DNA from: a virus | Reading direction: 5' to 3' (one strand) | Virus record (IMG/VR): IMGVR_UViG_3300045988_090463 | Span: 12,472-76,471 of that record | Length of the DNA stretch: 64,000 nt | Shown here: piece by piece, positions 1 through 64,000 of the stretch | Layout: the number at the start of each line of letters is the position of its first letter | Numbering within the stretch: the stretch's first letter is position 1 | Translations under genes and position numbers: made by a program | Notes under the pieces: model-generated | Told to the model about the DNA's origin: nothing | What the model saw: the letters and a program-made list of their open reading frames with translations, nothing else | The model's database searches: none

Positions 1-1415
1 TTCTTCTGGATTTCTGCTACAACTGCCTGATACTCTTCGTTTCCAGACACGTCTGGATCCGCAATGCTTTCTAATTCTTTGCTAGTTTTTGAAATTTCGG
101 TCAAAAGGATTGCAATGCTTTTCTTAGATGCCTCAATATTTTTTTCCAGCTGTTCTCTCTTGATTTCGGCTTTTTTCTTTTCCTCTACTGTTTTTTTACC
201 TTCTTCATTGATTTCTCTGAGATTCTGCTGTTTTGCATTCTCGAAATCTGTTTTTTTGTCCAACTCAGCTTTGATTCTCTCCTGCTTTTTCTGTTCGAAT
301 TCTGCTTTAAGTCGTTCCATTTCGTCTGCCGGAAGAACCTGACCACAAGTCGGGCAAATGGCAACCGTAGGGTCGAATTGTTCATTCTGAATATCTTCCA
401 GTTTAGAGCTGTTATCATATTCTGCCGCATACTGTGCTTTATATTTTTTCTGTAACTGCAAAATCATCGACTCAAGGCGTTTTGGATTTTCAGTTTTGGA
501 CAATTCGTTTTCAAGATTACGCAGATGATTTTCTTCTTTCATCTTTTCGATTTGCCTGTCATTTAATAAGGAAACGATTTTTCTCTTTTCTTCCTGTAAT
601 GCTTCTGCTGCATTTGAGACGATTGCATCTCTGGACTTCTTAAGACCTACAATTTCATAGGAAAGTTCATCGTATGCTTTTCCAGAATCACTCAGCCGTT
701 GTTCTTTCTGTCTCAGCTCGCTCAGATGATTTAAAACTTGTCCTCTCTTTTCTTCAAGGACTGTTGCGTCTGGTATTCCTTGTTCCTTTAAGGTATCAAT
801 CTCAACCTTTTTGACGTCAATTTTCTTCTGGATATCTTTTCTGTCTTTGTTGAGTTTTTTCACAACTTCCTCGACAGAATGATTCTTGATGATTTCCGAA
901 ACTTCTGGATTGTCCTGCAATACTTTATCCGCATTGAACCCTGCCATCTTTTCAAGCGTTGCTCTGGCACTTGCTGTTGATTTTCGAAGTTCATTCAGGA
1001 ATACTCTGGCATTGCTGCACATCATAATGGTTTCTGGGTCTGCAATTCTTTTTAAGAAATCTTTGTATTTTGTCTGGTTATAATCGAACCCATCAACCTG
1101 ATATTTTGTGGTGCTGGAAGATTTACCCTTCTTCGTTTCCTTACGGATCATGGTTTCTTCTCCATCAATCAGAAGTGTGAGTTCTCTGGATACGACACCC
1201 TCAACTTCTTCTCCGTCTTCTTTTCTTCTGACATTATTCGGAGATGTACCGTCTGCAAGCTTTCCGGTTAGTATGTCAAAATATGCGTCCATCAACGTTG
1301 TTTTACCCTGGCGATTCTTTCCGAAAACCATCGTTCGTGGTGCAAACTGATACTCCGCAGACTCAAACTTCTTGTAGTTTTCAATATTAAGCTGTTTCAA
1401 TTCTACTGTTTTCAT
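1..1415 (-). CDS. SbcC/Rad50-like AAA ATPase (N-terminal ~471 aa; the rest lies beyond the window start)
   Basis: Own translation from ATG 1415: MKTVELKQLNIENYKKFE.... Walker A GKNRQGKTT, long coiled coil, CPTCG zinc-hook. Open to position 1, so absent from the ORF track. ATGA overlap with the upstream gene. Confidence 0.75.
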   Translation of the reverse strand, partial: MKTVELKQLNIENYKKFESAEYQFAPRTMVFGKNRQGKTTLMDAYFDILTGKLADGTSPNNVRRKEDGEEVEGVVSRELTLLIDGEETMIRKETKKGKSSSTTKYQVDGFDYNQTKYKDFLKRIADPETIMMCSNARVFLNELRKSTASARATLEKMAGFNADKVLQDNPEVSEIIKNHSVEEVVKKLNKDRKDIQKKIDVKKVEIDTLKEQGIPDATVLEEKRGQVLNHLSELRQKEQRLSDSGKAYDELSYEIVGLKKSRDAIVSNAAEALQEEKRKIVSLLNDRQIEKMKEENHLRNLENELSKTENPKRLESMILQLQKKYKAQYAAEYDNSSKLEDIQNEQFDPTVAICPTCGQVLPADEMERLKAEFEQKKQERIKAELDKKTDFENAKQQNLREINEEGKKTVEEKKKAEIKREQLEKNIEASKKSIAILLTEISKTSKELESIADPDVSGNEEYQAVVAEIQK

Positions 1416-2029
1416 GCTGTTTTATCCTCCAACCAATATGCTGAAACTTCATAAGCCGTTCTTTTTTCAACCTCAGTTTCAACTTTTTTTGTGTATTCTC
1501 GGCTCTGTATTCTTCCTTGCAAAAGAATGTTATCTCCAACTTCGCAACCGCCAATATATCTGGCATCTCTTCCCCAGCAAATGCACGGTATGTAGTCAGA
1601 TATTCCATGTGGTCGGTTTACTGCAAGAAGGATATCTGCGATTTCTCTTCCGTTTGGTGTCTTTCTGTATACTGGCGGTTTACAGATAAATCCGTCTAAA
1701 AGAATATTGTTGGTGTGATATGTGCCTTCCTCTGCAAACTTAATTTCTCTTGCGAAAACAAAGAGAATTAATTTACTGTGTTTGTCATCGTGCTTGTTGT
1801 AAGAACGGAACTGTCCGTAAACTTCAACCATTTCTCCGGTATAGTCCTGTGTTACATCAATAAGCCTTTCGGATACCATAACTGGAAGAATATCCTTTGT
1901 ATCGCTCAGTCGTTTTGCCGATACCTGCATTGTGTAAAACTTTTCTCCATATGTTTCATGGCTAAATTCAAACTTGGATTCAATTGTCCCAATCAGTGTT
2001 GCCTGATTGTTTTCTAAAAGTTTATTCAA
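1412..2029 (-). CDS. single-stranded DNA-binding (OB-fold) protein-like
   Basis: 205-aa ORF with an SSB-like GRIQSREYTKK motif. Translationally coupled to the recombination ATPase. Confidence 0.5.
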   Translation of the reverse strand: MNKLLENNQATLIGTIESKFEFSHETYGEKFYTMQVSAKRLSDTKDILPVMVSERLIDVTQDYTGEMVEVYGQFRSYNKHDDKHSKLILFVFAREIKFAEEGTYHTNNILLDGFICKPPVYRKTPNGREIADILLAVNRPHGISDYIPCICWGRDARYIGGCEVGDNILLQGRIQSREYTKKVETEVEKRTAYEVSAYWLEDKTA

Positions 2030-2219
2030 CTCCGTTTACCCACCTTTCTATCTGCATTAAAATAGGAAGGGATATCATTGAAGACACCATTGCGCTTAAG
2101 CAGAACATCTTAAGTACATCCATTTTCGTCATCCACCAGAGTAATAATGCAATCGTGGAAAATGTTCCAACCTGTGCCATCACTCCGATAAAATACATTC
2201 TTTTCCTCATATCCCTCAC
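2022..2219 (-). CDS. hypothetical small hydrophobic protein
   Basis: 65-aa ORF. GTG start overlaps the upstream stop (GTGA). Hydrophobic core. Confidence 0.3.
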   Translation of the reverse strand: MRDMRKRMYFIGVMAQVGTFSTIALLLWWMTKMDVLKMFCLSAMVSSMISLPILMQIERWVNGVE

Positions 2220-2377
2220 TTCTTTCTTTTTGTTGCTGCTGTTGCAAGTAAAGCTACTGATAGTGCTACAACTGCGACTTCCAGACGTTTTGTTTTTGCC
2301 GCTTGATCTGCGATGATTTCGCTTGCAAGGCTCTGATTTGTAGTTACGTTTTCGGTGTGTTTTGTGATTTTAGACAT
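2216..2377 (-). CDS. hypothetical small protein (53 aa, hydrophobic C-tail)
   Basis: Below the ORF-track cutoff. SD AGGAGGG lies 8 nt before ATG 2377. Product is MSKITKHTENV...VAVVALSVALLATAATKRKK. Confidence 0.35.
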   Translation of the reverse strand: MSKITKHTENVTTNQSLASEIIADQAAKTKRLEVAVVALSVALLATAATKRKK

Positions 2378-2507
2378 AAAAAATGCCCTCCTGGTATAAA
2401 TTTTCTTTTCAAATACAGGAAGGTGTGTTATACTTTACCTGTATTTAACTTACCCAATTAAGTTAGATACGTGCTTCGGTTGGTGTTCCTGCACCGCCGA
2501 GGCAACC

Positions 2508-2675
2508 TTAGTCTTTTTTCGGAATGTAGCTGATACCCAAAATTAAATCTACATCTTCTTTATCAATAAGATTTGAATTATCTGCGTTCAGCATTGCTTC
2601 GAGTGCGGCTACTCTCCCTGCCAGAAAAGCAAATTCTTCGCCCATGTTTTCCGGTACATATTCGAACTTACTCAT
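2508..2675 (-). CDS. hypothetical small protein (55 aa)
   Basis: Own translation MSKFEYVPENMGEEFAFLAGRVAALEAML.... ATGA overlap with the stop of the 2672-2929 gene. Confidence 0.35.
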   Translation of the reverse strand: MSKFEYVPENMGEEFAFLAGRVAALEAMLNADNSNLIDKEDVDLILGISYIPKKD

Positions 2676-2929
2676 TTTCCCTCCATTAAAATTTTCTCAA
2701 GATGCTTTTTGACTCTGATGAAATTCTCTTCTTCCTGATAGCCATTTTCCGAAATGTTATACATAACTCCTTTTTGATCGCCATCAAAAAATTCATCGTA
2801 GATACTAACGCTCACAAATCGACCGTGTTCATAATTTGTAACACTGAAATTTACAGTCGTGAGATTTCTTTCCTGCACTTTCCTGCATAACTGATACAGG
2901 GTATCTATTTTTGTATTAAAACCACTCAT
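2672..2929 (-). CDS. hypothetical protein (85 aa)
   Basis: Internal start MSGFNT preceded by AAAGGAG. The longer ORF-track start has no SD. Confidence 0.45.
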   Translation of the reverse strand: MSGFNTKIDTLYQLCRKVQERNLTTVNFSVTNYEHGRFVSVSIYDEFFDGDQKGVMYNISENGYQEEENFIRVKKHLEKILMEGK

Positions 2930-2945
2930 GCTATACTCCTTTCTG

Positions 2946-2954
2946 TGGTATAAT
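2946..2954 (+). promoter_or_regulatory. extended -10 promoter element (TGgTATAAT) for the plus-strand gene at 2980
   Basis: TGgTATAAT lies 26 nt upstream of GGAAGGAGGTG-ATG. Divergent from the minus-strand early genes. Confidence 0.45.
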
Positions 2955-2979
2955 CTTCTATGGGAAGGAGGTGTGACCA

Positions 2980-3201
2980 ATGGATATTAACCAAATTGCT
3001 CATGATCTGGCTGTTGCTAAATTATGTGCTGAATTACCGGGAAATCTGGATAATCCTCATATCTGCCAGAGATACTTCAAATACCGCGCAGAATTTGTTG
3101 ATCTTCTGGATTCCCATGATGAAGATTACTTTCTCAATGAACTTGATAAAGAGAAAGTAAAGAATTTCAAAGCTGTCAAACAGCCTAGCGTCGAGAACTA
3201 A
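2980..3201 (+). CDS. hypothetical protein (73 aa), oppositely oriented inside the early operon
   Basis: Strong SD GGAAGGAGGTG and its own -10 element. A hairpin GGATGTG...CACATCC follows the stop. Confidence 0.5.
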   Translation: MDINQIAHDLAVAKLCAELPGNLDNPHICQRYFKYRAEFVDLLDSHDEDYFLNELDKEKVKNFKAVKQPSVEN

Positions 3202-3410
3202 TTACATTTGTTGGATGTGTTCCGCGTTATTCTTGTGATGTGGAGCACATCCTCCAAAGAAAACTGAACTTTGAAGTCATATTCACCTTCTGTCCAACTA
3301 CACTCCACAATACCTTTTCCTTTAGTTCCAATTTCTTCGTACATTTCGGGCGGCATATGCAATTCTTTGCCATTTCTGAACTTGATAATTGTTTCATCGG
3401 CACTCTTCAC
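3198..3410 (-). CDS. hypothetical protein (~70 aa)
   Basis: GTG start 7 nt after GGAGG, just downstream of the antirepressor stop. The ORF-track start would overlap the upstream gene by 64 nt. Confidence 0.4.
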   Translation of the reverse strand: MKSADETIIKFRNGKELHMPPEMYEEIGTKGKGIVECSWTEGEYDFKVQFSLEDVLHITRITRNTSNKCN

Positions 3411-3421
3411 TTTCACACCTC

Positions 3422-4129
3422 CTACATTGTCATCTGGGCATTGCAGTCGCGAATCATCATCTTTGTGTTGGTACACGGTGTCCATCCTTTGATGTATTCG
3501 ACTGCTTCCTGGTATCTCAATTTCGGAATGTTATTTCTGGCATTTACATCGAAGTAAGTCTTTACATCCCTGTTGCATTCTGCAAATACCTTTTTTCCAA
3601 TTTCATCATAGGCATTGGATTTCTTTCCACCCAGAACCTCGATCACCACCTTGGAAACTAGATCACTGATGTACTTCTGCTGACCGTAATCAATGGTCAT
3701 GGTATTCTCAAGTTTCTCGATTCGCTCCTCATGATCTTGATTCCCCTGAGCCAACAACTGAATCTGCTCTGCTGTGGTCATTGGTTTCTGATAAGAGCCT
3801 GTCTTACGGATTGTTGGGAGGACTTCACTAGTTACCCAGTGTTTAAATCTTTTAGCTGATTCAAGTTTGCTTCCGAAGATTAAAGCGTATAAGCCAGATT
3901 CGTTGATGAGTGCTGTTTGAGTTTTTACCACATTCCCATTTTGGGAATCTGCTTCAAGAACCTTTAAAATTCTGTCTTCTTCTTCAACATGAACTGAAAC
4001 TGCTTTACTCGCATTGGAATATCCAAGTGCTAATGCCACATCTTTTCCAACGAACCAAGGTTCATTGTCAATAGTCACTGTTCGAATTTCTCCGAACTCT
4101 GCTGAATTGAAAATCTGTAATTTGTTCAT
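3422..4129 (-). CDS. phage antirepressor (Bro-N / KilAC-type)
   Basis: N-terminus MNKLQIFNSAEFGEIRTVTIDNEPWFVGKDVALALGY is the classic Bro-N signature. 235 aa. Lies downstream of the cro-like gene. Confidence 0.85.
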   Translation of the reverse strand: MNKLQIFNSAEFGEIRTVTIDNEPWFVGKDVALALGYSNASKAVSVHVEEEDRILKVLEADSQNGNVVKTQTALINESGLYALIFGSKLESAKRFKHWVTSEVLPTIRKTGSYQKPMTTAEQIQLLAQGNQDHEERIEKLENTMTIDYGQQKYISDLVSKVVIEVLGGKKSNAYDEIGKKVFAECNRDVKTYFDVNARNNIPKLRYQEAVEYIKGWTPCTNTKMMIRDCNAQMTM

Positions 4130-4220
4130 ATATCTCCTTTCTGTTGAGTTTGACTTCTTATCTCTTTATAATGTAAGTACAGGCATCGCCATGCCGAGTA
4201 ACTTGAAAGGAGATAAGAAT

Positions 4221-4397
4221 TTGATATTGCTTCCTTACATGGATGGTTTTTACCGCTCTGGTGAAAAAGTATCCGAAACTACTGTTTTCGCTTGTTGTAA
4301 TTGCAATTCCAAAAGAACTGTAAAATCTGGTAAGTCCATCCCTAAGTGTTCAAAATGCAACGATTATACCTATTGGTTTAAAATCGTAACGCTTTGA
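4221..4397 (+). CDS. small zinc-ribbon protein (58 aa)
   Basis: TTG start 7 nt after AAGGAGA. Two Cys pairs: CCNC ... CSKC. Confidence 0.3.
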   Translation: MILLPYMDGFYRSGEKVSETTVFACCNCNSKRTVKSGKSIPKCSKCNDYTYWFKIVTL

Positions 4398-4621
4398 TTA
4401 CTTTCAATATCTGCAAACATTGTTTCTGGGTGATATTCATTCTTTAAATCACTGTTTTCATAATCTATGGATATCACTTGGAAGCAAATGCTTGCACCGT
4501 TTTCGGTATTAAATACTTTTAAGTACTTATTCCCACCTTTTGAAAAGCACATCACTCTTGTTTTGTCAGGAACTCTGATGATTTGTGGCAAGAATAAATG
4601 CTTGATGATTCTTTTTAGCAT
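4370..4621 (-). CDS. hypothetical protein (83 aa)
   Basis: ORF directly downstream of the cro-like gene, with an SD (GGAAGGAGAA). Confidence 0.45.
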   Translation of the reverse strand: MLKRIIKHLFLPQIIRVPDKTRVMCFSKGGNKYLKVFNTENGASICFQVISIDYENSDLKNEYHPETMFADIESNQSVTILNQ

Positions 4622-4642
4622 TATTCTCCTTCCTAATTCAGT

Positions 4643-4846
4643 TTAATTGAATTTATTAGGCACAAAAATAAAATCCATAGGGATTCCAGAAAGTTCACTC
4701 ATTTTTCTAAGCTGAGATAATGTAGGCTCGGTCTTTCCTTTCTCCCAGTTAACCACTGTAGCATTAGAAATACCGAATATTTCAGCCCATTCTTTCTGGT
4801 TGTACCCAGCGTTAACCCGAACTGCTTCTAATGAAATTTTTGGCAT
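4643..4846 (-). CDS. Cro-like XRE-family HTH regulator
   Basis: 67 aa. HTH segment QKEWAEIFGISNATVVNWEKGK. Divergent from the cI-like gene. Confidence 0.8.
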   Translation of the reverse strand: MPKISLEAVRVNAGYNQKEWAEIFGISNATVVNWEKGKTEPTLSQLRKMSELSGIPMDFIFVPNKFN

Positions 4847-4877
4847 TTGCTCATCTCCTTTCTTAACTTCTGGGCTT

Positions 4878-4906
4878 ATTATAATTCATTCTAATTGAAT
4901 TGTCAA
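4878..4906 (-). promoter_or_regulatory. consensus sigma-A promoter for the cro-like/early operon
   Basis: Minus strand reads TTGACA-17 nt-TATAAT. The spacer contains the operator half-site TAATTGAAT. Confidence 0.7.
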
Positions 4907-4911
4907 CACGG

Positions 4912-4932
4912 AAATTCAAAATAATTGAATTT
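4912..4932. promoter_or_regulatory. operator palindrome AAATTCAA-N5-TTGAATTT
   Basis: Perfect 8+8 inverted repeat between the divergent promoters. Related ATTGAATT half-sites sit at 4893-4900, 4936-4943 and 4645-4652. Confidence 0.6.
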
Positions 4933-4936
4933 ACTA

Positions 4937-4965
4937 TTGAATTTAATTTGATTGTGGTGTAAAAT
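4937..4965 (+). promoter_or_regulatory. promoter for the cI-like repressor
   Basis: TTGAAT-17 nt-TAAAAT upstream of AAGGAGG-ATG 4993. The -35 overlaps an operator half-site. Confidence 0.5.
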
Positions 4966-4992
4966 ACTAAGTGTAAGGAGGATAAAATAATA

Positions 4993-5361
4993 ATGACAGA
5001 TGAGGAACAAAAGAGGATATTTTCAAACAACCTTAATAGGTATATTTTGAAAAGCGGGAAGCAACAAAAAGAAGTTGCCGAAGCCATCGGTGCAAACACC
5101 TCTACATTTAATATGTGGTGTAAAGGTAATTCTATGCCGGGCGCCGGAAAGATTAGGGCTTTGGCAGATTATTTCCGTATAGGGATGTCAGACTTAACAG
5201 ATTTGAAAGAGAAGCAAGATCCTGACATTGAATTCGGAGATGTAATTACAAAAATCGAGCAGTCAGACCCTCGTTTCAAAAGAATTATTCTTGAATACGA
5301 TAATCTGCCGCCCGACAAAAAAGATTTGCTATGTGATTTTTTTGAAAAATTCGTTTTTTAA
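4993..5361 (+). CDS. CI-like XRE-family repressor
   Basis: 122 aa. HTH segment KQQKEVAEAIGANTSTFNMWCKG. Divergent from the cro-like gene. Confidence 0.75.
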   Translation: MTDEEQKRIFSNNLNRYILKSGKQQKEVAEAIGANTSTFNMWCKGNSMPGAGKIRALADYFRIGMSDLTDLKEKQDPDIEFGDVITKIEQSDPRFKRIILEYDNLPPDKKDLLCDFFEKFVF

Positions 5362-5483
5362 GATGTAAGGGTGGGAATTATTTTCCTGCCCTTTCTTCGC
5401 TATATACTCTTTTTACGCATCCATAAATGAATTTTATCATTGATTCATTGTGTATCTTCTGTACCATCTCAATAATCTCTTTC

Positions 5484-5909
5484 TTATAATCCATAAATAA
5501 CCCTCCCAATCGAAACTTTACTACAGTATATGTCTGGGCAATGGGAAATATGATTTGAACATTTATTTTTATCATATTTTCCGTAAGTCCAATGAAACAG
5601 GACACATGGATTAATATTCGCCCTTGCAAACTGCCAGAGATAGACCGGAATATTTGTGATTTCAAATATGACCTTTACTTTCACAAATATAAAGTTCGTT
5701 TTTACCGGATTTTCTGTGATTTCTACAATATCGTTCGTTCTTAGAATCTCTTTTATGCTCTGGCTTAAAGTTGAATGCTTGCACATATCATCTGCCAAGC
5801 GGATGAAGCTTTTACGTAAATAATCTTGATTGCACATCGGCAAGTGAATGATGTAGCTTGCAAAGAAGATTACTCCTGCTGTGATCAGCAATCTCTCAAT
5901 CTTCCTCAT
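5484..5909 (-). CDS. hypothetical membrane-anchored protein (moron next to the repressor)
   Basis: 141 aa with an N-terminal TM segment LLITAGVIFFASYIIHL. Isolated minus-strand gene convergent with the cI-like gene. Confidence 0.4.
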   Translation of the reverse strand: MRKIERLLITAGVIFFASYIIHLPMCNQDYLRKSFIRLADDMCKHSTLSQSIKEILRTNDIVEITENPVKTNFIFVKVKVIFEITNIPVYLWQFARANINPCVLFHWTYGKYDKNKCSNHISHCPDIYCSKVSIGRVIYGL

Positions 5910-6094
5910 AATATATACCTCTTTAGTCTATAATTTATGTACTTAGTTATACCACTTTTTGTGCAAATAAACGGGCAAAACGATAAAACTGCATTTTTAA
6001 TGGATAAAAATATGAAAAATATTTCGGTTTTGACTATGCTATTGTCGATTCTTGCGGTATAATATATGCAAATTTTACCAAGGAGGAATGCACC

Positions 6095-6613
6095 ATGAGA
6101 AGAAAACTTATAGTTGCAATGCTGTCAGGAATTTTATGCGCTTGCCCCATAGAAGTCTATGCAGACGCTGAAATGACTCAAGAAGAAACAGACATGAATT
6201 CTTTATCAGAGGAAGAATACAAGAAAAAATGTACCGAAATGTGGTATGAAGATATTACTTTCTCAAAGAAAAGTCTGGAAGGTCAGTTTGTCAAAATAGA
6301 TCTTTACGTTGAAGGCACTGCAACAATAGACCCTTATGATTTAATGATCTCCGACAAGACTGAAAAGTATAATCTTAGCAGTAATTGCAGTCTTGTTGGC
6401 ATTTATTCAAAAGATACCGACAGCTACGGAAGCGGCAATGACGTGGGTATTCTATACTCCAATGATTATGATTTCAAAAATACAGACTATGTTCCAGGGA
6501 CTTACTTGACACTTTATGGGGAAATTATTGATTATGGTATCGACTATTGGAGCGGTCACAATTCAGCGTGGTTTATGCCAAAATATATCGAAAACGTGAG
6601 GGATGTTAAATGA
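6095..6613 (+). CDS. secreted protein / putative lipoprotein
   Basis: Signal peptide MRRKLIVAMLSGILCAC. SD AAGGAGG. 172 aa. Confidence 0.55.
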   Translation: MRRKLIVAMLSGILCACPIEVYADAEMTQEETDMNSLSEEEYKKKCTEMWYEDITFSKKSLEGQFVKIDLYVEGTATIDPYDLMISDKTEKYNLSSNCSLVGIYSKDTDSYGSGNDVGILYSNDYDFKNTDYVPGTYLTLYGEIIDYGIDYWSGHNSAWFMPKYIENVRDVK

Positions 6614-6759
6614 GGAAAAGAAAGAAAATAGATAAAGTGACTCAAAAGATAAAATGCCCTGCTCTTACTTGTCGTAGTGCTAATGTTCAGATCGTTAGTA
6701 AAGGATTGTTCTCCACAAAATACCAATGTAAAAGTTGCGGTCGTATTTTCAAAGGATAA
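6610..6759 (+). CDS. small zinc-ribbon protein (49 aa)
   Basis: ATGA-coupled to the upstream gene. Cys pairs CPALTC ... CKSC. Followed by a terminator. Confidence 0.4.
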   Translation: MRKRKKIDKVTQKIKCPALTCRSANVQIVSKGLFSTKYQCKSCGRIFKG

Positions 6760-6767
6760 ACAGCAAC

Positions 6768-6798
6768 GAGCCGAGGATTTTACTCCCCGGCTCTTTTT
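6768..6798 (+). terminator. rho-independent terminator
   Basis: GAGCCGAGG...CCCCGGCTC stem followed by TTTTT. Confidence 0.6.
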
Positions 6799-7007
6799 AT
6801 GGCAAAACCTGCATTCACGATCACATCTCCTCCCCAGAGTAATCTGGCAGGCTGTACCAACGTATTAAGATGTCGATTTTTTTCGAACTTCTGCTGAACT
6901 ATTTACACATTTCCGTTTCAGTGCTACTATATTACCATAATTAATTGATTAGATGAGGATAATCTGATGAAAGTTGAAGCGTAGGCGATAAACGGAAGGT
7001 GATTACT

Positions 7008-7706
7008 ATGAAAATTGCTATTTGTGACGATTGTGAACTACAGGTTGAGTATTTTAAGCATCGGATTGAACCGTTTTTGAAGCAAAACGGTGACCGGAAT
7101 TATACGATAGACGGTTATTTCAGTGGGGAACCCTTGATAGATGATGTTAAGGACGGAAAATGGTTTGATATGATTGTCTTGGATGTAATACTTAAAAACG
7201 AAAATGGCGTGGATATTGCCAAAGAACTCCGAGAGTGTGGATATAAGGGCAAAATTGCTTTCTGGACAGCTCACAAGGATTTTGTTTTTGATGCGTTGGA
7301 TGTTGAATTTACGCATTATATCATCAAGGGAAATGAACACGGAAGAATGTTTTCTATGATTGACAATACCTTGAGTGATATGAAACACAAGATGCTCACA
7401 ATCAGACACAGAGATTGCATTATAAGGATTCCATTGAACAAAATCGAGTACCTCGAAGCACGGGATAAGCAAGTTTTTGTTCATTGCACGAACGGGATTA
7501 TGCACAGTATGTATGCAACTTTAAAGTCGGTTGAGTCTTACCTTGATAAACGGTTTTTGCGTTGCCATAAGTCATTTGTTGTAAACATGGATTATGTGCA
7601 AAAGCTGGATTCTGATTTTACGATGTTTTCCGGGGATAAAGTGTTGATTCGTAAGAACGGATATGCGGATATTAAAAATCAATATTGGGAATACATTATT
7701 AAGTGA
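7008..7706 (+). CDS. orphan LytTR-family response regulator (REC + LytTR, AgrA/LytR-like)
   Basis: MKIAICDDCE receiver start and the MIVLDVIL acidic pocket. C-terminal LytTR segment is IPLNKIEYLEARDKQVFVHC...FLRCHKSFVVNMDYV. No kinase gene is adjacent. Confidence 0.85.
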   Translation: MKIAICDDCELQVEYFKHRIEPFLKQNGDRNYTIDGYFSGEPLIDDVKDGKWFDMIVLDVILKNENGVDIAKELRECGYKGKIAFWTAHKDFVFDALDVEFTHYIIKGNEHGRMFSMIDNTLSDMKHKMLTIRHRDCIIRIPLNKIEYLEARDKQVFVHCTNGIMHSMYATLKSVESYLDKRFLRCHKSFVVNMDYVQKLDSDFTMFSGDKVLIRKNGYADIKNQYWEYIIK

Positions 7707-7710
7707 AGCA

Positions 7711-7754
7711 AAAGAGATGGTCTGTCAAGGAAGAAACAGACCATCTCTTTTTTT
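7711..7754. terminator. 15-bp stem terminator between the convergent LytTR and endolysin genes
   Basis: AAAGAGATGGTCTGT / ACAGACCATCTCTTT followed by a T-run. Confidence 0.75.
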
Positions 7755-7815
7755 GAGTCCATGCTTAAACTCTGGGGAGGAGTTGAATTATGGTATATTT
7801 ATTATATCACACTTG

Positions 7816-9483
7816 TTACACTTTGCAAATATCTTTTGCAGCCACAAATCCGTAGTACTTGCCTGCAATGCGGACATAGTGCCATGAAACACCGTTTGTT
7901 GCTTTCTGAGTGAAATTCATCACGTCAACAAGGTTGCCTCTCACAAGCTTAGGCCATTTCTTAATAGACGGATAGTTGCCACCGGCCCACGTGCGTACAA
8001 CCGTAGATGCCGCAGATACTTTTCCGACAAAGAGACGCTGCGTCTTGTTCTGCTTATTGGTGATTGTAGTCGGTTTGCTTTTAGCTCTGTCAACTTGCAG
8101 ATACTTAGTTGCCGCCCATCCAATGCCGATTCCAGCAACTTTAATTTTCGTCCACATACCGGATTTCTCGCCGTTAATTTCTACACGATTTCCCTTGTTG
8201 ATCTGTCCGAGAACATATCCGTTCGGTGTCTCGCGGATGTACAGGTCGTCAACCGTGGATGTGGCTGTGCCGGTTGCTTTCCATGTTTCTACAACAGGTT
8301 TCTCTTCTCCCCATGCAATCCAGATATAGCCGTCGATTACCGGATCACTGCGAAGATAGCGTTTATTTCGGCAGGATCCGCCGTTTGCAATGACTCCTGC
8401 TGCACTTGAAGTGTTTCCTTCGTTGGTGTAGATGTACGTATTGCTATAAGAGCGGACAGATCCGATGTGAGAGCCATCACGGAAGATAACAAGTGCTCCA
8501 TCTTTTGGCGTGCTGTGCCATGTACCATTTTTCTTCGCCCAGTTGGTGATTGACACACAGTTGTAAAATCCACCGCCCATGATCTGTAATGCTTTTGTAA
8601 TACCTAAGACTTTCGCCAACTTCCAGAACTGATATACCGCGCACCATGGCTGCCCCTGACATCCCGGCTGCCCCCAAGAATTTACATCACGGGCAAATTT
8701 GGTGTAGTTATTGTATCCGGCATTTTTCTGGAAATCGTCAAGATAAGCGTTTGTGCGTTTTTCCAGATACGGTTTATTGCCGCCATTGTTTGCATAATAA
8801 TCACCGAGTTCTGTGAATTTTTGTAATTTTGTTTTCGCCACTGTCATTGCCTCCTTTTTTGCATATTTTCGAATCATTTCGATGACTTTCTTTTGCCTTG
8901 CCGTATAGTCACCAACCTGATTCGGTCTCGGGTCTGCTGGATCTGTACACAATGCTGCATAAATGGTTTCTGAAGTATAAGGCTTTTTGGTCTTACTCAG
9001 GATCCTCTGTAATGCAGATGCGCCGCCCTGATGAATAATGTTGATGCATTCCATCATGGCATCGTCCGGCATGGTTCCGTATTTCTTCGTGATACTTTCA
9101 GAATATTCGGCAATCTGTTCTTCCATCAGCTCATCCTGACACTTGATACCGAGATTGGAACTGATGATAGAAATGATACATTTCGCTTTTGCGGATGACG
9201 GGGAAATCGCATAGGTAGACCAGTTCTTTTTCAACAGGTCAGATTCAAGCCCCTGAGTGTCCATTTTTTTGAATAGTGCCGGATTTCCTCTCTGTATTTT
9301 CTGCAAGAGTCGTTTGGCTTCACCTGCATACCACTGACCAGCTCCGATAGTAATTGCTTTTTCGTTCGGAGTGTTTGCACCGGCACCAATGAACGCATTG
9401 TAACGTTGTTTTCCATATACCTGTCCGCCGGTTTCGACCGCATATAAGATTTTCCTAAGTACTGCGATATTTTCTTTTAGCAT
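7816..9483 (-). CDS. multidomain endolysin (N-terminal glycosidase-like domain, CHAP-type peptidase, two SH3-like domains)
   Basis: 555 aa. CHAP signature: GQPWCAVYQFW ... GSHIGSV ... NEGNTS. Two C-terminal SH3-like repeats. Last gene of the late region. Confidence 0.8.
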   Translation of the reverse strand: MLKENIAVLRKILYAVETGGQVYGKQRYNAFIGAGANTPNEKAITIGAGQWYAGEAKRLLQKIQRGNPALFKKMDTQGLESDLLKKNWSTYAISPSSAKAKCIISIISSNLGIKCQDELMEEQIAEYSESITKKYGTMPDDAMMECINIIHQGGASALQRILSKTKKPYTSETIYAALCTDPADPRPNQVGDYTARQKKVIEMIRKYAKKEAMTVAKTKLQKFTELGDYYANNGGNKPYLEKRTNAYLDDFQKNAGYNNYTKFARDVNSWGQPGCQGQPWCAVYQFWKLAKVLGITKALQIMGGGFYNCVSITNWAKKNGTWHSTPKDGALVIFRDGSHIGSVRSYSNTYIYTNEGNTSSAAGVIANGGSCRNKRYLRSDPVIDGYIWIAWGEEKPVVETWKATGTATSTVDDLYIRETPNGYVLGQINKGNRVEINGEKSGMWTKIKVAGIGIGWAATKYLQVDRAKSKPTTITNKQNKTQRLFVGKVSAASTVVRTWAGGNYPSIKKWPKLVRGNLVDVMNFTQKATNGVSWHYVRIAGKYYGFVAAKDICKV

Positions 9484-9556
9484 TCTTTTGACCTCTCTTT
9501 CTATTTCAGCTCACTACCTCACACAGAGGTAGACAGCTGTTTCTGTACGTGCCAGT

Positions 9557-10003
9557 TTAAGAAACTTTCGTGAACTGTAAAATATCAAATGTACCAGCGC
9601 CAGAATGACTTTCACTCCAGCAACCAAACCATGCATACAACTTGTTTCCATTAACCTCATATTTGGTGCAGATAAGCCAGCCAGTGCTTCGGCAGATGGG
9701 GATACATATTGCGTCATCACTGACTTTGTTGAATGTGGCCGTTTTTTCACTTGTAATCGAACCAGCGGGCACATCAGCAACTGATATGGTCACAGTATCA
9801 ACCCTCGCCAGTACATATTTCCCTGTCAAATTCGTGTTTAGCAAATTAATTCCCAGCTTCTCTTTCAGCCATGTAATCATATTCGCAACTGTAAGTTTTT
9901 TCAGTGTATTTCCACTAAACGTTCCGACCGGTATCAAATCGGTGTCTGCTAATTCTTCCACACTTGCCAAATTGTTTAATGCATCGGTCTTTAATGATTC
10001 CAT
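9557..10003 (-). CDS. hypothetical protein at the tail-fibre/lysis junction
   Basis: 148-aa ORF with no TM segments, so not a holin. Confidence 0.35.
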   Translation of the reverse strand: MESLKTDALNNLASVEELADTDLIPVGTFSGNTLKKLTVANMITWLKEKLGINLLNTNLTGKYVLARVDTVTISVADVPAGSITSEKTATFNKVSDDAICIPICRSTGWLICTKYEVNGNKLYAWFGCWSESHSGAGTFDILQFTKVS

Positions 10004-10007
10004 GCAA

Positions 10008-13000
10008 TCACTCCTTTCTTATCAACTTTTTAATTTCTTGAATCTCTTGCTTAAGACTATCTATTTCTGTTTTCTGTTTCTTTATCATGGCGAACATAGC
10101 CGGTATCATGATTCTTTCGTTCCAGTTTTCAGTTTTCCCGTTTATATGGTCTACTGCCAGCGGAAAATATTTTTCAACATCTTCTGCAATGAACATTGGA
10201 AATTCAACGCCGTTTCGTTCGTCACTCTCATCAATGTACCCGTCTTTGTATTTTGCCATTCTAGGGCAAATACCATACAGATTTTCGACAAATTCCTTTG
10301 ATAGCTCACCGCCGAGCACTTTATATCTTTTGGATGATGAGCTGAATTTCGAAATCTGATATGTATTCATATTAATATAGGCGTTATATCCGGTTGTTAC
10401 GGTTGGATATTTATAAACGCTACAACCCTCTCGCAGAAGCATCGGTTTATGTATCTCTATATCGTCATTTTTCTTAAATTCTGCAACTCCATTAACAGTC
10501 AAATTATCAAGAGTAGCTTCCCCCTTGTAGCATCTAAAACTATTATAGATAGTTGTATAATAATAATCACTTACAATAGGAGTATATGGATTTGTTTTCG
10601 AATCAATGCCATTAGCCAAGTAAAACTCAATTTGAGATTCTGCCATTATTTCCGTTACATAATAACCGTCTGATTCGTACCAATATATTCCGATATCAAG
10701 ATATGAAAGAATAGCTCCATCCCATTCCGATAATCTCAAGCCATTTTTATTTGGATTAATAAATTTTAGTTCTTTGTTATTTAAATCATCACCATATAAT
10801 AAACCTCTGTTTTCAAGAGAAAGTATCAAATTTCCATTCTTATCATAATTTTTCAGTATACCGTTTCCGTTGTTTACACCGCCCAATGAAAGTTCTCCGC
10901 CGAGTGCTGCACTGAAACTTATGAACAACCTTCCATTTTTGTAATACAACCCATTCCACTTTCCGTCATCGGTAAGGATTTTTACAATTTCCGTTTGCGT
11001 CAGCGCGTCTACATCAAGTACCACTGCAACGCTCTGCATATCGTACATATTTACAGTTCCGCCAGCCTGATACAGTCGGCACCTGATATTTGTAATATCT
11101 CGCGGAATACCTATCGTAGTACCATTTCCATCTGTGATCGTCTGCCCTGTTTCATCGGTCAGGATTGTATACAGGTAATGTTTTACCGTATTTTCATCGG
11201 ACGAACTGGTATATATGGTATTCCATGTAGTGCCATCTGCGGTTTCTTCAACTACAAACCGTCCTGAGTACGGATGTCGCTCTGCTTCGTTGCCATCGCG
11301 ATAGTATGCTTTAAATTCCAGAAAATTCGGACTGATTACTTTGTCTGAACCGCGTTTCAGGACATTGCAAGACGGCTCAAGGATATACGTCCTTCCGGGA
11401 ATCCCCTGTGCACCAGCTTTTATTTTTGATACGGTAAATCTTTTTGCAACTGACAAATTATCAAGATATGTAGCTTTTATATCTATCCATCCATTATCAG
11501 CAGACAATCCGGTAACATTGTATATATGTGTTGCATCACTCCAAGATCCTGTGATACTGTCAGATTTTGTAATCGTATAACTGCAGTCATTTGTGATGTC
11601 TGACGAACCATACATTACCGTAGCTTTGGTAGATACAGTTGGAAAATCTGTAATATTTCCATCGGCATCAGTCGCAATTGTCTGTATGTCATTAGACAGC
11701 TGTAAAGTCATGTTTTGAGCTTTTAATGCAACTTCATCAGAGTATTTCTTGCTCTCCTCTAAATTATCTGCCAAAGCTTCAGATACTGTTTTCGCACCAA
11801 TTAATACGCAATCGCCACTAATATATACTTTTTTAGTATCCATATCTACTTGAAAAAGTAGATTTCCATTGGAATCTTTTACCGTGATTGCGCCAGCGTT
11901 AATCCATTCAGCGTTCACACCAACTGCATTCAGGATTCTGACAATGGTATCGCCGTCAACTGTCATGCCACCATTCCAAGTCTGTCCACCATCGGTAGAT
12001 ACTCCCCATGCTTCCGAGGTCATCTTCCAGATAGCTTTGGATTCTGCCAGAGTTGGTTTGTCATGCAAATAAAAGATTTTGCTTCCATTTTCCTGCGGCT
12101 CAACAGTAGTATAAACTCCTGTTGCTGAATCAATTCTTTTTCCAAATTCTTCAAGAGCTTTTTCTCTCTCGGTTTTTTCCTGCTTAACCATATTTCTTGC
12201 AGCAACAAATGCCTGCGTCGTCTGGGAATATCGGGTGCTGCTATTTTTAGCAGCGCTTTTGGCATTACAAGCTATCTTCTGACCGGATCCCGGTTTCAAT
12301 GTAGTTGTGGTAAGTAGAGATGTGTATATTTTTCCATTTCTATCCACAATAATCAGTGAATCTCCGGCTTCCAGAGCCACATCTGTAGGGCACTCGGATT
12401 CAAATGGTCTAAATCTCATGCCAATGCATTTTTCGGAGATTATTGAAGCAATCGTCTGTCCATCGCCAACACGAATTAATTTATTACCAGAAATTCCAAG
12501 GACATATCCCTCTGTACCAACCATGTAAGTTTGCGGATTATCAGAAGAGGATTCGCTGTATTCAGTTACTTTCACGCCTGTGATTATTACATCTGTATGA
12601 TGCGGTGTAAATCCATAGGTGGTTTCTATTTCAGAAATGTTACCTTTTTCGTCAGTTGCAAAAAGCCTCAGAATCCCATCATTTTCAAGAAGCGTACCAT
12701 TGTCAGCCGACAACACACCATCTGAGTTCGAGAAGTTAAGATTAACGTTGCTTCCGTCCTGTGTTTTTAATACGCCAAGTTCATCAACTGTAAGTTCTTC
12801 TTCATTGACAGAACCGTACCAATTGATGCACAATCTGCCATATTCATCGCATTTCATCCACTGGCAGCCAATCTGCGCAACCCACTGTAGAACCTGGCGA
12901 AATGTTAAAGCTTCGTCATTTGGACGATTTTGCACAATGTAATCATCTCTATAAAAGTTTAAAGTTTGCAAAGTAACTCCACATATCTCGCAGGCATCTC

Positions 13001-13460
13001 GTACAATCTGCCCTCTTGTTGCCGGATACTTCAATTTGCTGTCTGAATAGTTCCGATCAAACTTATGTATATTATCTTCGCATGTAAGGTCTATGGTAAC
13101 TGTTTCATCTTCTGGCTGTTCAACTACTGTTGCTGTGCAAATGCGAATTTTTTCTGTAGTCCCATCATCAAATTCCATACCGACATAGCAGATAACTTCT
13201 GCTCCGTCAAAATCATAATCCGAATATTTCCCATCAAAGTTATTAATGCTCAAGGTCAGCACATTGATGATTGTTGAACCAATATCAAAGCTACTATCCC
13301 CGGACACGGAATCTTCAAACGAGAATCCATTTGCCCACAGATCAGCACTGGCCAGATTAAGAACTGTTCCATCTTTGAGGGTAATATCCGCATATTTGAT
13401 ATACTGCACGTCCATACCAGTATTCACTTTTTCTTTCCATTTGTCTGATAAAATCCTCAT
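10008..13460 (-). CDS. tail tip / receptor-binding protein with C-terminal S74-type intramolecular chaperone
   Basis: 1150 aa downstream of the distal tail gene. The C-terminus FPMFIAEDVEKYFPLAVDH...WNERIMIPAMFAMIKKQ plus a coiled coil is typical of the auto-cleaving chaperone domain. Confidence 0.75.
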   Translation of the reverse strand: MRILSDKWKEKVNTGMDVQYIKYADITLKDGTVLNLASADLWANGFSFEDSVSGDSSFDIGSTIINVLTLSINNFDGKYSDYDFDGAEVICYVGMEFDDGTTEKIRICTATVVEQPEDETVTIDLTCEDNIHKFDRNYSDSKLKYPATRGQIVRDACEICGVTLQTLNFYRDDYIVQNRPNDEALTFRQVLQWVAQIGCQWMKCDEYGRLCINWYGSVNEEELTVDELGVLKTQDGSNVNLNFSNSDGVLSADNGTLLENDGILRLFATDEKGNISEIETTYGFTPHHTDVIITGVKVTEYSESSSDNPQTYMVGTEGYVLGISGNKLIRVGDGQTIASIISEKCIGMRFRPFESECPTDVALEAGDSLIIVDRNGKIYTSLLTTTTLKPGSGQKIACNAKSAAKNSSTRYSQTTQAFVAARNMVKQEKTEREKALEEFGKRIDSATGVYTTVEPQENGSKIFYLHDKPTLAESKAIWKMTSEAWGVSTDGGQTWNGGMTVDGDTIVRILNAVGVNAEWINAGAITVKDSNGNLLFQVDMDTKKVYISGDCVLIGAKTVSEALADNLEESKKYSDEVALKAQNMTLQLSNDIQTIATDADGNITDFPTVSTKATVMYGSSDITNDCSYTITKSDSITGSWSDATHIYNVTGLSADNGWIDIKATYLDNLSVAKRFTVSKIKAGAQGIPGRTYILEPSCNVLKRGSDKVISPNFLEFKAYYRDGNEAERHPYSGRFVVEETADGTTWNTIYTSSSDENTVKHYLYTILTDETGQTITDGNGTTIGIPRDITNIRCRLYQAGGTVNMYDMQSVAVVLDVDALTQTEIVKILTDDGKWNGLYYKNGRLFISFSAALGGELSLGGVNNGNGILKNYDKNGNLILSLENRGLLYGDDLNNKELKFINPNKNGLRLSEWDGAILSYLDIGIYWYESDGYYVTEIMAESQIEFYLANGIDSKTNPYTPIVSDYYYTTIYNSFRCYKGEATLDNLTVNGVAEFKKNDDIEIHKPMLLREGCSVYKYPTVTTGYNAYINMNTYQISKFSSSSKRYKVLGGELSKEFVENLYGICPRMAKYKDGYIDESDERNGVEFPMFIAEDVEKYFPLAVDHINGKTENWNERIMIPAMFAMIKKQKTEIDSLKQEIQEIKKLIRKE

Positions 13461-13463
13461 GTT

Positions 13464-13826
13464 CTACCTCTCAATAACATCAAAACTGATAGATTCAGTC
13501 CTTTGGTTTCCGACCCACCACCATTTAACAGGCGCACTCCTGTCGCCAACATAAAACGTTCTGGTTTCGTATTTTCCAGACATCATATCTGGATATGTAA
13601 TTTGGATGTACTCGGGATTGAACGCTTGGAGAATCTTAGCTGTAGTAGCCCAATCTTTACCGTTCCACTGCAAAGCTAATTTCCTTTTTTGCGCTACCCT
13701 GTTTTTATGCATGACAGAGTCATCAGATCTTCCTGATTTTGCCGCTGATACGTCCTGTAATCCCCATGTGTAGGAAGACGGGCAAGGCATCGAGACATCG
13801 TTTACTTTTAAAAATATTTCTGCCAT
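13464..13826 (-). CDS. distal tail protein-like small tail component
   Basis: Start MAEIFLKV after GAGGTG. Immediately precedes the tail-tip gene (4-nt gap). Confidence 0.5.
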   Translation of the reverse strand: MAEIFLKVNDVSMPCPSSYTWGLQDVSAAKSGRSDDSVMHKNRVAQKRKLALQWNGKDWATTAKILQAFNPEYIQITYPDMMSGKYETRTFYVGDRSAPVKWWWVGNQRTESISFDVIER

Positions 13827-13840
13827 ATAACACCTCATAA

Positions 13841-13872
13841 AAGAAAAAGCACCTTCCCGAAAGAAGATGCTT
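13841..13872 (-). terminator. intrinsic terminator closing the inserted cassette
   Basis: Minus sense AGCAUCUUC...GAAGGUGCU (one G:U pair) followed by UUUUUCUUUU. Confidence 0.65.
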
Positions 13873-13886
13873 AATTACACGAAAAT

Positions 13887-13911
13887 AGCGTCTATCGCTC
13901 TGATAGACGCT
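13887..13911 (-). terminator. 10-bp perfect hairpin followed by AUUUUCG
   Basis: AGCGTCTATC-gctct-GATAGACGCT. Confidence 0.5.
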
Positions 13912-13923
13912 CTATGATTCTTT

Positions 13924-13968
13924 ATTCTATCACATATACAAGGTGAGATTCAGTAAGAAAAAGTTATA
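13924..13968 (-). promoter_or_regulatory. diverged copy (A) of the conserved late-region box plus TGaTAGAAT
   Basis: Minus sense TTTTTCTTACTGAAT-18 nt-TAGAAT. Shares the CTTACTGAAT core with the boxes at 24714 and 36710. Confidence 0.4.
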
Positions 13969-14289
13969 TTAATGTTTCTTTTGGATATCAGAAATGAATC
14001 TTTCGAATTGCTCTTTGCAAAATGTCTCATAATCCGTATTCCTCATAAGAAGTGCCCGATTCTTTAATTCTTTCAGTGCCTGCAAAAACATAGGTACATC
14101 TTTTTCCTTTACTTTGCAGATTACGACAACATAATTTTTCTCTCTGTGTTTGTAGTCCCCGCAGAATTTTACTCGGACTTTATTCTCTATAAAAATCCGA
14201 TCAGCAAGAAATCCCATTGTGTCTATGTAGGCAAATTGTTTGTTCCTGAAAAAATGACTTCTTCCAAGTTCAATATAATTAGTCTGCAT
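13969..14289 (-). CDS. hypothetical protein (106 aa)
   Basis: Start MQTNYIELG after AGAGGT. Last gene of the cassette. Confidence 0.45.
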   Translation of the reverse strand: MQTNYIELGRSHFFRNKQFAYIDTMGFLADRIFIENKVRVKFCGDYKHREKNYVVVICKVKEKDVPMFLQALKELKNRALLMRNTDYETFCKEQFERFISDIQKKH

Positions 14290-14305
14290 TTCTATATACC
14301 TCTTA

Positions 14306-14938
14306 TTAATCCAATAACGTAGTATCAATAATCTGGAAGTTTGCCCTGTGAATATAAAGGGCTTTCCCGTCGATCATAAGTTTTGTCATTTTAGGTAATT
14401 TCTTCGGAATCTTCCAATACACCTCGTCACCAGAATATGCTGTGATAGGTTGTCCGAGTTGCGATTTAATAACTACCACTCGGGATTTTCCAAAATAATT
14501 TTTATATTGGTTTACGATTCCGGCAATATATGTATTTTCATCAATCTTTCCGGTGGATTGACTGTAAATATCTGTCTGTTCAAAATCTACATCCGGTTCC
14601 AATCCGTCTTGCTCGAATATACAGGTGTCTCCGCAGCTCTGAATTTCTTTTCCGTCAATGTTGATGGTAATTACAGACGACATTTCATATCCAGTAATCA
14701 CAGAACCGTCACTGTCGTATGATGTTGTTTTGACCGGATTTCCTTTTACGTTGATTTTGTCCCCGATTGTAGTCATAACCTTTTCACCATAGTTGTCGTA
14801 TGTATGGATGGTATATCCATTTCCAGCAAGATCGCCTTTGATATCATTGAGCGTATCGTCCAACAGAGCACATCCTGTAGCCCCCGTAACGAGGAATAAA
14901 CATAAAATTGCAAGTAGCACATTTTTGAATTTTTTCAT
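14306..14938 (-). CDS. lipoprotein
   Basis: MKKFKNVLLAILCLFLVTGATGC carries a lipobox. Confidence 0.6.
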   Translation of the reverse strand: MKKFKNVLLAILCLFLVTGATGCALLDDTLNDIKGDLAGNGYTIHTYDNYGEKVMTTIGDKINVKGNPVKTTSYDSDGSVITGYEMSSVITINIDGKEIQSCGDTCIFEQDGLEPDVDFEQTDIYSQSTGKIDENTYIAGIVNQYKNYFGKSRVVVIKSQLGQPITAYSGDEVYWKIPKKLPKMTKLMIDGKALYIHRANFQIIDTTLLD

Positions 14939-14939
14939 T

Positions 14940-15269
14940 TTACCACTTCTCCTTTAACTGATTAATTGGTGTTCCAGCTACTCCGGCACTTTCTCCGCTG
15001 TCAGTAGCTTTGAAATACGCACCTTTGATTTGTGGATACATAAATTCGAACATCAAATAATTCGCAGCATCGCAAAGATACTCCGTGTTACCAGTTTTCA
15101 GATATTTTTTGACACACATATCATGAGATTCTATGGCATTTACCAATTTCTCGCCGAAATTATCTTTTGCAGTGCCGTATTTGTAAAAACTGACTTCTAC
15201 TCGATTTTGTCTCAGTTCGTCAAATCTGTCTGAATACTCTGCTGGCATTTCTTTTCCAAGTCTACTCAT
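14940..15269 (-). CDS. hypothetical protein (109 aa)
   Basis: Compact ORF in the cassette. No motif I can name. Confidence 0.45.
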   Translation of the reverse strand: MSRLGKEMPAEYSDRFDELRQNRVEVSFYKYGTAKDNFGEKLVNAIESHDMCVKKYLKTGNTEYLCDAANYLMFEFMYPQIKGAYFKATDSGESAGVAGTPINQLKEKW

Positions 15270-15381
15270 TTCTTTCTCACTTTCTAATTAATTACTGTAT
15301 CGTTTTCCATCTAAAATCCATTTGAAGCATCTATGTGAGGAAATAATCGCCCTCTGTATTTAAAATAGATTTTAGGCTGTT

Positions 15382-15669
15382 TTATTCAATGAATATCTGT
15401 CCTTCATATTTTTCAAATCTGTACTTCTGTGAAATATCTGGATATTTTTCTTTATCAACCAAACTGTAAAACATTTTTTGTGGTCTGGCATATAGTTTTC
15501 TTTCTCCATACAAAGCACGGTAAATTATCAGCGGTTCGTCTGTCTCTGTATGCTTTGCTTCGCCGACAATCTTATACAGGTAATCATTGCTCCGCAAATC
15601 ACTGACGGTTTCTCTCTTGAAATGTTTTACTATGTCCCCCGGTTCAAACAATGGTCTGTCTATTGGCAT
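15382..15669 (-). CDS. DUF1653-like protein
   Basis: The pattern [10 protein letters not shown]...[36 protein letters not shown] matches my recollection of DUF1653. Confidence 0.55.
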
Positions 15670-15673
15670 ATTT

Positions 15674-16702
15674 TCATTCCTCCCGTTTCTGTTTCACGCG
15701 GTTATACAAAATGTTCTGTGTCCTTTCTGTGAAGAACAGCCAGATACGATAATCGCAACCCATACCGTTATTCTTCCCAATGTCAGAGCCGAAATATTCG
15801 TCCATCATGTCCAGATAATACCCCGGCTCATCGTCCTCTTCGACTATTCCGTCTTTCACCATATCCAAGTCAGCATTTCGAATCATACTCAGGAACTGGT
15901 CAAGGTCATTTGCGTAGACTATCGGATGTCGTTCTCCTCGATACTGTTTGAACTTTTCAAAAAACTGTTTGACCAATGCCATAGTCAGGCAGATGTCGTG
16001 GTCTTCCAAAATATCTTCTTTGTCCCCGTACAGAGAATTAAATCCATTGTACAGGATTGTCGGTAGTTCTTCGTCTTTGTAATCGACAGAGCGATTCTTT
16101 TTCGCATGTGCGTACCGTTCCTGCTTCTGCTCTTTCGTTCTAGGTGGTATATTATTAATATTTATATTATTATTAAGAGCAGAAGTCTTTACTCCTTTAC
16201 CAGACGATGGTAAAGTCTTTTCCTCTGCACTTGATAAAGTACAGTCTTTATCTGTATCAGTAATTGATTTATCAGTAGTTGATATATCAGTTCTTTTATT
16301 ATGGGGGTGATGTTCTACCTCTGGGACTTCTAGGGCTAGGGTTTCTATACCTTGAAAAAAAGCCTCTTGATTATTGTTATTGTCAGATACCTCATGCGGA
16401 GTTTCGTAAATGTTATAAATGTACTCAAACTTAGATCGTCCCTCTTCTTTGCAAGGCTTTTTCTTATCCACAATAAGATACCCCGTTGCTTTTAACTCTT
16501 TTATGGTTGATTTCACTGCCGTTTCATTTTCCTTTAAAATTGCACATAACCCGGGAATAGAATAGTTCCAAGAATCCGGTAATGAAAACATTACAGATAA
16601 AAGCCCTTTTGCTTTTAAACTCAAATCCTTATCTCTAAGATGATGATTACTCATCAGCGTGTAATTCTTTGTTTTGTGTACTCTAAATACTGCCATAATC
16701 AC
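15674..16702 (-). CDS. winged-HTH protein of mobile-element initiator/regulator type
   Basis: N-terminus [43 protein letters not shown]. Asn-rich linker. 342 aa. Confidence 0.5.
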
Positions 16703-17421
16703 ACTGCCTCCCTTTCTGAATTATTAAGTGGAATTTCACTGAAATCTCGAAGTATATCTATTCCACTATGAAACAGTTCGGAAGAATCTTCTGTTTTGCA
16801 ATCTTCATTAAGAACCGGATTATTTTCAGCGATAAGTAATATTTCCAAAATGTTTGTATCTGCAATATTGTTCACTGTATAAAACATTACTCGGGTAATT
16901 TTTGCTGAGTTTTTTCGTTCCCTATAAGATGACGTGATTCTTTGCGATAAATCAATTGATTTTCCAATATATAAAATGGTATTGTCTTCGCCAATAAAAG
17001 CGTATATGCCATGAACTTTATACAAATTATCACACAAAAACAGCATTGATTCTATCGGAAAATCTTTACTACACTCAACGACATCTTCATTGTTCTTTTC
17101 TATAATGGATTCTCTCCATAATATCCGTGCATATGCGTCTTTATTTTTTGATATAAAGTCAGATACATCACCATATCGACTATTCTCATCAAATCTTTTG
17201 TATCCATAACAAGCCCGTGAAATTGCATTAGCATAATCAATTTGACGAACACTCGCTTTTTTCCAATTGCATTTTTTATATTCCTCTTCGTGTTCTCTGA
17301 TAAATTCACTGACATCATAATAACTATCGCTTTCACTAAAAGCTGCTTCAATATTCAGCGCATCAGCAATTGCTCTGGCAAATTTTAATTGTCTTGGGGA
17401 AACTAATTTTCGACCGTTCAT
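16699..17421 (-). CDS. GIY-YIG nuclease with a duplicated N-terminal domain
   Basis: GIYAFIGEDNTILYIGKS...R...E motifs. Start MNGRKL follows GGAGG. N-terminal repeat is SPRQLKFARAIADA / SVRQIDYANAISRA. Confidence 0.7.
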   Translation of the reverse strand: MNGRKLVSPRQLKFARAIADALNIEAAFSESDSYYDVSEFIREHEEEYKKCNWKKASVRQIDYANAISRACYGYKRFDENSRYGDVSDFISKNKDAYARILWRESIIEKNNEDVVECSKDFPIESMLFLCDNLYKVHGIYAFIGEDNTILYIGKSIDLSQRITSSYRERKNSAKITRVMFYTVNNIADTNILEILLIAENNPVLNEDCKTEDSSELFHSGIDILRDFSEIPLNNSEREAV

Positions 17422-17479
17422 ATAGATAACCTCCATGTCGTTAATGTGTGACTGCCTTGTAGCCACAGATCCATGATTT

Positions 17480-17541
17480 ATAAAAACAACAGGCAGGTGC
17501 ATCATGGAATTGCACTTGTCCCCCGTCGGGTTAGCCTGTTG
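17480..17541 (-). promoter_or_regulatory. second leader hairpin plus U-tract
   Basis: CAACAGGC...GCCTGTTG followed by TTTTTAT, about 60 nt before the GIY-YIG start. Confidence 0.4.
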
Positions 17542-17553
17542 GTTTTACCAAAC

Positions 17554-17613
17554 AAAAAAGAGCACACCAAAGAATCGTGAGGTTTTTCCCTCGTTTCATC
17601 TTTAGTGTGCTCT
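17554..17613 (-). promoter_or_regulatory. first leader hairpin plus U-tract (attenuator-like)
   Basis: AGAGCACAC...GTGTGCTCT followed by TTTTTTG, about 35 nt downstream of the cassette promoter. Confidence 0.45.
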
Positions 17614-17644
17614 CTTCAACAAATGTAATAACTATTTCTCGTTT

Positions 17645-17673
17645 AGTATATCAAATTCTACCGCAAAAATCAA
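17645..17673 (-). promoter_or_regulatory. near-consensus promoter of the cassette
   Basis: Minus sense TTGATT-17 nt-(TGa)TATACT. The -35 overlaps the tape-measure stop codon. Confidence 0.55.
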
Positions 17674-20600
17674 TATGCCGGGGACGGATTCATACGGTAA
17701 TCTGTATTATTTTGAGCTTTTGTGACAATTCGCGCCAGTTCACGTTCGTTCACCTTGATGCTGTTCATGATGTACTCTGGTGAAGAACCACCAAAGCCCC
17801 CATTGTTCATCAAAGCAGTAACTACTCCACGCTCGACAGCTTCCATGATCTCATCTTTCGTAAGCCCCATGTTGCCGTCATATCCAGACATGATGCTGTC
17901 GGCAATGGATTTCATGGCTTTACGATTTTCCAAAGGAAGAACGGCTTCCTGTCCTGCTTCGCCTACACCAATGACAGATGCATTTTTGAACAAACCACCT
18001 TTTGCATACCAGTTTACACCAGAATCCCATCTGTAGGACATACTATTGCCACTTGCGGATGCACTAGAATTCATGTAGATATGTGGTGTTTTGATATGGA
18101 CAGACTGCAATCCATTTGATAATTCTTGCGCTGCATTTCGACCGACATTGTACAGTCCGTTCAAACTTTTCGATATATTATTGGCAAGTCGAGTGAAATA
18201 TTTTGACATAGCTGGAACTTTGCTGCTGAGAACAGAATCCAGAGTATCAATAATTTGCCCCTTTCCGGTGATACGCTCTGCTGCTTTTTCCCATTTCTTT
18301 GTCATAGTATTATACTGTGATGAAAAATGGGATTCTACAGTTTTCTGCATTTCTCCCAGTTTCAAGTTGGCTGCTTGCTTCATTGAATCAAGGTTTTTGG
18401 AAACCTCTTTTGCAGAACTTCCCCATTGCGTTACAGTTGCCGTAGTGACTCCCTGCGAAGATTCAGTGGCTTTTGAATGAATTGCCTCATAATCGCTCAT
18501 GGCAGTACTCTTCATATGACCAGTAGCTTTTGTTACCGCACCTGCCGCATCATTGAAATCTCTGGTGGTATTCCATCTAATTTCTGATGTTTGCTTAGAC
18601 ACAGATTCTTTTGCGGTCTGAACTGCATCGGGGAATGTTTCTGCAAAAATCTTTGCAACAGATTCCGTATTCAATCCCATTTCTTTTGCGGTTGCCATGA
18701 TGTTTTCATAAGCTCCCTGAGCTGTGCCACTTGCATTAGGCATATCGTATAATGCGGTATTAAGTTGAGTCTGTTGGTCAGAATTTAATCCCAACTGAGT
18801 AGTTAACTTCGGAAGGACTTCTGCCAACTCATCAACAGAGTATTTGCTAAGATTGAGACTACCTGCCATATTCGTTGATTTATCACCTAATGTTTTGATA
18901 GATTCTGATAGAATATCAAACATATCATCCGTGATAAGTCCTTGCTGATACAAAGAAGAAAATGCCTGTTCTGCCTGATCTGATGTCACTCCCATTTCTC
19001 CGAGTTTGTCAATTATCTTCTGAGTTGCCGCAGATTGCTCTTCTGCTGTCATTCCTTCTTTTTCGAGAGATTCTTTCAAGTTCCAAATTTCCGTTGCAGA
19101 ACCAGATATTATGTCGCCACGTTGTTGTAATGTCTGAATGAAATTATCCATGGTATTGCCAAATGTGGTTCCTACTCCATTGCCGCCTTGCATACTTTCT
19201 ACCATACCGGCAATTTTAGAAGTTGCATAAACCGCCGCTGCACCTACACCAACAATTAATCCCGCTGTACCTACCAATGGTCCCAACTCTTTTGCCAGTG
19301 AAGCGAATTTCCCACCAGATGTTCCTGCCGCTTCGCCCAGTCCGTCAAGAACTTGTGTTGCTTCGGATGTTCCTTGTCCAAGAATACTGGATAATTTTTC
19401 GGCAATAATATCAGCGCTTTCTTTTGCCATGATTTTATCACCGATATGACCGATAAGTTTTCCGACAAGTGTTCCGATTCCTGTGATATCTGCGATTTTT
19501 ACAGCAACAAAAGCTGTTGTAAGACCGGCTGTGATCTTTCCGGACAATCCGCTTTCCCACAGTCCAGACATTGCTTCGCCAAATCCGCTTATAAGCAATT
19601 TGGCGGCTGTTGCAAGTAATTTTCCCCATGGAAGTTGCCCGATAAAATCGCCAATGCCTTCTCCAAGCTTTCTGAATGTATTAGGAGTTAATGCATCTGT
19701 CAGGGCATCGCATAAATGGCTAAGGAAGTCTCCGAGAGCCTTTCCATTCTCTTTCCAGTGCATATCGGATATAAATTTGGAAATCCCATCGCCAAGATTT
19801 TTAGTGAAGTCATCCCAATTGAATGTTGCTGTAAAGCTTGCAAGTGCTGTAAATGCGCCGTTTATTCCAGTTGTTAATGCACTAGCAATTTCTGTAAAAT
19901 TAATTTTCTCAAATACGCCATTAAGGGCATTTCCGATATTAATTCCGATTTCGTCATATTTAAGATTTGAAACAAAACCATAGAAAATGTGCCAGCTCTT
20001 CATAAAGTTATTACCAATCAAATTTCCAAGATTAGTCCAGTCAACTTCACGAGAAAGCCCCATGATGCCTTCTGCGAATTTCTTGCCAAGGTTTTTAAAA
20101 TTCGTTCCCTCAAGCAACTGATTGGCTGTATTAACTATTGTATTAATGCCGGCTCCTACTGTACGTCCCATCAAATCCCAGTTGATATTATCAACAAGGC
20201 TGTTGAAAGTCTGGGTGAACGCACTGGTAAATTTAGTGATGTAAGGGCCTACGTTATTCCAGTTAATGAAATCATAAAGCTTTTGCATCCCCCAGTTGAT
20301 GCCGTCAGCCATGATTTTTCCAAGACCTTTCCAGTCTTTTCTTTTAAAGGCATTTACAATGGCATCTGCCATTTCATTTGCCCTGTTGGACATCTTTTTA
20401 AAAGCTTCGTCCCATGCTTTTTGATATGCAGATAAAGCATCATCTAATGCAGCATCAAGCGCTGGAAGATGTGATGCGCCACCGCCAGAGCCAGAAGATG
20501 GATTACTTGTACTACCAGAATCAGAATTGTCATTAAGCTGATTCAGTTGGTCAAACGCAAGGACTGACAATGTTTTTTCGAGTTTTTTTGCGCTGGTATT

Positions 20601-22424
20601 GGCATTGTCAATCGCACCACTGGCATTATCCATATTATCTGCAATATCTCCAGTATCTACAGAAATACCACCAGTAGATGATACAAAGTTTGACAGTTTG
20701 ATTCCAAGCAATTTTGCAATATAAGCAAACATTCTTTGTAATGCGATTACGATTGCATTGATATACGGAAGAACTGTTTGCAGTATAGGAATGAATAAGG
20801 AACCTATTGTTCTACCAAGGGATGCAAAGTTAGCTTGAAGCATACGAATCTGATTTGCCGGTTGATTGATCGTGTTTGATAAATCAGCCCATGCATACTT
20901 AGAGTTGTTCAGCAAGATAATCGTTCTTAGAATCGTTTTATCTGCCTGAGACAAATTCGATATGCTGGTATTAATTCCAAGATTATATAGTTCCTGTTGC
21001 ATGTTGGCATTACGGATATTGATGCCGTACTTGTCCATTGCACGGCTCATACCAGTCAAGCCAGATGCCATGTCCTGCCATACATCCTCGAAGTCCATGT
21101 TTCGTACAGAAGCAAGGTCAGCACCAATCATAGTGAGTGCATTAGACAATTTTAAGGCAGTCTCTGATGTATCGCCCATAGATGATGCCATCTGTGCAAA
21201 TGTTGCCTGATACTGCATTGTCTTTTCTGGGTCAAGTCCAAGACTGGCGGTATTGGTTCTAGTCAGTTCGCCAGTATCTGAAATTTCGAATCCTGTCAGT
21301 TTCTGTGAAAGCTGTTTTGCTCTTTCTTGGAATGAATTTGCATACGCTTCAGCAGATTTTATGCCACTTTTCTTCCATTCGTCAGTGTCGATCCCTTCTG
21401 CCACCTGATTGAATGCAGAGTTGAAGTAGTTCAGCGTCTCTACATAGTTCATTGCGGATTCTACTGGCGATGTCAGAACATCTAATGCTCTTTTTGCGAG
21501 GAAACCTTTGGCGTAAAGAGCACTCAACTTATTTGTTACCGAACTCAGAGGATTTGACAATCTTCTTATTTTTTCGCCAGCTTCAGAAGATGCATTTCCA
21601 ATACCTGCGATTGCAGATACGGCTTTTCCGCCTAAAGAAATAGCTTTTGAAGCAAATTTTTGAAAAGCATTTGTCAGCCCATGGATTACAGTACTTGCTT
21701 TTGAACCTAACGAAGAAAGCGTGTTGAATGAATTCGAAACGCTATTTGTGGCACGCCCTACTTTACTTCCAGACGATGCTAATACTGCAAGTGCTTCTGT
21801 CATTCTTATTGTGCTCGAACTGATATCTGGTGCGCTTTTCATTGCGTCAAAAAACTTCAAAACCTCTTGTGCAAGAGTTGATAATTGACTTGCAGTCTTT
21901 CCAGTTTTATCTCCTGCACTAGCTAATTTTCCAAGAGAAGTAATAAAAGCATTGGTGGATGCTGATACCTCGCTCATAGAGCTTAATTTAGTGGCTGCAT
22001 TATTTAAACCTGTCGCAAGATTCGGAAGTTCCTTTGATACATTGCCGATATACTGTCCTGTACCGGCAAGTTTAGCTATAGCGGTTGTGAACCGGCTAAC
22101 GCTCGGAGAAACATCTGGAATAGCATCAAGTTTCTGCATCTCGGTAAGAATTTCGCCTAATTTCCCTGTATCAAACTGACTAAAATCAGATTTTCCAAGA
22201 CGATTGATAGCGTTTATAGCCGCATTCAATCCATTTGCTTTAAAATTCACACTACCTAAACTTTTTAAAGAATTGGAAAAATTATTTAACCGACTTATGT
22301 CAAGATTTCCAAGGGCAGTGTTTAATGTATCTAATTTTTTTACAAGGTTATTAATAGACCGTACCGCCTGAGTTGTGCTACTGCCTATTTGTATATTGAG
22401 GGTATCTATGGTATTATCGGCCAT
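17670..22424 (-). CDS. tape measure protein
   Basis: 1584 aa, helical and repeat-rich with Gly/Ala-rich TM-like segments. Lies downstream of the chaperone pair. Confidence 0.9.
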   Translation of the reverse strand: MADNTIDTLNIQIGSSTTQAVRSINNLVKKLDTLNTALGNLDISRLNNFSNSLKSLGSVNFKANGLNAAINAINRLGKSDFSQFDTGKLGEILTEMQKLDAIPDVSPSVSRFTTAIAKLAGTGQYIGNVSKELPNLATGLNNAATKLSSMSEVSASTNAFITSLGKLASAGDKTGKTASQLSTLAQEVLKFFDAMKSAPDISSSTIRMTEALAVLASSGSKVGRATNSVSNSFNTLSSLGSKASTVIHGLTNAFQKFASKAISLGGKAVSAIAGIGNASSEAGEKIRRLSNPLSSVTNKLSALYAKGFLAKRALDVLTSPVESAMNYVETLNYFNSAFNQVAEGIDTDEWKKSGIKSAEAYANSFQERAKQLSQKLTGFEISDTGELTRTNTASLGLDPEKTMQYQATFAQMASSMGDTSETALKLSNALTMIGADLASVRNMDFEDVWQDMASGLTGMSRAMDKYGINIRNANMQQELYNLGINTSISNLSQADKTILRTIILLNNSKYAWADLSNTINQPANQIRMLQANFASLGRTIGSLFIPILQTVLPYINAIVIALQRMFAYIAKLLGIKLSNFVSSTGGISVDTGDIADNMDNASGAIDNANTSAKKLEKTLSVLAFDQLNQLNDNSDSGSTSNPSSGSGGGASHLPALDAALDDALSAYQKAWDEAFKKMSNRANEMADAIVNAFKRKDWKGLGKIMADGINWGMQKLYDFINWNNVGPYITKFTSAFTQTFNSLVDNINWDLMGRTVGAGINTIVNTANQLLEGTNFKNLGKKFAEGIMGLSREVDWTNLGNLIGNNFMKSWHIFYGFVSNLKYDEIGINIGNALNGVFEKINFTEIASALTTGINGAFTALASFTATFNWDDFTKNLGDGISKFISDMHWKENGKALGDFLSHLCDALTDALTPNTFRKLGEGIGDFIGQLPWGKLLATAAKLLISGFGEAMSGLWESGLSGKITAGLTTAFVAVKIADITGIGTLVGKLIGHIGDKIMAKESADIIAEKLSSILGQGTSEATQVLDGLGEAAGTSGGKFASLAKELGPLVGTAGLIVGVGAAAVYATSKIAGMVESMQGGNGVGTTFGNTMDNFIQTLQQRGDIISGSATEIWNLKESLEKEGMTAEEQSAATQKIIDKLGEMGVTSDQAEQAFSSLYQQGLITDDMFDILSESIKTLGDKSTNMAGSLNLSKYSVDELAEVLPKLTTQLGLNSDQQTQLNTALYDMPNASGTAQGAYENIMATAKEMGLNTESVAKIFAETFPDAVQTAKESVSKQTSEIRWNTTRDFNDAAGAVTKATGHMKSTAMSDYEAIHSKATESSQGVTTATVTQWGSSAKEVSKNLDSMKQAANLKLGEMQKTVESHFSSQYNTMTKKWEKAAERITGKGQIIDTLDSVLSSKVPAMSKYFTRLANNISKSLNGLYNVGRNAAQELSNGLQSVHIKTPHIYMNSSASASGNSMSYRWDSGVNWYAKGGLFKNASVIGVGEAGQEAVLPLENRKAMKSIADSIMSGYDGNMGLTKDEIMEAVERGVVTALMNNGGFGGSSPEYIMNSIKVNERELARIVTKAQNNTDYRMNPSPAY

Positions 22425-22444
22425 TAAAGCACCTCCTTTTAATC

Positions 22445-22486
22445 AAAAAAATAAAGGGCAGACAAGACTTTTAATCCTGCCTGCCC
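22445..22486 (-). terminator. hairpin plus U-run overlapping the end of the chaperone ORF, just upstream of the tape measure
   Basis: Minus sense GGGCAGGCA...UGUCUGCCC (one G:U pair) followed by UUUAUUUUUUU. Confidence 0.5.
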
Positions 22487-22833
22487 TCGTCATTATTACC
22501 ATGATTCAACTCAAAATTTGCTTGCATGAGTTGCAATGTCATGAGCAACCTGTCACGTTGCCGTTTCTTTTCTGCTTCAGAAAGATTCTCTTCATCCTCT
22601 TGCTTTTGCTTTTCAGCTGTTTGTGAAAATGGCTCTTTAAGGTATTCAGCCTTTGACTTTTTACCAATAAGCACATTTGCAACCGCAGTCTGAACTGCAC
22701 ACATTGTGTACATGTTGAACTGCCATGCTTCTGCATCTGATACTTTACGTTTCAAGTTGTAGGCTTCCATGTATGGTTCTAAATCATATGGTGTGGAATC
22801 CCAAAACTTTTCCTCAGAAACGCCAATAGACAA
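22471..22833 (-). CDS. tail assembly chaperone, frameshift-extension (T-like) ORF
   Basis: Its frame is open upstream to 22968 and lies at -1 relative to the G-like ORF. Confidence 0.6.
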   Translation of the reverse strand: MSIGVSEEKFWDSTPYDLEPYMEAYNLKRKVSDAEAWQFNMYTMCAVQTAVANVLIGKKSKAEYLKEPFSQTAEKQKQEDEENLSEAEKKRQRDRLLMTLQLMQANFELNHGNNDEGRQD

Positions 22834-22874
22834 ATAAAGTGGAAGTAGCTTTTTATGGACTACTTCAGGAAAGC

Positions 22875-23297
22875 TCAGCTCTTCTTCTTGTGATCCTGCG
22901 GAGTCTTCGGAAGTTTCTTTTCTTCCTCCGATTTCTCCTCCATTGCTTTTACCATTCCGGATAAAAAACCGTTCTTCTCAAGCTCCTTGCTTGCTTTTTC
23001 AAATAAAATGAATCCATTCTGAGGATTTTCCTCTGTGGATTCATCTTCGTAATCATCCAGAAGGTCACATACCTTTTCATATGCAACTTTCTTTTCCTCT
23101 TCGGTTTCATACCCAAATTCATCTTTGTGTTTTCTTTGCAGTCCTGCCAGAATCAGTTCTGGAAGCATTTTAATCATATCTTTCGGATTATTGATTGCCC
23201 CCATAGAAGACACCTGTGTAAGAATGTCCGACTGAGTAAGCACTCCGTATCCGAATTTTACTTTGTATGTTTTATCATTTACTGAGAAACTAAACAT
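22875..23297 (-). CDS. tail assembly chaperone (G-like)
   Basis: 140 aa, acidic C-terminus. Lies between the major tail and tape measure genes. Confidence 0.65.
   Translation of the reverse strand: MFSFSVNDKTYKVKFGYGVLTQSDILTQVSSMGAINNPKDMIKMLPELILAGLQRKHKDEFGYETEEEKKVAYEKVCDLLDDYEDESTEENPQNGFILFEKASKELEKNGFLSGMVKAMEEKSEEEKKLPKTPQDHKKKS
22962..22968 (-). promoter_or_regulatory. -1 programmed frameshift slippery heptamer T_TTT_TTA
   Basis: In the zero frame GG[T TTT TTA] (codons 110-112 of the G-like ORF). The -1 frame is open from there to 22471. Confidence 0.6.
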
Positions 23298-23321
23298 GAA
23301 TTATCCTCCCTGATCTACATC

Positions 23322-23801
23322 TTATTCAGCAGCCGCTGTCGGCTCAATTTTGGTATCCAGTCCCTTATATGTATTGATGATAAGAGAAATAGACATGGTT
23401 GCTGCTTCGTTCTGTGCAATTTCTGGCATTGGAATTTCGCGACCGCATTCCGCAATAACAAAGAATGCGTCGGACATATCCGGGAACGACACCTGAAACC
23501 AGGTTGCCAGTCCTGTAGTTTTTGCAGTCTTAGAATCTTCGTACAGTTTTTTAATCTGTTTAACAGATTTGTCTGGATCCATGATGAATTCAATTTCCCA
23601 TGTACCACCAGTATCCTGTCTACCAGCTGCATACTGAGTTATATAATCTTCCAGCGCAGAAACGTCAATCTGTTCTGTGTCAAGAGAAATACCGCCGATG
23701 GAAGAGGGTTCTTCCAGCTGTGTGAATTTGGTAGGTTTTGTGTCTTTCACGGTTTCAACGGCATATGAAAATTTCACACCAAGTGTAGTTAATCGTGCCA
23801 T
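23322..23801 (-). CDS. major tail protein
   Basis: 159 aa. Strong SD. Lies upstream of the chaperone pair. Confidence 0.65.
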   Translation of the reverse strand: MARLTTLGVKFSYAVETVKDTKPTKFTQLEEPSSIGGISLDTEQIDVSALEDYITQYAAGRQDTGGTWEIEFIMDPDKSVKQIKKLYEDSKTAKTTGLATWFQVSFPDMSDAFFVIAECGREIPMPEIAQNEAATMSISLIINTYKGLDTKIEPTAAAE

Positions 23802-23842
23802 TATTCGGCTCCTTTCTGCCTTTCGGCTATAAATTATTACAA

Positions 23843-23865
23843 TAAAAAAGAGCCTTAATGGCTCT
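23843..23865 (-). terminator. hairpin AGAGCC-AUUAA-GGCUCU plus UUUUUU upstream of the major tail gene
   Basis: Seen directly in the sequence. Confidence 0.5.
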
Positions 23866-23913
23866 GGTTCTAGTACGTAACCCTGTACCGGGAGATAAAA
23901 GGATCACCTCCTT

Positions 23914-24207
23914 CTAGTCTTCTTTGCTTGCCTGCTTTACGATCTGATTTACATAATTACTAAGTCCTGCAACGAGGATTCCCTGTGTGATTGCGGTAAA
24001 AATTGCCATTGCGATTTCCTGCGCGCCAGATATAGCGCATGTAGCAATAACATAAATTCCACAAATCAGAATGCCTAAAGCACCAAGGATTGCCGGGATA
24101 TATTTGTCCGGTATGACTTCGGACTTTTTAATACCCATTCCGATAAAGTACAGTACAACCGCAACAATAAGAAGTTCCGGTTTCACGTAATTCATAATCT
24201 GCTCCAT
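23914..24207 (-). CDS. holin-like membrane protein (three TM segments)
   Basis: 97 aa. KPELLIVAVVLYFIGMGIKK...IPAILGALGILICGIYV...ITQGILVAGLSNYVNQIVKQ with a charged C-terminus. Confidence 0.55.
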   Translation of the reverse strand: MEQIMNYVKPELLIVAVVLYFIGMGIKKSEVIPDKYIPAILGALGILICGIYVIATCAISGAQEIAMAIFTAITQGILVAGLSNYVNQIVKQASKED

Positions 24208-24224
24208 ATTTTCTCACTCCTTTC

Positions 24225-24626
24225 CTAGAGTAATGTACCGGTATAAATCCGGCTATATCTGCTAACAACACGTTTTATGCTGTTATCAGCATTATTCTGT
24301 CTTACAGGCCCGTATATCCTACGAAACCCCATGTCAACCATGGCCTTGTGGCTGGCATCGTCAATTTCATATACTTTTGAAGAAGCTTTTGAACCAGTCG
24401 CATAGGATTCTGATTGGAAAGATGGTGTTGTCGCGCACTCATCCCCCTCAAGATTGCCACGTGATGTTGGATTTCCAAGCAAGAACAAACGTGCGTAAAC
24501 CCTTTTGTTTGAAGCTATCGTCTGACTTTCGTCATTAGAAAAGTTCCCTTTTCCTATAACGGGTTCAATAGTTGTTTTCCATCGTTCAAATACGTCTGAA
24601 ACTGGATTTTTCACTACATCTGGCAT
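24225..24626 (-). CDS. hypothetical neck/tail-completion protein
   Basis: Start MPDVVKN after AAGGTGGTG. The ORF-track N-terminal extension covers the terminator and box. Confidence 0.35.
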   Translation of the reverse strand: MPDVVKNPVSDVFERWKTTIEPVIGKGNFSNDESQTIASNKRVYARLFLLGNPTSRGNLEGDECATTPSFQSESYATGSKASSKVYEIDDASHKAMVDMGFRRIYGPVRQNNADNSIKRVVSRYSRIYTGTLL

Positions 24627-24652
24627 CTCTGTCACCACCTTGTTTTGAGCAT

Positions 24653-24684
24653 AGAAAAAGCACCCACCATTCCGGTAGATGCTT
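24653..24684 (-). terminator. hairpin plus U-tract downstream of box B
   Basis: Minus sense AGCAUCUACC-GGAAU-GGUGGGUGCU (two G:U pairs) followed by UUUUU. Confidence 0.6.
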
Positions 24685-24695
24685 TTATATCTTAC

Positions 24696-24739
24696 AGTAT
24701 ACATAAAACAGACGTTATATTCAGTAAGAAAAGGTGTTA
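24696..24739 (-). promoter_or_regulatory. conserved late-region box B plus TGTATACT
   Basis: The 26-nt box at 24714-24739 is identical to 36710-36735. The extended -10-like element lies 13 nt beyond it. Confidence 0.5.
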
Positions 24740-24744
24740 TGTTT

Positions 24745-25263
24745 TTATGCAGAAAACACTTCTTTTGCTATTCTGCGGATATTTTGCATAATTTCTACGC
24801 TTGCTTTGTACACGGGCATTGTAGCCTCCGTACCGTAAGAACGTACCCATTCGCCAGAATCAGAGACATATACCCACGATTCATTTTCTCCTTTACCCTG
24901 TCCGTAAGAACCAATAGTATATCCAAATTCTTCTCCTTTTGGATGGGGGCTTGTTCCTGCCGGAGTGTTGTACGAAATACCTGCACCGAATTCTATGAAT
25001 AAAAGCCCAGAACCCTCGCACACAAGAGTTGCCTGCGCGTAATTTCCGAACCTGTTGATTTTGATGTAGGTATTGTGGTTTTTATCAGAATCTCCCTGTG
25101 CCAACATAATATTTTCGTCTATGACAGGAATTCCCAATTCGCAAAGTCTTTTAAGAAATACTTCATTTTTATCGCGAAGGCTGTTTTGATATGCTTTCAA
25201 CTCTTTGATTGCATTTCCAATAGATTTTTGACTCAGATTGCATTTGATTACTCGTCCGCTCAT
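24745..25263 (-). CDS. neck / head-tail joining protein (HK97 gp10-like position)
   Basis: 172 aa. Call rests on position. Overlaps the upstream gene by 4 nt. Confidence 0.4.
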   Translation of the reverse strand: MSGRVIKCNLSQKSIGNAIKELKAYQNSLRDKNEVFLKRLCELGIPVIDENIMLAQGDSDKNHNTYIKINRFGNYAQATLVCEGSGLLFIEFGAGISYNTPAGTSPHPKGEEFGYTIGSYGQGKGENESWVYVSDSGEWVRSYGTEATMPVYKASVEIMQNIRRIAKEVFSA

Positions 25264-25646
25264 TCTTCTGCACCTATCTTTTTAATTCCATATCTAGCCA
25301 GATTTCCTCTTTGCGTATCAAGAATTTTCTTCAAACGGTAATCTGGCGGTGTTGTAGGAATACCATCTTCCAGAACCAGATTTCCCAATGTGTCAACCTG
25401 TGGCACGGTATCAATCCAAAATACATCTCCCTCTTGCGGATGAAAAGAACGGTTAAAGGAAGTAATGTATCTGTCGTAATCCGGCACGATTCCTGCCGAT
25501 ATTTCCTCTGGTGTTCCTGCGGTAGATGATACAGAAAACTTAAAGCTTTGCGGTTGACTGTATGTCGGTACGGTATCTATTCCCTCAAGTGTTTCGGTTA
25601 CTCTTGACCAGTACACGGTCTGTTTCTGTCTTTTTAATCCTCTCAT
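25260..25646 (-). CDS. head-closure / head-tail adaptor protein
   Basis: Start MRGLKRQKQTVYW. Call rests on position. Confidence 0.4.
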   Translation of the reverse strand: MRGLKRQKQTVYWSRVTETLEGIDTVPTYSQPQSFKFSVSSTAGTPEEISAGIVPDYDRYITSFNRSFHPQEGDVFWIDTVPQVDTLGNLVLEDGIPTTPPDYRLKKILDTQRGNLARYGIKKIGAEE

Positions 25647-25795
25647 AATACTTTCTCCAATGCAAAAAAAGGAGAACATTTCTGCTCTCTCCTAAATGGT
25701 TGATTGTTTATTTTATTTCAGTTTCGCTCTGCATTTCTTCAGATTTATCCATATCAGAATCTGCATTGTGGTTCGCTACATTTAGCCCTCTTTAG

Positions 25796-27649
25796 TTAAT
25801 ACCAATATCCTAACGCCTTGCCTTTGTCATAGACAGCTTTTGCTACTATTTGATAGTACCAGTAATTCCCATGAACAGAATCACTTCTTAAGCAAGATGG
25901 AATAGTGCCTTTTTCAATAAGTGCCTTATCATCTTCCGAAGGGGTGATGTTTGCACCGATGCTGTTTGCGTAAGCAATTCCATTTTTACAGATATAATCT
26001 CTTATATTCAAATAATTAGCACCAAATTCAGCATAAAATTCTTGTTCTCTGACAGCATTTCCACTTGATGTTCCTGTTGGTAACGATATCACAATATGTT
26101 TTTCATTACACATAGATTTTGCTCTATCTTTTGCACTTCCTTGCGTGATGTATTTACCATCATGCAATGGTGCATCATTCTGCCCCATCCAAATGATTTT
26201 GATAGCATTATCAAACTCTTTGTAGGCATTAGTTATGATTGGAGTTCTACAAACAAGAGTTTTTTCTTCTCCATTTTCTTTTCGTGTAAAGTAATAAGCA
26301 AATGTAGAACCTTGCACTGTTTCTCCTGTATCGGGGTCTGACTGTCCACTTGAAATTAAGGTTCTTGTAATTTTTCCTTCGATGCCGCCAATAGATACAG
26401 GATTTACTCCACTATGGACATCATCAACTGCAATGTTGTAAGAAAGGTTATCTTTGAGATAAGTCCATGCGTTTACAGTATTATCCCAAAAATAATCCTG
26501 TTCCTGTCCATGTAAGTAAATCCTTACTGCTGTAATCTCCGCTGGAATTGTAAATGGTTCTGCACAAATTTCATTGTGCCCGCTTCTAGCGGAAATCATC
26601 CAAGATGGTTCACCGCCAACACCTAAATTGATAACCGGTTTGTTTAACATTCTGCTTAATATACTCGGGTATGAAGTGTCTTTATTTACATCACTACTCG
26701 GTTTTCCTCTGTCACTTCCAGTACCTTGTGTTAGTGAATCACCCCAACACACAATTTTTTCTTCTTTAAGATTTTCCTCTGATTGCAAATAAAGTATTTC
26801 AATACTATTATCAGATATAATATTTATACCATCAAAATTATTTAATAGACCACCAACACCGTGTTGAACATCACCAACGAACGAACTATAGCCAGTAGAT
26901 ATATTTTCTTTATTTACGAAGATGTTATACCACTCTATTGCAGAATCTATTAATACAGTACCGTTTAAATTTGCATAAAACATAAATACTAAATAGGTGT
27001 CTGAATTTAAAATGAGCTTTGTCACCGAGCTTTGTTTATCCATCGAAAGCTGAATACTTGAATATTGATTGTGCGTTATATTACCATCCTTATCGCATAA
27101 AGATATATAAATAAATCCTATGTTTCCTGTTGCAGATCCGCTTAATAGTTTAAATGAAGAACCACACATATACGTCCCGGCCTTTAAAAATATAGGTTTA
27201 GACGTTATTTGTTTAAACTTTTCACCTGCTTTCACGGTAGCACTTAATTTATCTTTCACAGCAGTTATATTTGATAATGATGCTGAAAAACCTTGTATGC
27301 CAACATCTGCGATACAAGGAAACATATTTTTATAATAAGACATGACACGACTGTCTGTTTCGCTGTTCCATTTTATTTTAGATAATGGTTTCAAATTATT
27401 AAAATCAGAGCCATTGTTCCTGTATAATGTACTGAATGAACCAACAAAGTCGTTTAATTCACCTATGTCTTCCTTTAGTGAATCAGTTTCTGTCTTTACT
27501 TCCTTAAATTTGTCCCCTACTACTTTGGAGTCGGCAAATGCTCCCTCGACGCTCAAAGTTTTATCTGCGATAGGCTTGTCTGCTAAGCCTGGATACCCAA
27601 TTGGAATATCTCCGTTTTGAGTATGGATTTTTAAAATTGATCCTGCCAT
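25796..27649 (-). CDS. fibre-like protein with an SGNH/GDSL hydrolase domain
   Basis: N-terminal fibre motif KTLSVEGAFADSKVVGDKF. GDSL block IVCWGDSLTQGTGS. 617 aa. Confidence 0.7.
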   Translation of the reverse strand: MAGSILKIHTQNGDIPIGYPGLADKPIADKTLSVEGAFADSKVVGDKFKEVKTETDSLKEDIGELNDFVGSFSTLYRNNGSDFNNLKPLSKIKWNSETDSRVMSYYKNMFPCIADVGIQGFSASLSNITAVKDKLSATVKAGEKFKQITSKPIFLKAGTYMCGSSFKLLSGSATGNIGFIYISLCDKDGNITHNQYSSIQLSMDKQSSVTKLILNSDTYLVFMFYANLNGTVLIDSAIEWYNIFVNKENISTGYSSFVGDVQHGVGGLLNNFDGINIISDNSIEILYLQSEENLKEEKIVCWGDSLTQGTGSDRGKPSSDVNKDTSYPSILSRMLNKPVINLGVGGEPSWMISARSGHNEICAEPFTIPAEITAVRIYLHGQEQDYFWDNTVNAWTYLKDNLSYNIAVDDVHSGVNPVSIGGIEGKITRTLISSGQSDPDTGETVQGSTFAYYFTRKENGEEKTLVCRTPIITNAYKEFDNAIKIIWMGQNDAPLHDGKYITQGSAKDRAKSMCNEKHIVISLPTGTSSGNAVREQEFYAEFGANYLNIRDYICKNGIAYANSIGANITPSEDDKALIEKGTIPSCLRSDSVHGNYWYYQIVAKAVYDKGKALGYWY

Positions 27650-27659
27650 GAACTACCTC

Positions 27660-27992
27660 CTAAAAAATAAGTACACCATCATCATTTACAGTTGGCAAAA
27701 TAGGGTTTTCATTCAAATAATCAGATATAATTTCTTTTACCTGTTCTTCCGTGATGTCACCGATTGACCCAAGTGAATCCCATGAGGTTCCATTCCACAC
27801 AACATTCATTCCTGCGCCACCGTAAATTGATTTTTGCTCAATATTGTACATATCGCCAACAGACGGACTCAAAGGAAGTAGATCGGATGTCACTACACTG
27901 CCTTTGTATAGAATTGGATATTTTAACTTATTTTCCATATTGCTTACTTTACTAAGCAAAAGTGCGTATACTTTTTTTGCTGTTAATGCCAT
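27660..27992 (-). CDS. small fibre-associated protein
   Basis: Motif VGDMYNIE...GMNVVWNGTSWDSLG. Confidence 0.4.
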   Translation of the reverse strand: MALTAKKVYALLLSKVSNMENKLKYPILYKGSVVTSDLLPLSPSVGDMYNIEQKSIYGGAGMNVVWNGTSWDSLGSIGDITEEQVKEIISDYLNENPILPTVNDDGVLIF

Positions 27993-27996
27993 GTAA

Positions 27997-28245
27997 TCAG
28001 CCTCCTAATTTGTACCATGTATCAGTTGGTTTGTGATATTCGTATAATTCGGACGTATCAAGACATAATGCTGATGAACCGCTTTGTACGTAATGTGGAA
28101 GTTTCGCCACGTCCTTTGACAGCCCTTCATAATCACGAACCATACCTCTTGCATCCGTACACACCCAACTGCCTAAATCCGGCAACTCGTCGCCAGGATT
28201 ATACTTGATGCCGTCGAAAATAACTGTGTTTTCTGCTTTTGCCAT
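27997..28245 (-). CDS. hypothetical protein (82 aa)
   Basis: Abuts both neighbours. Confidence 0.4.
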   Translation of the reverse strand: MAKAENTVIFDGIKYNPGDELPDLGSWVCTDARGMVRDYEGLSKDVAKLPHYVQSGSSALCLDTSELYEYHKPTDTWYKLGG

Positions 28246-28632
28246 CTATGCAATCATCCTTTCTGCCCCAACAGGAGCTACATAAGTGAATTTGTTCCCT
28301 AATATATCTCTGGCTGTACCAATGACAAATTGTCCGTAGTCTGCCAGAATATTGCACACAAATTCCTCTGCATCCACCCAGTATTGCTTCTTGACCATGT
28401 GGTGAAGTTCTGGTAACAGACCGTAGCTGAACATCACGCAATGCCCTAATTCATGGATAAACACACGGTTCAGAAGTTCCCCATATAGATTATTTGCAAT
28501 CGAAATTGTCATTGTGGAATAATCCGATACCGCAAGTGTTCTCTGCCCTGTACGGTCAATCAGAACATCATCATGGGGAGAAACAAAGTGAACTTTCCAT
28601 AAGTCCCCATTCATGTAAAATTGTCTTAGCAT
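28246..28632 (-). CDS. HExxH zinc metallopeptidase-like protein
   Basis: FIHELGHCVMF motif. 128 aa. Confidence 0.55.
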   Translation of the reverse strand: MLRQFYMNGDLWKVHFVSPHDDVLIDRTGQRTLAVSDYSTMTISIANNLYGELLNRVFIHELGHCVMFSYGLLPELHHMVKKQYWVDAEEFVCNILADYGQFVIGTARDILGNKFTYVAPVGAERMIA

Positions 28633-28710
28633 GGTTTATCACCATCCTTTTCTCAAATAAAAAGTCCCTGTCACATTTCTGTAACAAGGACTAAATTTAA
28701 TTCTTATTTG

Positions 28711-29337
28711 TTAATTCATCTGCTGTATCAGACGAGTTAAGTCAGTTTTCATCGACTGCCTGAGTGTTGCGTCTGCATCTGACCACATCTCTGTAAGATT
28801 ACGGATAATGTCAGATGTATACTCTTTCATGGAATCATCCATTTTTCTCTTAGATTCTGTATCATTGGAATCATGGTAATGCCTGCGATTCTCACTGTAT
28901 CTGTCATAGCTTTCGCCATATCTGGACTGCTTATGGTTCATTCCATCCATTCTCATATCACTACGATCTGGATGATAACCCATGCGGTACATATTACGTT
29001 CAAACTCTGGATTGTTCAGATACTCTTCCATCCAGTCATCATCTTCCATGTACAAATATGGTTTATATCCCATACGACTTCCTTTGCCTTTCGGGGCAAA
29101 TCTTCCATTGGAATAACGATACCTGTCATATCCCATGCGTCCAAGATACTTTTCTTCCTGTTCACATTCGTCCATAGCTTCTACGATTCTGTAATCCTTA
29201 TCTGCACAAATCGCACACTTTACGGATTCCATGCAGTCTTTCAAATCGTCCCAGTCTTGAGCGCTGAGATTATCAAAGCCATGTGTTTTGGCTTTTTCCA
29301 TAGCCCATTTTCCCATTTCCATTGCAACTTTATGCAT
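28711..29337 (-). CDS. low-complexity Tyr/Arg/Asp/Met-rich protein with three RMGY repeats
   Basis: GRMGYDRYRY, SRMGYKPYLY and YRMGYHPDRS. 208 aa. Confidence 0.5.
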   Translation of the reverse strand: MHKVAMEMGKWAMEKAKTHGFDNLSAQDWDDLKDCMESVKCAICADKDYRIVEAMDECEQEEKYLGRMGYDRYRYSNGRFAPKGKGSRMGYKPYLYMEDDDWMEEYLNNPEFERNMYRMGYHPDRSDMRMDGMNHKQSRYGESYDRYSENRRHYHDSNDTESKRKMDDSMKEYTSDIIRNLTEMWSDADATLRQSMKTDLTRLIQQMN

Positions 29338-29762
29338 TACAGTGCCCCCTTTCTAACAGCCTGTGTAACAGGTGCTTCTGTCGTTGGGGCTGTACCATTA
29401 ATTGCTGTCAAATTGTTGCTCGGACTACAAGCCGGATTTCCTAACATCTTGAATACTCCGCCAGTTGCACTTGTAGCTACTCTGGTTGCGTACTTCGTTC
29501 TGGTTCTTATTCCACAAGCCGTAATCTGTGCACAGCAACGATTCTCTAGCGGATACAAAGTTGTTCCTGTTCCTATCTGAATCATTACCGGAGCAGTAAT
29601 TGTAGTGGCTTCTGGTATACTTTGTGCAACAACAATACAATATTTCTCTCCATTGTTGTAACTGCCTGCTGGGAGTGTGATTACAAGATTACCTCCTGTA
29701 AACGCAACAGCTTGGCTTATTACAAGACGGTTGCAGAGCTTACAAACATTTTTACAACTCAT
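29337..29762 (-). CDS. Cys-rich protein (141 aa)
   Basis: Start MSCKNVCKLCNRL. Further Cys residues at RCCAQITAC. Confidence 0.45.
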   Translation of the reverse strand: MSCKNVCKLCNRLVISQAVAFTGGNLVITLPAGSYNNGEKYCIVVAQSIPEATTITAPVMIQIGTGTTLYPLENRCCAQITACGIRTRTKYATRVATSATGGVFKMLGNPACSPSNNLTAINGTAPTTEAPVTQAVRKGAL

Positions 29763-29840
29763 ATTTCTACCTCTCAATCAAAATAAGAGGTGAGCCGTAA
29801 CCCACCTCTTAGAATTAGTCAACCTCTAAGGGTGAGTTAC

Positions 29841-30650
29841 TTAGCAACAACCGTTGCCATATGTATTACATCCTGCGTATGCATATGGAGCTGGAACCTG
29901 GAATGCAGGAATCGGAGCCGGGTTGATTGCATTGATTAATCTCTGAGCCTGTGCGTACATCTCTGTTGTAAGCAATGCGGACTGACGATCCTGAGATGCA
30001 GCACGTTTCAGATCAGAGTTCTCTGCCTGTAATGTTGCAATCTTATCGTTAGTCAGGAAGTCAAGGATTGCTCTTGTGTTGCTGTTCTGGTTTTCCAGAA
30101 GGTCTCTGGTGTTGTTGTTCATTGTGTTCTGGAGAGCACAAGTGTTGGTAGCAAGGTTGTAGTTGATACCCTGTATAGCTTCTCTTGTTTCACAGCAACA
30201 GTTTGCTAACTGAGACTGTAATGCGTTGGTATTCTGCATACCGGCTACAGTATCAGCATTGATAGCCTGCTGAACGCCGTTGAAGCCTTGAAGCATTCCG
30301 ACATTCATGCCATTAAAGCCACTCTGCATGGTATTGTTAAGAGAATATGTGCTGTCACAGATACCCTGCTGAATACCTCTGATACCATTCTGAATATCAT
30401 TAAGGGCGAATTCCTCATTAATATCTGAACGGGTAGCCCATCCTTGGAAGCCGGCACCGTTCGCACCGTTTCCACCATTGCCACCGAAGCCGCCGCCCCA
30501 GCCGCCAAAACCTCCCCATCCAAAGATAGCAAAGATCAAGACAAGCCAGATAAGTGAAAAGCCATCACCGCCCCACATATCATTGGCGCGATTATTAGAG
30601 CCTGTAGCGGCAGCAATGTCGCTAAGACTGTAATTAGAACCATTCATCAT
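29841..30650 (-). CDS. membrane-anchored Gly-rich / Asn-Gln-rich protein with a Cys-rich C-terminus
   Basis: TM segment FSLIWLVLIFAIFGW, then GGFGGWGGGFGGNGGNGANGAG, a long N/Q helical region, and an end at AGCNTYGNGCC. Confidence 0.5.
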   Translation of the reverse strand: MMNGSNYSLSDIAAATGSNNRANDMWGGDGFSLIWLVLIFAIFGWGGFGGWGGGFGGNGGNGANGAGFQGWATRSDINEEFALNDIQNGIRGIQQGICDSTYSLNNTMQSGFNGMNVGMLQGFNGVQQAINADTVAGMQNTNALQSQLANCCCETREAIQGINYNLATNTCALQNTMNNNTRDLLENQNSNTRAILDFLTNDKIATLQAENSDLKRAASQDRQSALLTTEMYAQAQRLINAINPAPIPAFQVPAPYAYAGCNTYGNGCC

Positions 30651-30746
30651 GTTTTTAGTCTCCTTAAATATTATTTACAATAGGAGACATCCGCGGCTGT
30701 CGTCCCAAATTGTAGCGATTTTTAATCACCCAATTATGGGGAAGTG

Positions 30747-30992
30747 TTATAATCCAAGGAATTTCTGGATAATTCCATCTGGAGATAAATGTTTTTCATT
30801 GAATACATTTTGTTGTATTTGATGTAGCTGGTCTGCATCACCTTTTTTATATAAATCCAAAGCATTTTTCAATGTTGGATTGTTTCCTGCAAATTTACTC
30901 ATGTCGTTCATCATGTTGTCAACACTTCCGAACCTCTGAGAAATCATTTTCTCGAATTGCTTTTTCATCATAGCGTTTGGGCTGAAATTCAT
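30747..30992 (-). CDS. hypothetical protein (81 aa)
   Basis: 4-nt overlap with the upstream gene. Confidence 0.45.
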   Translation of the reverse strand: MNFSPNAMMKKQFEKMISQRFGSVDNMMNDMSKFAGNNPTLKNALDLYKKGDADQLHQIQQNVFNEKHLSPDGIIQKFLGL

Positions 30993-31495
30993 CTCTGCTT
31001 ACCTCCGTTCTGCTGTTTTGCAGGCTCCGATGTTCCCGATATAAATGTCGGAAACATGTCTTTGATTCCAGAAATTTCAGCACATACATCGTTTCGAAGC
31101 TGATTAATCATAGCAACTAGATCAACCTGCTTTGGTTCTTCCTGTTGCTGCTCTGCTTCTGGATTGACAAGTCGGTAAACAAAAATTTTGCTTCTTCCGT
31201 CTGCTTGTAATTGTTTTCTGTAGACTTCTGTACCATCTGTTTTTGGATAATAAACAGGATTTCCAGACATATCTACATCTTTTGCTTTTACAGTATCAAT
31301 GCCATCAACCATCTGCCCTTGAAGCATCGGCATTTGCTGCATTTGTTGTACAGGCTGCTGCATCTGCATTTGTCCATATGGCATTGCCTGTTGATAGTTA
31401 TTCTGTAATTGTGCCAACCTGTCTTGATACGGCTGTATTTGTCCGTAAGGGTTGCTCATCATTGGCTGTTGCGGATAATACGGATAACCTGCCAT
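30989..31495 (-). CDS. protein with a Q/P/M/Y-rich prion-like N-terminus
   Basis: Start MAGYPYYPQQPMMSNPYGQIQPYQ after AGGAGG. Confidence 0.5.
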   Translation of the reverse strand: MAGYPYYPQQPMMSNPYGQIQPYQDRLAQLQNNYQQAMPYGQMQMQQPVQQMQQMPMLQGQMVDGIDTVKAKDVDMSGNPVYYPKTDGTEVYRKQLQADGRSKIFVYRLVNPEAEQQQEEPKQVDLVAMINQLRNDVCAEISGIKDMFPTFISGTSEPAKQQNGGKQR

Positions 31496-31650
31496 AATCT
31501 GTTCCTCCTGTCCGGGATTCAAGAATCATATCCATATCATCTATAGAACGATGCTTTTCCCATATGCCCTCGTAAGGGTTTCTTAATATAATCATTACGT
31601 TTTCTCCTATGATTATATTATATAGGAAGGAACGCTGTATTTGAACGTCA

Positions 31651-31905
31651 CTATTTCGCCACATTTCCGCCATTATACAAAGAAAAGCCCCGAATATACA
31701 TCGGGGCAACTTTGGCAATTTTTTGCTTTATTTTTTTATTGATTCGGTCTATGGTTCTGGGACTGTATTCCATTAATTCAGATGCTTCCAATAATGTTTT
31801 TTCGTCATAAGCCCGTAATCGAAATAATTTTTCTTCGCGTGAATCAAAACCTGCTTCTTGCAAGTAAAATTTTCTTTCATCTTCTGAAAAATCTGCATAA
31901 TTCAT
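31651..31905 (-). CDS. small sigma-region-4 / LuxR-GerE-like HTH protein
   Basis: The pattern SREEKLFRLRAYDEKTLLEASELMEYSPRTIDRINKKIKQKI. Confidence 0.5.
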   Translation of the reverse strand: MNYADFSEDERKFYLQEAGFDSREEKLFRLRAYDEKTLLEASELMEYSPRTIDRINKKIKQKIAKVAPMYIRGFSLYNGGNVAK

Positions 31906-31944
31906 ATAACTCCACCGTCCTCCCTTACAAGTGGAATCAATTTG

Positions 31945-32256
31945 TTACATAGGAAATACACCGCTCAACATAAATCCTACAACTGCTCCCACGACTGCCG
32001 TTATAATGCATACAATAATAGTGTCATAACGTTTGCCAGGGACTGCCATGAGGATTTTTAAATTGTTGTTCATTTCATCGACTGTTTCTTTAATATGATC
32101 TAAGTCATTGCTATACAGGGCGGTCTTCTGTTCGAGCTTATTAATTCTTGAATAAAATTCTTTGTGCCTTTCAGACTGCTTTTCCTGCATATCATGAATA
32201 CTTTTTTCAATTTCTTCGAAGCGGTGATTGTTAAAGCACTCATGTTCACATCCCAT
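31945..32256 (-). CDS. XhlA-like protein (coiled coil plus C-terminal TM)
   Basis: 103 aa. Heptad region, then IIVCIITAVVGAVVGFMLSGVF. Same architecture as PBSX XhlA. Confidence 0.55.
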   Translation of the reverse strand: MGCEHECFNNHRFEEIEKSIHDMQEKQSERHKEFYSRINKLEQKTALYSNDLDHIKETVDEMNNNLKILMAVPGKRYDTIIVCIITAVVGAVVGFMLSGVFPM

Positions 32257-32367
32257 CGCTTTTCCTTTCTTTCACTCCCTATAAGATTTTTTGCTCTTTC
32301 CCTACTTTAATGAGCAACCCTGCAATGTACCGGGAGGAAAAACACATTGCGTTCCATCCCATCTTTT

Positions 32368-32694
32368 TTAACTCAAACTTCCAGCAAAAGGAAAAACACC
32401 ATGATTAATATAAATTTCGGTTTCAGATTCCCAACTTCTATTTACAGAAGATTCAGAATGTGATTCTTGGAACTCAGCCCCCTGCTTCACAAGAAAATAG
32501 AGGGCTAAATCAAATATGCAATCATAGCATTTTTCCATGTCACTATCTATTTTTTCATTTGTATAACTTAAAGGATAGTTTCTCTTATTCTTGAACGAAC
32601 GAATTGCCCGTTTTACGGCAAGAGAAATCATTTCAGGTGGTTCTGTGTCATCGGTCAGATAGTTTGCCAAATCGTTTATAAGCTCTTCGTTCAT
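32368..32694 (-). CDS. head-tail connector (gp6-like) protein
   Basis: 108 aa. Lies downstream of the capsid gene. Typical N-terminus is LINDLANYL..D. Confidence 0.55.
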   Translation of the reverse strand: MNEELINDLANYLTDDTEPPEMISLAVKRAIRSFKNKRNYPLSYTNEKIDSDMEKCYDCIFDLALYFLVKQGAEFQESHSESSVNRSWESETEIYINHGVFPFAGSLS

Positions 32695-32704
32695 CCAAAA
32701 TCAC

Positions 32705-32809
32705 CTACCCTTGCTGAACTAATATTTCAGAAATGATACCAGCCTTATTTGTTGAGGTCAGGGCATAGCCATTATCACTTGCAAGCTGTCTTAACTGTGG
32801 TACAGTCAT
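32705..32809 (-). CDS. 34-aa SAP/HeH (Rho_N-like) mini-ORF
   Basis: Product MTVPQLRQLASDNGYALTSTNKAGIISEILVQQG. Its frame is open upstream into the capsid gene 3' end. Confidence 0.3.
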   Translation of the reverse strand: MTVPQLRQLASDNGYALTSTNKAGIISEILVQQG

Positions 32810-32907
32810 ATTAGACAGCTCACTTTCTGTGTATTTATGTGTTGGTTCTTTGACTTTAACACTTGCTACAGACGGTGATTGGCTGTTCTCATTGAGACTA
32901 TGCCCGC

Positions 32908-33945
32908 TTATTCCCCCGCTTTGGTACCGATTACGATACCGCCGTTAGCTTTTGGTGCAACAGGAACGAACATGCCGGATGCTTTTGTCCATACTGCAAC
33001 TGGATCCTGTGTAGCCCACATGGAAAGTGTTACGAAAGAACGATTTTCTTCCTGAATGAACTGTCTGTATTCAAGTTCCTCTGGTGTAACACCCCAGAGT
33101 CCGGTACCGAAAGAACCATTTGCTTCGGATTCGTACAGGGTAAATACATCTTCCTTGAAGTATCTGCCGGTTTTCAGCGTTCCATCTGCTTTTCTGTATC
33201 TGAATTTTTCATCACAGCGATCAATAGTAAAACCATATTCCTGCATGATGAGATTTACAAGTTCCTGCTTTGTCAGGAGTCGTTTGTTTGCTGCTCCCAG
33301 AACCGCTGTCTGCATAGCAGTGTTATTTCTCATGTAGTTAATCATCTTGAGGGATGTAAGTGCTTTGTTTACAACAAAACCGTTGTCCTCTGCGACTGCT
33401 ACCATCTTCTGAATGTCGCCCATGATGTCCGCATCTGGTTTAGACCAGTCCGTAAGAGCGACCTTTGCACCAGTCGGTACGCCGTAATCAATATTCAGAT
33501 CTACATTGTTCTCTTTGACTTTTACGGCACCTGTAGAAAGGAACTGTCCTTTCATAACATTCGCTCTGGCAACAACACCTTCAAAAAGGTTAGCTGCATC
33601 ATCAAATACAAAGTTTTTCAGTGCTTCATTATCCGGCACACCGTTTTCAATTGCCTGCTGTAATCTTTCGGACTGATTGATTTTTCTCTTAATAAAGAGT
33701 TTTTCAGTCAGAACTTTTTCGAAGCCCGGTCTTGTTCCGATTTCTGCTTCAGTATCAAGCGCATGAACGAATGCCACTTCTGGCAGTCTCTGTCCAGCCA
33801 TAAGTCTGTAGTATTCAGCTTTCAGGTACTGAGTTTTAACATCTGGAAAAATGGTATCAAGGATACCAGGTCTTTTAACACTGAAATCCTGAGAGAAGTT
33901 AAGTCTTTCTTCCTGTGTAATTGATTCTAATACATTAAATGGCAT
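32908..33945 (-). CDS. major capsid protein (lambda gpE-type)
   Basis: 345 aa. Follows a gpD-like gene and the scaffold. Confidence 0.8.
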   Translation of the reverse strand: MPFNVLESITQEERLNFSQDFSVKRPGILDTIFPDVKTQYLKAEYYRLMAGQRLPEVAFVHALDTEAEIGTRPGFEKVLTEKLFIKRKINQSERLQQAIENGVPDNEALKNFVFDDAANLFEGVVARANVMKGQFLSTGAVKVKENNVDLNIDYGVPTGAKVALTDWSKPDADIMGDIQKMVAVAEDNGFVVNKALTSLKMINYMRNNTAMQTAVLGAANKRLLTKQELVNLIMQEYGFTIDRCDEKFRYRKADGTLKTGRYFKEDVFTLYESEANGSFGTGLWGVTPEELEYRQFIQEENRSFVTLSMWATQDPVAVWTKASGMFVPVAPKANGGIVIGTKAGE

Positions 33946-33958
33946 CTGTTATACCTCC

Positions 33959-34303
33959 TTAAAATTCTGGGTCTGTAGTGGTTACGAAAACAATTCCCGC
34001 TTTTTCAAGTTCTGCCTTTGCGGTAGTATCGACTACTGCCGGAAGTCTCTTTTCAAGAACACGTCCTGCAACAATTACGGAAATTGGTCTCTTTACATCG
34101 TCTGTCATATCAACCTCTTCAAATACGATTCCTTTTGCACCGGTTGCATTTGTCGGATATACAGAACCTGCTTTGATGATCTTCTTAGTTCCAACGGTTT
34201 CAGCATTTGTCTGTTCTGCTGTATAGGTTTTAAGTACCAGTCCTACCTCGGATTCGAGGATATTAGGTGTGGATTCGTACTGCTCTGTTTTCATAAAAGC
34301 CAT
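33959..34303 (-). CDS. head decoration protein (gpD-like position)
   Basis: 114 aa. Lies between the scaffold and capsid genes. Confidence 0.55.
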   Translation of the reverse strand: MAFMKTEQYESTPNILESEVGLVLKTYTAEQTNAETVGTKKIIKAGSVYPTNATGAKGIVFEEVDMTDDVKRPISVIVAGRVLEKRLPAVVDTTAKAELEKAGIVFVTTTDPEF

Positions 34304-34326
34304 AATCTAAATCTCCTTTACTTGAA

Positions 34327-34968
34327 TTAAATATTTACCGGTGCGTTATCGTCCGCCGGTTTGATTTCTGGGTTCATTCTTGCTGAGTACGCTTTTGCAT
34401 ATTCAGATGCATCACTTTTCTTTGTCTCGTTACTGTCGCCAGCTCCACCACCCGGATTAGGCGTGTTTTCAAGGGCTTCTTTTTCCCATGCAGCTTTTGC
34501 AGTATCGAGAGTTGTTTTATTTACTTCGGAAATTCCATCAACAAAAGTCTGTGCTTCTTTGAGTGCATCTTCTTCATTCATATTGGAAAATGCTTTGATT
34601 GCTCCTGCGTAGGCATCACCTTGCATTCCTGCATTAGCAAAAATGGAAGTGATTTTTCCTGTCAGTGCTTCTCTCTGGGAAGTTGCAAGTGCGGATTCAA
34701 GGTCAGAAATTCTTTTCTCGTTTGCAGCTTTTTCTTTCTGACGTTCAAGTTCTGCTTTTTCTGCATCAGTCATGTTTTGCTGTTTCAGCTCATCAAGTTC
34801 TTTTTGCAGTGCTTCTGCCTTATCAGCTTTTTCTTTAAGGGAAGTGTTTTTGTCTTTTTCCTTTTTTACTTCTCCTGTGACGGAATCAAGATATTTGGTC
34901 ACCTGTTCATCAGATGGTTCCTCAATTCCCATACCGATAAGTACTTGTTTTGCCTGTTCTCTTGTCAT
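34327..34968 (-). CDS. scaffolding protein
   Basis: Start MTREQAKQ after AAAGGAG. Coiled coil, rich in E/K/A. Confidence 0.7.
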   Translation of the reverse strand: MTREQAKQVLIGMGIEEPSDEQVTKYLDSVTGEVKKEKDKNTSLKEKADKAEALQKELDELKQQNMTDAEKAELERQKEKAANEKRISDLESALATSQREALTGKITSIFANAGMQGDAYAGAIKAFSNMNEEDALKEAQTFVDGISEVNKTTLDTAKAAWEKEALENTPNPGGGAGDSNETKKSDASEYAKAYSARMNPEIKPADDNAPVNI

Positions 34969-35073
34969 GAAATCTCCTTTCTTCCAGACCAACACACTTT
35001 GTTCACACGGTTCGCTCCGCACATGATCTGTGCCCGATTTGCGCTCACGGGCTGTTGCAATATTTTTGAGTAT

Positions 35074-35106
35074 TAAAAAAGGAATCTCAGTTTTCCAAGA
35101 TTCCTT
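35074..35106 (-). terminator. terminator after the portal gene
   Basis: AAGGAAUCU...AGAUUCCUU followed by UUUUUA. Confidence 0.6.
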
Positions 35107-35128
35107 AAATAATTAATGTAAAAATCGT

Positions 35129-36616
35129 CTATTCTTCACCAGTGGAAGAAATTGTTGCTGATTGATTTTGAATTGATTTCTGACTAAAATCTTTAATCAA
35201 TTCTTGTGCTTTCTTCATTTCTGCGTCTGGGTTTGCCAGTTCGGGATAAACAGTTCCAAGATATGGTAAGCTCATTTCATATACCTTTTGCGGATCGCTG
35301 AATAATCCACAAGTAATCAATGCAATAAGCGGGTGAATTTTATTCTTGAACAGATAATCAAGTGCCTGTGCTTTAACAAGCATGTTATCTGTTGGGTTTC
35401 TGGTGATTTTGACATCAAAATCTCTGGTAGAAATCTTGACATCATTGGAGGTTTTGCGAATGATGTTGAGAATAATTCTGACAGAAGCTTTTTCGGCTTC
35501 TTTTGTGAATGCTTCAACAAGTTTGGCATCTCGCTCTGCAAAATCCCATCCATTACGTAAATATACAGCATTACCAGTATCACCACCGGTGTTGCTCTGG
35601 CGGTTTGGCATTGCTTCTACAATCAGCATATTATTGTAAATGTCGTCTTTAGCAACTTGGCTCTCCGACTGGTTTAATTCCGCAGTCATCAAGTCAACAT
35701 CTGACTGAACACCGTTTCCAGCATCTTTTACAGATATTGCTCCTAGCTTGACCATTTTCAAAAATTCATTCTCGTCAACTTCACAGTTTTTGAATTTCAT
35801 AAATGCTTGAACAAACTGTTCAACACCGTTTAATCTATCCGACTGATACTTGTTGATCGCATCAAATGCTGTAATTGCAATTTCGACATCAGATAGCCGG
35901 TCATGGTTGTTTGGATACTCGATAATTGGGATTCCGCCAAAGCCATTAATGCCGCTGACGGTTACTTGTCCGTTCTTTATCTTGAAATATTGATTTGAAG
36001 AATAGCAAAGATAATATTGCTGATTCTCTTCATCTTTCAATATTTGAACAGATAGCATTGCTTTTCCTGTGTTTCTGGAATAAACAATATAAACATCTCC
36101 CGGATACGGAATAAAAATTCTAAATGGTGGTAAATCACGGTCTTTTGTCCAATCGTCTTCTCGTAGAATTGCTTTGTATGCAGTTCCTACGGCACTCTGG
36201 TATATTCCAAGCTGAATATTTCGGGCATCCGCATTTGCTTCGTCCAGATAATCATTCAGCAGGTCGACCTGCTCATTTATCTTTTTATCTGCTTTTTTCT
36301 TTTTGCAGACATATTGAATAGGTTCTCCATATATTTGTCCTGCCTTAAACTTGACAACTTCCAGAGCGTGATTTTCGACAACTCTGTTATTTACTTCCGG
36401 TCTCACAAGCTTTTCCCGATATAAGATTGGTTGGTCGCCTTTGTAGTACCGATAAAGATAATTAATCATCATTCTGTTTCGATTATGTGTGCCAATCGTA
36501 TCAGATAGAACTTGAACAACATTTTCGGTAGTAATTTGAGCTACGCCAGTGTAGGCAGTTTTTCTGCCAAAATCGCCTTGGCATAGGTCAACAAAATTGC
36601 TTTTGTTTCTTCCCAC
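35129..36616 (-). CDS. portal protein
   Basis: 495 aa. GTG start 8 nt after AGGAGG. Lies between the terL region and the scaffold. Confidence 0.8.
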   Translation of the reverse strand: MGRNKSNFVDLCQGDFGRKTAYTGVAQITTENVVQVLSDTIGTHNRNRMMINYLYRYYKGDQPILYREKLVRPEVNNRVVENHALEVVKFKAGQIYGEPIQYVCKKKKADKKINEQVDLLNDYLDEANADARNIQLGIYQSAVGTAYKAILREDDWTKDRDLPPFRIFIPYPGDVYIVYSRNTGKAMLSVQILKDEENQQYYLCYSSNQYFKIKNGQVTVSGINGFGGIPIIEYPNNHDRLSDVEIAITAFDAINKYQSDRLNGVEQFVQAFMKFKNCEVDENEFLKMVKLGAISVKDAGNGVQSDVDLMTAELNQSESQVAKDDIYNNMLIVEAMPNRQSNTGGDTGNAVYLRNGWDFAERDAKLVEAFTKEAEKASVRIILNIIRKTSNDVKISTRDFDVKITRNPTDNMLVKAQALDYLFKNKIHPLIALITCGLFSDPQKVYEMSLPYLGTVYPELANPDAEMKKAQELIKDFSQKSIQNQSATISSTGEE

Positions 36617-36642
36617 TGCCTATACCTCCTATTTTTAGACAT

Positions 36643-36673
36643 GAAAAAAGCACCGAGTTTTCACCCGATGCTT
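36643..36673 (-). terminator. hairpin plus U-tract downstream of box C
   Basis: Minus sense AGCAUCGGG...CUCGGUGCU (two G:U pairs) followed by UUUUUU. Confidence 0.6.
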
Positions 36674-36691
36674 TATACATTTTCATCATAT

Positions 36692-36735
36692 ATTATACAT
36701 AATTGGAAAGTTATATTCAGTAAGAAAAGGTGTTA
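36692..36735 (-). promoter_or_regulatory. conserved late-region box C plus TGTATAAT
   Basis: The 26-nt box at 36710-36735 is identical to 24714-24739. It starts at the stop codon of the sigma-like gene. Confidence 0.5.
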
Positions 36736-37155
36736 ACTTTTGAAATTAAGCATTTCTTTTACGTAATTTACTGCTTTCCCGTGGAATTGTTTAATATATT
36801 CTTCATTGTATTCCATTTCATCTGCAATGACAGTTAGCTTTTTTCCCTCTACGTATCGTTTATACAAAAAATTATAATACTGGGGATTTTTTACAGACTC
36901 TATAATATCTATAAGTTTCTGTTTTTTCTCCATAAGCTCCACCACATTGTCAGCTAGTTCTCGCTGCGCATCCACCAATTTTGCAATTGTATCGCCTATT
37001 TTATCTTGGCTTCCAGAAGTCTGAACACGTTCAATGCCATACGTCGAAGCACTAATGCTAGTAGCAAGCAATTTCAAGTGTTCGATTTCTTCCAGTTTGT
37101 TATTTATAATTTTTTCGTATCGTTGAATTTGATTCAGATACTCCTTTATATCCAT
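36733..37155 (-). CDS. sigma-region-4 / ArpU-RinA-like putative late transcription regulator
   Basis: Start MDIKEY after GGAAGGAG. Coiled-coil N-terminus. C-terminus YKRYVEGKKLTVIADEMEYNEEYIKQFHGKAVNYV. Unusual position between terL and the portal gene. Confidence 0.5.
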   Translation of the reverse strand: MDIKEYLNQIQRYEKIINNKLEEIEHLKLLATSISASTYGIERVQTSGSQDKIGDTIAKLVDAQRELADNVVELMEKKQKLIDIIESVKNPQYYNFLYKRYVEGKKLTVIADEMEYNEEYIKQFHGKAVNYVKEMLNFKS

Positions 37156-37156
37156 G

Positions 37157-38851
37157 CTATCTCCTTCCCCACATAAAATTCTTAGTTGCTGTAACTTCTG
37201 CAAATCGTTTTTGAGTCAGAGTTATCATAAGTTGTGTAACACCATCTGGTGCATCGTCGTGATCGTTGTCGCCAATATACACAAAAGTGGTCAACTGTTC
37301 CATTGCTTTTGAATATTCCTTGTTTTGGTATTTAGGTGCCAGAAATATGAATCTTCTTTTAACATCTCCAGAGTACTGATTGATTTTTTCTTTTTTAGCT
37401 TGCTTTGATGGAGCTTTTGTGCTGGTAGTGCTACAAGCATATCCATGTTCTTTTAGTCTTCCGCTGACATAATAAGCATACATATCGCCACCATTGTTAG
37501 CTTCGAAATTGATAGATTGGATCTCATTTCCCATAATTCTTCCGACAACCAGTGGAAGTGTGACTTCCTTCGGACCTGTATTAAAAATCCAGTCATAAAT
37601 GTATACATCTCCGTTTTCAAATTCCGCACCAACCGGCATGGACAAACTATCACCACCGCCCCACGCAACGTCACAAGCAGATACGTTCTTTACAAATCCG
37701 CCCTCTGGAAGAATTCCATTGTAATATCTTAGTTCATCTTCTGCGAACATGATTCCTTCACGCAAGAATGGTTTCTGTTGATATTTAGCCTCCCATTCGT
37801 TAGCATCAAGTCTGGCTTTCATATCTACATAATACTTCGTAGAAAAACCAACTCCATAATCATATTCAAAGTTTGATTCACCATCGTCATTCAAGGCAGG
37901 AATCTTACGGAACCGATACAATGGATTATCTCGATTGAGTTTTTCAATTTTGCCTAATGGGTCGTACAGATTCCATCTTGTTCCAACCATCAACTCTCTT
38001 GCCCCATCAATTTTACGGTCAACCATTTTGTTCAGATACTCTTGATAGGTATTCTCCAAACGAGTAGGGCTTAAAGAATGTTGCCTGTCTCGAACAAGGT
38101 CATCTACATACAAATATCCATCAGACGAAATATCAACAGCACCCGTCCATGTTCCCTCGATACCGCGACAAGTCATTGTGGCGAATCGGTCTGGCTTGTC
38201 CAAATTTATCTCAAAATCATCGGCACTTTGCTTTTGCAATTTTGATTTTGGAAATATCTCACTGTAAGTGTATTCTTGTGTGCTTATGAGATTCAGAAGC
38301 TCACCATAGAAACCCTTGGCCAGTTTTCCAGAGTGACCGCCCATTGCATTGTGGCTGTTTGGTCGTCTTCCCATTATCCACGACATAAAAAATATGCACA
38401 TAGTACTCTTACCAACACGACTTGGTAACGATAGACCGTAAAATTCAATTATCCTATCTTCCAAATCCTGTAAATCTTGAGCGACTACTTGGAGTGTTTT
38501 CTTTCTTGGGATATAAAACTTTTTGCTGTCCGGTCTATTCTTCTCCATGTATAACAAATAACTCTCGAACGCCCATGGGGCTTCCAACAATAAATACTGC
38601 CAGTAAATATCATCAAAATTACCGCTTCCAGTCAGTGCCGCGTTTCTTGCCGCAGTTGTATGAGCGTATCGACTGACTTTCATTGCCATATTCCGTGCAT
38701 CTGGATTATCCTTGAAAGGAAGGTCAATATTCATATTTAAAAGTAAATCAAGGCAGTCTTTCTGGTTTTGATAGACCGTCATATCGCCATTAATGATTTG
38801 ATTTAAAATTGCCCGATACCATTCAAGCGAGCCTTCTGTGAATTTTTGCAT
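37157..38851 (-). CDS. terL: terminase large subunit
   Basis: 564 aa. Walker A PSRVGKST. Acidic nuclease-domain motifs. Lies upstream of the portal gene. Confidence 0.85.
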   Translation of the reverse strand: MQKFTEGSLEWYRAILNQIINGDMTVYQNQKDCLDLLLNMNIDLPFKDNPDARNMAMKVSRYAHTTAARNAALTGSGNFDDIYWQYLLLEAPWAFESYLLYMEKNRPDSKKFYIPRKKTLQVVAQDLQDLEDRIIEFYGLSLPSRVGKSTMCIFFMSWIMGRRPNSHNAMGGHSGKLAKGFYGELLNLISTQEYTYSEIFPKSKLQKQSADDFEINLDKPDRFATMTCRGIEGTWTGAVDISSDGYLYVDDLVRDRQHSLSPTRLENTYQEYLNKMVDRKIDGARELMVGTRWNLYDPLGKIEKLNRDNPLYRFRKIPALNDDGESNFEYDYGVGFSTKYYVDMKARLDANEWEAKYQQKPFLREGIMFAEDELRYYNGILPEGGFVKNVSACDVAWGGGDSLSMPVGAEFENGDVYIYDWIFNTGPKEVTLPLVVGRIMGNEIQSINFEANNGGDMYAYYVSGRLKEHGYACSTTSTKAPSKQAKKEKINQYSGDVKRRFIFLAPKYQNKEYSKAMEQLTTFVYIGDNDHDDAPDGVTQLMITLTQKRFAEVTATKNFMWGRR

Positions 38852-38898
38852 AAAAATAGAGCCAGACCTCCTTTCTTTTTAGGATTTAGTCTGGCTCT
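38852..38898 (-). terminator. 10-bp hairpin plus AUUUUU ending at the terL start codon
   Basis: AGAGCCAGAC / GTCTGGCTCT. The only SD (GGAGG) lies in the loop, 15 nt from the ATG. Confidence 0.55.
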
Positions 38899-38925
38899 CA
38901 TGTGGCTCTTTGACTGATTTATTTA

Positions 38926-39879
38926 TTATTCAGCATTCTCATCGGCTGTCATATCTCTTGTATCTACGATGGTAGGAGTGTTACTTCCCTGAATCTTCGG
39001 AACTTCACCATTCCATTTATCAATTTTCTGTTTTTCAATCAGTTCAGGAGTAAGTGATTCTGCAATTTTTCTATTTGCTTCCGCTTCGGCTTCAGCTTTA
39101 ATCTTAATAGCTTCAGATTTGCCTTCTGCATCAATTTTGGCTTGTTCTGCCTGAATAGCTGCTTTTTCTTTTTCCTGTTCAGCAGCAATCAGTGCAACTT
39201 CTTTATCTTTATCGGCTTGTACTTTGGCTGTTTTAGCTTCAATATTGGCCAATTCAAGCTCTTGCTGTGCATTTACTTTCTTTTGGATTGCAGCTTGTGT
39301 TTCATCATCAGTGGAAATAGAAGTAAAGTTTACTGTATCAATAATGATTCCGTATGGTTCAAACTTCCGTTTAAGATATTCGTCAAGTGCTTCATTCAGT
39401 TCCTGACGCTTATCACCGAAAACATCTGTTACTGGATACTTCGCAGTTACTTCCTGCGTCCAGGCTTTCATTTTCGGCTTGATAAAAGTATTTTTTACAG
39501 ATTCCCCAGATTGACCTTTGAACTGAGTAAATACATCAGTTACTCTACTCTGATCGAATTTATACGAAAATTCCAAATCAACTAAAAGAGATTTGCCATC
39601 TGCCGTTGGTGTCTTGAAACTTTCGTCTTTTGGAGAATCGCCTTTATCTTCCGATGTAAGATAAGATTGTTCGATTCCAACAGAATACAGTGAAGTTTTT
39701 ACTGTAGGTGAAATCAAATGCCATCCCTGCGTAAGTACGTTATTGGAGATTCCCCCGTTCATTTTGTACTCGACCGCAATGTAACCGGCTGGAACCTTTA
39801 CACTACACTTTGCAACGCATATAAGTCCTGCAATGATCACAACAGCTAATCCAATTCCACCTAAAAGTCCTTTTTTCAT
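38926..39879 (-). CDS. SPFH / band-7 (prohibitin-stomatin) family membrane protein
   Basis: N-terminal TM segment, an SPFH core, and an A/E/K-rich coiled-coil tail. Confidence 0.75.
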   Translation of the reverse strand: MKKGLLGGIGLAVVIIAGLICVAKCSVKVPAGYIAVEYKMNGGISNNVLTQGWHLISPTVKTSLYSVGIEQSYLTSEDKGDSPKDESFKTPTADGKSLLVDLEFSYKFDQSRVTDVFTQFKGQSGESVKNTFIKPKMKAWTQEVTAKYPVTDVFGDKRQELNEALDEYLKRKFEPYGIIIDTVNFTSISTDDETQAAIQKKVNAQQELELANIEAKTAKVQADKDKEVALIAAEQEKEKAAIQAEQAKIDAEGKSEAIKIKAEAEAEANRKIAESLTPELIEKQKIDKWNGEVPKIQGSNTPTIVDTRDMTADENAE

Positions 39880-40040
39880 TCTTTGTCCTCCTCATTTTGA
39901 CTTTCATCTTTATTTAGCTCATCAATAGCATTTCTGCCAATGTGATTCAATAATTTACCTAGCGGTTGAAATAATTTGTAAAGTAGAAACCATACTGCTA
40001 CTGCTCCACATATCACTAGAAATATAAATACTGGATTCAT
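39876..40040 (-). CDS. small TM protein coupled to the SPFH gene
   Basis: Product MNPVFIFLVICGAVAVWFLLYKLF. ATGA overlaps on both sides. Confidence 0.45.
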   Translation of the reverse strand: MNPVFIFLVICGAVAVWFLLYKLFQPLGKLLNHIGRNAIDELNKDESQNEEDKE

Positions 40041-40627
40041 AAATTCCCCTTTACTGGCCATTCAAAGCCAAAATCTGAACGTTTGATTTTGCATTGTGGG
40101 CTTCCGTCTTTCCAGAAAACTAATCCTTCTATCTCGTGTTCAGAAAGATATTTCTTGATTCCCTCGAATGTTCTTTCGACTTCAACGATTTCTTTGCCGT
40201 GTTTTATCAAGGCATCGTAATCATCATTATACGGATTGCCATGAAAATGTTTTCCGTAAGCTTCATATGTGCCATCCGGCAATTTAAGACCTTGATTTGT
40301 CCACATTGAAGTTACATAATATGCTTCTACAAACCACTTATCAGACGGATTATTCTCATCAACCTTTACCCATCCCGGCCAATGACCTGTAATGGAATCT
40401 GGCTCACAACAAGGGATAAATCCCTCTGGTGGTATTTTACCTTTCTTGCAGTCGTATCGTTTATAAAATTTTCCGTCAATTACTGCACAACAAGAGCCGT
40501 CATATTTAACTGTTGCAATTCCTTCTTCTTCAAGCACCCATTCCATACCTGGATGCACTTTTGGAAGAACCTTTACAACCTTATGGTCTTTAAATTCTCG
40601 CTCAAATAATGTTGGTATCTTTTTCAT
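40037..40627 (-). CDS. minimal ATP-dependent RNA/DNA ligase-like nucleotidyltransferase
   Basis: Motif I VKYDGS, motif IV EGLVFW, motif V CKIKRSDF. 196 aa with no OB domain. Confidence 0.6.
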   Translation of the reverse strand: MKKIPTLFEREFKDHKVVKVLPKVHPGMEWVLEEEGIATVKYDGSCCAVIDGKFYKRYDCKKGKIPPEGFIPCCEPDSITGHWPGWVKVDENNPSDKWFVEAYYVTSMWTNQGLKLPDGTYEAYGKHFHGNPYNDDYDALIKHGKEIVEVERTFEGIKKYLSEHEIEGLVFWKDGSPQCKIKRSDFGFEWPVKGNL

Positions 40628-40631
40628 TTAC

Positions 40632-40952
40632 TCACCTCACAATACTTCTAAGTGAATCCCACCACTCATCTTTTTCTTCTATATCTTCTTCTCGTTTATA
40701 TTGAATTTTTATTTTATATAGTCCAGAATCAGATACGTGTGGCTCAACATGTAAGAATTTGAATTTCTTTTTAAGATATCCTATTTCAAAAACACATTCT
40801 TTTGGAAAAACAGTATAAAGTGTGACAAATTCTACAAAAATAATTCTCTTATCTTTTTCATGGTACACATCAATATTTGCCAACGCATCGACAACTTTTT
40901 TGTCTTTAGCAAAAATCTTTATTGGAAAATTTACTACAAAATATTTGCTCAT
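40632..40952 (-). CDS. hypothetical protein (106 aa)
   Basis: ORF with an SD, in the operon. Confidence 0.45.
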   Translation of the reverse strand: MSKYFVVNFPIKIFAKDKKVVDALANIDVYHEKDKRIIFVEFVTLYTVFPKECVFEIGYLKKKFKFLHVEPHVSDSGLYKIKIQYKREEDIEEKDEWWDSLRSIVR

Positions 40953-40961
40953 ACATTAACC

Positions 40962-41138
40962 TCAATCTGGAATACCTAATTGTTTGTAAGTAAATACCGC
41001 TGTATATTTCTTTCCGCATTTGCAGCAAGTTTCTGTAATAGTGCAAGTTTTTTCTTTGTCATTGCATTTTGATTCTGTATCCGAACTTTTGAACTTGCAT
41101 CCACCTGTCAGAATACATTTAATCTGTTTTGTGTTCAT
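40962..41138 (-). CDS. small Cys-rich protein
   Basis: Start MNTKQIKC after AAGGAG. Confidence 0.4.
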   Translation of the reverse strand: MNTKQIKCILTGGCKFKSSDTESKCNDKEKTCTITETCCKCGKKYTAVFTYKQLGIPD

Positions 41139-41379
41139 CTTGTTCTCCTTGCAAAACTTTTCTGATGCAATCCTCAACAAGTATAAAGTCTTTATATGAC
41201 ATACGCATCTCGCAATTGTAAAAATGCTTTCCAATTTCATTTACAATTAATTTATAAATTCTAAACTTGGTTTCTTCCGAAAGTTCGTCAAGTTCCACAG
41301 GTTTAGTCTTTTGAAGTTCTTCCGCATCGCTGCCGTCTGTTTCAATTTTTGAACACGCGCAATCATAACAAGTACTCAT
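41119..41379 (-). CDS. hypothetical protein (86 aa)
   Basis: ORF in the operon. Confidence 0.4.
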   Translation of the reverse strand: MSTCYDCACSKIETDGSDAEELQKTKPVELDELSEETKFRIYKLIVNEIGKHFYNCEMRMSYKDFILVEDCIRKVLQGEQDEHKTD

Positions 41380-41609
41380 ACATTCACCTCAAACTCTTTC
41401 TTGCAGTTGCTACCCTTGCATTTCAATTTAAGATGCCGAATTTTTGTCTCTGGGCTAATTAGAAGTGCTTTCTTCTCGCAAAAAGGACAACAATACCACA
41501 GTTTGCCATTGATATTCTTTATTAATGCCCGTCCGTCCCACGGCTCAGGTGGATTCATTGCCTGAGAGAAATCTATTCCCTCTGATTCAAATGCTGATTT
41601 GATGCTCAC
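41376..41609 (-). CDS. zinc-ribbon protein (Mu Com-like pattern)
   Basis: CCPFC...LKCKGSNCKKEFEV. Confidence 0.4.
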   Translation of the reverse strand: MSIKSAFESEGIDFSQAMNPPEPWDGRALIKNINGKLWYCCPFCEKKALLISPETKIRHLKLKCKGSNCKKEFEVNV

Positions 41610-41878
41610 TTAAATCTCCTATTCTTTTTATGCTTAATGCCTTTACGTTTCCGTTTAAGATAAATTCTCATTTTACTTCTTACGTTCTTGCTGAATTGAT
41701 TGTTGAATTTTCTTTTTCTCTTTCTTCCGGCAATCTGTCTTATTTTGTGCTTTCCATGCATTTTAAGATAATTGTTGTTATACGAAGCAATGCATGTTTT
41801 AAACGCTCCTGAAGAAAAATATAGGATTTGAGCGACTCCTATCCAAGGGCTGCTAAGTAAATATGCATTATCTTTCAT
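41606..41878 (-). CDS. basic protein with an NNYLKMHG...AGRKRKRK tail
   Basis: Shares its C-terminal motif with the upstream paralog. Confidence 0.4.
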   Translation of the reverse strand: MKDNAYLLSSPWIGVAQILYFSSGAFKTCIASYNNNYLKMHGKHKIRQIAGRKRKRKFNNQFSKNVRSKMRIYLKRKRKGIKHKKNRRFK

Positions 41879-42302
41879 GCTTCCTCACTCCTTTGCGTCC
41901 TGCAACTCTGCGTGCTACAGGTATTCCATGCATTCTCAGATAATTATTTGATACGTCATATTCTCCATTGGCTTCAATCCCGTAAATCAATGTCTTGTTT
42001 TGTTCCACATCATAGAACGGTTCTTCCAATATTAGTTTTTTGGTTGTTACTTTCACGCAACCATTTTTATATCGTAAAGCATCAACAAGCATCTGTTCGT
42101 TCGATTGTTGCGTAAATTCATTATTAAAAAAAGCTCTCTGTTTGCATATAATATGTGCAGCACCAGAAAAAGATAGTCCTTTTTTCGACAGTCTTTTAAT
42201 TGTTTCAATTCTTCCTCTTGTGCAAATCGGAAACTCCCATTTATTAAGCGAAACCGATTCTTTGATTTTTATCACTCCATCTTTTGTCTTAAACTCTTCC
42301 AT
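41868..42302 (-). CDS. hypothetical protein with an NNYLRMHG...AGRKGVRK tail
   Basis: 144 aa. Shares the paralogous motif. Confidence 0.45.
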   Translation of the reverse strand: MEEFKTKDGVIKIKESVSLNKWEFPICTRGRIETIKRLSKKGLSFSGAAHIICKQRAFFNNEFTQQSNEQMLVDALRYKNGCVKVTTKKLILEEPFYDVEQNKTLIYGIEANGEYDVSNNYLRMHGIPVARRVAGRKGVRKHER

Positions 42303-42436
42303 ATCATCTCACCCCATGAACCTTTCTTAGATTTGCATATCGGTCAACTATTACGTCCAATGCTGTTTGAAGCTGATTGATTGTGATGCAATCGGACTGA
42401 TGCTGATCACTGTACCATTGTTTACTGTGCTCCGTA

Positions 42437-42628
42437 TCAGATTAGAGAAGATATCAGTGGCAATTGCGTATCCCAAACGCCTTTTATAACTTCTCTGGTT
42501 TGCAACTCATTTGTATATGCCATAACAATCGAATTGGCTTTTTCGAGTTTTTTTTCGAGTTCTTTGTTTTTGACTGCAAGTCTTTTATTTTCCTTTTCCA
42601 ATTCCAAAATTGTTTTGTTTTTCAACAC
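42437..42628 (-). CDS. small coiled-coil protein
   Basis: 63-aa ORF. Confidence 0.35.
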   Translation of the reverse strand: MLKNKTILELEKENKRLAVKNKELEKKLEKANSIVMAYTNELQTREVIKGVWDTQLPLISSLI

Positions 42629-42650
42629 CGTTCACCTGAAATTCATTCCA

Positions 42651-42917
42651 CTAAAATTTTGTAAACATTTCCATATCGTAATTGTTACGGATATAATCTA
42701 CACAGTCGCACAGTTTCTTACGCAAAACTAAATCTTCTGCGATATCTGGATGAATCACATACAGTAAACAACTTCCCTTTTTTCCGTCCTCTTGAAACTT
42801 CTTCCAGTCAAACATCATTGTGAACAATGGAATCCTCGTGAGATTTTTTGTCTTGTGTTTTATGTAAAGATTGCAGAGTTTCTTAATCATGGTATCTTCT
42901 CCTATCTTGTAGACCAC
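42651..42917 (-). CDS. hypothetical protein (88 aa)
   Basis: ORF in the operon. Confidence 0.4.
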   Translation of the reverse strand: MVYKIGEDTMIKKLCNLYIKHKTKNLTRIPLFTMMFDWKKFQEDGKKGSCLLYVIHPDIAEDLVLRKKLCDCVDYIRNNYDMEMFTKF

Positions 42918-43111
42918 GTAACTATTTTATTCTTGCACTGTGGGCATATGATATATTTCTGCTTACGTCCACGTTCAGATGGCATATTTGTAGAAAGCAT
43001 CTTTTCTATGCATTCTTCTTTAACATCTTCTTTTTCATCGTACTGCAACACTGCTCCGCATTTTCCGCAATTTATTCTTTTTAATGTTCCGGGAACTAAA
43101 ATTTTAATCAT
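42902..43111 (-). CDS. zinc-ribbon protein
   Basis: CGKC ... CPQC. Confidence 0.45.
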   Translation of the reverse strand: MIKILVPGTLKRINCGKCGAVLQYDEKEDVKEECIEKMLSTNMPSERGRKQKYIICPQCKNKIVTWSTR

Positions 43112-43117
43112 TTTATA

Positions 43118-43402
43118 TCACCATATTCCTCTATCATTATCTAATTCTCCAAGAATGTTAGGTTGACAATCTTTTTTGTCAAGTAATGTGACCTTTGCGT
43201 TATAAATCGTCTTAATCCTATCAGATTCGAGAAAAAATTCACTATTAAATTCAGTTTTGCAGTTTGTACAAATCCATTCTGCATCAGTTCTCAAACCTGC
43301 AGCATCTACGTCGCCACCAAAGATATCCGCTCCTGTATTGATTACTACTCCTCCGCAAAATGGACATTTACGTTTGTCTCGTAACGATAAATTATTTTCC
43401 AT
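43118..43402 (-). CDS. zinc-ribbon protein
   Basis: CPFCGG ... CTNC. Confidence 0.45.
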   Translation of the reverse strand: MENNLSLRDKRKCPFCGGVVINTGADIFGGDVDAAGLRTDAEWICTNCKTEFNSEFFLESDRIKTIYNAKVTLLDKKDCQPNILGELDNDRGIW

Positions 43403-43406
43403 AATT

Positions 43407-43574
43407 TTATTTTTCCTTGCCCTCCCTGTGCTTTATCTGACACTTGATCATCTTTGCTATATTCTCACGTTCCTGTTTTATTCCATGTCCCTGTCGAAAC
43501 AACTCGCATTCGAGAATATTTCCGCACTTGGAACATTCATCGTTGATTTCTTTGCCTGCTATTCGCATTTCCAT
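43407..43574 (-). CDS. small Cys-containing protein (55 aa)
   Basis: Own translation MEMRIAGKEINDECSKCGN.... Below the ORF-track cutoff. Confidence 0.3.
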   Translation of the reverse strand: MEMRIAGKEINDECSKCGNILECELFRQGHGIKQERENIAKMIKCQIKHREGKEK

Positions 43575-43834
43575 CCATCCTGTACCATTTTAGGCTTGTA
43601 TATTTTCTCGGTGTATCCCTCGCCGTTACATAAGTCGCAAGTAACTTCTATTTCTTTGTAATCATCGCAACACTCCCAGTATTGTGCACGATTTACTCTT
43701 TTGATAGTAGTTCCACTTCCGCCGCACTTCGGGCATCTATGAATTTTATTTCCTTGTATTAGACTTACAAGACCATTAAGAGTCGTTTCTCCACCGTATA
43801 CATTTCTCAGACGTATCGCTTCATGAATTTTCAT
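43559..43834 (-). CDS. DnaJ-type zinc-finger protein
   Basis: CPKCGGSG ... CDLCNGEG. Confidence 0.45.
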   Translation of the reverse strand: MKIHEAIRLRNVYGGETTLNGLVSLIQGNKIHRCPKCGGSGTTIKRVNRAQYWECCDDYKEIEVTCDLCNGEGYTEKIYKPKMVQDGWKCE

Positions 43835-43967
43835 TATTTACACCCTCCCAACATTCACAACTATCATCAAGACATCTAAAGTCTGCACAATATTCACTGT
43901 CACCATTGAAACAAACCCATGTGAAGTCATCATGTCTTCTGCAATTCTTACAACATTTTTCTTCCAT
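43821..43967 (-). CDS. small Cys-rich protein (48 aa)
   Basis: Own translation MEEKCCKNCRRHDDFTWVCFNGDSEYCADFRC.... Confidence 0.3.
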   Translation of the reverse strand: MEEKCCKNCRRHDDFTWVCFNGDSEYCADFRCLDDSCECWEGVNNENS

Positions 43968-43989
43968 AAGCCACATCCTTAAACAAAAA

Positions 43990-44042
43990 TTCCAGTACAC
44001 GGACTTGAACCGTAACTAGCCACCCAACGTGGAGTACTGGAA
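43990..44042 (-). ncRNA. tRNA-like element lacking an anticodon arm
   Basis: 8-bp acceptor TTCCAGTA/TACTGGAA, a CCAC-GTTGG-GTGG arm and a T-arm TACGG-TTCAAGT-CCGTG. Only 53 nt. Confidence 0.3.
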
Positions 44043-44079
44043 ACCATTCATAGAAAGGTAAGATAAAAATGAAATCCTT

Positions 44080-44100
44080 CCAATGATTGCAGTTCATTGG
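44080..44100 (-). ncRNA. free anticodon-stem-loop-like hairpin (7-bp stem, loop ACUGCAA)
   Basis: CCAATGA-ACTGCAA-TCATTGG, 2 nt after the tRNA-Ser 3' end. Confidence 0.3.
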
Positions 44101-44102
44101 AA

Positions 44103-44185
44103 CGGTGCATCCGTGATTCGAACACGGACAACATTTCTGTTGGAAGACTTAGCAAGTCTCTCTGTTACCATTACAGCAATGCACC
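44103..44185 (-). tRNA. tRNA-Ser (GCU), type II
   Basis: Hand-folded: acceptor GGTGCAT/ATGCACC, D-arm CTGT-AATGGTA-ACAG, anticodon loop TTGCTAA, long variable arm CAACA-GAAA-TGTTG, T-arm CCGTG-TTCGAAT-CACGG. Confidence 0.8.
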
Positions 44186-44263
44186 ACTTAACTAACCAAA
44201 TCTGATTTTATTGTATCGTCAAAAAATCAAAAAAAACGGTGGGAACCTTATTCGCAAGAGCTA

Positions 44264-44288
44264 CGCCCACAAGTGGAATCGAACCACT
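44264..44288 (-). ncRNA. orphan tRNA 3' fragment (T-arm plus 3' acceptor strand) fused to a terminator hairpin
   Basis: AGTGG-TTCGATT-CCACT then TGTGGGCG. No matching 5' acceptor strand within 300 nt. GTGGG...CCCAC followed by T8. Confidence 0.3.
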
Positions 44289-44521
44289 ACGCTGCACCTA
44301 ACTCGCTCCGTATGTTTTATATAAGAAAACCAGAAAGAAAACCACTTCTCTATCCTGCTATACACTGTTTGGAAGAACCATTTCAAGCACGTTCACTTAT
44401 TGACTACTAGAGGAAATTCACTTTGCCGATAAGTAATACATACTCGGAACTCGGCCAACATTCTGCCATGTATTACCCTGTGCTTTTCCTACCACCAAAC
44501 TTTCAGTCTCCAAACAGTGAA

Positions 44522-44605
44522 TGGGAGAAGATGGAGTCGAACCATCCGAACCACAATGGCAACAGATTTACAGTCTGCCCCGCTACCTCTACGGAATATT
44601 CTCCC
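44522..44605 (-). tRNA. tRNA-Tyr (GUA), type II
   Basis: Acceptor GGGAGAA/TTCTCCC, anticodon arm GCAGA-CTGTAAA-TCTGT, long variable arm, T-arm GATGG-TTCGACT-CCATC. The D-arm is slightly irregular. Confidence 0.75.
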
Positions 44606-44919
44606 AAAACCCGGATTCCCGGGTTAGCAATATGTTTATCGTGTTATGCTTTCCACTAGGCTGTTTTATGCTGTGTCAGTCACACAGAGTTGTTTCGGAT
44701 ATTATTATGCCTTTTTGGGCTATTTTATGCTTCTTGAAAACTCCCTTGTCATCAATGCGCGCTTGTGATGGCTTATTGAAACTAAGAAACATTCATCGGA
44801 CGGGAAATCAGATCAAGCACAAGCCTATGCCGTTACATATCTTTGCTCATTCTGATTCACATACGCTCATCCGAAAGTTTTTTCTGCCCATAAAACGGAT
44901 GGGCAGCATATGGAAGAAA

Positions 44920-44992
44920 TGGAAATTCTGAGATTCGAACTCAGGACTTCCCGGTTATGAGCCGGGCGTTCTAACCACTGAACTAAATTTCC
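44920..44992 (-). tRNA. tRNA with a CAU anticodon (elongator Met or Ile2)
   Basis: Acceptor GGAAATT/AATTTCC with a G1-C72 pair, D-arm GTTC-AGTGGTTA-GAAC, anticodon arm CCCGG-CTCATAA-CCGGG, T-arm CTGAG-TTCGAAT-CTCAG. Confidence 0.85.
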
Positions 44993-45214
44993 TGAGTAGA
45001 AAATATTACCAGCACCTCAAAGCCATATTTTCTACTGTTGCGATTCTTTGCCACCAGTCGCAACAAAGGCTCCCTTTTTTGGTTTTGCTGTCACCTATAC
45101 GGGAATCCCATCCGGGACGTTTGAAGCCCCTTTAGGCAGCTCCGTTGAGCTAGATGGGTATCGGAGGGTCTATGTGAAATAAACCATTGCCAGGTACATG
45201 CGCAACCCGACAAA

Positions 45215-45286
45215 TGGGGCTAGTGGGATTCGAACCCGCGAATACAGCAGTCAAAGTGCTGTGCCTTACCACTTGGCGATAGCCCT
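45215..45286 (-). tRNA. tRNA-Gln (UUG)
   Basis: TCGCCAAGTGGTAAGGCA D-region, anticodon arm CAGCA-CTTTGAC-TGCTG, T-loop TTCGAAT. A1:C72 and one C:A mismatch in the T-stem. Confidence 0.7.
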
Positions 45287-45565
45287 AAAATCTTTCTCCC
45301 ACTCCGCACCATTACAAAAGCAGGAGAAAGAATTGTGTGTGATATAATTACTATTTCTGCAATGCAAACAATATATATGTGGAGAAAATCGAATTTAATA
45401 TAATCGACTACAGAAATTTTTTTACACTAAGTTGGATGTAAAGAATATTTGCTTGCGTACCGCTCCACAATCGGGCAAGCGTATCCTTCCGGTTTGATTA
45501 TAGGTTTAACCCGTTCTATGATAAAAAACGGAATAATCCTCGCAGGAAATGCTAAAAGCATATTT

Positions 45566-45745
45566 TTACCTCGCTGTGCAGATTAATATGGTATTCAGAA
45601 TGAGTCCTAATTCCAACACTGTAAAGAAGAAAGTAGAAAACATCGGTATTTTCTTCTCACTAATTTGCGTCATGAGGAATGCAGTTAACGTTGTGAATAC
45701 TATTATGTTAATCGCTACTGCAATGATCGTTAATGGTAATCTCAT
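45566..45745 (-). CDS. small two-TM membrane protein (59 aa)
   Basis: Own translation MRLPLTIIAVAINIIVFTTLTAFLM.... SD GGAGAGG. ATGA coupling. Preferred over the plus-strand ORF 45549-45764. Confidence 0.45.
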   Translation of the reverse strand: MRLPLTIIAVAINIIVFTTLTAFLMTQISEKKIPMFSTFFFTVLELGLILNTILICTAR

Positions 45746-46125
45746 TTTTCCTCTCCAATCATAAAATTAAGTATCTTCTCTGCGATTTCTTCTTCCGGCT
45801 CAAATGGTAATCCACAGTAATTGTAATGCTCTAAGGCCGATTTTAGGCTTGCTTTGAATCCACGGTAAATTTCCCCGTGTTGTAACAGTTCATGCCTTAA
45901 AACTGAAACTGCATCAGTAATTGATTGAGAAGTGAAACTAATTTGTGCCAAGCACTCCATTTCAATATCCGGCTCTGCCACCATCTCGAATACAAATGTC
46001 GGAAGCTCGTCAACAGCAACATGGAAATCAACAGACTTTACTCTTGGGACTTCATGTCCGTCAATAAAGCACTGTGTCCCCATCCAGTTATACGGACTCG
46101 GATTTATAATTTTCACAACAGGCAT
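45742..46125 (-). CDS. hypothetical protein (127 aa)
   Basis: Start MPVVKI after AGGGGA. Confidence 0.45.
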   Translation of the reverse strand: MPVVKIINPSPYNWMGTQCFIDGHEVPRVKSVDFHVAVDELPTFVFEMVAEPDIEMECLAQISFTSQSITDAVSVLRHELLQHGEIYRGFKASLKSALEHYNYCGLPFEPEEEIAEKILNFMIGEEK

Positions 46126-46456
46126 CTTTGCATCCCCTTTCCTGTGCTTTGCAATACGCCAGAAGATGTTCTGCAATCTCCTGAAGCTGATTTGAGTCGT
46201 ATTTCGGGCAAGTTAATGGTCCTTTATCCCCTAAGTCAACACTTACTTCGGCATTAATCAGCATCGTTGCTACATCAATCGGTTTATCTGGAAGCATTAA
46301 ATCGTCCTGATTCTTCTTGCCACCGATAACGCATTCGATTCTGTCGGCTCTTACCATTGTGTAATTTTTTATTTTATTAAAATCCGGTTTTTCGTCCGTT
46401 AAGATTGCTTTTCCATTCTCAGTGTATACATAATAAACTTTCTTGTTACTATTCAT
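46088..46456 (-). CDS. hypothetical protein (122 aa)
   Basis: ORF in the operon. Confidence 0.45.
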   Translation of the reverse strand: MNSNKKVYYVYTENGKAILTDEKPDFNKIKNYTMVRADRIECVIGGKKNQDDLMLPDKPIDVATMLINAEVSVDLGDKGPLTCPKYDSNQLQEIAEHLLAYCKAQERGCKDACCENYKSESV

Positions 46457-46899
46457 GCTTCCTCTACCTCCCCAAAATATTTCTTGTATAATTCATAATC
46501 GTTTTTGCCGATTAGGGCTTTAACTGTGAGTTCTTGTTCTATGCGAAGATTACTATACGTAAAGATTGTTTTCAAAACCTGTATACAATAACTTCCAACA
46601 TCAGTGATTATTCCGCTTTCGGTCTCGATTCTCTCTTCAGCTGAGAACCAATGCCTATTCGAAGTTAAGAAATAAACCCTTTGCGTGCTTACTCCAAACG
46701 ATATATGTTCCAAGCTTGATTCGTCCGTAAAAACCTTTTTTGCAGATTCTGTATCGTACAACATTTCATTTTCAAGAACAGCTTTCTTGTGATGATATTC
46801 ATATACATTGTCATGCATTAAAGGTTTTTCAAGCGGATGCACGTCAAATTCTCCAGAAAAGCCTTTTTTATATTTAAAAAAATTTTTGAATATCGACAT
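46453..46899 (-). CDS. hypothetical protein (148 aa)
   Basis: Start MSIFKNFF after GGAAGAGG. Confidence 0.45.
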   Translation of the reverse strand: MSIFKNFFKYKKGFSGEFDVHPLEKPLMHDNVYEYHHKKAVLENEMLYDTESAKKVFTDESSLEHISFGVSTQRVYFLTSNRHWFSAEERIETESGIITDVGSYCIQVLKTIFTYSNLRIEQELTVKALIGKNDYELYKKYFGEVEEA

Positions 46900-46903
46900 T
46901 TGC

Positions 46904-47059
46904 CTACCTCTTCCGAAAATATTCTGCCAGGGCTTCACGAGTGATCTGTGACACGCTCTTGCCGGTTCGGTTCTTCTCAGCTATGAGTTTTCGTTCTAGC
47001 TGGTACGGAATACGAATTCTGATTGATTCGCCCTGAGGATTGCTATAGGTTTTTCTCAT
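46904..47059 (-). CDS. ribbon-helix-helix protein (51 aa), paralog 2
   Basis: Own translation MRKTYSNPQGESIRIRIPYQLERKLIAEKNRTGKSVSQITREALAEYF. Confidence 0.5.
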   Translation of the reverse strand: MRKTYSNPQGESIRIRIPYQLERKLIAEKNRTGKSVSQITREALAEYFRKR

Positions 47060-47063
47060 ATTG

Positions 47064-48230
47064 TCACACCGCCTTTCTCGGACGGCCTTTCGCCATTTTA
47101 GGAGTATTCAATGCTTCTTCTACAGTCATGCCTTTTTGATTATGCCTATAATTAAATGTTTCTACAGAAATTCCGTATTGCTTACAAATATCAGATTTCG
47201 GTACCATTTCCCCTCCGAACAAAATCATCGCCGTCTTTTTCTTGTTTTTTCGTTTCTTCCATTCGGAAGGAGGTCTTTTATTTTTCTGTTGTTCAACATT
47301 AGTAATCCATCGGCAATTGTTGGGTTCATAATTTCCGTTTACGTCTATTCTGTCAATCGTGCATTCTCCAAACGGAGCATTTTCATCATATCCATGTTTA
47401 TAGGCCCATTCTTTGAATATCGAATAGTCATGCCATTCATCGCATAATTTAATTCCACGTCCGCCATAATTGTAATAGTTAGAAGCAGTAATGGACTCGC
47501 ATCTTCGCTTTATATCCTGCCACACATGATACAGGCGATCATTACTTCCACCATGGGTTCGGCTAGAATCACTATGACGACATCCACAACTTTTTACCAT
47601 CCCTGAAACTAATTCAATCGGTCTTACGTTCTTAATATTCCCGCAATCACACCGGCATTTAAACCTTTTAATTTCACCAGGATCATTTATTCCTATCACC
47701 GTTAGGAAACCAAAATGTTTCCCGATATAAGTTCCATCGTATTTAATATTCGAAAAATGTTTATGGCACTTCTGATCTTTCCACTTCCCTGCATGCATCA
47801 TGCTAAAAGAAACATCTTTAAATGCTCCGCATTCTCTACAAACCATACGAATCTTAATAGGATTCTGTTCTATTATTTTTGAAGCAGTGTAATCTCCATA
47901 CTGTTTCCCTATTTCGGATTCAAGTAGGTCTTTTTTAATTTTTCGAGATTTTTCAAGCTCTGCATTTCGTCTTTTCTTTCGACATTTAGGACATGCCTTT
48001 ATAAGTTCACTCCATTTATTTCTGCCTTTTATCATTCCTCTCTGGATTTCATTTCCGCATGTAACGCATTTAAGTTTAACTACTCTGGCTTTAGTATATG
48101 GATTGTATGAAATATCAATAATTTTGTAGTCACCATTTACTGTGCCAATACGCTTTTGATAATATTCAATCATTTGAGAAATATTTTCTTTGCTAATTCC
48201 GTATGAAACTAACTCTTCTACGCTGTTCAT
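47064..48230 (-). CDS. multi-zinc-ribbon protein with a C-terminal HNH-like / AP2-like DNA-binding module
   Basis: Several CxxC pairs. C-terminal RLYHVWQDIKRRC...YGGRGIKLCDEW...TIDRIDVNGNYEPNNCRWIT..EQQKN. Confidence 0.45.
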   Translation of the reverse strand: MNSVEELVSYGISKENISQMIEYYQKRIGTVNGDYKIIDISYNPYTKARVVKLKCVTCGNEIQRGMIKGRNKWSELIKACPKCRKKRRNAELEKSRKIKKDLLESEIGKQYGDYTASKIIEQNPIKIRMVCRECGAFKDVSFSMMHAGKWKDQKCHKHFSNIKYDGTYIGKHFGFLTVIGINDPGEIKRFKCRCDCGNIKNVRPIELVSGMVKSCGCRHSDSSRTHGGSNDRLYHVWQDIKRRCESITASNYYNYGGRGIKLCDEWHDYSIFKEWAYKHGYDENAPFGECTIDRIDVNGNYEPNNCRWITNVEQQKNKRPPSEWKKRKNKKKTAMILFGGEMVPKSDICKQYGISVETFNYRHNQKGMTVEEALNTPKMAKGRPRKAV

Positions 48231-48244
48231 CTTCGGACACTCCT

Positions 48245-48400
48245 TTAACTTAACTTCTGAGTTATTAAATTTCGAATGATTTGTGAAATACTCAGCCCTG
48301 TTTGAAATGATTCCCTTTCAAGTTTTGCTCTCATATCATCAGTGATACGAATACGAATTGATTCACCTTTGGGATTGTTAGTTGGTCTTCCTTTTGGCAT
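48245..48400 (-). CDS. ribbon-helix-helix protein (51 aa), paralog 1
   Basis: Start MPKGRPTNNPKGESIRIRITDDMRAKLE after AAGGAG. Shares GESIRIRI with the ORF at 46904-47059. Confidence 0.5.
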   Translation of the reverse strand: MPKGRPTNNPKGESIRIRITDDMRAKLERESFQTGLSISQIIRNLITQKLS

Positions 48401-48485
48401 ATTGCATCTCCTTATTATGTAGGACAAAAGTAATAAATCAGATTTACTCAGAGCACTCATTAGGCCGTTCGGGGCATCCATATAC

Positions 48486-48592
48486 ACCCCCCTCCCGGGT
48501 CTGTCTCTGGTGACGCTGACCGGGCAACCCTTTGCCCCATGGGTTCCCGTTGTCCCGGTCTAAACGCTGCTTTTCGGATGCCTTCGGCAGTG
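48486..48592. other. GC-rich element with nested and mutually exclusive helices
   Basis: Helices CCCGGGTC/GACCGGG, GGGCAA/TTGCCC, ACCGGG/CCCGGT and AACCC/GGGTT, plus TGCC-TTCG-GGCA. Embedded in a 399-nt AT-rich gap. Confidence 0.35.
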
Positions 48593-48799
48593 ATCAAGGA
48601 AATTATAATGCATATCAATTTTCAGAATATTACATCTATTTAATAAACACTTGTTTTTTAAATAGACTGCTATACATCATGCACAAATTCAACTGTTATA
48701 TATGTGCATATTTACTAAATACTGCCATGTCTACCGCTTTTCGGCCTGTTTGTTCGTCATCTGCGTACATTTCAACGATCTTGTGTACGTTCCACGCTG

Positions 48800-49408
48800 T
48801 TATAACTCCGGCTTTTCCATCTCTGGAAGCTCCAGAACATCCTTGTACTTGTCTGCGATCTGCTGCGCTGTCTGCTGTGGTATACCCTGTTGCTGTCCTA
48901 CTTGTACTGGTGCTGTCTCAGCCATTCCGTAAGCTGCTTTTGCAACGAATATCAAGTTGGCATTTGTGCCGGCCTGATTATTGAGCCGGTTAATCGTGCA
49001 ATTCTTGCAAATATCGAACCATTTTTTTACCGTGTCGCCATGTGGCGAGGCGGTTCTGTATTGCCCATTCATCCAACATGTAAAAGTTCTACGTTCTATT
49101 CCCACTAAAAAGCTAAATACTTCTAACGTCGGTAGCACTCCATATCTAGTGCATATTCTGACATATATATTAAATATACTGTCTAACAGTTCTATGTTAT
49201 TATTACTAGGTTTCTGTATTTTATCGGCTATATAAAAAATCATATCTACGAAACTATCAGCAATAACAGATCTATATTCTTTCTGTGTATCATAATCTTC
49301 TGGCGATACCTGTAATACAGTGCTTATATATTCGTCCACAAGTCTATATATATCACTCTCATATACTTCAATTCCCTGATCTGTTATAACTGTATTATTA
49401 TTCTTCAC
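48800..49408 (-). CDS. terS: terminase small subunit-like protein
   Basis: The pattern YGVLPTLEVFSFLVGIERRTFTCWM...NANLIFVAKAAYGMAE resembles Terminase_2-type small subunits. First gene after the late-type promoter. Confidence 0.55.
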   Translation of the reverse strand: MKNNNTVITDQGIEVYESDIYRLVDEYISTVLQVSPEDYDTQKEYRSVIADSFVDMIFYIADKIQKPSNNNIELLDSIFNIYVRICTRYGVLPTLEVFSFLVGIERRTFTCWMNGQYRTASPHGDTVKKWFDICKNCTINRLNNQAGTNANLIFVAKAAYGMAETAPVQVGQQQGIPQQTAQQIADKYKDVLELPEMEKPEL

Positions 49409-49454
49409 TGTATCACCTCGCTTTATAACGTTAATCTATAAAAACATTGCAAAT

Positions 49455-49508
49455 AAAAAAGCACAGAAAAACATGTGAGCCATTGTTTCGGCTCCTGTTA
49501 TCCTGTGC
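49455..49508 (-). terminator. promoter-proximal hairpin plus U6 upstream of terS
   Basis: GCACAG...CTGTGC with inner GAGCC/GGCTC, followed by TTTTTTAT. Confidence 0.4.
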
Positions 49509-49551
49509 AAAATGCGTTAAAAATATATTCCGTTTTCGTGTCTATTAACAG

Positions 49552-49580
49552 TATTAACATACAAGTTGTTATTCTGTCAA
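49552..49580 (-). promoter_or_regulatory. late-type promoter TTGACA-17 nt-TTAATA
   Basis: Minus sense TTGACAGAATAACAACTTGTATGTTAATA, about 45 nt upstream of the hairpin. Confidence 0.5.
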
Positions 49581-49715
49581 CTATTTTTTAAAATTTCTAG
49601 TTAATCTCATATAACACCATATACTATATCTATGTATATTATTATACTATATCTCTATATACTGTATATAATTATATATAATAATTATTATTAATCAACT
49701 CTAACCTTAGGGAAT

Positions 49716-49894
49716 CTATGGAGGGATAATAAAAGATATTAACATACAGTAGTGTACTGGTAATCTATTAATATATAATATATATATCCCTATTAGGCAC
49801 ATAAAAAGCCAGACCTTCCGGCGCTGATCCGACATGATCTGGCTGCAAATTATCGTTATTTTTTTCGCGTCAGCTGCTCCAACTATCCCTCCAT
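49716..49894. repeat. 11-bp perfect inverted repeat ATGGAGGGATA / TATCCCTCCAT flanking an AT-rich core
   Basis: Arms at 49718-49728 and 49884-49894. TATA-rich direct repeats lie at 49600-49690. Confidence 0.5.
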
Positions 49895-49975
49895 GAGTTC
49901 CCCGCGGCCGTCGTTGGTGTGAGTATAGCGCACTATCGAATCGAAAGTCAAGTGCAAAAAAAATAAATTTTCCTC

Positions 49976-50005
49976 TTGACAACTTCGTGCGTACTGTGTT
50001 ATATG
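49976..50005 (+). promoter_or_regulatory. consensus plus-strand promoter with an A-tract UP element
   Basis: TTGACA-17/18 nt-TGtTATAT(G), preceded by GCAAAAAAAATAAATTTT. Confidence 0.6.
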
Positions 50006-50011
50006 TGTTAT

Positions 50012-50151
50012 AACAGCTTTGGCGGTTGGCTGTTAATGGGCGTATATTATGCGCTATCTCTCCAAAAGCCGCCATAAGTATGCTATTCAATTTATTGAAT
50101 GCATTTCTATGAGAGAGTAACCAACGTTCGTTGTTGGTTACTCTTTTTTTG
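50012..50151 (+). ncRNA. candidate ~140-nt small RNA
   Basis: Bounded by the promoter at 49976 and a perfect 12-bp terminator. No SD-preceded ORF. Internal helices AACAGC/GCTGTT, TGGCGG/CCGCCA and ATTCAA/TTGAAT. Confidence 0.4.
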
Positions 50152-50328
50152 TTCTTCTCTATACAATTTTCTTTCGTTCAATAGTTTTTGCAAGTCGCAA
50201 TTGCAGCCACGCCGAATGTCCACTTCGTATCTTCTAATTTGCAACTGTTTTTTTCTGCAATAATCTGAACATACATTCGAAGACGTGCCATTCCAAAAAG
50301 ATTTTCCACAATATCTGCAAATTTTTAT
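50107..50328 (-). CDS. zinc-ribbon protein ORF lacking a canonical start (ATA/ATT start or TAA read-through)
   Basis: In frame after the TAA of the upstream gene: K-I-K-I-CRYCGKSFWNGTSSNVCSDYCRKK.... GGAGG lies 8 nt before the ATA. Confidence 0.3.
   Translation of the reverse strand: MKICRYCGKSFWNGTSSNVCSDYCRKKQLQIRRYEVDIRRGCNCDLQKLLNERKLYREEQKKSNQQRTLVTLS
50114..50151 (+). terminator. rho-independent terminator (plus sense only)
   Basis: AGAGTAACCAAC-gttcgtt-GTTGGTTACTCT followed by T7. Confidence 0.75.
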
Positions 50329-50331
50329 TTT

Positions 50332-50643
50332 TTAATCCTCCCATTTTGTTTTCTTTCCAAGACCATGAATATATTTTTCGGTTGCTTCTATAAGTTCCAC
50401 GTTAGTACATCCAAGCCCGGCCATGTAATCATTTCCAGGATTGCAATGATTTTCGCAAAAATCAACTATCTCAGACCAATTACCAGTTTGATAATATGCA
50501 ATCTCTTCGCCGCCATCGTATTCTATCTGGATGTTATACCAACACGGAGTTTCTGTAATTCTGTAGATCACATCTTGATTGTCCTTTTTCAAACTTTTAA
50601 ATTTGTTCTCAAGCCACTCGATTGAGTTATATTTTATTGCCAT
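50332..50643 (-). CDS. hypothetical protein (103 aa)
   Basis: ORF driven by the promoter/operator copy at 50700-50728. Confidence 0.5.
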   Translation of the reverse strand: MAIKYNSIEWLENKFKSLKKDNQDVIYRITETPCWYNIQIEYDGGEEIAYYQTGNWSEIVDFCENHCNPGNDYMAGLGCTNVELIEATEKYIHGLGKKTKWED

Positions 50644-50699
50644 GTTCTTTTCTCTCCTTTTCTCTGTGAAGTTTTTAGTTGCTTTCTTTAACTGTCTTT

Positions 50700-50728
50700 A
50701 TTATAGCACTTATTAAACTATGCGTCAA
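50700..50728 (-). promoter_or_regulatory. promoter TTGACG-17 nt-TATAAT containing operator copy 1
   Basis: TTATTAAACTATGCGTCAA at 50710-50728, identical to 50985-51003. Confidence 0.6.
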
Positions 50729-50749
50729 GTATTTTATTGAACTATTCTA

Positions 50750-50944
50750 TTATTTTTTCATTCTTTCTATCTCTTTCTGGATGCACTCCAGGACAAACGC
50801 CGACATTTTTACGCCTTTGAGTTCGGCTGCTCTTTTTACGTCTTCCTTGGTTCCCTTTGGTGCCATTACTGTTATACGGTCGTACTTGTCTTTTTGATAT
50901 TGTGCAATATATGAAAGTTCCTTTTCTTTCTCTTTAAATGCCAT
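50750..50944 (-). CDS. Arc/CopG-type ribbon-helix-helix regulator
   Basis: 64 aa. KYDRITVMAPKGTKEDVKRAAELKGVKMSAFVLECIQKEI. Flanked by the repeated operator. Confidence 0.6.
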   Translation of the reverse strand: MAFKEKEKELSYIAQYQKDKYDRITVMAPKGTKEDVKRAAELKGVKMSAFVLECIQKEIERMKK

Positions 50945-50974
50945 TTATTAGCCCTCCTGTTATTGTTTGCTTTG

Positions 50975-51003
50975 ATTATATCATTTATTAAACTATGCGT
51001 CAA
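50975..51003 (-). promoter_or_regulatory. RHH-gene promoter TTGACG-17 nt-TATAAT containing operator copy 2
   Basis: The 19-nt repeat spans the -35 and the spacer. Confidence 0.6.
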
Positions 51004-51083
51004 TCGGCTGTGGGTTTTTATTTCGATATTTTTTTATTTCCTATTATATGTGCAGAAAAACACTATTTTAAAAATAATATATT

Positions 51084-51128
51084 TTATTAAACTATGCTAT
51101 TGACACTATTATTAAACTATGCTAATAT
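51084..51128 (+). promoter_or_regulatory. plus-strand promoter TTGACA-17 nt-TAATAT flanked and overlapped by operator copies 3 and 4
   Basis: TTATTAAACTATGC at 51084-51097 and 51109-51122. Confidence 0.6.
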
Positions 51129-51239
51129 ATAACCATCAACAGAGAACAAAAAAAGCCCGGCAGACTTCCAAACCAAACCGGGCACCAATCAAAAAAAAGA
51201 AAGGTAACCCCATTATAACAGGGGCAAAGGTGAAAAGCA

Positions 51240-51611
51240 ATGGCAAAGAGAGAGCTTATGAAAAGAATCGAGAATGAAAAAACAAAATCAGCATGGAAAA
51301 AAGGTGTTAAAAATTACGCTTTGGACTTAGTGGATGGTTTGGAACTTGACGAACTCCCAGAAACTTGGGAAGAATTAAAAGCATTATTGTTAAACGGTGC
51401 AGACGGTTGGTTGCAGTATAGTTGGGGTGGTTGTGCTCTTATCTACGATGCGGATATTGCAAAAGCCCTTTGCACTCCGTCAGAACTCAAAAAGACACGC
51501 AACGGCGAACGCAAACCAAACAGTGGCGAAGAATGGTTGGGCGTTCAGGGGAGAGCGCTGTTCCAGGCTTCAAGGCTGATTCATTCTTGTTATAGATTTG
51601 CGGAGATGTAA
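51240..51611 (+). CDS. hypothetical protein (123 aa)
   Basis: First gene of the plus-strand operon. Confidence 0.5.
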   Translation: MAKRELMKRIENEKTKSAWKKGVKNYALDLVDGLELDELPETWEELKALLLNGADGWLQYSWGGCALIYDADIAKALCTPSELKKTRNGERKPNSGEEWLGVQGRALFQASRLIHSCYRFAEM

Positions 51612-51721
51612 GCCATGAAAAATACGCCTATTTCCAGTGAGAAAATCATGGATAGCGTAAGCGTACCGGGGAGCATTTCCCCGGCGGTCTTTTAACAAAA
51701 ATTCAAGGAGGATAAGAAAAC

Positions 51722-51925
51722 ATGATAAAAATTGATATGTGGTACAACGACAAAAAGGAACAGGCAACCGGGCTCGATATTTGGTTTAATGATCTTGGGT
51801 GTTTTTACTCTGGGAATATCACAATTTTTGATAAAATAGTCGGAGATTATTACGCCGACAGCGTGCAAGAAATTTGTGAAGCGTTCCCACATCTGAAAGA
51901 AAAAATAAACGCTTGTTTGAACTAA
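51722..51925 (+). CDS. hypothetical protein (67 aa)
   Basis: SD AAGGAGG. Confidence 0.5.
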   Translation: MIKIDMWYNDKKEQATGLDIWFNDLGCFYSGNITIFDKIVGDYYADSVQEICEAFPHLKEKINACLN

Positions 51926-51939
51926 ATAAAATAATTTCG

Positions 51940-51966
51940 GGCGGGGCTTTCCCGCCTGTTTTTCTA
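51940..51966 (+). terminator. rho-independent terminator
   Basis: GGCGGG-gcttt-CCCGCC followed by TGTTTTT. Confidence 0.65.
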
Positions 51967-51984
51967 AATACGGAGGGGTTAAGA

Positions 51985-52363
51985 ATGAATAAAACAATTA
52001 TATCTTTTGCAAAAAAAATACAATATGCAATATACAGAAGTAAATTTTATGTACGGTTTGACGGGGTATAGATTCGATTTTGGTTTAAACGATTATAATA
52101 CAATGAGCTGGTGTAAGTCTATGTTATCCAAACATAAAAACTTAGTTGTAGAATCTAACATTTATACAATGTGCGTAACGGTCTATAATCGCCAGGAAAA
52201 AGAAAAAGCATGTGCTTTTTATGAACTGGTAAAAAAGTTGCATGATATTTTTAACTTAGAATATCACGAAACGAAGGACGGCAGCCGGGCATATAATAAA
52301 GTTGTTGACTTTGTGTTGTTGCATCCGGAATACAAAAAAGCTTTTGACAGCATTTATAATTAA
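51985..52363 (+). CDS. hypothetical protein split by a frame change in an A8 run
   Basis: A strong SD (GGAGGGG) serves ATG 51985, which stops after 28 codons. The 118-aa ORF (52007-52363) has no SD and lies in the +1 frame. The switch point is A8 at 52011-52018. Confidence 0.4.
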
Positions 52364-52451
52364 TTTTTTTACCGCTTCCCGGTATCCAGTCCGGCGGTAC
52401 GTTCATGACGTGCAAGCGGTTTCCTTTGCTTTGTCTAATGCCCTTTATTTG

Positions 52452-52815
52452 CCTTTTAACGGCTTATATCTGCATTATGGTATATTTTACCGTTTACGGC
52501 TGCAAAATTGTTTCTAGGCAGTTTTACGCAATCAGCCAAAAGGATTGACGGCAAAATATAACAGGCGTATTATGTTTATATATGTCAATGTGGATAACTG
52601 CCGACTTAGATTCTGTCCAGTTTATGCAGCTGTTGCCGGTTTCGTTATCCTTGTAAGCGTCTATTTGGCGTTTTACGGCCGTTTATATGATTACATGTGT
52701 ATTTATCAACTGTAATTATTGAATTGATTCTAGATGCATTTACGGGCTTTATAATGGCATCCAGTTATTATATCGTACTTTATTTAATTGTCTTATAATG
52801 TTTTAACGTTGTATT
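52452..52815. repeat. iteron-like repeats TTTA(A/C)GG(C/G)..TTATAT (five or more copies) plus the pair AATTGATT(C/T)TAGA(T/C)GCA
   Basis: Copies near 52452, 52486, 52667, 52736 and 52798. The second motif occurs at 52720-52738 and 52873-52891. They lie inside an ~830-bp non-coding block. Confidence 0.5.
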
Positions 52816-53294
52816 TTGATTTTTAAGCTGCTTTATATCGTCACTCGATAAAGTATAGGCTTATGACGTTAGAATTGATTTTAGACGCAATTATGCAATT
52901 AATTACAATGTTTCTAGTATGATCGTGTGCATCGGATGGCGGCATGTTTTGCCGCGGATATATTCCTTGATGCATCATCACTTTACTATGAAGTCTCACG
53001 AGTGCTAATTTTCACAGACATTCAAAAAGACCCGAAGCATGGATTTTGAACGAAAAAAATCATTTTTCCATGGATACGGGTCGTTTTATATTTTTTATTT
53101 ATTTGTAATTTTGTACAAATATTTTTATAGCATCTATTCTGGGACTGTGGAAAATGTAAAATTATTTCAATTTATTTAGATGATCTACTTTACCAGTGCT
53201 TCTTTTCTTCTTTATTGCGGTTCCGATTTTCATCTTCTGTTCTCGTTCTTCCTGTTTTCTGGTCTTCGATTTCTTTCTCAATGAGTTTCCAGTA

Positions 53295-53972
53295 CTATAC
53301 CCCATATTTTCCCTCCTTATCCTTGATCTTCTGACTTCTGGTCTTGAAATTGATGATTTCCACGTCTGTATTGAGTTCAGGTGGTATTTTCCCTACAACG
53401 ATAACTCGAAGCGGTTCTATGTGTCTTTCCATTTCTTTAAAGCCTATACAGAATTCTTCTCTGGATGCTCTGGATTTAATTCTTCCATTGGTGCAACATG
53501 CTACGGTGCTTCTTTTTGGCACACCATCAAAAGCCCAGTCATAGCAATACTCTGGCGGTATACTTACGTTCGGAATAACTTTAATTCCGTTCATGCTGAG
53601 ATAATGAGACAATGCATGATTACGGTACTTCTGCCAGATATTCATTGCAAATGGCATTCCATTCTCTCCTACTGCCATAGAAAAGTCAGGGCCTATCACG
53701 CTATGGAAACATTTTAAATGTTCTAGGTATCTGTCTGGATTATTCCAAATTTTTTCAAATTCGTAGTCGTGGATGTAGAAATTCACTGTCAGCTTGCGGT
53801 GATTCTTAATCTTCGGACTGAAGCTATCCTTGAAATCAACCGTATCTTCTCCCGGATGTCCTGCGTATCTATCTAACATCGGTATCTGATATTTTCCGTC
53901 CAGTTCTGCTCCTATAATCATGTATTCTCTCATTACATCATATGCGGTATGACTATCTCCTAATACTTTCAT
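53295..53972 (-). CDS. DUF4417-like protein
   Basis: The pattern FYIHDYEFEKIWNNPDRYLEHL...VIGPDFS...WQKYRNHALSHYLSMNGIKVIPNVS. Confidence 0.5.
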   Translation of the reverse strand: MKVLGDSHTAYDVMREYMIIGAELDGKYQIPMLDRYAGHPGEDTVDFKDSFSPKIKNHRKLTVNFYIHDYEFEKIWNNPDRYLEHLKCFHSVIGPDFSMAVGENGMPFAMNIWQKYRNHALSHYLSMNGIKVIPNVSIPPEYCYDWAFDGVPKRSTVACCTNGRIKSRASREEFCIGFKEMERHIEPLRVIVVGKIPPELNTDVEIINFKTRSQKIKDKEGKYGV

Positions 53973-53998
53973 GCTTCGTTCCTCAATCATTATTACTG

Positions 53999-54012
53999 TG
54001 GTTTCGCTCCTT
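53999..54012. repeat. left arm of a perfect 14-bp inverted repeat (TGGTTTCGCTCCTT)
   Basis: Exact reverse complement of 55787-55800. Lies 24 bp beyond the recombinase stop. Confidence 0.7.
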
Positions 54013-54035
54013 AAAATTTACTCTTTAGTAATTAA

Positions 54036-55769
54036 TCAAAAAGCAAAGAAATATGTGTATTTTACGGGCTCTTTGTGTCCCGGAAAGCTGCGTAAAGCTC
54101 TGTAAAATGTAGTGCTTCGTTCCGTGAATATGGGGTTAAATAAGTTCACCGAACAACGCATACTTTTTCCGCTAACAAATGACATTTCTGTCGTAATTCC
54201 ATCTTTCAAATAAAATACCAGCTTTGCTTCTTTTTCTCCTATTGGATTAACAACTATTTTTTTCAAAAAACTGTCTACAACTGTCTTGGTTATGTCGTCC
54301 GGGCCGATTCCATCAAGCTGTTTTATGGAATGTGCAATTGCTCTGATTTGGTTTTCTATCGGAACAATATCATCCTGTATGGTTGACAGTTTTTCAATTT
54401 GCTTCTTGTATTCTTCAATTTGAGCTTCTAGTTTTTGACTCTTTTCAATGAATACAGCATCACTAATAGCTCCGTCCAGATTGTATTCCAGTAGCTTATC
54501 ACTTTTTCGTTCAGCGACATTTATTTGCTTTTCGAGTCTTTTAATTTCAGTTGATGCGTCTGCCTGGTTCATGGATGAATGATATATTTTAATGAACTTT
54601 TCGGCAATTTGTTCAATATCACCAGAAGATTCACAAATTAATTTCGCAATAACTTCTCGAAGTTCTCCGTCATCGATGTAAAAAGAATCACAGCTTGCAG
54701 CGCCTTCTTTTATTTTCTTACTGCAAACCCATTTAACATCTTCTTTTCCTCGAAGTGTTCTTTGTTTAAGCCAATATGATGCGCCGTCATTTCCACAAAT
54801 AAGCATCCCTGTGAACACATTTTCACTCTTTTTGATAGATGTTCTACGGGTTTTTACAATCTCGCCACGTGCATCAATATATTCGTTTGCTTTTTTCCAC
54901 ACTTCTTCGTCAACGATTTGCGGAACATGGCTTCCATCATCTTTAAACATCACCCATTCTGATTCTGGAAGAAACTCCTGCTTTTTGGTGAACATATCAA
55001 CAATCTTAACTTTACCACCGGCATAATATCCTTTATACTTTGGGTTTCTTATAATGTGGCGAATAACATTTCTGTCGATTTTACCGCCTTTGTAATTGCG
55101 ATAGCCCATGTTGTATAATTTTTTTTCTAATTGAGGCGTTGTCCATTCGCCGGATGCATAGTCTTCAAAAATCATTCTAACCATTTGAGCTTCAGATTCA
55201 TTTATTGTGAGTTTTCCGTCTTTTTTGTCGTACCCGTAAATCCTAGAGTTTCCAAGGACAACCCCATTTTTAATAGATTGCTTGTGTCCAAATTTAACAC
55301 GGTTAGAAAGCTTTCGGACTTCATCCTGTGCGACGCCAGCCATGATTGTCAATCGAAGTTCACTGTCTTCATCAATGGTGTTGATGTTGTCATTCTGAAA
55401 CCACACGCATACGCCCCAAGAAAGCATTTGCCTGGTATACTGGATACTGTCAAGTGTATTTCTGGCAAAACGCGTGATCTCTTTTGTGATAAGCATATCA
55501 AATTTCCCGTTCTTTGCATCTTCAAGCATTTCTTTGAACTGCTCACGATGTTTGGTTTGTATGCCAGATATGCCATTATCAATATATCCTTTAGCAAACT
55601 TCCAGTTTCTATTGCTTTTAATGAATTCTTTATAATACTGGGTTTGGTGTTCAATGGATACCTGCTGATCTTCGGAATCTGTACTTACACGAGCATAAAA
55701 AGCAACTCGTAAATTCAAATCATAAATAGAACGGGTTCTTAGTCTTTCTCTTGTATGGTATATGTTCAT
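54036..55769 (-). CDS. large serine recombinase (integrase)
   Basis: 577 aa. Catalytic block RVAFYARVSTD...FDMLITKEITRFARN. Recombinase, zinc-ribbon and coiled-coil C-terminal region. Confidence 0.9.
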   Translation of the reverse strand: MNIYHTRERLRTRSIYDLNLRVAFYARVSTDSEDQQVSIEHQTQYYKEFIKSNRNWKFAKGYIDNGISGIQTKHREQFKEMLEDAKNGKFDMLITKEITRFARNTLDSIQYTRQMLSWGVCVWFQNDNINTIDEDSELRLTIMAGVAQDEVRKLSNRVKFGHKQSIKNGVVLGNSRIYGYDKKDGKLTINESEAQMVRMIFEDYASGEWTTPQLEKKLYNMGYRNYKGGKIDRNVIRHIIRNPKYKGYYAGGKVKIVDMFTKKQEFLPESEWVMFKDDGSHVPQIVDEEVWKKANEYIDARGEIVKTRRTSIKKSENVFTGMLICGNDGASYWLKQRTLRGKEDVKWVCSKKIKEGAASCDSFYIDDGELREVIAKLICESSGDIEQIAEKFIKIYHSSMNQADASTEIKRLEKQINVAERKSDKLLEYNLDGAISDAVFIEKSQKLEAQIEEYKKQIEKLSTIQDDIVPIENQIRAIAHSIKQLDGIGPDDITKTVVDSFLKKIVVNPIGEKEAKLVFYLKDGITTEMSFVSGKSMRCSVNLFNPIFTERSTTFYRALRSFPGHKEPVKYTYFFAF

Positions 55770-55786
55770 TTCGATTCTCCTTCAAA

Positions 55787-55835
55787 AAGGAGCGAAACCA
55801 TTTATATTATACTCCATACAATGATTTCGCTCAAT
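55787..55835. promoter_or_regulatory. candidate recombination site (imperfect ~43-bp palindrome) including the right arm of the 14-bp inverted repeat
   Basis: GAGCGAAACCATT...(centre near 55811)...AATGATTTCGCTC. Lies 18 bp upstream of the recombinase start. Confidence 0.4.
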
Positions 55836-55840
55836 GCTTT

Positions 55841-55948
55841 TTAACATTTATTTATTTGCGTGATGATTTTTGTATATACTTCTCGACTTATTATACCTTC
55901 ATCATATAATCGCTTATTTATAATCAGCATGACTATCTTATCAGTCAC
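55841..55948 (-). CDS. small protein (35 aa) upstream of the recombinase
   Basis: GTG start 6 nt after GGAGGGA. Product VTDKIVMLIINKRLYDEGIISREVYTKIITQINKC. Confidence 0.3.
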   Translation of the reverse strand: MTDKIVMLIINKRLYDEGIISREVYTKIITQINKC

Positions 55949-55960
55949 ATGACATCCCTC

Positions 55961-56179
55961 CTAATTCACAAAATCAAAAATATTCATCTGTCCTTGTATT
56001 TCTTCTATTTCATCTTTTGTAAAAAATTTGCAGGCTGTCCATTTTGGATTCCAGTCAGCATCCAGTTCGTAATTTAAGCATTTGCATCTTTTAACGTTTT
56101 TAAACATCGCGCATTCAAAGCATTGATGTTCATAGTTCGTACCGCCCGAACGTTTGTACATTTCGCTGATTCTTCTCAT
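55961..56179 (-). CDS. hypothetical Cys-containing protein (72 aa)
   Basis: Start MRRISEMY is ATGA-coupled to the upstream ORF. Confidence 0.4.
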   Translation of the reverse strand: MRRISEMYKRSGGTNYEHQCFECAMFKNVKRCKCLNYELDADWNPKWTACKFFTKDEIEEIQGQMNIFDFVN

Positions 56180-56355
56180 AGGCTGATGTCCTTCCATAAT
56201 TCCGGGCATCTGGCAAAGTCATGCTCGCATTCTGTATATATGATGCATTTGTGGCAATCATGCCTACCAATTTGCTTTGCGTATTGTCGTATTACTTTCC
56301 TACATATAAGTACAAGTTCTGGCGTGATATCTAACTTTTCGTCTTTGCCCTCCAT
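56176..56355 (-). CDS. small Cys/His-rich protein (59 aa)
   Basis: Own translation MEGKDEKLDITPELVLICRKV...HDCHKCIIYTECEHDFARCP. Confidence 0.3.
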   Translation of the reverse strand: MEGKDEKLDITPELVLICRKVIRQYAKQIGRHDCHKCIIYTECEHDFARCPELWKDISL

Positions 56356-56591
56356 ACTTTTCTCCTTTTCTTTGTTGCTGCATATTCAAATTTGCCTTCT
56401 TTTACGCAATCTCTTGGGTCGCATCCTCGACTATGACCGACCATAAAAATATAATCGCACGTTTGCATTTTCCCTGATGTGCCGTTTGATTTCGGATAGA
56501 ACCTGCAATCTGCGCATTGACGATTAGTCAAATTCTGAATTTCTTGTGGTGTCATTTTTTTCCACGGTTTACGCTTGTTTTCCATTTTCAC
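56331..56591 (-). CDS. hypothetical Cys-rich protein (86 aa)
   Basis: ORF in the operon. Confidence 0.4.
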   Translation of the reverse strand: MKMENKRKPWKKMTPQEIQNLTNRQCADCRFYPKSNGTSGKMQTCDYIFMVGHSRGCDPRDCVKEGKFEYAATKKRRKVWRAKTKS

Positions 56592-57426
56592 CGCCTTGAA
56601 TCTTTTTGATAAGTTCCTGCTTCATTGCATCCGCTATGTGTTCCCTGACTGATTCTTCAGGAAAAGGGATTTCCAATGATCGCTCTAAAATTCTGTTCGT
56701 AATGCGGTCATCATATTTCAATCGGGAAATAGGATAATTACTGGTGAAAATTGTGGTTTTCTTGTCCACATACCGACCATTGATGATTCCGTAGAATTTT
56801 TCATTAATCCAATCTTTCCCAGATTCCGCACCAAAATCGTCAATAATCAAAATATCCGCATAAGTCAAATCACTAATCAGCTTATTCTCTGCGTTTTTTC
56901 CTCGTTCTCCCCATGTTGACTTTATCTCATCAAGAATTTTTAGGGATGTTGTGAATTTTACCGATTTCTGATACTTTTCTATCATCTCATTTGCCATGCT
57001 GCATACAAGTCTTGTCTTTCCAGAACCTTTAGTATTTGAATATATGTACAGCCCAATTCCCTGTTTCTGCATCTGTTGGATATTTTCAATCCAATATTTA
57101 ACAGCTTTTGCCGCCTGTATGAATATTTCCTTACTTTCTGGAAGTTGATACACGCTACTTTTCATATTTGAAAATCTGCATTCTTTGTACATATCCGGCA
57201 TTTCAGCAAATTGCAGCTGGTTCTGCAAGATCATCTTCTTTCTGATTCCGCAATGGCATTCTTCACAATATGGAACGCCGTTATCGTCCCTTGACCATAT
57301 CCAACCAGAACCGCCACAATCATGACAATCAGTCTGCAAATGGAGTGTCTGAGATTTTGCTTCCTCCGCATTGTTCAAATGGGATAAGCGGTTTGACATG
57401 TCTTTGAGCTGTTCTAGTGGTTCCAT
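56569..57426 (-). CDS. DnaC/IstB-like helicase-loader ATPase with an N-terminal zinc motif
   Basis: Walker A NTKGSGKTRL, Walker B ILIIDDFG, N-terminal CHDCGGSG...CEECHC. Confidence 0.8.
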   Translation of the reverse strand: MEPLEQLKDMSNRLSHLNNAEEAKSQTLHLQTDCHDCGGSGWIWSRDDNGVPYCEECHCGIRKKMILQNQLQFAEMPDMYKECRFSNMKSSVYQLPESKEIFIQAAKAVKYWIENIQQMQKQGIGLYIYSNTKGSGKTRLVCSMANEMIEKYQKSVKFTTSLKILDEIKSTWGERGKNAENKLISDLTYADILIIDDFGAESGKDWINEKFYGIINGRYVDKKTTIFTSNYPISRLKYDDRITNRILERSLEIPFPEESVREHIADAMKQELIKKIQGGENGKQA

Positions 57427-58213
57427 GTTGCCCCTCCTTGTTGTAGTTTCCTTCTAACGTCTTAAGAAAATTATTTGGTTTTACAAACCAGTCAAAAGTA
57501 ATCGTCCAGCCATTTTTATTTTCGCCTCTCAGGAAGTCACTGTTGCGGATATTGTCTATAGCTTTTAAGATATCGTCCATACCGTACTCTCTTATTCGTC
57601 CTTTGAGAAGCTGGTATCTTTTGGAGGATTGTTTAATATCTCTTATCGGATTGATGCCAACTTCCTGTAATTTGTTCCATTCCTCGATGACACGTCGGAC
57701 ATCAGTCTGACATATAGTATCTTTAGATACTATTAATTTATTATCTTTCTCTTTATCTATATCTTTATCTGTACATTGACATGGTTGACATGTCAATGAC
57801 ATGTCAATGACATCTTTTGACATCTCTTCTCTCTTTCTTGCTCTGGATTCTCTTTTTTTGATTCTGTTATATTCTTTTAATTCTGAAAGTTTATCAGTTG
57901 ACTGCCATTTTTCCCATGCAGATAAACAAATAAAATCATCTACAATTTCGATCATTCCGAATTTTTCAAATGTAGCTAACCCAAGTCTTATTGTATTTAT
58001 ATCCATCTTGAATTCTTCTGCCAACATTTCATCTGTGTATGGTATTTCCTTCGTGAAAAATACAAATCCATCATCGTTTGAATTTCCGGCAAGGCACATA
58101 AGGAAAATCCACATTAATGCAATTGTATCTCCATCTGGAAGTGTTCTTATCTGTTTGATTTTTCTGTTATCTGGCAATCCCGTTGATAATTTTATCCATT
58201 TTACATCCGCCAT
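57329..58213 (-). CDS. phage replisome organizer / DnaD-like initiator
   Basis: N-terminus MADVKWIKLSTGLPDNRKIKQIRTLPDGDTIALMWIFLMCLAG is typical of the replisome-organizer N-domain. Lies upstream of the loader. Confidence 0.75.
   Translation of the reverse strand: MADVKWIKLSTGLPDNRKIKQIRTLPDGDTIALMWIFLMCLAGNSNDDGFVFFTKEIPYTDEMLAEEFKMDINTIRLGLATFEKFGMIEIVDDFICLSAWEKWQSTDKLSELKEYNRIKKRESRARKREEMSKDVIDMSLTCQPCQCTDKDIDKEKDNKLIVSKDTICQTDVRRVIEEWNKLQEVGINPIRDIKQSSKRYQLLKGRIREYGMDDILKAIDNIRNSDFLRGENKNGWTITFDWFVKPNNFLKTLEGNYNKEGQHGTTRTAQRHVKPLIPFEQCGGSKISDTPFAD
57774..57826. repeat. origin-type iterons inside the organizer gene (5x TGACAT, 12-bp palindrome TTGACATGTCAA)
   Basis: TGACAT at 57777, 57786, 57797, 57808 and 57818. 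AT-rich CTTTATCT repeats lie just beside them. Confidence 0.6.
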
Positions 58214-58552
58214 TCATCTCACCTCTTTATTTGCTTCTCTGTGTTTGTCGCAGCTGTCATCATCTTCCTCACCTTTCCTTACAATCAATCCTCCACAATA
58301 TGGACAAAATGTATAATCCAGTCGATTGAGTGGCTTTCCGCAGCTACACCATGCTTTTACGGTCCATGATTTATAGTAGTCTGGCATGGCATCAAGTTTA
58401 TCCTTGTCAAGTACTTCCACTTTTACAATTTTCCCGTGCTTTGAATATTCTATTCGTGCATCTTCTTTCCCGTCAGAATATCCATGACTGTATGCACTGT
58501 TCAGCTGATATTCAATGGATTTGACAGCGTTATCTAAATACTTATAAGCCAT
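58214..58552 (-). CDS. hypothetical protein with a C-terminal zinc ribbon
   Basis: CSCG...CPYCGG. Confidence 0.45.
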   Translation of the reverse strand: MAYKYLDNAVKSIEYQLNSAYSHGYSDGKEDARIEYSKHGKIVKVEVLDKDKLDAMPDYYKSWTVKAWCSCGKPLNRLDYTFCPYCGGLIVRKGEEDDDSCDKHREANKEVR

Positions 58553-58994
58553 TCTTCATCTCCTCCAGCTTCTTCTCAGCTTCTTCACGGGTTAGGAACC
58601 ATGTTTTCCCGTATTCTACGTCAACGCAAATTACATTCGGGGCATGAATACTGTCTTTATCACACTGTACGAACCACCCTCTTTGTGAAAATACAATGCT
58701 GTAAACTTTTTGATGATACACTCTGTTATTTGCTTTATATCCATTCAGGACATTTAAATTATAATTTGTTTTGCTCGGAATCTTATAAATATCGTCACCG
58801 ATTTTAACTGGCAATTTCACAAGCAAGCCCTGCTCTTCTAAGTCTTCGTAATCAGCAAGTTTTTTAATCATATTCTCTACTGTTTTACAATTTCCTGCAC
58901 CCTGTGAGCAGCTATCGCAATATTCGCCACACTCAAGCTCTCGTTTTTCGTTATATGTGATACTACCATCTTCCCATTTTGTTAATCTCTCCAT
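58542..58994 (-). CDS. hypothetical protein (150 aa)
   Basis: ORF in the operon. Confidence 0.45.
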   Translation of the reverse strand: MERLTKWEDGSITYNEKRELECGEYCDSCSQGAGNCKTVENMIKKLADYEDLEEQGLLVKLPVKIGDDIYKIPSKTNYNLNVLNGYKANNRVYHQKVYSIVFSQRGWFVQCDKDSIHAPNVICVDVEYGKTWFLTREEAEKKLEEMKNGL

Positions 58995-59006
58995 CTACTT
59001 CACCTC

Positions 59007-59228
59007 TTAAAAAGACATATCTTCTAAATGCTCATAAATTTTATACGGAATAAAACAAATTGTCATAAGTACAAATCTTAATATTATTATCGGAATCTCT
59101 GCCAGCATGCACAATATGCACCAAATACATGCCAGTTTATTTCTTCTCCACCATTCCACTGGTTTTATTGAAACATTTCCATCCGTATCTCTTAATGCTT
59201 CAAAGGCAATTTTGCTAATTTTTATCAT
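59007..59228 (-). CDS. small membrane protein (73 aa)
   Basis: Two hydrophobic segments. Confidence 0.4.
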   Translation of the reverse strand: MIKISKIAFEALRDTDGNVSIKPVEWWRRNKLACIWCILCMLAEIPIIILRFVLMTICFIPYKIYEHLEDMSF

Positions 59229-59783
59229 CTACTTCACCTCTTTCAGCTTCTCAACTGCCAGTTTCAAAGATTCTACAAACTCATCATTCAACGCTGTGCG
59301 ATCTGGATTCTCAATGAATTTTTCAATATCTTCAATTGCTTTCTCTTCGGGTGTACAAATTGTGGATTTTCCTGATTTCGCAATTTCAAGAAGTTCGTCA
59401 ACATTACCTTCCCAAGTATCGATAAGACATAAAGTTTTGTTACATTTAGTATTCTTTCTGTTTAATACACATTCTGAACAGTTACGTCCATTGCAATTGT
59501 CCAGAGCTATAATGCATTCAACAAATTCTCTCGCAGTCATTTCTTTTGTTCCGAGTATTTCCGAGGTTTCGTAGAAAGCATTAATCTCTGCTCCGATACG
59601 TGCGCTGTACACCACATCTTTGTCGTTATAAAATTTTAAAATATCTGGGAAATGTTGTCCCGGTAATGGCTCACAATGGTCTTCCTTGTGCCAATGAAAA
59701 CCCTGCTTCTCAGCTTCTTTGAGAAGCATTTCGTTTTCTTCTTTTGTTCTAACCAAAATACATGTATTTCTTAAATCAATCAT
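59229..59783 (-). CDS. hypothetical protein (184 aa)
   Basis: Start MIDLRN after GGGAGGA. Confidence 0.45.
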   Translation of the reverse strand: MIDLRNTCILVRTKEENEMLLKEAEKQGFHWHKEDHCEPLPGQHFPDILKFYNDKDVVYSARIGAEINAFYETSEILGTKEMTAREFVECIIALDNCNGRNCSECVLNRKNTKCNKTLCLIDTWEGNVDELLEIAKSGKSTICTPEEKAIEDIEKFIENPDRTALNDEFVESLKLAVEKLKEVK

Positions 59784-60081
59784 CTGCGTTTCCTCCCGTA
59801 ATTGCATCAATGCAATTATTCCAACCTGCTTTTATACTGTTCCAGTGATCTGTTAAAGCTACTCCGGTCATTTTCTCCGGCAATGGCTTCAATGGACACC
59901 AATCAGGTCTTGATTTGCTTTCGTAATCATAATGTTCTTCTGTCATCAGAATTACATCATAATCTAAACAATCAGCTAATTCACAGCATCCCTCATATTC
60001 AAGATTTCCACAATATTCAGTTCCGAACGGGCAGCCTTAACAATTTTCTGGCGTGTCAATCACTAATACTGATTTACTCAT
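59776..60081 (-). pseudogene. ORF interrupted by one in-frame TAA (codon 15)
   Basis: MSKSVLVIDTPENC-TAA-GCPFGTEYCGNLEYEGCC.... ATGA-coupled at its start and coupled to the next gene at its end. Confidence 0.5.
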
Positions 60082-60311
60082 TCAACTCCACCGCCTTTCA
60101 CAATTTCAACTGCTTCATTCAGACATTGGGCTGTATACCAATCGTCACCCGATTCTGAAACTTTATCTTCGATTAACATTTCCAACTGTTGAACAACTTC
60201 ATCTACATCAAAAGCTGTCGGCTGTTCGTCAATAACTGCACCTATTGCAAAATCCATATCCGAATTTCCAAGAGAGTCAATTATTTTGTCTGCATCAATC
60301 AGTCTGCTCAT
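60078..60311 (-). CDS. hypothetical acidic protein (77 aa)
   Basis: ORF in the operon. Confidence 0.45.
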   Translation of the reverse strand: MSRLIDADKIIDSLGNSDMDFAIGAVIDEQPTAFDVDEVVQQLEMLIEDKVSESGDDWYTAQCLNEAVEIVKGGGVE

Positions 60312-60314
60312 ATT

Positions 60315-60695
60315 CTATTCTCCTAACTGTTCTAAAATTTCTTTTGCAATTTTATTACTTTCCTGCATGGAAATTCCCCATCCATTATATTTTCTGTGGC
60401 ATTCATCACAGTTCCATTCACCATTATCACTTTCTTTAATTTCGCTATTGAATCTGCAATTATCGCAATACATATGATCGAGAGTGCCGTAAATGATGTT
60501 TGTAATATCGTCTTGTTTACTATTAGCATCGTCTACGTGCTTCTGTCTGTTTAAATATTCAAATACTCCCAGCTCATTTTTTCCGACCCATTTAATCCAT
60601 GCACCGCAATCCCTGCAATACAATCCTGTATTATTCCTAACTTTCTTGACAAAAAGGTTTTTACTATTGCACTTTGGGCATCTATATTCTTTCAT
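60315..60695 (-). CDS. double zinc-ribbon protein
   Basis: CPKC...CRDC and CDNC...CDEC. Confidence 0.5.
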   Translation of the reverse strand: MKEYRCPKCNSKNLFVKKVRNNTGLYCRDCGAWIKWVGKNELGVFEYLNRQKHVDDANSKQDDITNIIYGTLDHMYCDNCRFNSEIKESDNGEWNCDECHRKYNGWGISMQESNKIAKEILEQLGE

Positions 60696-61009
60696 CTTTC
60701 ATCCTCCCACACTCCCAACAACCGCATTCTCTCATACAGTACAGCGACGGTCTTGCGTCTGTATCCGTAGAAGTCTTTCGGGTTCATTGGGATATATCTT
60801 TCTTTGCTGATTTTCCTGTAACTTTTCCGGTGTAGGATATTCTCGATAACCATATCCGCTATCACCGTGTTTTTCGGGCAAGCTGACAAGGCGGTACCGG
60901 AAAGCAGGTATCCGTACTCTGCCGGGAAGTCTTTCAGCATCGTATTCAGTTTTTCAATATCCTCAGCCGGAATACCGTAGTCTTTCAGCTTCTTATTCCT
61001 TGTCAGCAT
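60692..61009 (-). CDS. sigma-region-4 / RinA-ArpU-like putative transcription regulator
   Basis: Start MLTRNKK after AAAGGAG. C-terminus SYRKISKERYIPMNPKDFYGYRRKTVAVLYERMRLLG. Confidence 0.4.
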   Translation of the reverse strand: MLTRNKKLKDYGIPAEDIEKLNTMLKDFPAEYGYLLSGTALSACPKNTVIADMVIENILHRKSYRKISKERYIPMNPKDFYGYRRKTVAVLYERMRLLGVWEDER

Positions 61010-61022
61010 ACTGTTCTCCTTT

Positions 61023-61931
61023 CTATCCTGTATAATCTTCAAACTTTCTTACACTTTCAAACGTAGCTCTCATATTTACCCATCGTTGTAATCTTCTAAC
61101 AGAATCGGTAGGTTTTGTGTTTTGCTTATCAAAAATCATTACGTAAGGCCAATACCCTAAATCCCGAAGTGTATATACTCTTTCCAAATCCTGTTCAAAT
61201 GTGGTATTGAAATTTGTCAGCACATATACAGACATTTTTCTGCGATCCCACCCAGTTATTTTCTTAAACATTTGAAATTTCGGGATAATTATGCCTTTGT
61301 CTTCATATCTGTCCCACGCAAAATGAATCTGTTTTATTTTCATTTGCTTAATGTAATTTGCCTTTTCTTCGGTCATAATCCGAATATCGCAGCCTTGTGA
61401 AAAATCTATATATGCTTTGCTGTCTATTAACTGTTCAGATAGACTTTTCCATTCTGTACAAGCGAACATGTTTGGGTCAAGCAAGACTATATTCTTTTGA
61501 CCATTCCAAAATTCTAATAAATCTGCTACTTTACAGCTTTTCTTTCCTTCTTTATCTTTTACGATACAGAAATCGCACCCTCTAGGGCATCCTCTTGTAA
61601 GAAAACCATAAGCGGTATTTTTGCATAATTCTGGGTAAAGACTATAATCAGGATAAATGTGTTCAATTTCATCCGGTAATGACTCCCCACCAGACGGATA
61701 CTCATATCCCGTGCCACCTTTTATGATTTTTGTTGCACATACAGGATGCGGATAATCTGGCGTAAACGTAAATACCTTGCTCATATACACCTTATCTGGT
61801 GGATTTATCCATGCTGTCAATGGGTCGTACCATTCTACTGAGTCACCTTTTCCCTTATGCCATGCCGATATTTTCATCAATGGCAGATTTGGAAAATTAT
61901 GACCATCAACATCTATAAGTTGTATTTTCAT
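61023..61931 (-). CDS. radical SAM protein (B12-binding-like N-domain plus a CxxxCxxC core)
   Basis: TRGCPRGCDFC motif near residue 117 of 302. Confidence 0.7.
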   Translation of the reverse strand: MKIQLIDVDGHNFPNLPLMKISAWHKGKGDSVEWYDPLTAWINPPDKVYMSKVFTFTPDYPHPVCATKIIKGGTGYEYPSGGESLPDEIEHIYPDYSLYPELCKNTAYGFLTRGCPRGCDFCIVKDKEGKKSCKVADLLEFWNGQKNIVLLDPNMFACTEWKSLSEQLIDSKAYIDFSQGCDIRIMTEEKANYIKQMKIKQIHFAWDRYEDKGIIIPKFQMFKKITGWDRRKMSVYVLTNFNTTFEQDLERVYTLRDLGYWPYVMIFDKQNTKPTDSVRRLQRWVNMRATFESVRKFEDYTG

Positions 61932-61941
61932 AGCTTCCTTT

Positions 61942-62043
61942 CTAATCGTCTGGGTGGTGTTTATCGTACATGATCGCTGCGCATACAAGACCAGTCACTC
62001 CGAATATGATTCCAAGGACGAATCCTAGCAAAAATGTAATCAT
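61942..62043 (-). CDS. 33-aa TM peptide
   Basis: Product MITFLLGFVLGIIFGVTGLVCAAIMYDKHHPDD. ATGA coupling. Confidence 0.3.
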   Translation of the reverse strand: MITFLLGFVLGIIFGVTGLVCAAIMYDKHHPDD

Positions 62044-62375
62044 ACTTCCACCTCCGAATCTTCTGGCATCTGAAAGACCATATTCTTTTTAAATTTTTTT
62101 ACAAGTTCTTTTAAACCATTGACGTGAATATCGTTTGATTCTACAATTGCTCGATGTCCTGTAAATCCTGTCAAAAAAGTACAAGTAATTTTGTATTCTT
62201 CATAGGCCTCCTGAATCATATCCAGTACTTTCATGGCTTTTTCTCTGGTGGAATAATGACCAATTGGGCACACGCAATCCGTTATATTAAACCCTTGTGC
62301 ACATTCCCAGAATCGCAGCTCTCGTGTATTGTTAAGACTGATCAATCGGCTTTTATCCTGACTTCTGATTAACAT
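62040..62375 (-). CDS. hypothetical protein (111 aa)
   Basis: ORF in the operon. Confidence 0.45.
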   Translation of the reverse strand: MLIRSQDKSRLISLNNTRELRFWECAQGFNITDCVCPIGHYSTREKAMKVLDMIQEAYEEYKITCTFLTGFTGHRAIVESNDIHVNGLKELVKKFKKNMVFQMPEDSEVEV

Positions 62376-62569
62376 TTTGCGTCCTCCTTATCTTTCTCAC
62401 AGAATCCTCTGTGTTCATGCACTGAATACTCGATTCCACAACTCCGTTTCATGTATGTGAGTTTTTCTCCTGTCAATTCGCATTTGTGTTTTCTTGTATT
62501 CAGATACTCACAGGTTCCGTCACAGTAGCTCATTTTCATCCTCACTTTCCCCATGTAAACAACTGACAC
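62369..62569 (-). CDS. small Cys-rich protein (66 aa)
   Basis: ORF in the operon. Confidence 0.4.
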   Translation of the reverse strand: MSVVYMGKVRMKMSYCDGTCEYLNTRKHKCELTGEKLTYMKRSCGIEYSVHEHRGFCEKDKEDAKC

Positions 62570-62573
62570 GCTA

Positions 62574-63857
62574 TCAATTTAGATTTACGTTCATTTTTCT
62601 TGCTATAGTTTCTATAACTGTCACTGTTACGCCGTTTCCTGCCTGCTTGTATAACTGGCTGTCAGAATTTACGAACTGTGCTTTTTCAAAATAATTATCA
62701 GACCAACCTTGCAGCCTAAAGCATTCTTTTGGGGTTAATTTTCTGATTGCTATGTAGCATTGGTATTTTTCGTACCAGACTGCATACACAATTAATTCAT
62801 CGGAAACTTTCACAAATATGCCTTGATTGCAACTCGTATCTAATCTTTTTGTTGCTTCTTCAACCTCAATCGCAATTCCGTGCCGGTCCTGTCCTGTCAG
62901 TGTGAACATCGGTTCTCCATCTTCTTTGAATCTTCGTCCATTTTGACGTTTCTCTGCCCGATCTGGTGTGAGAACTGGAATTGCAACTCCGCTTACTTCA
63001 GCTTTATGATTTGCGATTTCTTTGTTGTATCTGGCTTGTAAGCACCTTGCCTTATTGGTTAACTCTGTTTTTTTATAACTTAAATCAATAAAACATGGCA
63101 ACGCTACATGATGTCCTCTTCCACCACCTTGTCCAGTATCAAGAGCCTCGGTAATTCCATCAGATCCAAACACTTGCGTATTTCTTCTATATCCGTTTTT
63201 ATGTGCAATTATTTGAATACTATTTTTTCCACCTGCTCCTTCGACAGGAAATATTTTTGCGGTACTTCTCCCTCTAAGATGTCCGATAATAAAACATCTT
63301 TCCCGGTTTTGCGGCACTTCGTAATCTTTGGAGTTGAGCACTTGCCATTCTGCATCATACCCCCCCTGTTCCATTTCAATGAGCAGTCTGGCGAAATCCC
63401 ATCCTCCATTAACACTAAGCAGATTTTTAACGTTCTCAATGAAAAGGTAAGTGGGTTTATCTTCTTCTTTGAGCTGCCCGATAAGGTACATAACTCTGAA
63501 AAACAGGCTTGAACGGTTTCCTTGAAATCCGGCTTGCTTTCCTGCAACTGAGATATCTTGACAGGGGAATCCGAAGCACCAACAGTCAGCTTTTGGAATG
63601 TCTCCGGCATACACTCTTCGAATGTCATTTGCGTACCATTCTCCATTTCTGTATTCCTCCTTTAATATTTCTTTTTGTCTTTTCTTGATAGGAATATCTT
63701 CCAATGCCTTTCGCTGCTCCTCTGTCAATAAGTGCATTGAGATGTAACTCGCAGTAGCAAATTTATCGAATTCGCAAAAACCAACGCATTCATGCCCCGC
63801 TAATTCCATTCCCCTGCGAAATCCTCCGATTCCTGCGAAAAAATCTATAAATTTCAT
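62574..63857 (-). CDS. DNA (cytosine-5)-methyltransferase
   Basis: Motif I FAGIGG, motif IV GFPCQDIS, ENVKNL and QNRER. Confidence 0.9.
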   Translation of the reverse strand: MKFIDFFAGIGGFRRGMELAGHECVGFCEFDKFATASYISMHLLTEEQRKALEDIPIKKRQKEILKEEYRNGEWYANDIRRVYAGDIPKADCWCFGFPCQDISVAGKQAGFQGNRSSLFFRVMYLIGQLKEEDKPTYLFIENVKNLLSVNGGWDFARLLIEMEQGGYDAEWQVLNSKDYEVPQNRERCFIIGHLRGRSTAKIFPVEGAGGKNSIQIIAHKNGYRRNTQVFGSDGITEALDTGQGGGRGHHVALPCFIDLSYKKTELTNKARCLQARYNKEIANHKAEVSGVAIPVLTPDRAEKRQNGRRFKEDGEPMFTLTGQDRHGIAIEVEEATKRLDTSCNQGIFVKVSDELIVYAVWYEKYQCYIAIRKLTPKECFRLQGWSDNYFEKAQFVNSDSQLYKQAGNGVTVTVIETIARKMNVNLN

Positions 63858-64000
63858 TTTAAACTCCCATCTTCTTAACCAGATTCTTATTCAATCCCTC
63901 TTAACATCAAGCTTAATTTACTGTAACAAGGGCAAATTCTTGTATGATCGAAAATATCTTCCAGTAAAACGCAATGTGGAAAAAGCTGTTTTACCTCATA

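What the first reader, a model, noticed from the sequence alone, without database searches (positions are those of the whole stretch)
43990..45286. tRNA island with four intact tRNAs, tRNA-like fragments and unusually long structured spacers
Hand folding gives tRNA-Gln(UUG), tRNA-Met/Ile2(CAU), tRNA-Tyr(GUA) and tRNA-Ser(GCU), all on the minus strand. They are separated by spacers of 220, 315 and 335 nt rather than a few nucleotides. Each tRNA is directly preceded by a strong hairpin. For Gln it is TCTTTCTCC...GGAGAAAGA plus UUUU. For Met it is an 11-bp stem GTAGAAAATAT/ATATTTTCTAC. For Tyr it is AACCCGG-GAAT-CCGGGTT plus UUU. Three odd elements are also present. The first is an orphan T-arm plus 3' acceptor strand with no 5' partner (44264-44288), fused to a terminator. 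The second is a free 7-bp anticodon-stem-loop-like hairpin with loop ACUGCAA (44080-44100). The third is a 53-nt acceptor/D/T mini-tRNA with no anticodon arm (43990-44042). A 9-bp stem GTAATACAT/ATGTATTAC lies in the 44.3-44.5 kb spacer. These could be processing signals, decoys for host anticodon nucleases or tRNA-modifying enzymes, or novel small RNAs.
Basis: partly seen in the sequence, partly recalled or inferred. Interest (0 to 1): 0.65.

Follow-up and report, generated by a model that had tools for sequence, protein, structure and literature searches.

The report
Phage tRNA island carrying structured RNAs
The long "spacers" between four phage tRNA genes are not junk: most of them are conserved, folded non-coding RNAs, including two tRNA look-alikes with no anticodon arm, in the same genomic slots where related phages carry the enigmatic ROOL RNA.

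Summary
Four intact tRNAs lie on the minus strand: Gln-UUG, Met-CAU, Tyr-GUA and Ser-GCU. They are separated by spacers of 221, 313 and 334 nt.

The window is an uncultivated temperate gut phage whose nearest genomic relatives are Lachnospiraceae prophages. More than 200 related loci show that the spacers are conserved RNA structures with compensatory base changes:
- S1 (44993-45213)
- S2 (44607-44919)
- S3a (44361-44520)
- a tail hairpin (44078-102)
- two anticodon-arm-less tRNA-like elements, A (45107-45158) and B (43991-44041)

Predicted pairs form in 96-99% of cells, against 28-50% in slid controls. G·U pairs outnumber A·C 345 to 19, which points to RNA on the tRNA strand. S2 evolves more slowly than four-fold sites of the terminase gene.

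Only 44187-44359 looks like decay. It holds a Met tRNA truncated after 18 nt and an orphan T-arm.

In relatives the same slots hold ROOL RNA, skipping-rope RNA or a DUF2828/vWA "RNA-binding" gene.

The best reading is one tRNA-ncRNA operon in which tRNAs and tRNA-like elements serve as RNase P/Z cut sites. The hairpins abutting each tRNA would then cap the released RNAs. This processing step is inferred, not shown.

None of the spacer RNAs matches Rfam 15, and their function is unknown. The S3a core motif occurs in at least 113 viral contigs.

The parts
45339..45346 (-). TATATCAC box, a -10-like element 8 nt upstream of the leader hairpin. Putative start region of the island transcript.
   Evidence: Conserved in nearly all of 64 distinct leader variants, although the hairpin that follows differs. 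The 8-mer on its own is not enriched in the window. Promoter function is inferred.
45291..45331 (-). Leader hairpin (TCTTTCTCC...GGAGAAAGA) ending 4 nt before tRNA-Gln.
   Evidence: In relatives a hairpin of different stem sequence always ends 3-6 nt before tRNA-Gln. A U-run follows it only in the window's clade.
45214..45287 (-). tRNA-Gln (UUG), with an A1·C72 mismatch at the top of the acceptor stem.
   Evidence: ARAGORN. Rfam 58.7 bits with the alignment shown. First tRNA of the island in all relatives.
44993..45213 (-). S1 spacer RNA. It holds hairpin i (45187-45213) with a U-rich tail, tRNA-like element A, a variable hairpin, the near-invariant hairpin iv (45035-45067, TTTGTTGCGA-CTGGTGGCAAAGAA-TCGCAACAG) and hairpin v (44996-45035).
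   Evidence: 40 distinct variants aligned (A1). RNAalifold. 99.0% of cells paired against 37-50% when slid, and 10 pairs with double changes against 0-2. Hairpin v has 12 different stem sequences, all ending 2-6 nt before tRNA-Met.
45107..45158 (-). tRNA-like element A, with no anticodon arm: 7-bp acceptor-like stem CCCATCT/GGATGGG, 5-bp hairpin AGCTC-AACG-GAGCT, a linker, and a T-arm GGGGC-TTCAAAC-GTCCC.
   Evidence: Descriptor scan. Recovered by MFE folding. The acceptor stem covaries GC/CG/UA/AU, and 4 of 5 hairpin pairs covary. Cleanly absent (about 63 nt) in 5 variants. No Rfam tRNA hit at E<=10.
44920..44992 (-). tRNA-Met (CAU). Whether it is elongator Met or Ile2 was not resolved.
   Evidence: ARAGORN. 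Rfam 75.6 bits. Always the second tRNA in relatives.
44607..44919 (-). S2 spacer RNA (313 nt). Its 5' UUCUUC pairs with GGGAG (44732-44747 region). It also holds hairpin P1 (44884-44906), a long branched hairpin, the invariant motif TAGTGGAAAGCATAACACGATAAAC (44634-44658) and the terminal hairpin AACCCGG/CCGGGTT (44608-44625), which ends 1 nt before tRNA-Tyr.
   Evidence: Alignment A2 has 55 pairs, 21 of them with compensatory changes. 96.4% of cells paired against 33-47% when slid, and 0 of 500 shuffles reach the observed values. MFE z-score -2.96. Identity to the L046 clade is 61-73%, against 45% at TerL four-fold sites. The motif occurs in at least 115 viral contigs. The 3' domain is also found upstream of tRNA-Asn in distant prophages.
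44521..44606 (-). tRNA-Tyr (GUA), long variable arm.
   Evidence: ARAGORN. Rfam 36.3 bits. Present in only part of the relatives.
44361..44520 (-). S3a spacer RNA (160 nt). A terminal stem CACTGTTTGGA/TCCAAACAGTG joins its two ends. The core pairing is GACTG...TAGTC.
   Evidence: A4: 95.8% of cells paired against 39-48% when slid, and 10 pairs with double changes. The core pair covaries A-U/G-C/C-G in distant members. The core motif occurs in at least 113 viral contigs from many samples, 67 of 81 contexts with a tRNA 24-59 nt downstream. A Lacrimispora prophage copy lies between tRNA-Met and tRNA-Gln.
44342..44359 (-). Truncated tRNA-Met2: the first 18 nt only.
   Evidence: Identical to the 5' end of the intact second Met-CAU tRNA of relatives, then the similarity breaks off.
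44187..44341 (-). Poorly conserved stretch, with an orphan T-arm (44273-44287) and a hairpin followed by T8 (44229-44270, terminator-like).
   Evidence: Found in only about 10 loci, all at 95% identity or more. The T-arm matches tRNA T-arms over only 11-16 nt. There is no covariation evidence. Read as a decay or recombination scar.
44102..44186 (-). tRNA-Ser (GCU), long variable arm.
   Evidence: ARAGORN. Rfam 52.9 bits.
44078..44102 (-). Tail hairpin, 9 bp with the 7-nt loop ACUGCAA, starting at the 3' end of the last tRNA.
   Evidence: It follows the last tRNA in relatives, whichever tRNA that is. 5 of 8 stem pairs show compensatory changes. Loop consensus is A-N-U-G-C-M-A.
43991..44041 (-). 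tRNA-like element B, with no anticodon arm: 8-bp acceptor-like stem TCCAGTAC/GTACTGGA, hairpin CCAC-GTTGG-GTGG, a linker, and a 4-bp T-arm ACGG-TTCAAGT-CCGT.
   Evidence: Descriptor scan. Recovered by MFE folding. Covariation in all three helices. Tail hairpin and element B together: 99.3% of cells paired against 28-43% when slid, and 14 of 24 pairs with double changes.
43981..43990 (-). U-rich run (AUUUUUGUUU) directly after element B, followed by an RBS and the ATG (43965-43967) of a small CxxC protein gene.
   Evidence: A T-run follows element B in all relatives. Terminator or attenuator function is inferred.

Best explanation
The region is the tRNA island of an uncultivated temperate gut phage of the Lachnospiraceae-phage type. 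It lies at the head of the packaging and structural gene block.

It is best read as one co-oriented non-coding operon. Four functional tRNA genes are interleaved with conserved structured non-coding RNA modules (S1, S2, S3a), and the operon is closed by a hairpin plus a tRNA-like element and a U-run.

Shown:
- The modules and the two anticodon-arm-less tRNA-like elements are under selection for RNA secondary structure on the tRNA-sense strand.
- They evolve more slowly than neutral sites.
- They are not coding.
- They are absent from Rfam 15.
- Related phages carry ROOL RNA, skipping-rope RNA or a DUF2828/vWA 'RNA-binding protein' gene in the same inter-tRNA slots.
- One stretch (44187-44359) is a decay scar.

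Inferred:
- A long precursor is cut by host RNase P at the 5' side, and by RNase Z at the 3' side, of every tRNA and of the tRNA-like elements A and B. These have a 7-8 bp acceptor stem stacked on a 4-5 bp T-stem with a T-loop, which is the minimal substrate of both enzymes.
- The hairpin that ends 1-6 nt before each tRNA then becomes the 3'-terminal protective hairpin of the released spacer RNA.
- The hairpin just after each tRNA protects the new 5' end.
- The released RNAs act in trans during the lytic cycle, like ROOL, GOLLD and T4 RNA C/D. Their biochemical role is unknown.
For: tRNAs.

The family-wide island has constant Gln-S1-Met-S2 and a constant tail, with a variable middle.

Covariation:
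- S1: 99% of cells paired against 37-50% when slid.
- S2: 96.4% against 33-47%, with 21 compensated pairs.
- S3a: 95.8% against 39-48%.
- Tail and element B: 99.3% against 28-43%, with 14 of 24 pairs compensated.

Strand: 345 G·U cells against 19 A·C cells in the predicted pairs.

Purifying selection: S2 is 61-73% identical where TerL four-fold sites are 45% identical.

No conserved ORF, and indels are mostly not multiples of 3.

A hairpin always abuts the next tRNA, with 12 different stem sequences before tRNA-Met.

The descriptor scan finds the tRNA-like fold only in islands: 114 hits on the sense strand against 2 on the other in 1.79 Mb, and 0 in shuffles. At least four sequence families of the fold occur in other phage tRNA arrays.

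ROOL fills tRNA spacers in L037 and in a Roseburia prophage. Skipping-rope RNA is packed between an S3a-like RNA and tRNA-Met in L241.

The literature places ROOL and GOLLD near phage tRNA islands (PMC5737381, PMC12286853). [quoted passage not shown]
Against:
- The structures for S1, S2 and S3a were derived from the same alignments on which pairs were counted, and many sequences come from one virome, so relatedness inflates the counts.
- Element A is cleanly deleted in 5 variants, so it is dispensable.
- A hairpin plus T8 at 44229-44270, and U-rich runs after hairpin i, could break the island into several transcripts.
- No function can be assigned to any module.
Confidence: 0.7

Rival explanations
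1. The spacers are cis-acting transcription control elements of the late operon. In this reading the hairpins with U-runs are terminators or attenuators. The conserved structures act like HK022 put RNAs or other processive antiterminators, so that RNA polymerase reads through the island into the packaging genes.
For: The island sits directly upstream of the small-gene/terminase/portal block, and all genes are co-oriented. U-rich runs follow hairpin i, the 44229-44270 hairpin and element B. The TATATCAC box suggests a dedicated promoter.
Against: - The same modules (S3a, the S2 3' domain) occur between tRNAs in other phages and at other positions in arrays, not at a fixed place before late genes.
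- More than 700 nt of three unrelated structured modules is far more than known antiterminator RNAs.
- The hairpins before Gln, Met and Tyr are mostly not followed by U-runs.
Confidence: 0.12
2. The modules are Y-RNA-like scaffolds or partners of an RNA repair and surveillance system. They would work with a Ro60-like (DUF2828+vWA) RNA-binding protein and the phage RNA ligase, by analogy with Rsr-YrlA-RtcB. This concerns the function of the released RNAs and is compatible with the best explanation.
For: - 42-47 of 212 related loci carry a 485-aa DUF2828/DUF7788-vWA gene (phrog_850 'RNA-binding protein') inside the island.
- The window encodes an RLIG1-like RNA ligase at 40037-40627.
- S3a is closed by pairing of its two ends, as Y RNAs are.
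Against: - The window has no DUF2828 gene (tblastn).
- S3a and the DUF2828 gene did not co-occur in the 63 complete islands.
- No Rfam Y RNA hit.
- Similarity of DUF2828 to Ro60 is recalled, not shown: the PDB sequence search gave no Ro60 hit and the AlphaFold model was too poor to use (pLDDT 49.5).
- Topology differs from YrlA, where the acceptor stem is loop-closed.
Confidence: 0.15
3. The tRNA-like elements and the anticodon-stem-like hairpin are decoys or sponges for host tRNA-targeting defence nucleases or tRNA-binding enzymes.
For: The phage carries its own tRNAs and an RNA ligase, as T4 does against PrrC (own knowledge). Elements A and B keep a T-loop, and GG in the D-like loop, so they could present a tRNA elbow.
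Against: - Elements A and B lack the anticodon arm, which is the target of PrrC-, RloC- and PARIS-type nucleases.
- The tail hairpin loop lacks U33, and its loop is inverted in some relatives.
- Element A is dispensable.
- No defence or anti-defence gene is linked.
Confidence: 0.08
4. The spacers are only decayed tRNA pseudogenes and neutral filler that look conserved because the phages are close relatives.
For: Real decay products exist: Met2 truncated after 18 nt, and an orphan T-arm in a stretch shared only with near-identical loci. In some relatives tRNA-Tyr is no longer called (518-530-nt spacers). The D-like stem of element A (TAGCTC...GAGCT) looks tRNA-derived.
Against: - Compensatory changes keep 96-99% of predicted pairs.
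- S2 is more conserved than four-fold sites.
- The modules recur in prophages with only 52-68% TerL identity and in unrelated viral contigs.
Confidence: 0.05
5. The spacers encode small proteins.
For: ORFs of 26-96 codons can be drawn in the spacers, for example an antisense ORF at 44521-44931.
Against: The longest ORF changes strand, frame and length between variants. Gap runs are mostly not multiples of three: S2 147 against 30, S1 234 against 64. The antisense ORF runs through two tRNA genes.
Confidence: 0.02

Closest known systems
ROOL RNA (Rfam RF03087) and GOLLD RNA
   Same: Both are structured ncRNAs of phages and prophages of Firmicutes, typically next to tRNA islands and possibly co-transcribed with tRNAs, with unknown function (PMC5737381, PMC12286853). 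In relatives of this very phage, ROOL sits exactly between two island tRNAs.
   Different: S1, S2 and S3a are 160-313 nt, not 580-800 nt. They have no sequence or CM similarity to ROOL or GOLLD (no hit at E<=10). ROOL and S2 co-occur in L037, so they are separate genes. Whether the new RNAs multimerise is unknown.
skipping-rope RNA (RF02924)
   Same: A small, highly conserved phage-associated ncRNA of unknown function. In L241 it lies head to tail between an S3a-like RNA and tRNA-Met.
   Different: There is no skipping-rope match in the island of the window, and the fold is unrelated.
Phage T4 stable RNAs C and D (rnaC, rnaD)
   Same: They are phage RNAs of still unknown function (PMC9697503). 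By my own knowledge, not checked here, they are encoded in the T4 tRNA gene cluster and matured from the tRNA precursor.
   Different: Different host phylum and no sequence similarity tested. T4 has two such RNAs and short spacers. Here every inter-tRNA gap is a structured module.
YrlA / bacterial Y RNAs
   Same: They carry a tRNA-like module with acceptor stem, D arm and T arm. The Mycobacterium smegmatis YrlA, which has a 7-bp acceptor stem, is cut by RNase P and receives CCA. They are found in phages too (PMC4201824).
   Different: In YrlA the tRNA-like domain is joined to a Ro-binding stem through the anticodon-stem position and lies next to rsr. Elements A and B are free-standing 50-nt units closed by the acceptor stem, with no arm at the anticodon position, and the window has no Ro-like gene.
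tRNA-like processing signals (plant mitochondrial t-elements, MALAT1 mascRNA)
   Same: These are acceptor plus T-arm mimics that recruit RNase P and RNase Z to define the ends of neighbouring RNAs (own knowledge). This is the mechanism proposed here for elements A and B.
   Different: They are eukaryotic or organellar. Cleavage at A and B has not been tested. Element B is also followed by a U-run, like an intrinsic terminator.
Canonical phage tRNA clusters (T4, T5, mycobacteriophages)
   Same: Co-oriented tRNA genes that supplement host decoding. In relatives the array also holds an inserted protein gene.
   Different: In such clusters spacers are usually a few to tens of nt (own knowledge). 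Here spacers of 150-700 nt are the conserved rule across the family, and they are structured.

Membership tests
tRNA (RF00005) | Cloverleaf with acceptor, D, anticodon and T arms, scored at or above the Rfam gathering score or called by ARAGORN. | tested here: met
   Four genes are called by ARAGORN. Rfam gives 75.6, 58.7, 52.9 and 36.3 bits against a gathering score of 29.
tRNA (RF00005), applied to elements A and B, the orphan T-arm and the Met2 fragment | Anticodon arm present, and a CM or ARAGORN call. | tested here: not met
   No tRNA-clan hit at E<=10 outside the four genes, and ARAGORN is silent. Elements A and B have 16-25 nt between the acceptor and T stems, enough for only one short hairpin.
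ROOL RNA (RF03087) | CM score of at least 99.1 bits. | tested here: not met
   No hit in the window at gathering score or at E<=10 in 43600-45700. Met in relatives: L037 at 376.8 bits and L084 at 384.6 bits.
GOLLD, skipping-rope, Y RNA, T-box, tmRNA, RNase P RNA, 6S (Rfam 15) | A CM match for any of these in the spacers. | tested here: not met
   The E<=10 scan of 43600-45700 lists only tRNA-clan hits and chance hits. ARAGORN finds no tmRNA.
Structured ncRNA (general) | Secondary structure conserved through compensatory substitutions, above controls. | tested here: met
   Paired cells are 95.8-99.3% against 28-50% when slid. For percentage paired, cells changed on both sides and covariation score, 0 of 500 shuffles reach the observed value. 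For S1, S3a and the tail, the count of further pair types did not exceed its shuffles, and 4 of 500 shuffles reached S3a's count of compensated pairs.
RNase P / RNase Z substrate (tRNA-like processing signal) | A 7-bp acceptor stem coaxial with a T-stem and T-loop (about 12 bp in all). | tested here: met
   Element A is 7+5 bp with loop TTCAAAC. Element B is 8+4 bp with loop TTCAAGT.
RNase P / RNase Z substrate (tRNA-like processing signal) | Actual cleavage at the predicted sites. | not testable with these tools
YrlA / Y RNA | Encoded next to a Ro60 (TROVE) gene and bound by it. | tested here: not met
   The window has no DUF2828 or Ro-like gene (tblastn). Relatives do have a DUF2828-vWA gene in the island, but its Ro60 relationship was not demonstrated.
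Intrinsic terminator | A G+C-rich hairpin directly followed by a U-run. | tested here: inconclusive
   The consensus scan flags only the tail hairpin on the minus strand. Element B with AUUUUUGUUU, and the 44229-44270 hairpin with T8, fit loosely. The hairpins before Met and Tyr have no U-run.

The most novel reading that the evidence does not exclude
S1, S2 and S3a, and the anticodon-arm-less tRNA-like elements, are new classes of phage non-coding RNA that belong functionally with ROOL, GOLLD and skipping-rope: RNAs made from tRNA arrays and matured by the tRNA-processing machinery.

The S3a core (GNCUG...GUAGN'CARUAAGUGAACRUGC...AUGGUUCU) would be a widespread, uncatalogued class tied to tRNA-Met(CAU) genes in many unrelated phages.

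The mini-tRNAs would be a bacterial and phage counterpart of eukaryotic t-elements and mascRNA, or elbow mimics that engage tRNA-binding factors.
Probability: 0.5. Interest if true: 0.78.

Novelty: new variant of a known kind. Interest (0 to 1): 0.68.

Why it matters
Phage tRNA islands are usually annotated as tRNAs plus empty spacers. Here almost every inter-tRNA gap is a conserved folded RNA. The same slots hold ROOL and skipping-rope in relatives, and both of those RNAs still have unknown functions.

This suggests tRNA arrays are general launch pads for phage ncRNAs, matured by RNase P and RNase Z.

The finding supplies three new RNA families, one of them in at least 113 viral contigs. It also supplies at least four sequence families of anticodon-less tRNA mimics to test.

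Relatives are integrated in Roseburia and Lacrimispora genome assemblies, among them the sequenced type strain Lacrimispora xylanisolvens DSM 3808 (that locus was not checked for the RNA modules). These offer a possible route to experiments on why phages make such RNAs, including ROOL.

Tried and rejected
- **Rfam:** searched at E<=10 over the island. Only tRNA-clan and chance hits came back.
- **Small-ORF reading:** rejected.
- **DNA palindrome or protein-site reading:** rejected on the G·U to A·C asymmetry, 345 to 19.
- **TATATCAC as a repeated phage promoter:** it occurs 4 times in the window against 2.5 expected, so it is not informative.
- **DUF2828 protein = Ro60?** The PDB sequence search gave no Ro60 hit. 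NCBIfam gave nothing. The AlphaFold2 model from a shallow alignment had pLDDT 49.5, so no fold search was run. The literature search on 'TROVE' was swamped by the common word, and 'DUF2828' gave nothing relevant.
- **Joint MAFFT alignment of elements A and B:** it puts the 3' strands one column out of register. I therefore used a hand-written descriptor scan instead of a covariance model.
- **MAFFT/RNAalifold on very divergent S3a-like sequences:** the alignment collapses, and only the core helix is recovered.
- **ROOL sequences:** checked for the S3a motif, which is absent.
- **Neighbouring ORFs:** Pfam on these gave no tRNA-processing enzymes.
Full report
**Observation.** ARAGORN finds four tRNA genes in the whole 64-kb window, all on the minus strand: Ser-GCU 44102-44186, Tyr-GUA 44521-44606, Met-CAU 44920-44992 and Gln-UUG 45214-45287. 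Rfam confirms them at 52.9, 36.3, 75.6 and 58.7 bits. The spacers are 221, 313 and 334 nt. Nothing in the spacers matches any of 4227 Rfam families, even at E<=10.

**Context.** Every long ORF of the window is on the minus strand. The window encodes:
- a large terminase (37157-38851)
- a portal protein (35129-36616)
- a large serine recombinase (54036-55769)
- an HNH endonuclease (47064-48230)

It is therefore a temperate tailed phage. Its only GenBank relatives are human-faecal phage scaffolds. The terminase has 535 relatives in IMG/VR. In the species-representative genomes, the nearest relatives (52-68% identity) are mostly prophages of Lachnospiraceae: Roseburia, Lacrimispora, Hungatella and Clostridium spp.. 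Most of these (11 of 15) also have tRNA genes upstream of the terminase. The island lies between a block of small ORFs and the small-ORF/terminase block.

**The island is a family trait with a fixed frame.** In about 65 related loci the order is always leader, tRNA-Gln, a spacer of about 150-245 nt, tRNA-Met, then a spacer of about 290-360 nt or more. A variable set of tRNAs follows (Tyr, a second Met, Thr, Ile-UAU, Arg-CCU, Ser-GCU, odd 69-76-nt tRNA-like genes, and a 72-nt tRNA with anticodon UGA, UCA or CCA). A constant tail closes the island. Long spacers are the rule, not an accident of this genome. Coverage of the window by homologous loci is highest over Gln-S1-Met-S2 (131-183 loci) and over the tail (about 66 loci at the tail hairpin, 120-146 over element B and the gene start). 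It is lowest (about 10 loci, all at 95% identity or more) over 44201-44341.

**Spacer 1 (S1, 44993-45213).** Forty distinct variants align (A1). They share five parts:
- **Hairpin i**, right after tRNA-Gln, followed by a U-rich run.
- **A 52-nt tRNA-like element (A, 45107-45158).**
- **A variable hairpin.**
- **Hairpin iv**, a near-invariant hairpin at 45035-45067 with a conserved 14-nt loop.
- **Hairpin v**, a long hairpin whose stem sequence differs between clades (12 versions) but which always ends 2-6 nt before tRNA-Met.

RNAalifold predicts element A and hairpin iv. On my named structure, 99.0% of cells pair against 37-50% when the partner is slid. Ten pairs have changes on both sides, against 0-2 in the slid controls.

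**Spacer 2 (S2, 44607-44919).** Eighteen diverse variants give a consensus of 55 pairs, 21 of them with compensatory changes. The structure comprises:
- a long-range helix between the 5' UUCUUC and a GGGAG about 170 nt downstream
- hairpin P1
- a long branched hairpin
- a 3' domain with the invariant motif TAGTGGAAAGCATAACACGATAAAC
- the terminal AACCCGG/CCGGGTT hairpin

In relatives it abuts whichever tRNA follows (Tyr, Met2 or Arg), so it belongs to S2 and not to the tRNA. 96.4% of cells pair against 33-47% when slid, and 0 of 500 shuffles reach the observed values. The MFE z-score is -2.96. Between the window and the L046 clade, four-fold degenerate sites of the terminase gene are 45% identical. 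S2 is 61% identical at unpaired columns and 73% at paired columns, so it is under purifying selection. The S2 3' motif is in at least 115 viral contigs. A profile also finds the 3' domain in three distant Lachnospiraceae prophages, directly upstream of tRNA-Asn in two of them, with a covarying terminal hairpin.

**Spacer 3 is composite.**
- **44361-44520 (S3a)** is a third conserved module. Its two ends pair (CACTGTTTGGA/TCCAAACAGTG, which covaries with TGTCTGGA/TCCAGATA and TTAATTAGA/TCTAATTAA). 95.8% of cells pair against 39-48% when slid.
- **The S3a core motif** GTAGNCANTAAGTGAANNTGC is in at least 113 IMG/VR contigs from many samples, with contig sizes from 5 to 210 kb. In 81 distinct contexts, 67 have a tRNA 24-59 nt downstream (55 of them tRNA-Met CAU) and 22 have a tRNA about 110 nt upstream. 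The core helix GNCUG/UAGN'C covaries A-U, G-C and C-G. A copy sits exactly between tRNA-Met and tRNA-Gln in a Lacrimispora prophage. No Rfam family covers it.
- **44342-44359** is the first 18 nt of the second Met-CAU tRNA, which is intact in relatives. Similarity then breaks off.
- **44187-44341** holds the orphan T-arm and a hairpin plus T8. It is shared only with near-identical loci and has no covariation support. This is where the "decayed fragment" reading is right.

**Tail.** After the last tRNA, whichever it is, comes a hairpin with a 7-nt loop A-N-U-G-C-M-A (44078-44102). A pyrimidine-rich linker follows, then tRNA-like element B (43991-44041), a U-run, and the RBS and ATG of a small CxxC protein gene. 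99.3% of cells pair against 28-43% when slid, and 14 of 24 pairs show compensatory changes, in all four helices.

**The tRNA-like elements.** A and B share one architecture:
- an acceptor-like stem of 7-8 bp
- a short hairpin of 4-5 bp whose loop ends in GG
- a linker of 6-7 nt
- a T-arm of 4-5 bp with loop TTCAAnY
- the 3' acceptor strand, followed mostly by A

There is no room for an anticodon arm. A descriptor for this fold hits the window twice (A and B) and hits 0 of 20 shuffles. In 1.79 Mb of related loci it hits 114 times on the tRNA-sense strand and twice on the other, always in islands. In 0.9 Mb of unrelated S3a-bearing loci it finds further sequence families of the same fold, always near same-strand tRNAs. 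MFE folding recovers both elements independently. Element A is cleanly missing in five variants, so it is modular and dispensable.

**Strand and coding.** Across all predicted pairs there are 345 G·U cells and 19 A·C cells. The structures are therefore RNA on the tRNA-sense strand, not DNA palindromes. No ORF is conserved in the spacers, and indels are mostly not multiples of three.

**What relatives put in the same slots.**
- ROOL RNA fills the gap between Met2 and the last tRNA in L037 (376.8 bits). It also fills the gap between tRNA-Glu and tRNA-Ser in a Roseburia prophage (384.6 bits). It is found in 7 of 212 loci.
- In L241 an S3a-like RNA, skipping-rope RNA and tRNA-Met are packed head to tail.
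- 42-47 loci carry a 485-aa DUF2828/DUF7788-vWA gene (phrog_850 "RNA-binding protein") inside the island. The window does not.
- The window does encode an RLIG1-like RNA ligase 3.4 kb downstream.

The literature states that ROOL and GOLLD are often near tRNA islands in phages and prophages, may be co-transcribed with tRNAs, and have unknown function (PMC5737381, PMC12286853). T4 RNA C and D are likewise of unknown function (PMC9697503).

**Mechanism.** Structure conservation, strand, non-coding nature and slot equivalence with known ncRNAs are shown. The rest is inferred, as follows. Transcription starts near the conserved TATATCAC box. RNase P and RNase Z cut at every tRNA and at elements A and B. 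[quoted passage not shown] The hairpin ending 1-6 nt before each tRNA becomes the protective 3' hairpin of the released RNA. The hairpin just after each tRNA protects the 5' end. What S1, S2 and S3a then do is unknown. The RNA ligase and the DUF2828 gene in relatives hint at tRNA or RNA repair and surveillance, but that is only a lead.

**Rivals.**
- **Cis-acting control of read-through into the late genes** is possible for the U-run elements. It does not explain modules that recur between tRNAs in unrelated arrays.
- **Decoys for anticodon nucleases** are unlikely, because the mimics lack anticodon arms.
- **Pure decay** is contradicted everywhere except 44187-44359.
- **Small ORFs** are rejected.

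**Limits.**
- No expression data could be obtained.
- Many sequences come from one virome and are related.
- The S1, S2 and S3a structures were derived from the same alignments that were then counted.
- The Ro60 relationship of DUF2828 could not be tested.
- The identity of tRNA-Met(CAU) as Met or Ile2 was not resolved.

**Verdict.** The "novel small RNAs / processing signals" reading is supported at the level of comparative structure, and the "decoy" reading is not. The island is a new variant of a known kind: a phage tRNA array that doubles as an ncRNA array, holding three RNA families and a class of anticodon-less tRNA mimics that are not in Rfam 15.

Noticed in passing
window 40037-40627 (-): A 196-aa ORF matches phrog_14301 'RNA ligase' (E 2.5e-55) and PDB 9c6l 'RNA ligase1' (E 3.7e-10). 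Its Pfam RLIG1 score is just below the cut-off. This is a phage RNA ligase 3.4 kb downstream of the tRNA island, and possibly a tRNA repair function.
   Followed up: partly
window 17471-17541 (-): An int-alpA RNA (RF02996) match at 52.2 bits, above the gathering score. The same family occurs in the Roseburia prophage locus L084 at 13962-14028.
   Followed up: no
relatives, last tRNA of the island (e.g. L046 6089-6160, L049 6084-6155): One 72-nt tRNA scaffold occurs with anticodon UGA (26 loci), UCA (9 loci; opal-suppressor type, with C33) or CCA (1 locus). This looks like anticodon switching and could point to TGA recoding in some relatives. The window has tRNA-Ser GCU instead, and its ORFs read normally in code 11.
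   Followed up: partly
relatives L008, L011, L017, L044, L048 and about 40 more (e.g. L011 3840-5297): A 485-aa gene with DUF2828 plus DUF7788/vWA domains (phrog_850 'RNA-binding protein') is inserted between island tRNAs. It is absent from the window. The layout of a helical N-terminal half plus a vWA C-terminal half recalls Ro60, but this was not demonstrated.
   Followed up: partly
relatives L016, L017, L019, L008, L031, L052: These carry odd tRNA-like genes: a 69-70-nt 'tRNA-Cys(ACA)' with an undersized anticodon loop, and a 76-nt tRNA with an oversized loop that ARAGORN calls '???(tt)'.
   Followed up: no
L044 about 3738-3770: Five nt after the second tRNA-Met, a normal-looking tRNA 5' half begins (GGCAAGGTAGCTCAATTGGTAGAGCAG), but no tRNA is called. 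It lies at the edge of the DUF2828 gene insertion and may be an interrupted tRNA.
   Followed up: no
L069 and L049 tail hairpin (equivalent to window 44078-44102): The 7-nt loop ATTGCCA is replaced by its reverse complement TGGCAAT between unchanged stem arms. This is a loop flip by recombination between the inverted repeats.
   Followed up: no
window 45215-45286 (-): tRNA-Gln of the window's clade has an A1·C72 mismatch at the top of the acceptor stem. Most relatives have U1-A72.
   Followed up: no
window 43559-43967 (-) and 43118-43402 (-): A run of small CxxC zinc-ribbon-like ORFs lies directly downstream of the island. One matches phrog_6730, and Pfam gives weak DnaJ_CXXCXGXG and Anti-TRAP hits below the cut-off.
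   Followed up: no
window 45566-45745 (-): A 59-aa strongly hydrophobic ORF ends about 220 nt upstream of the island's TATATCAC box. It has no family match.
   Followed up: no
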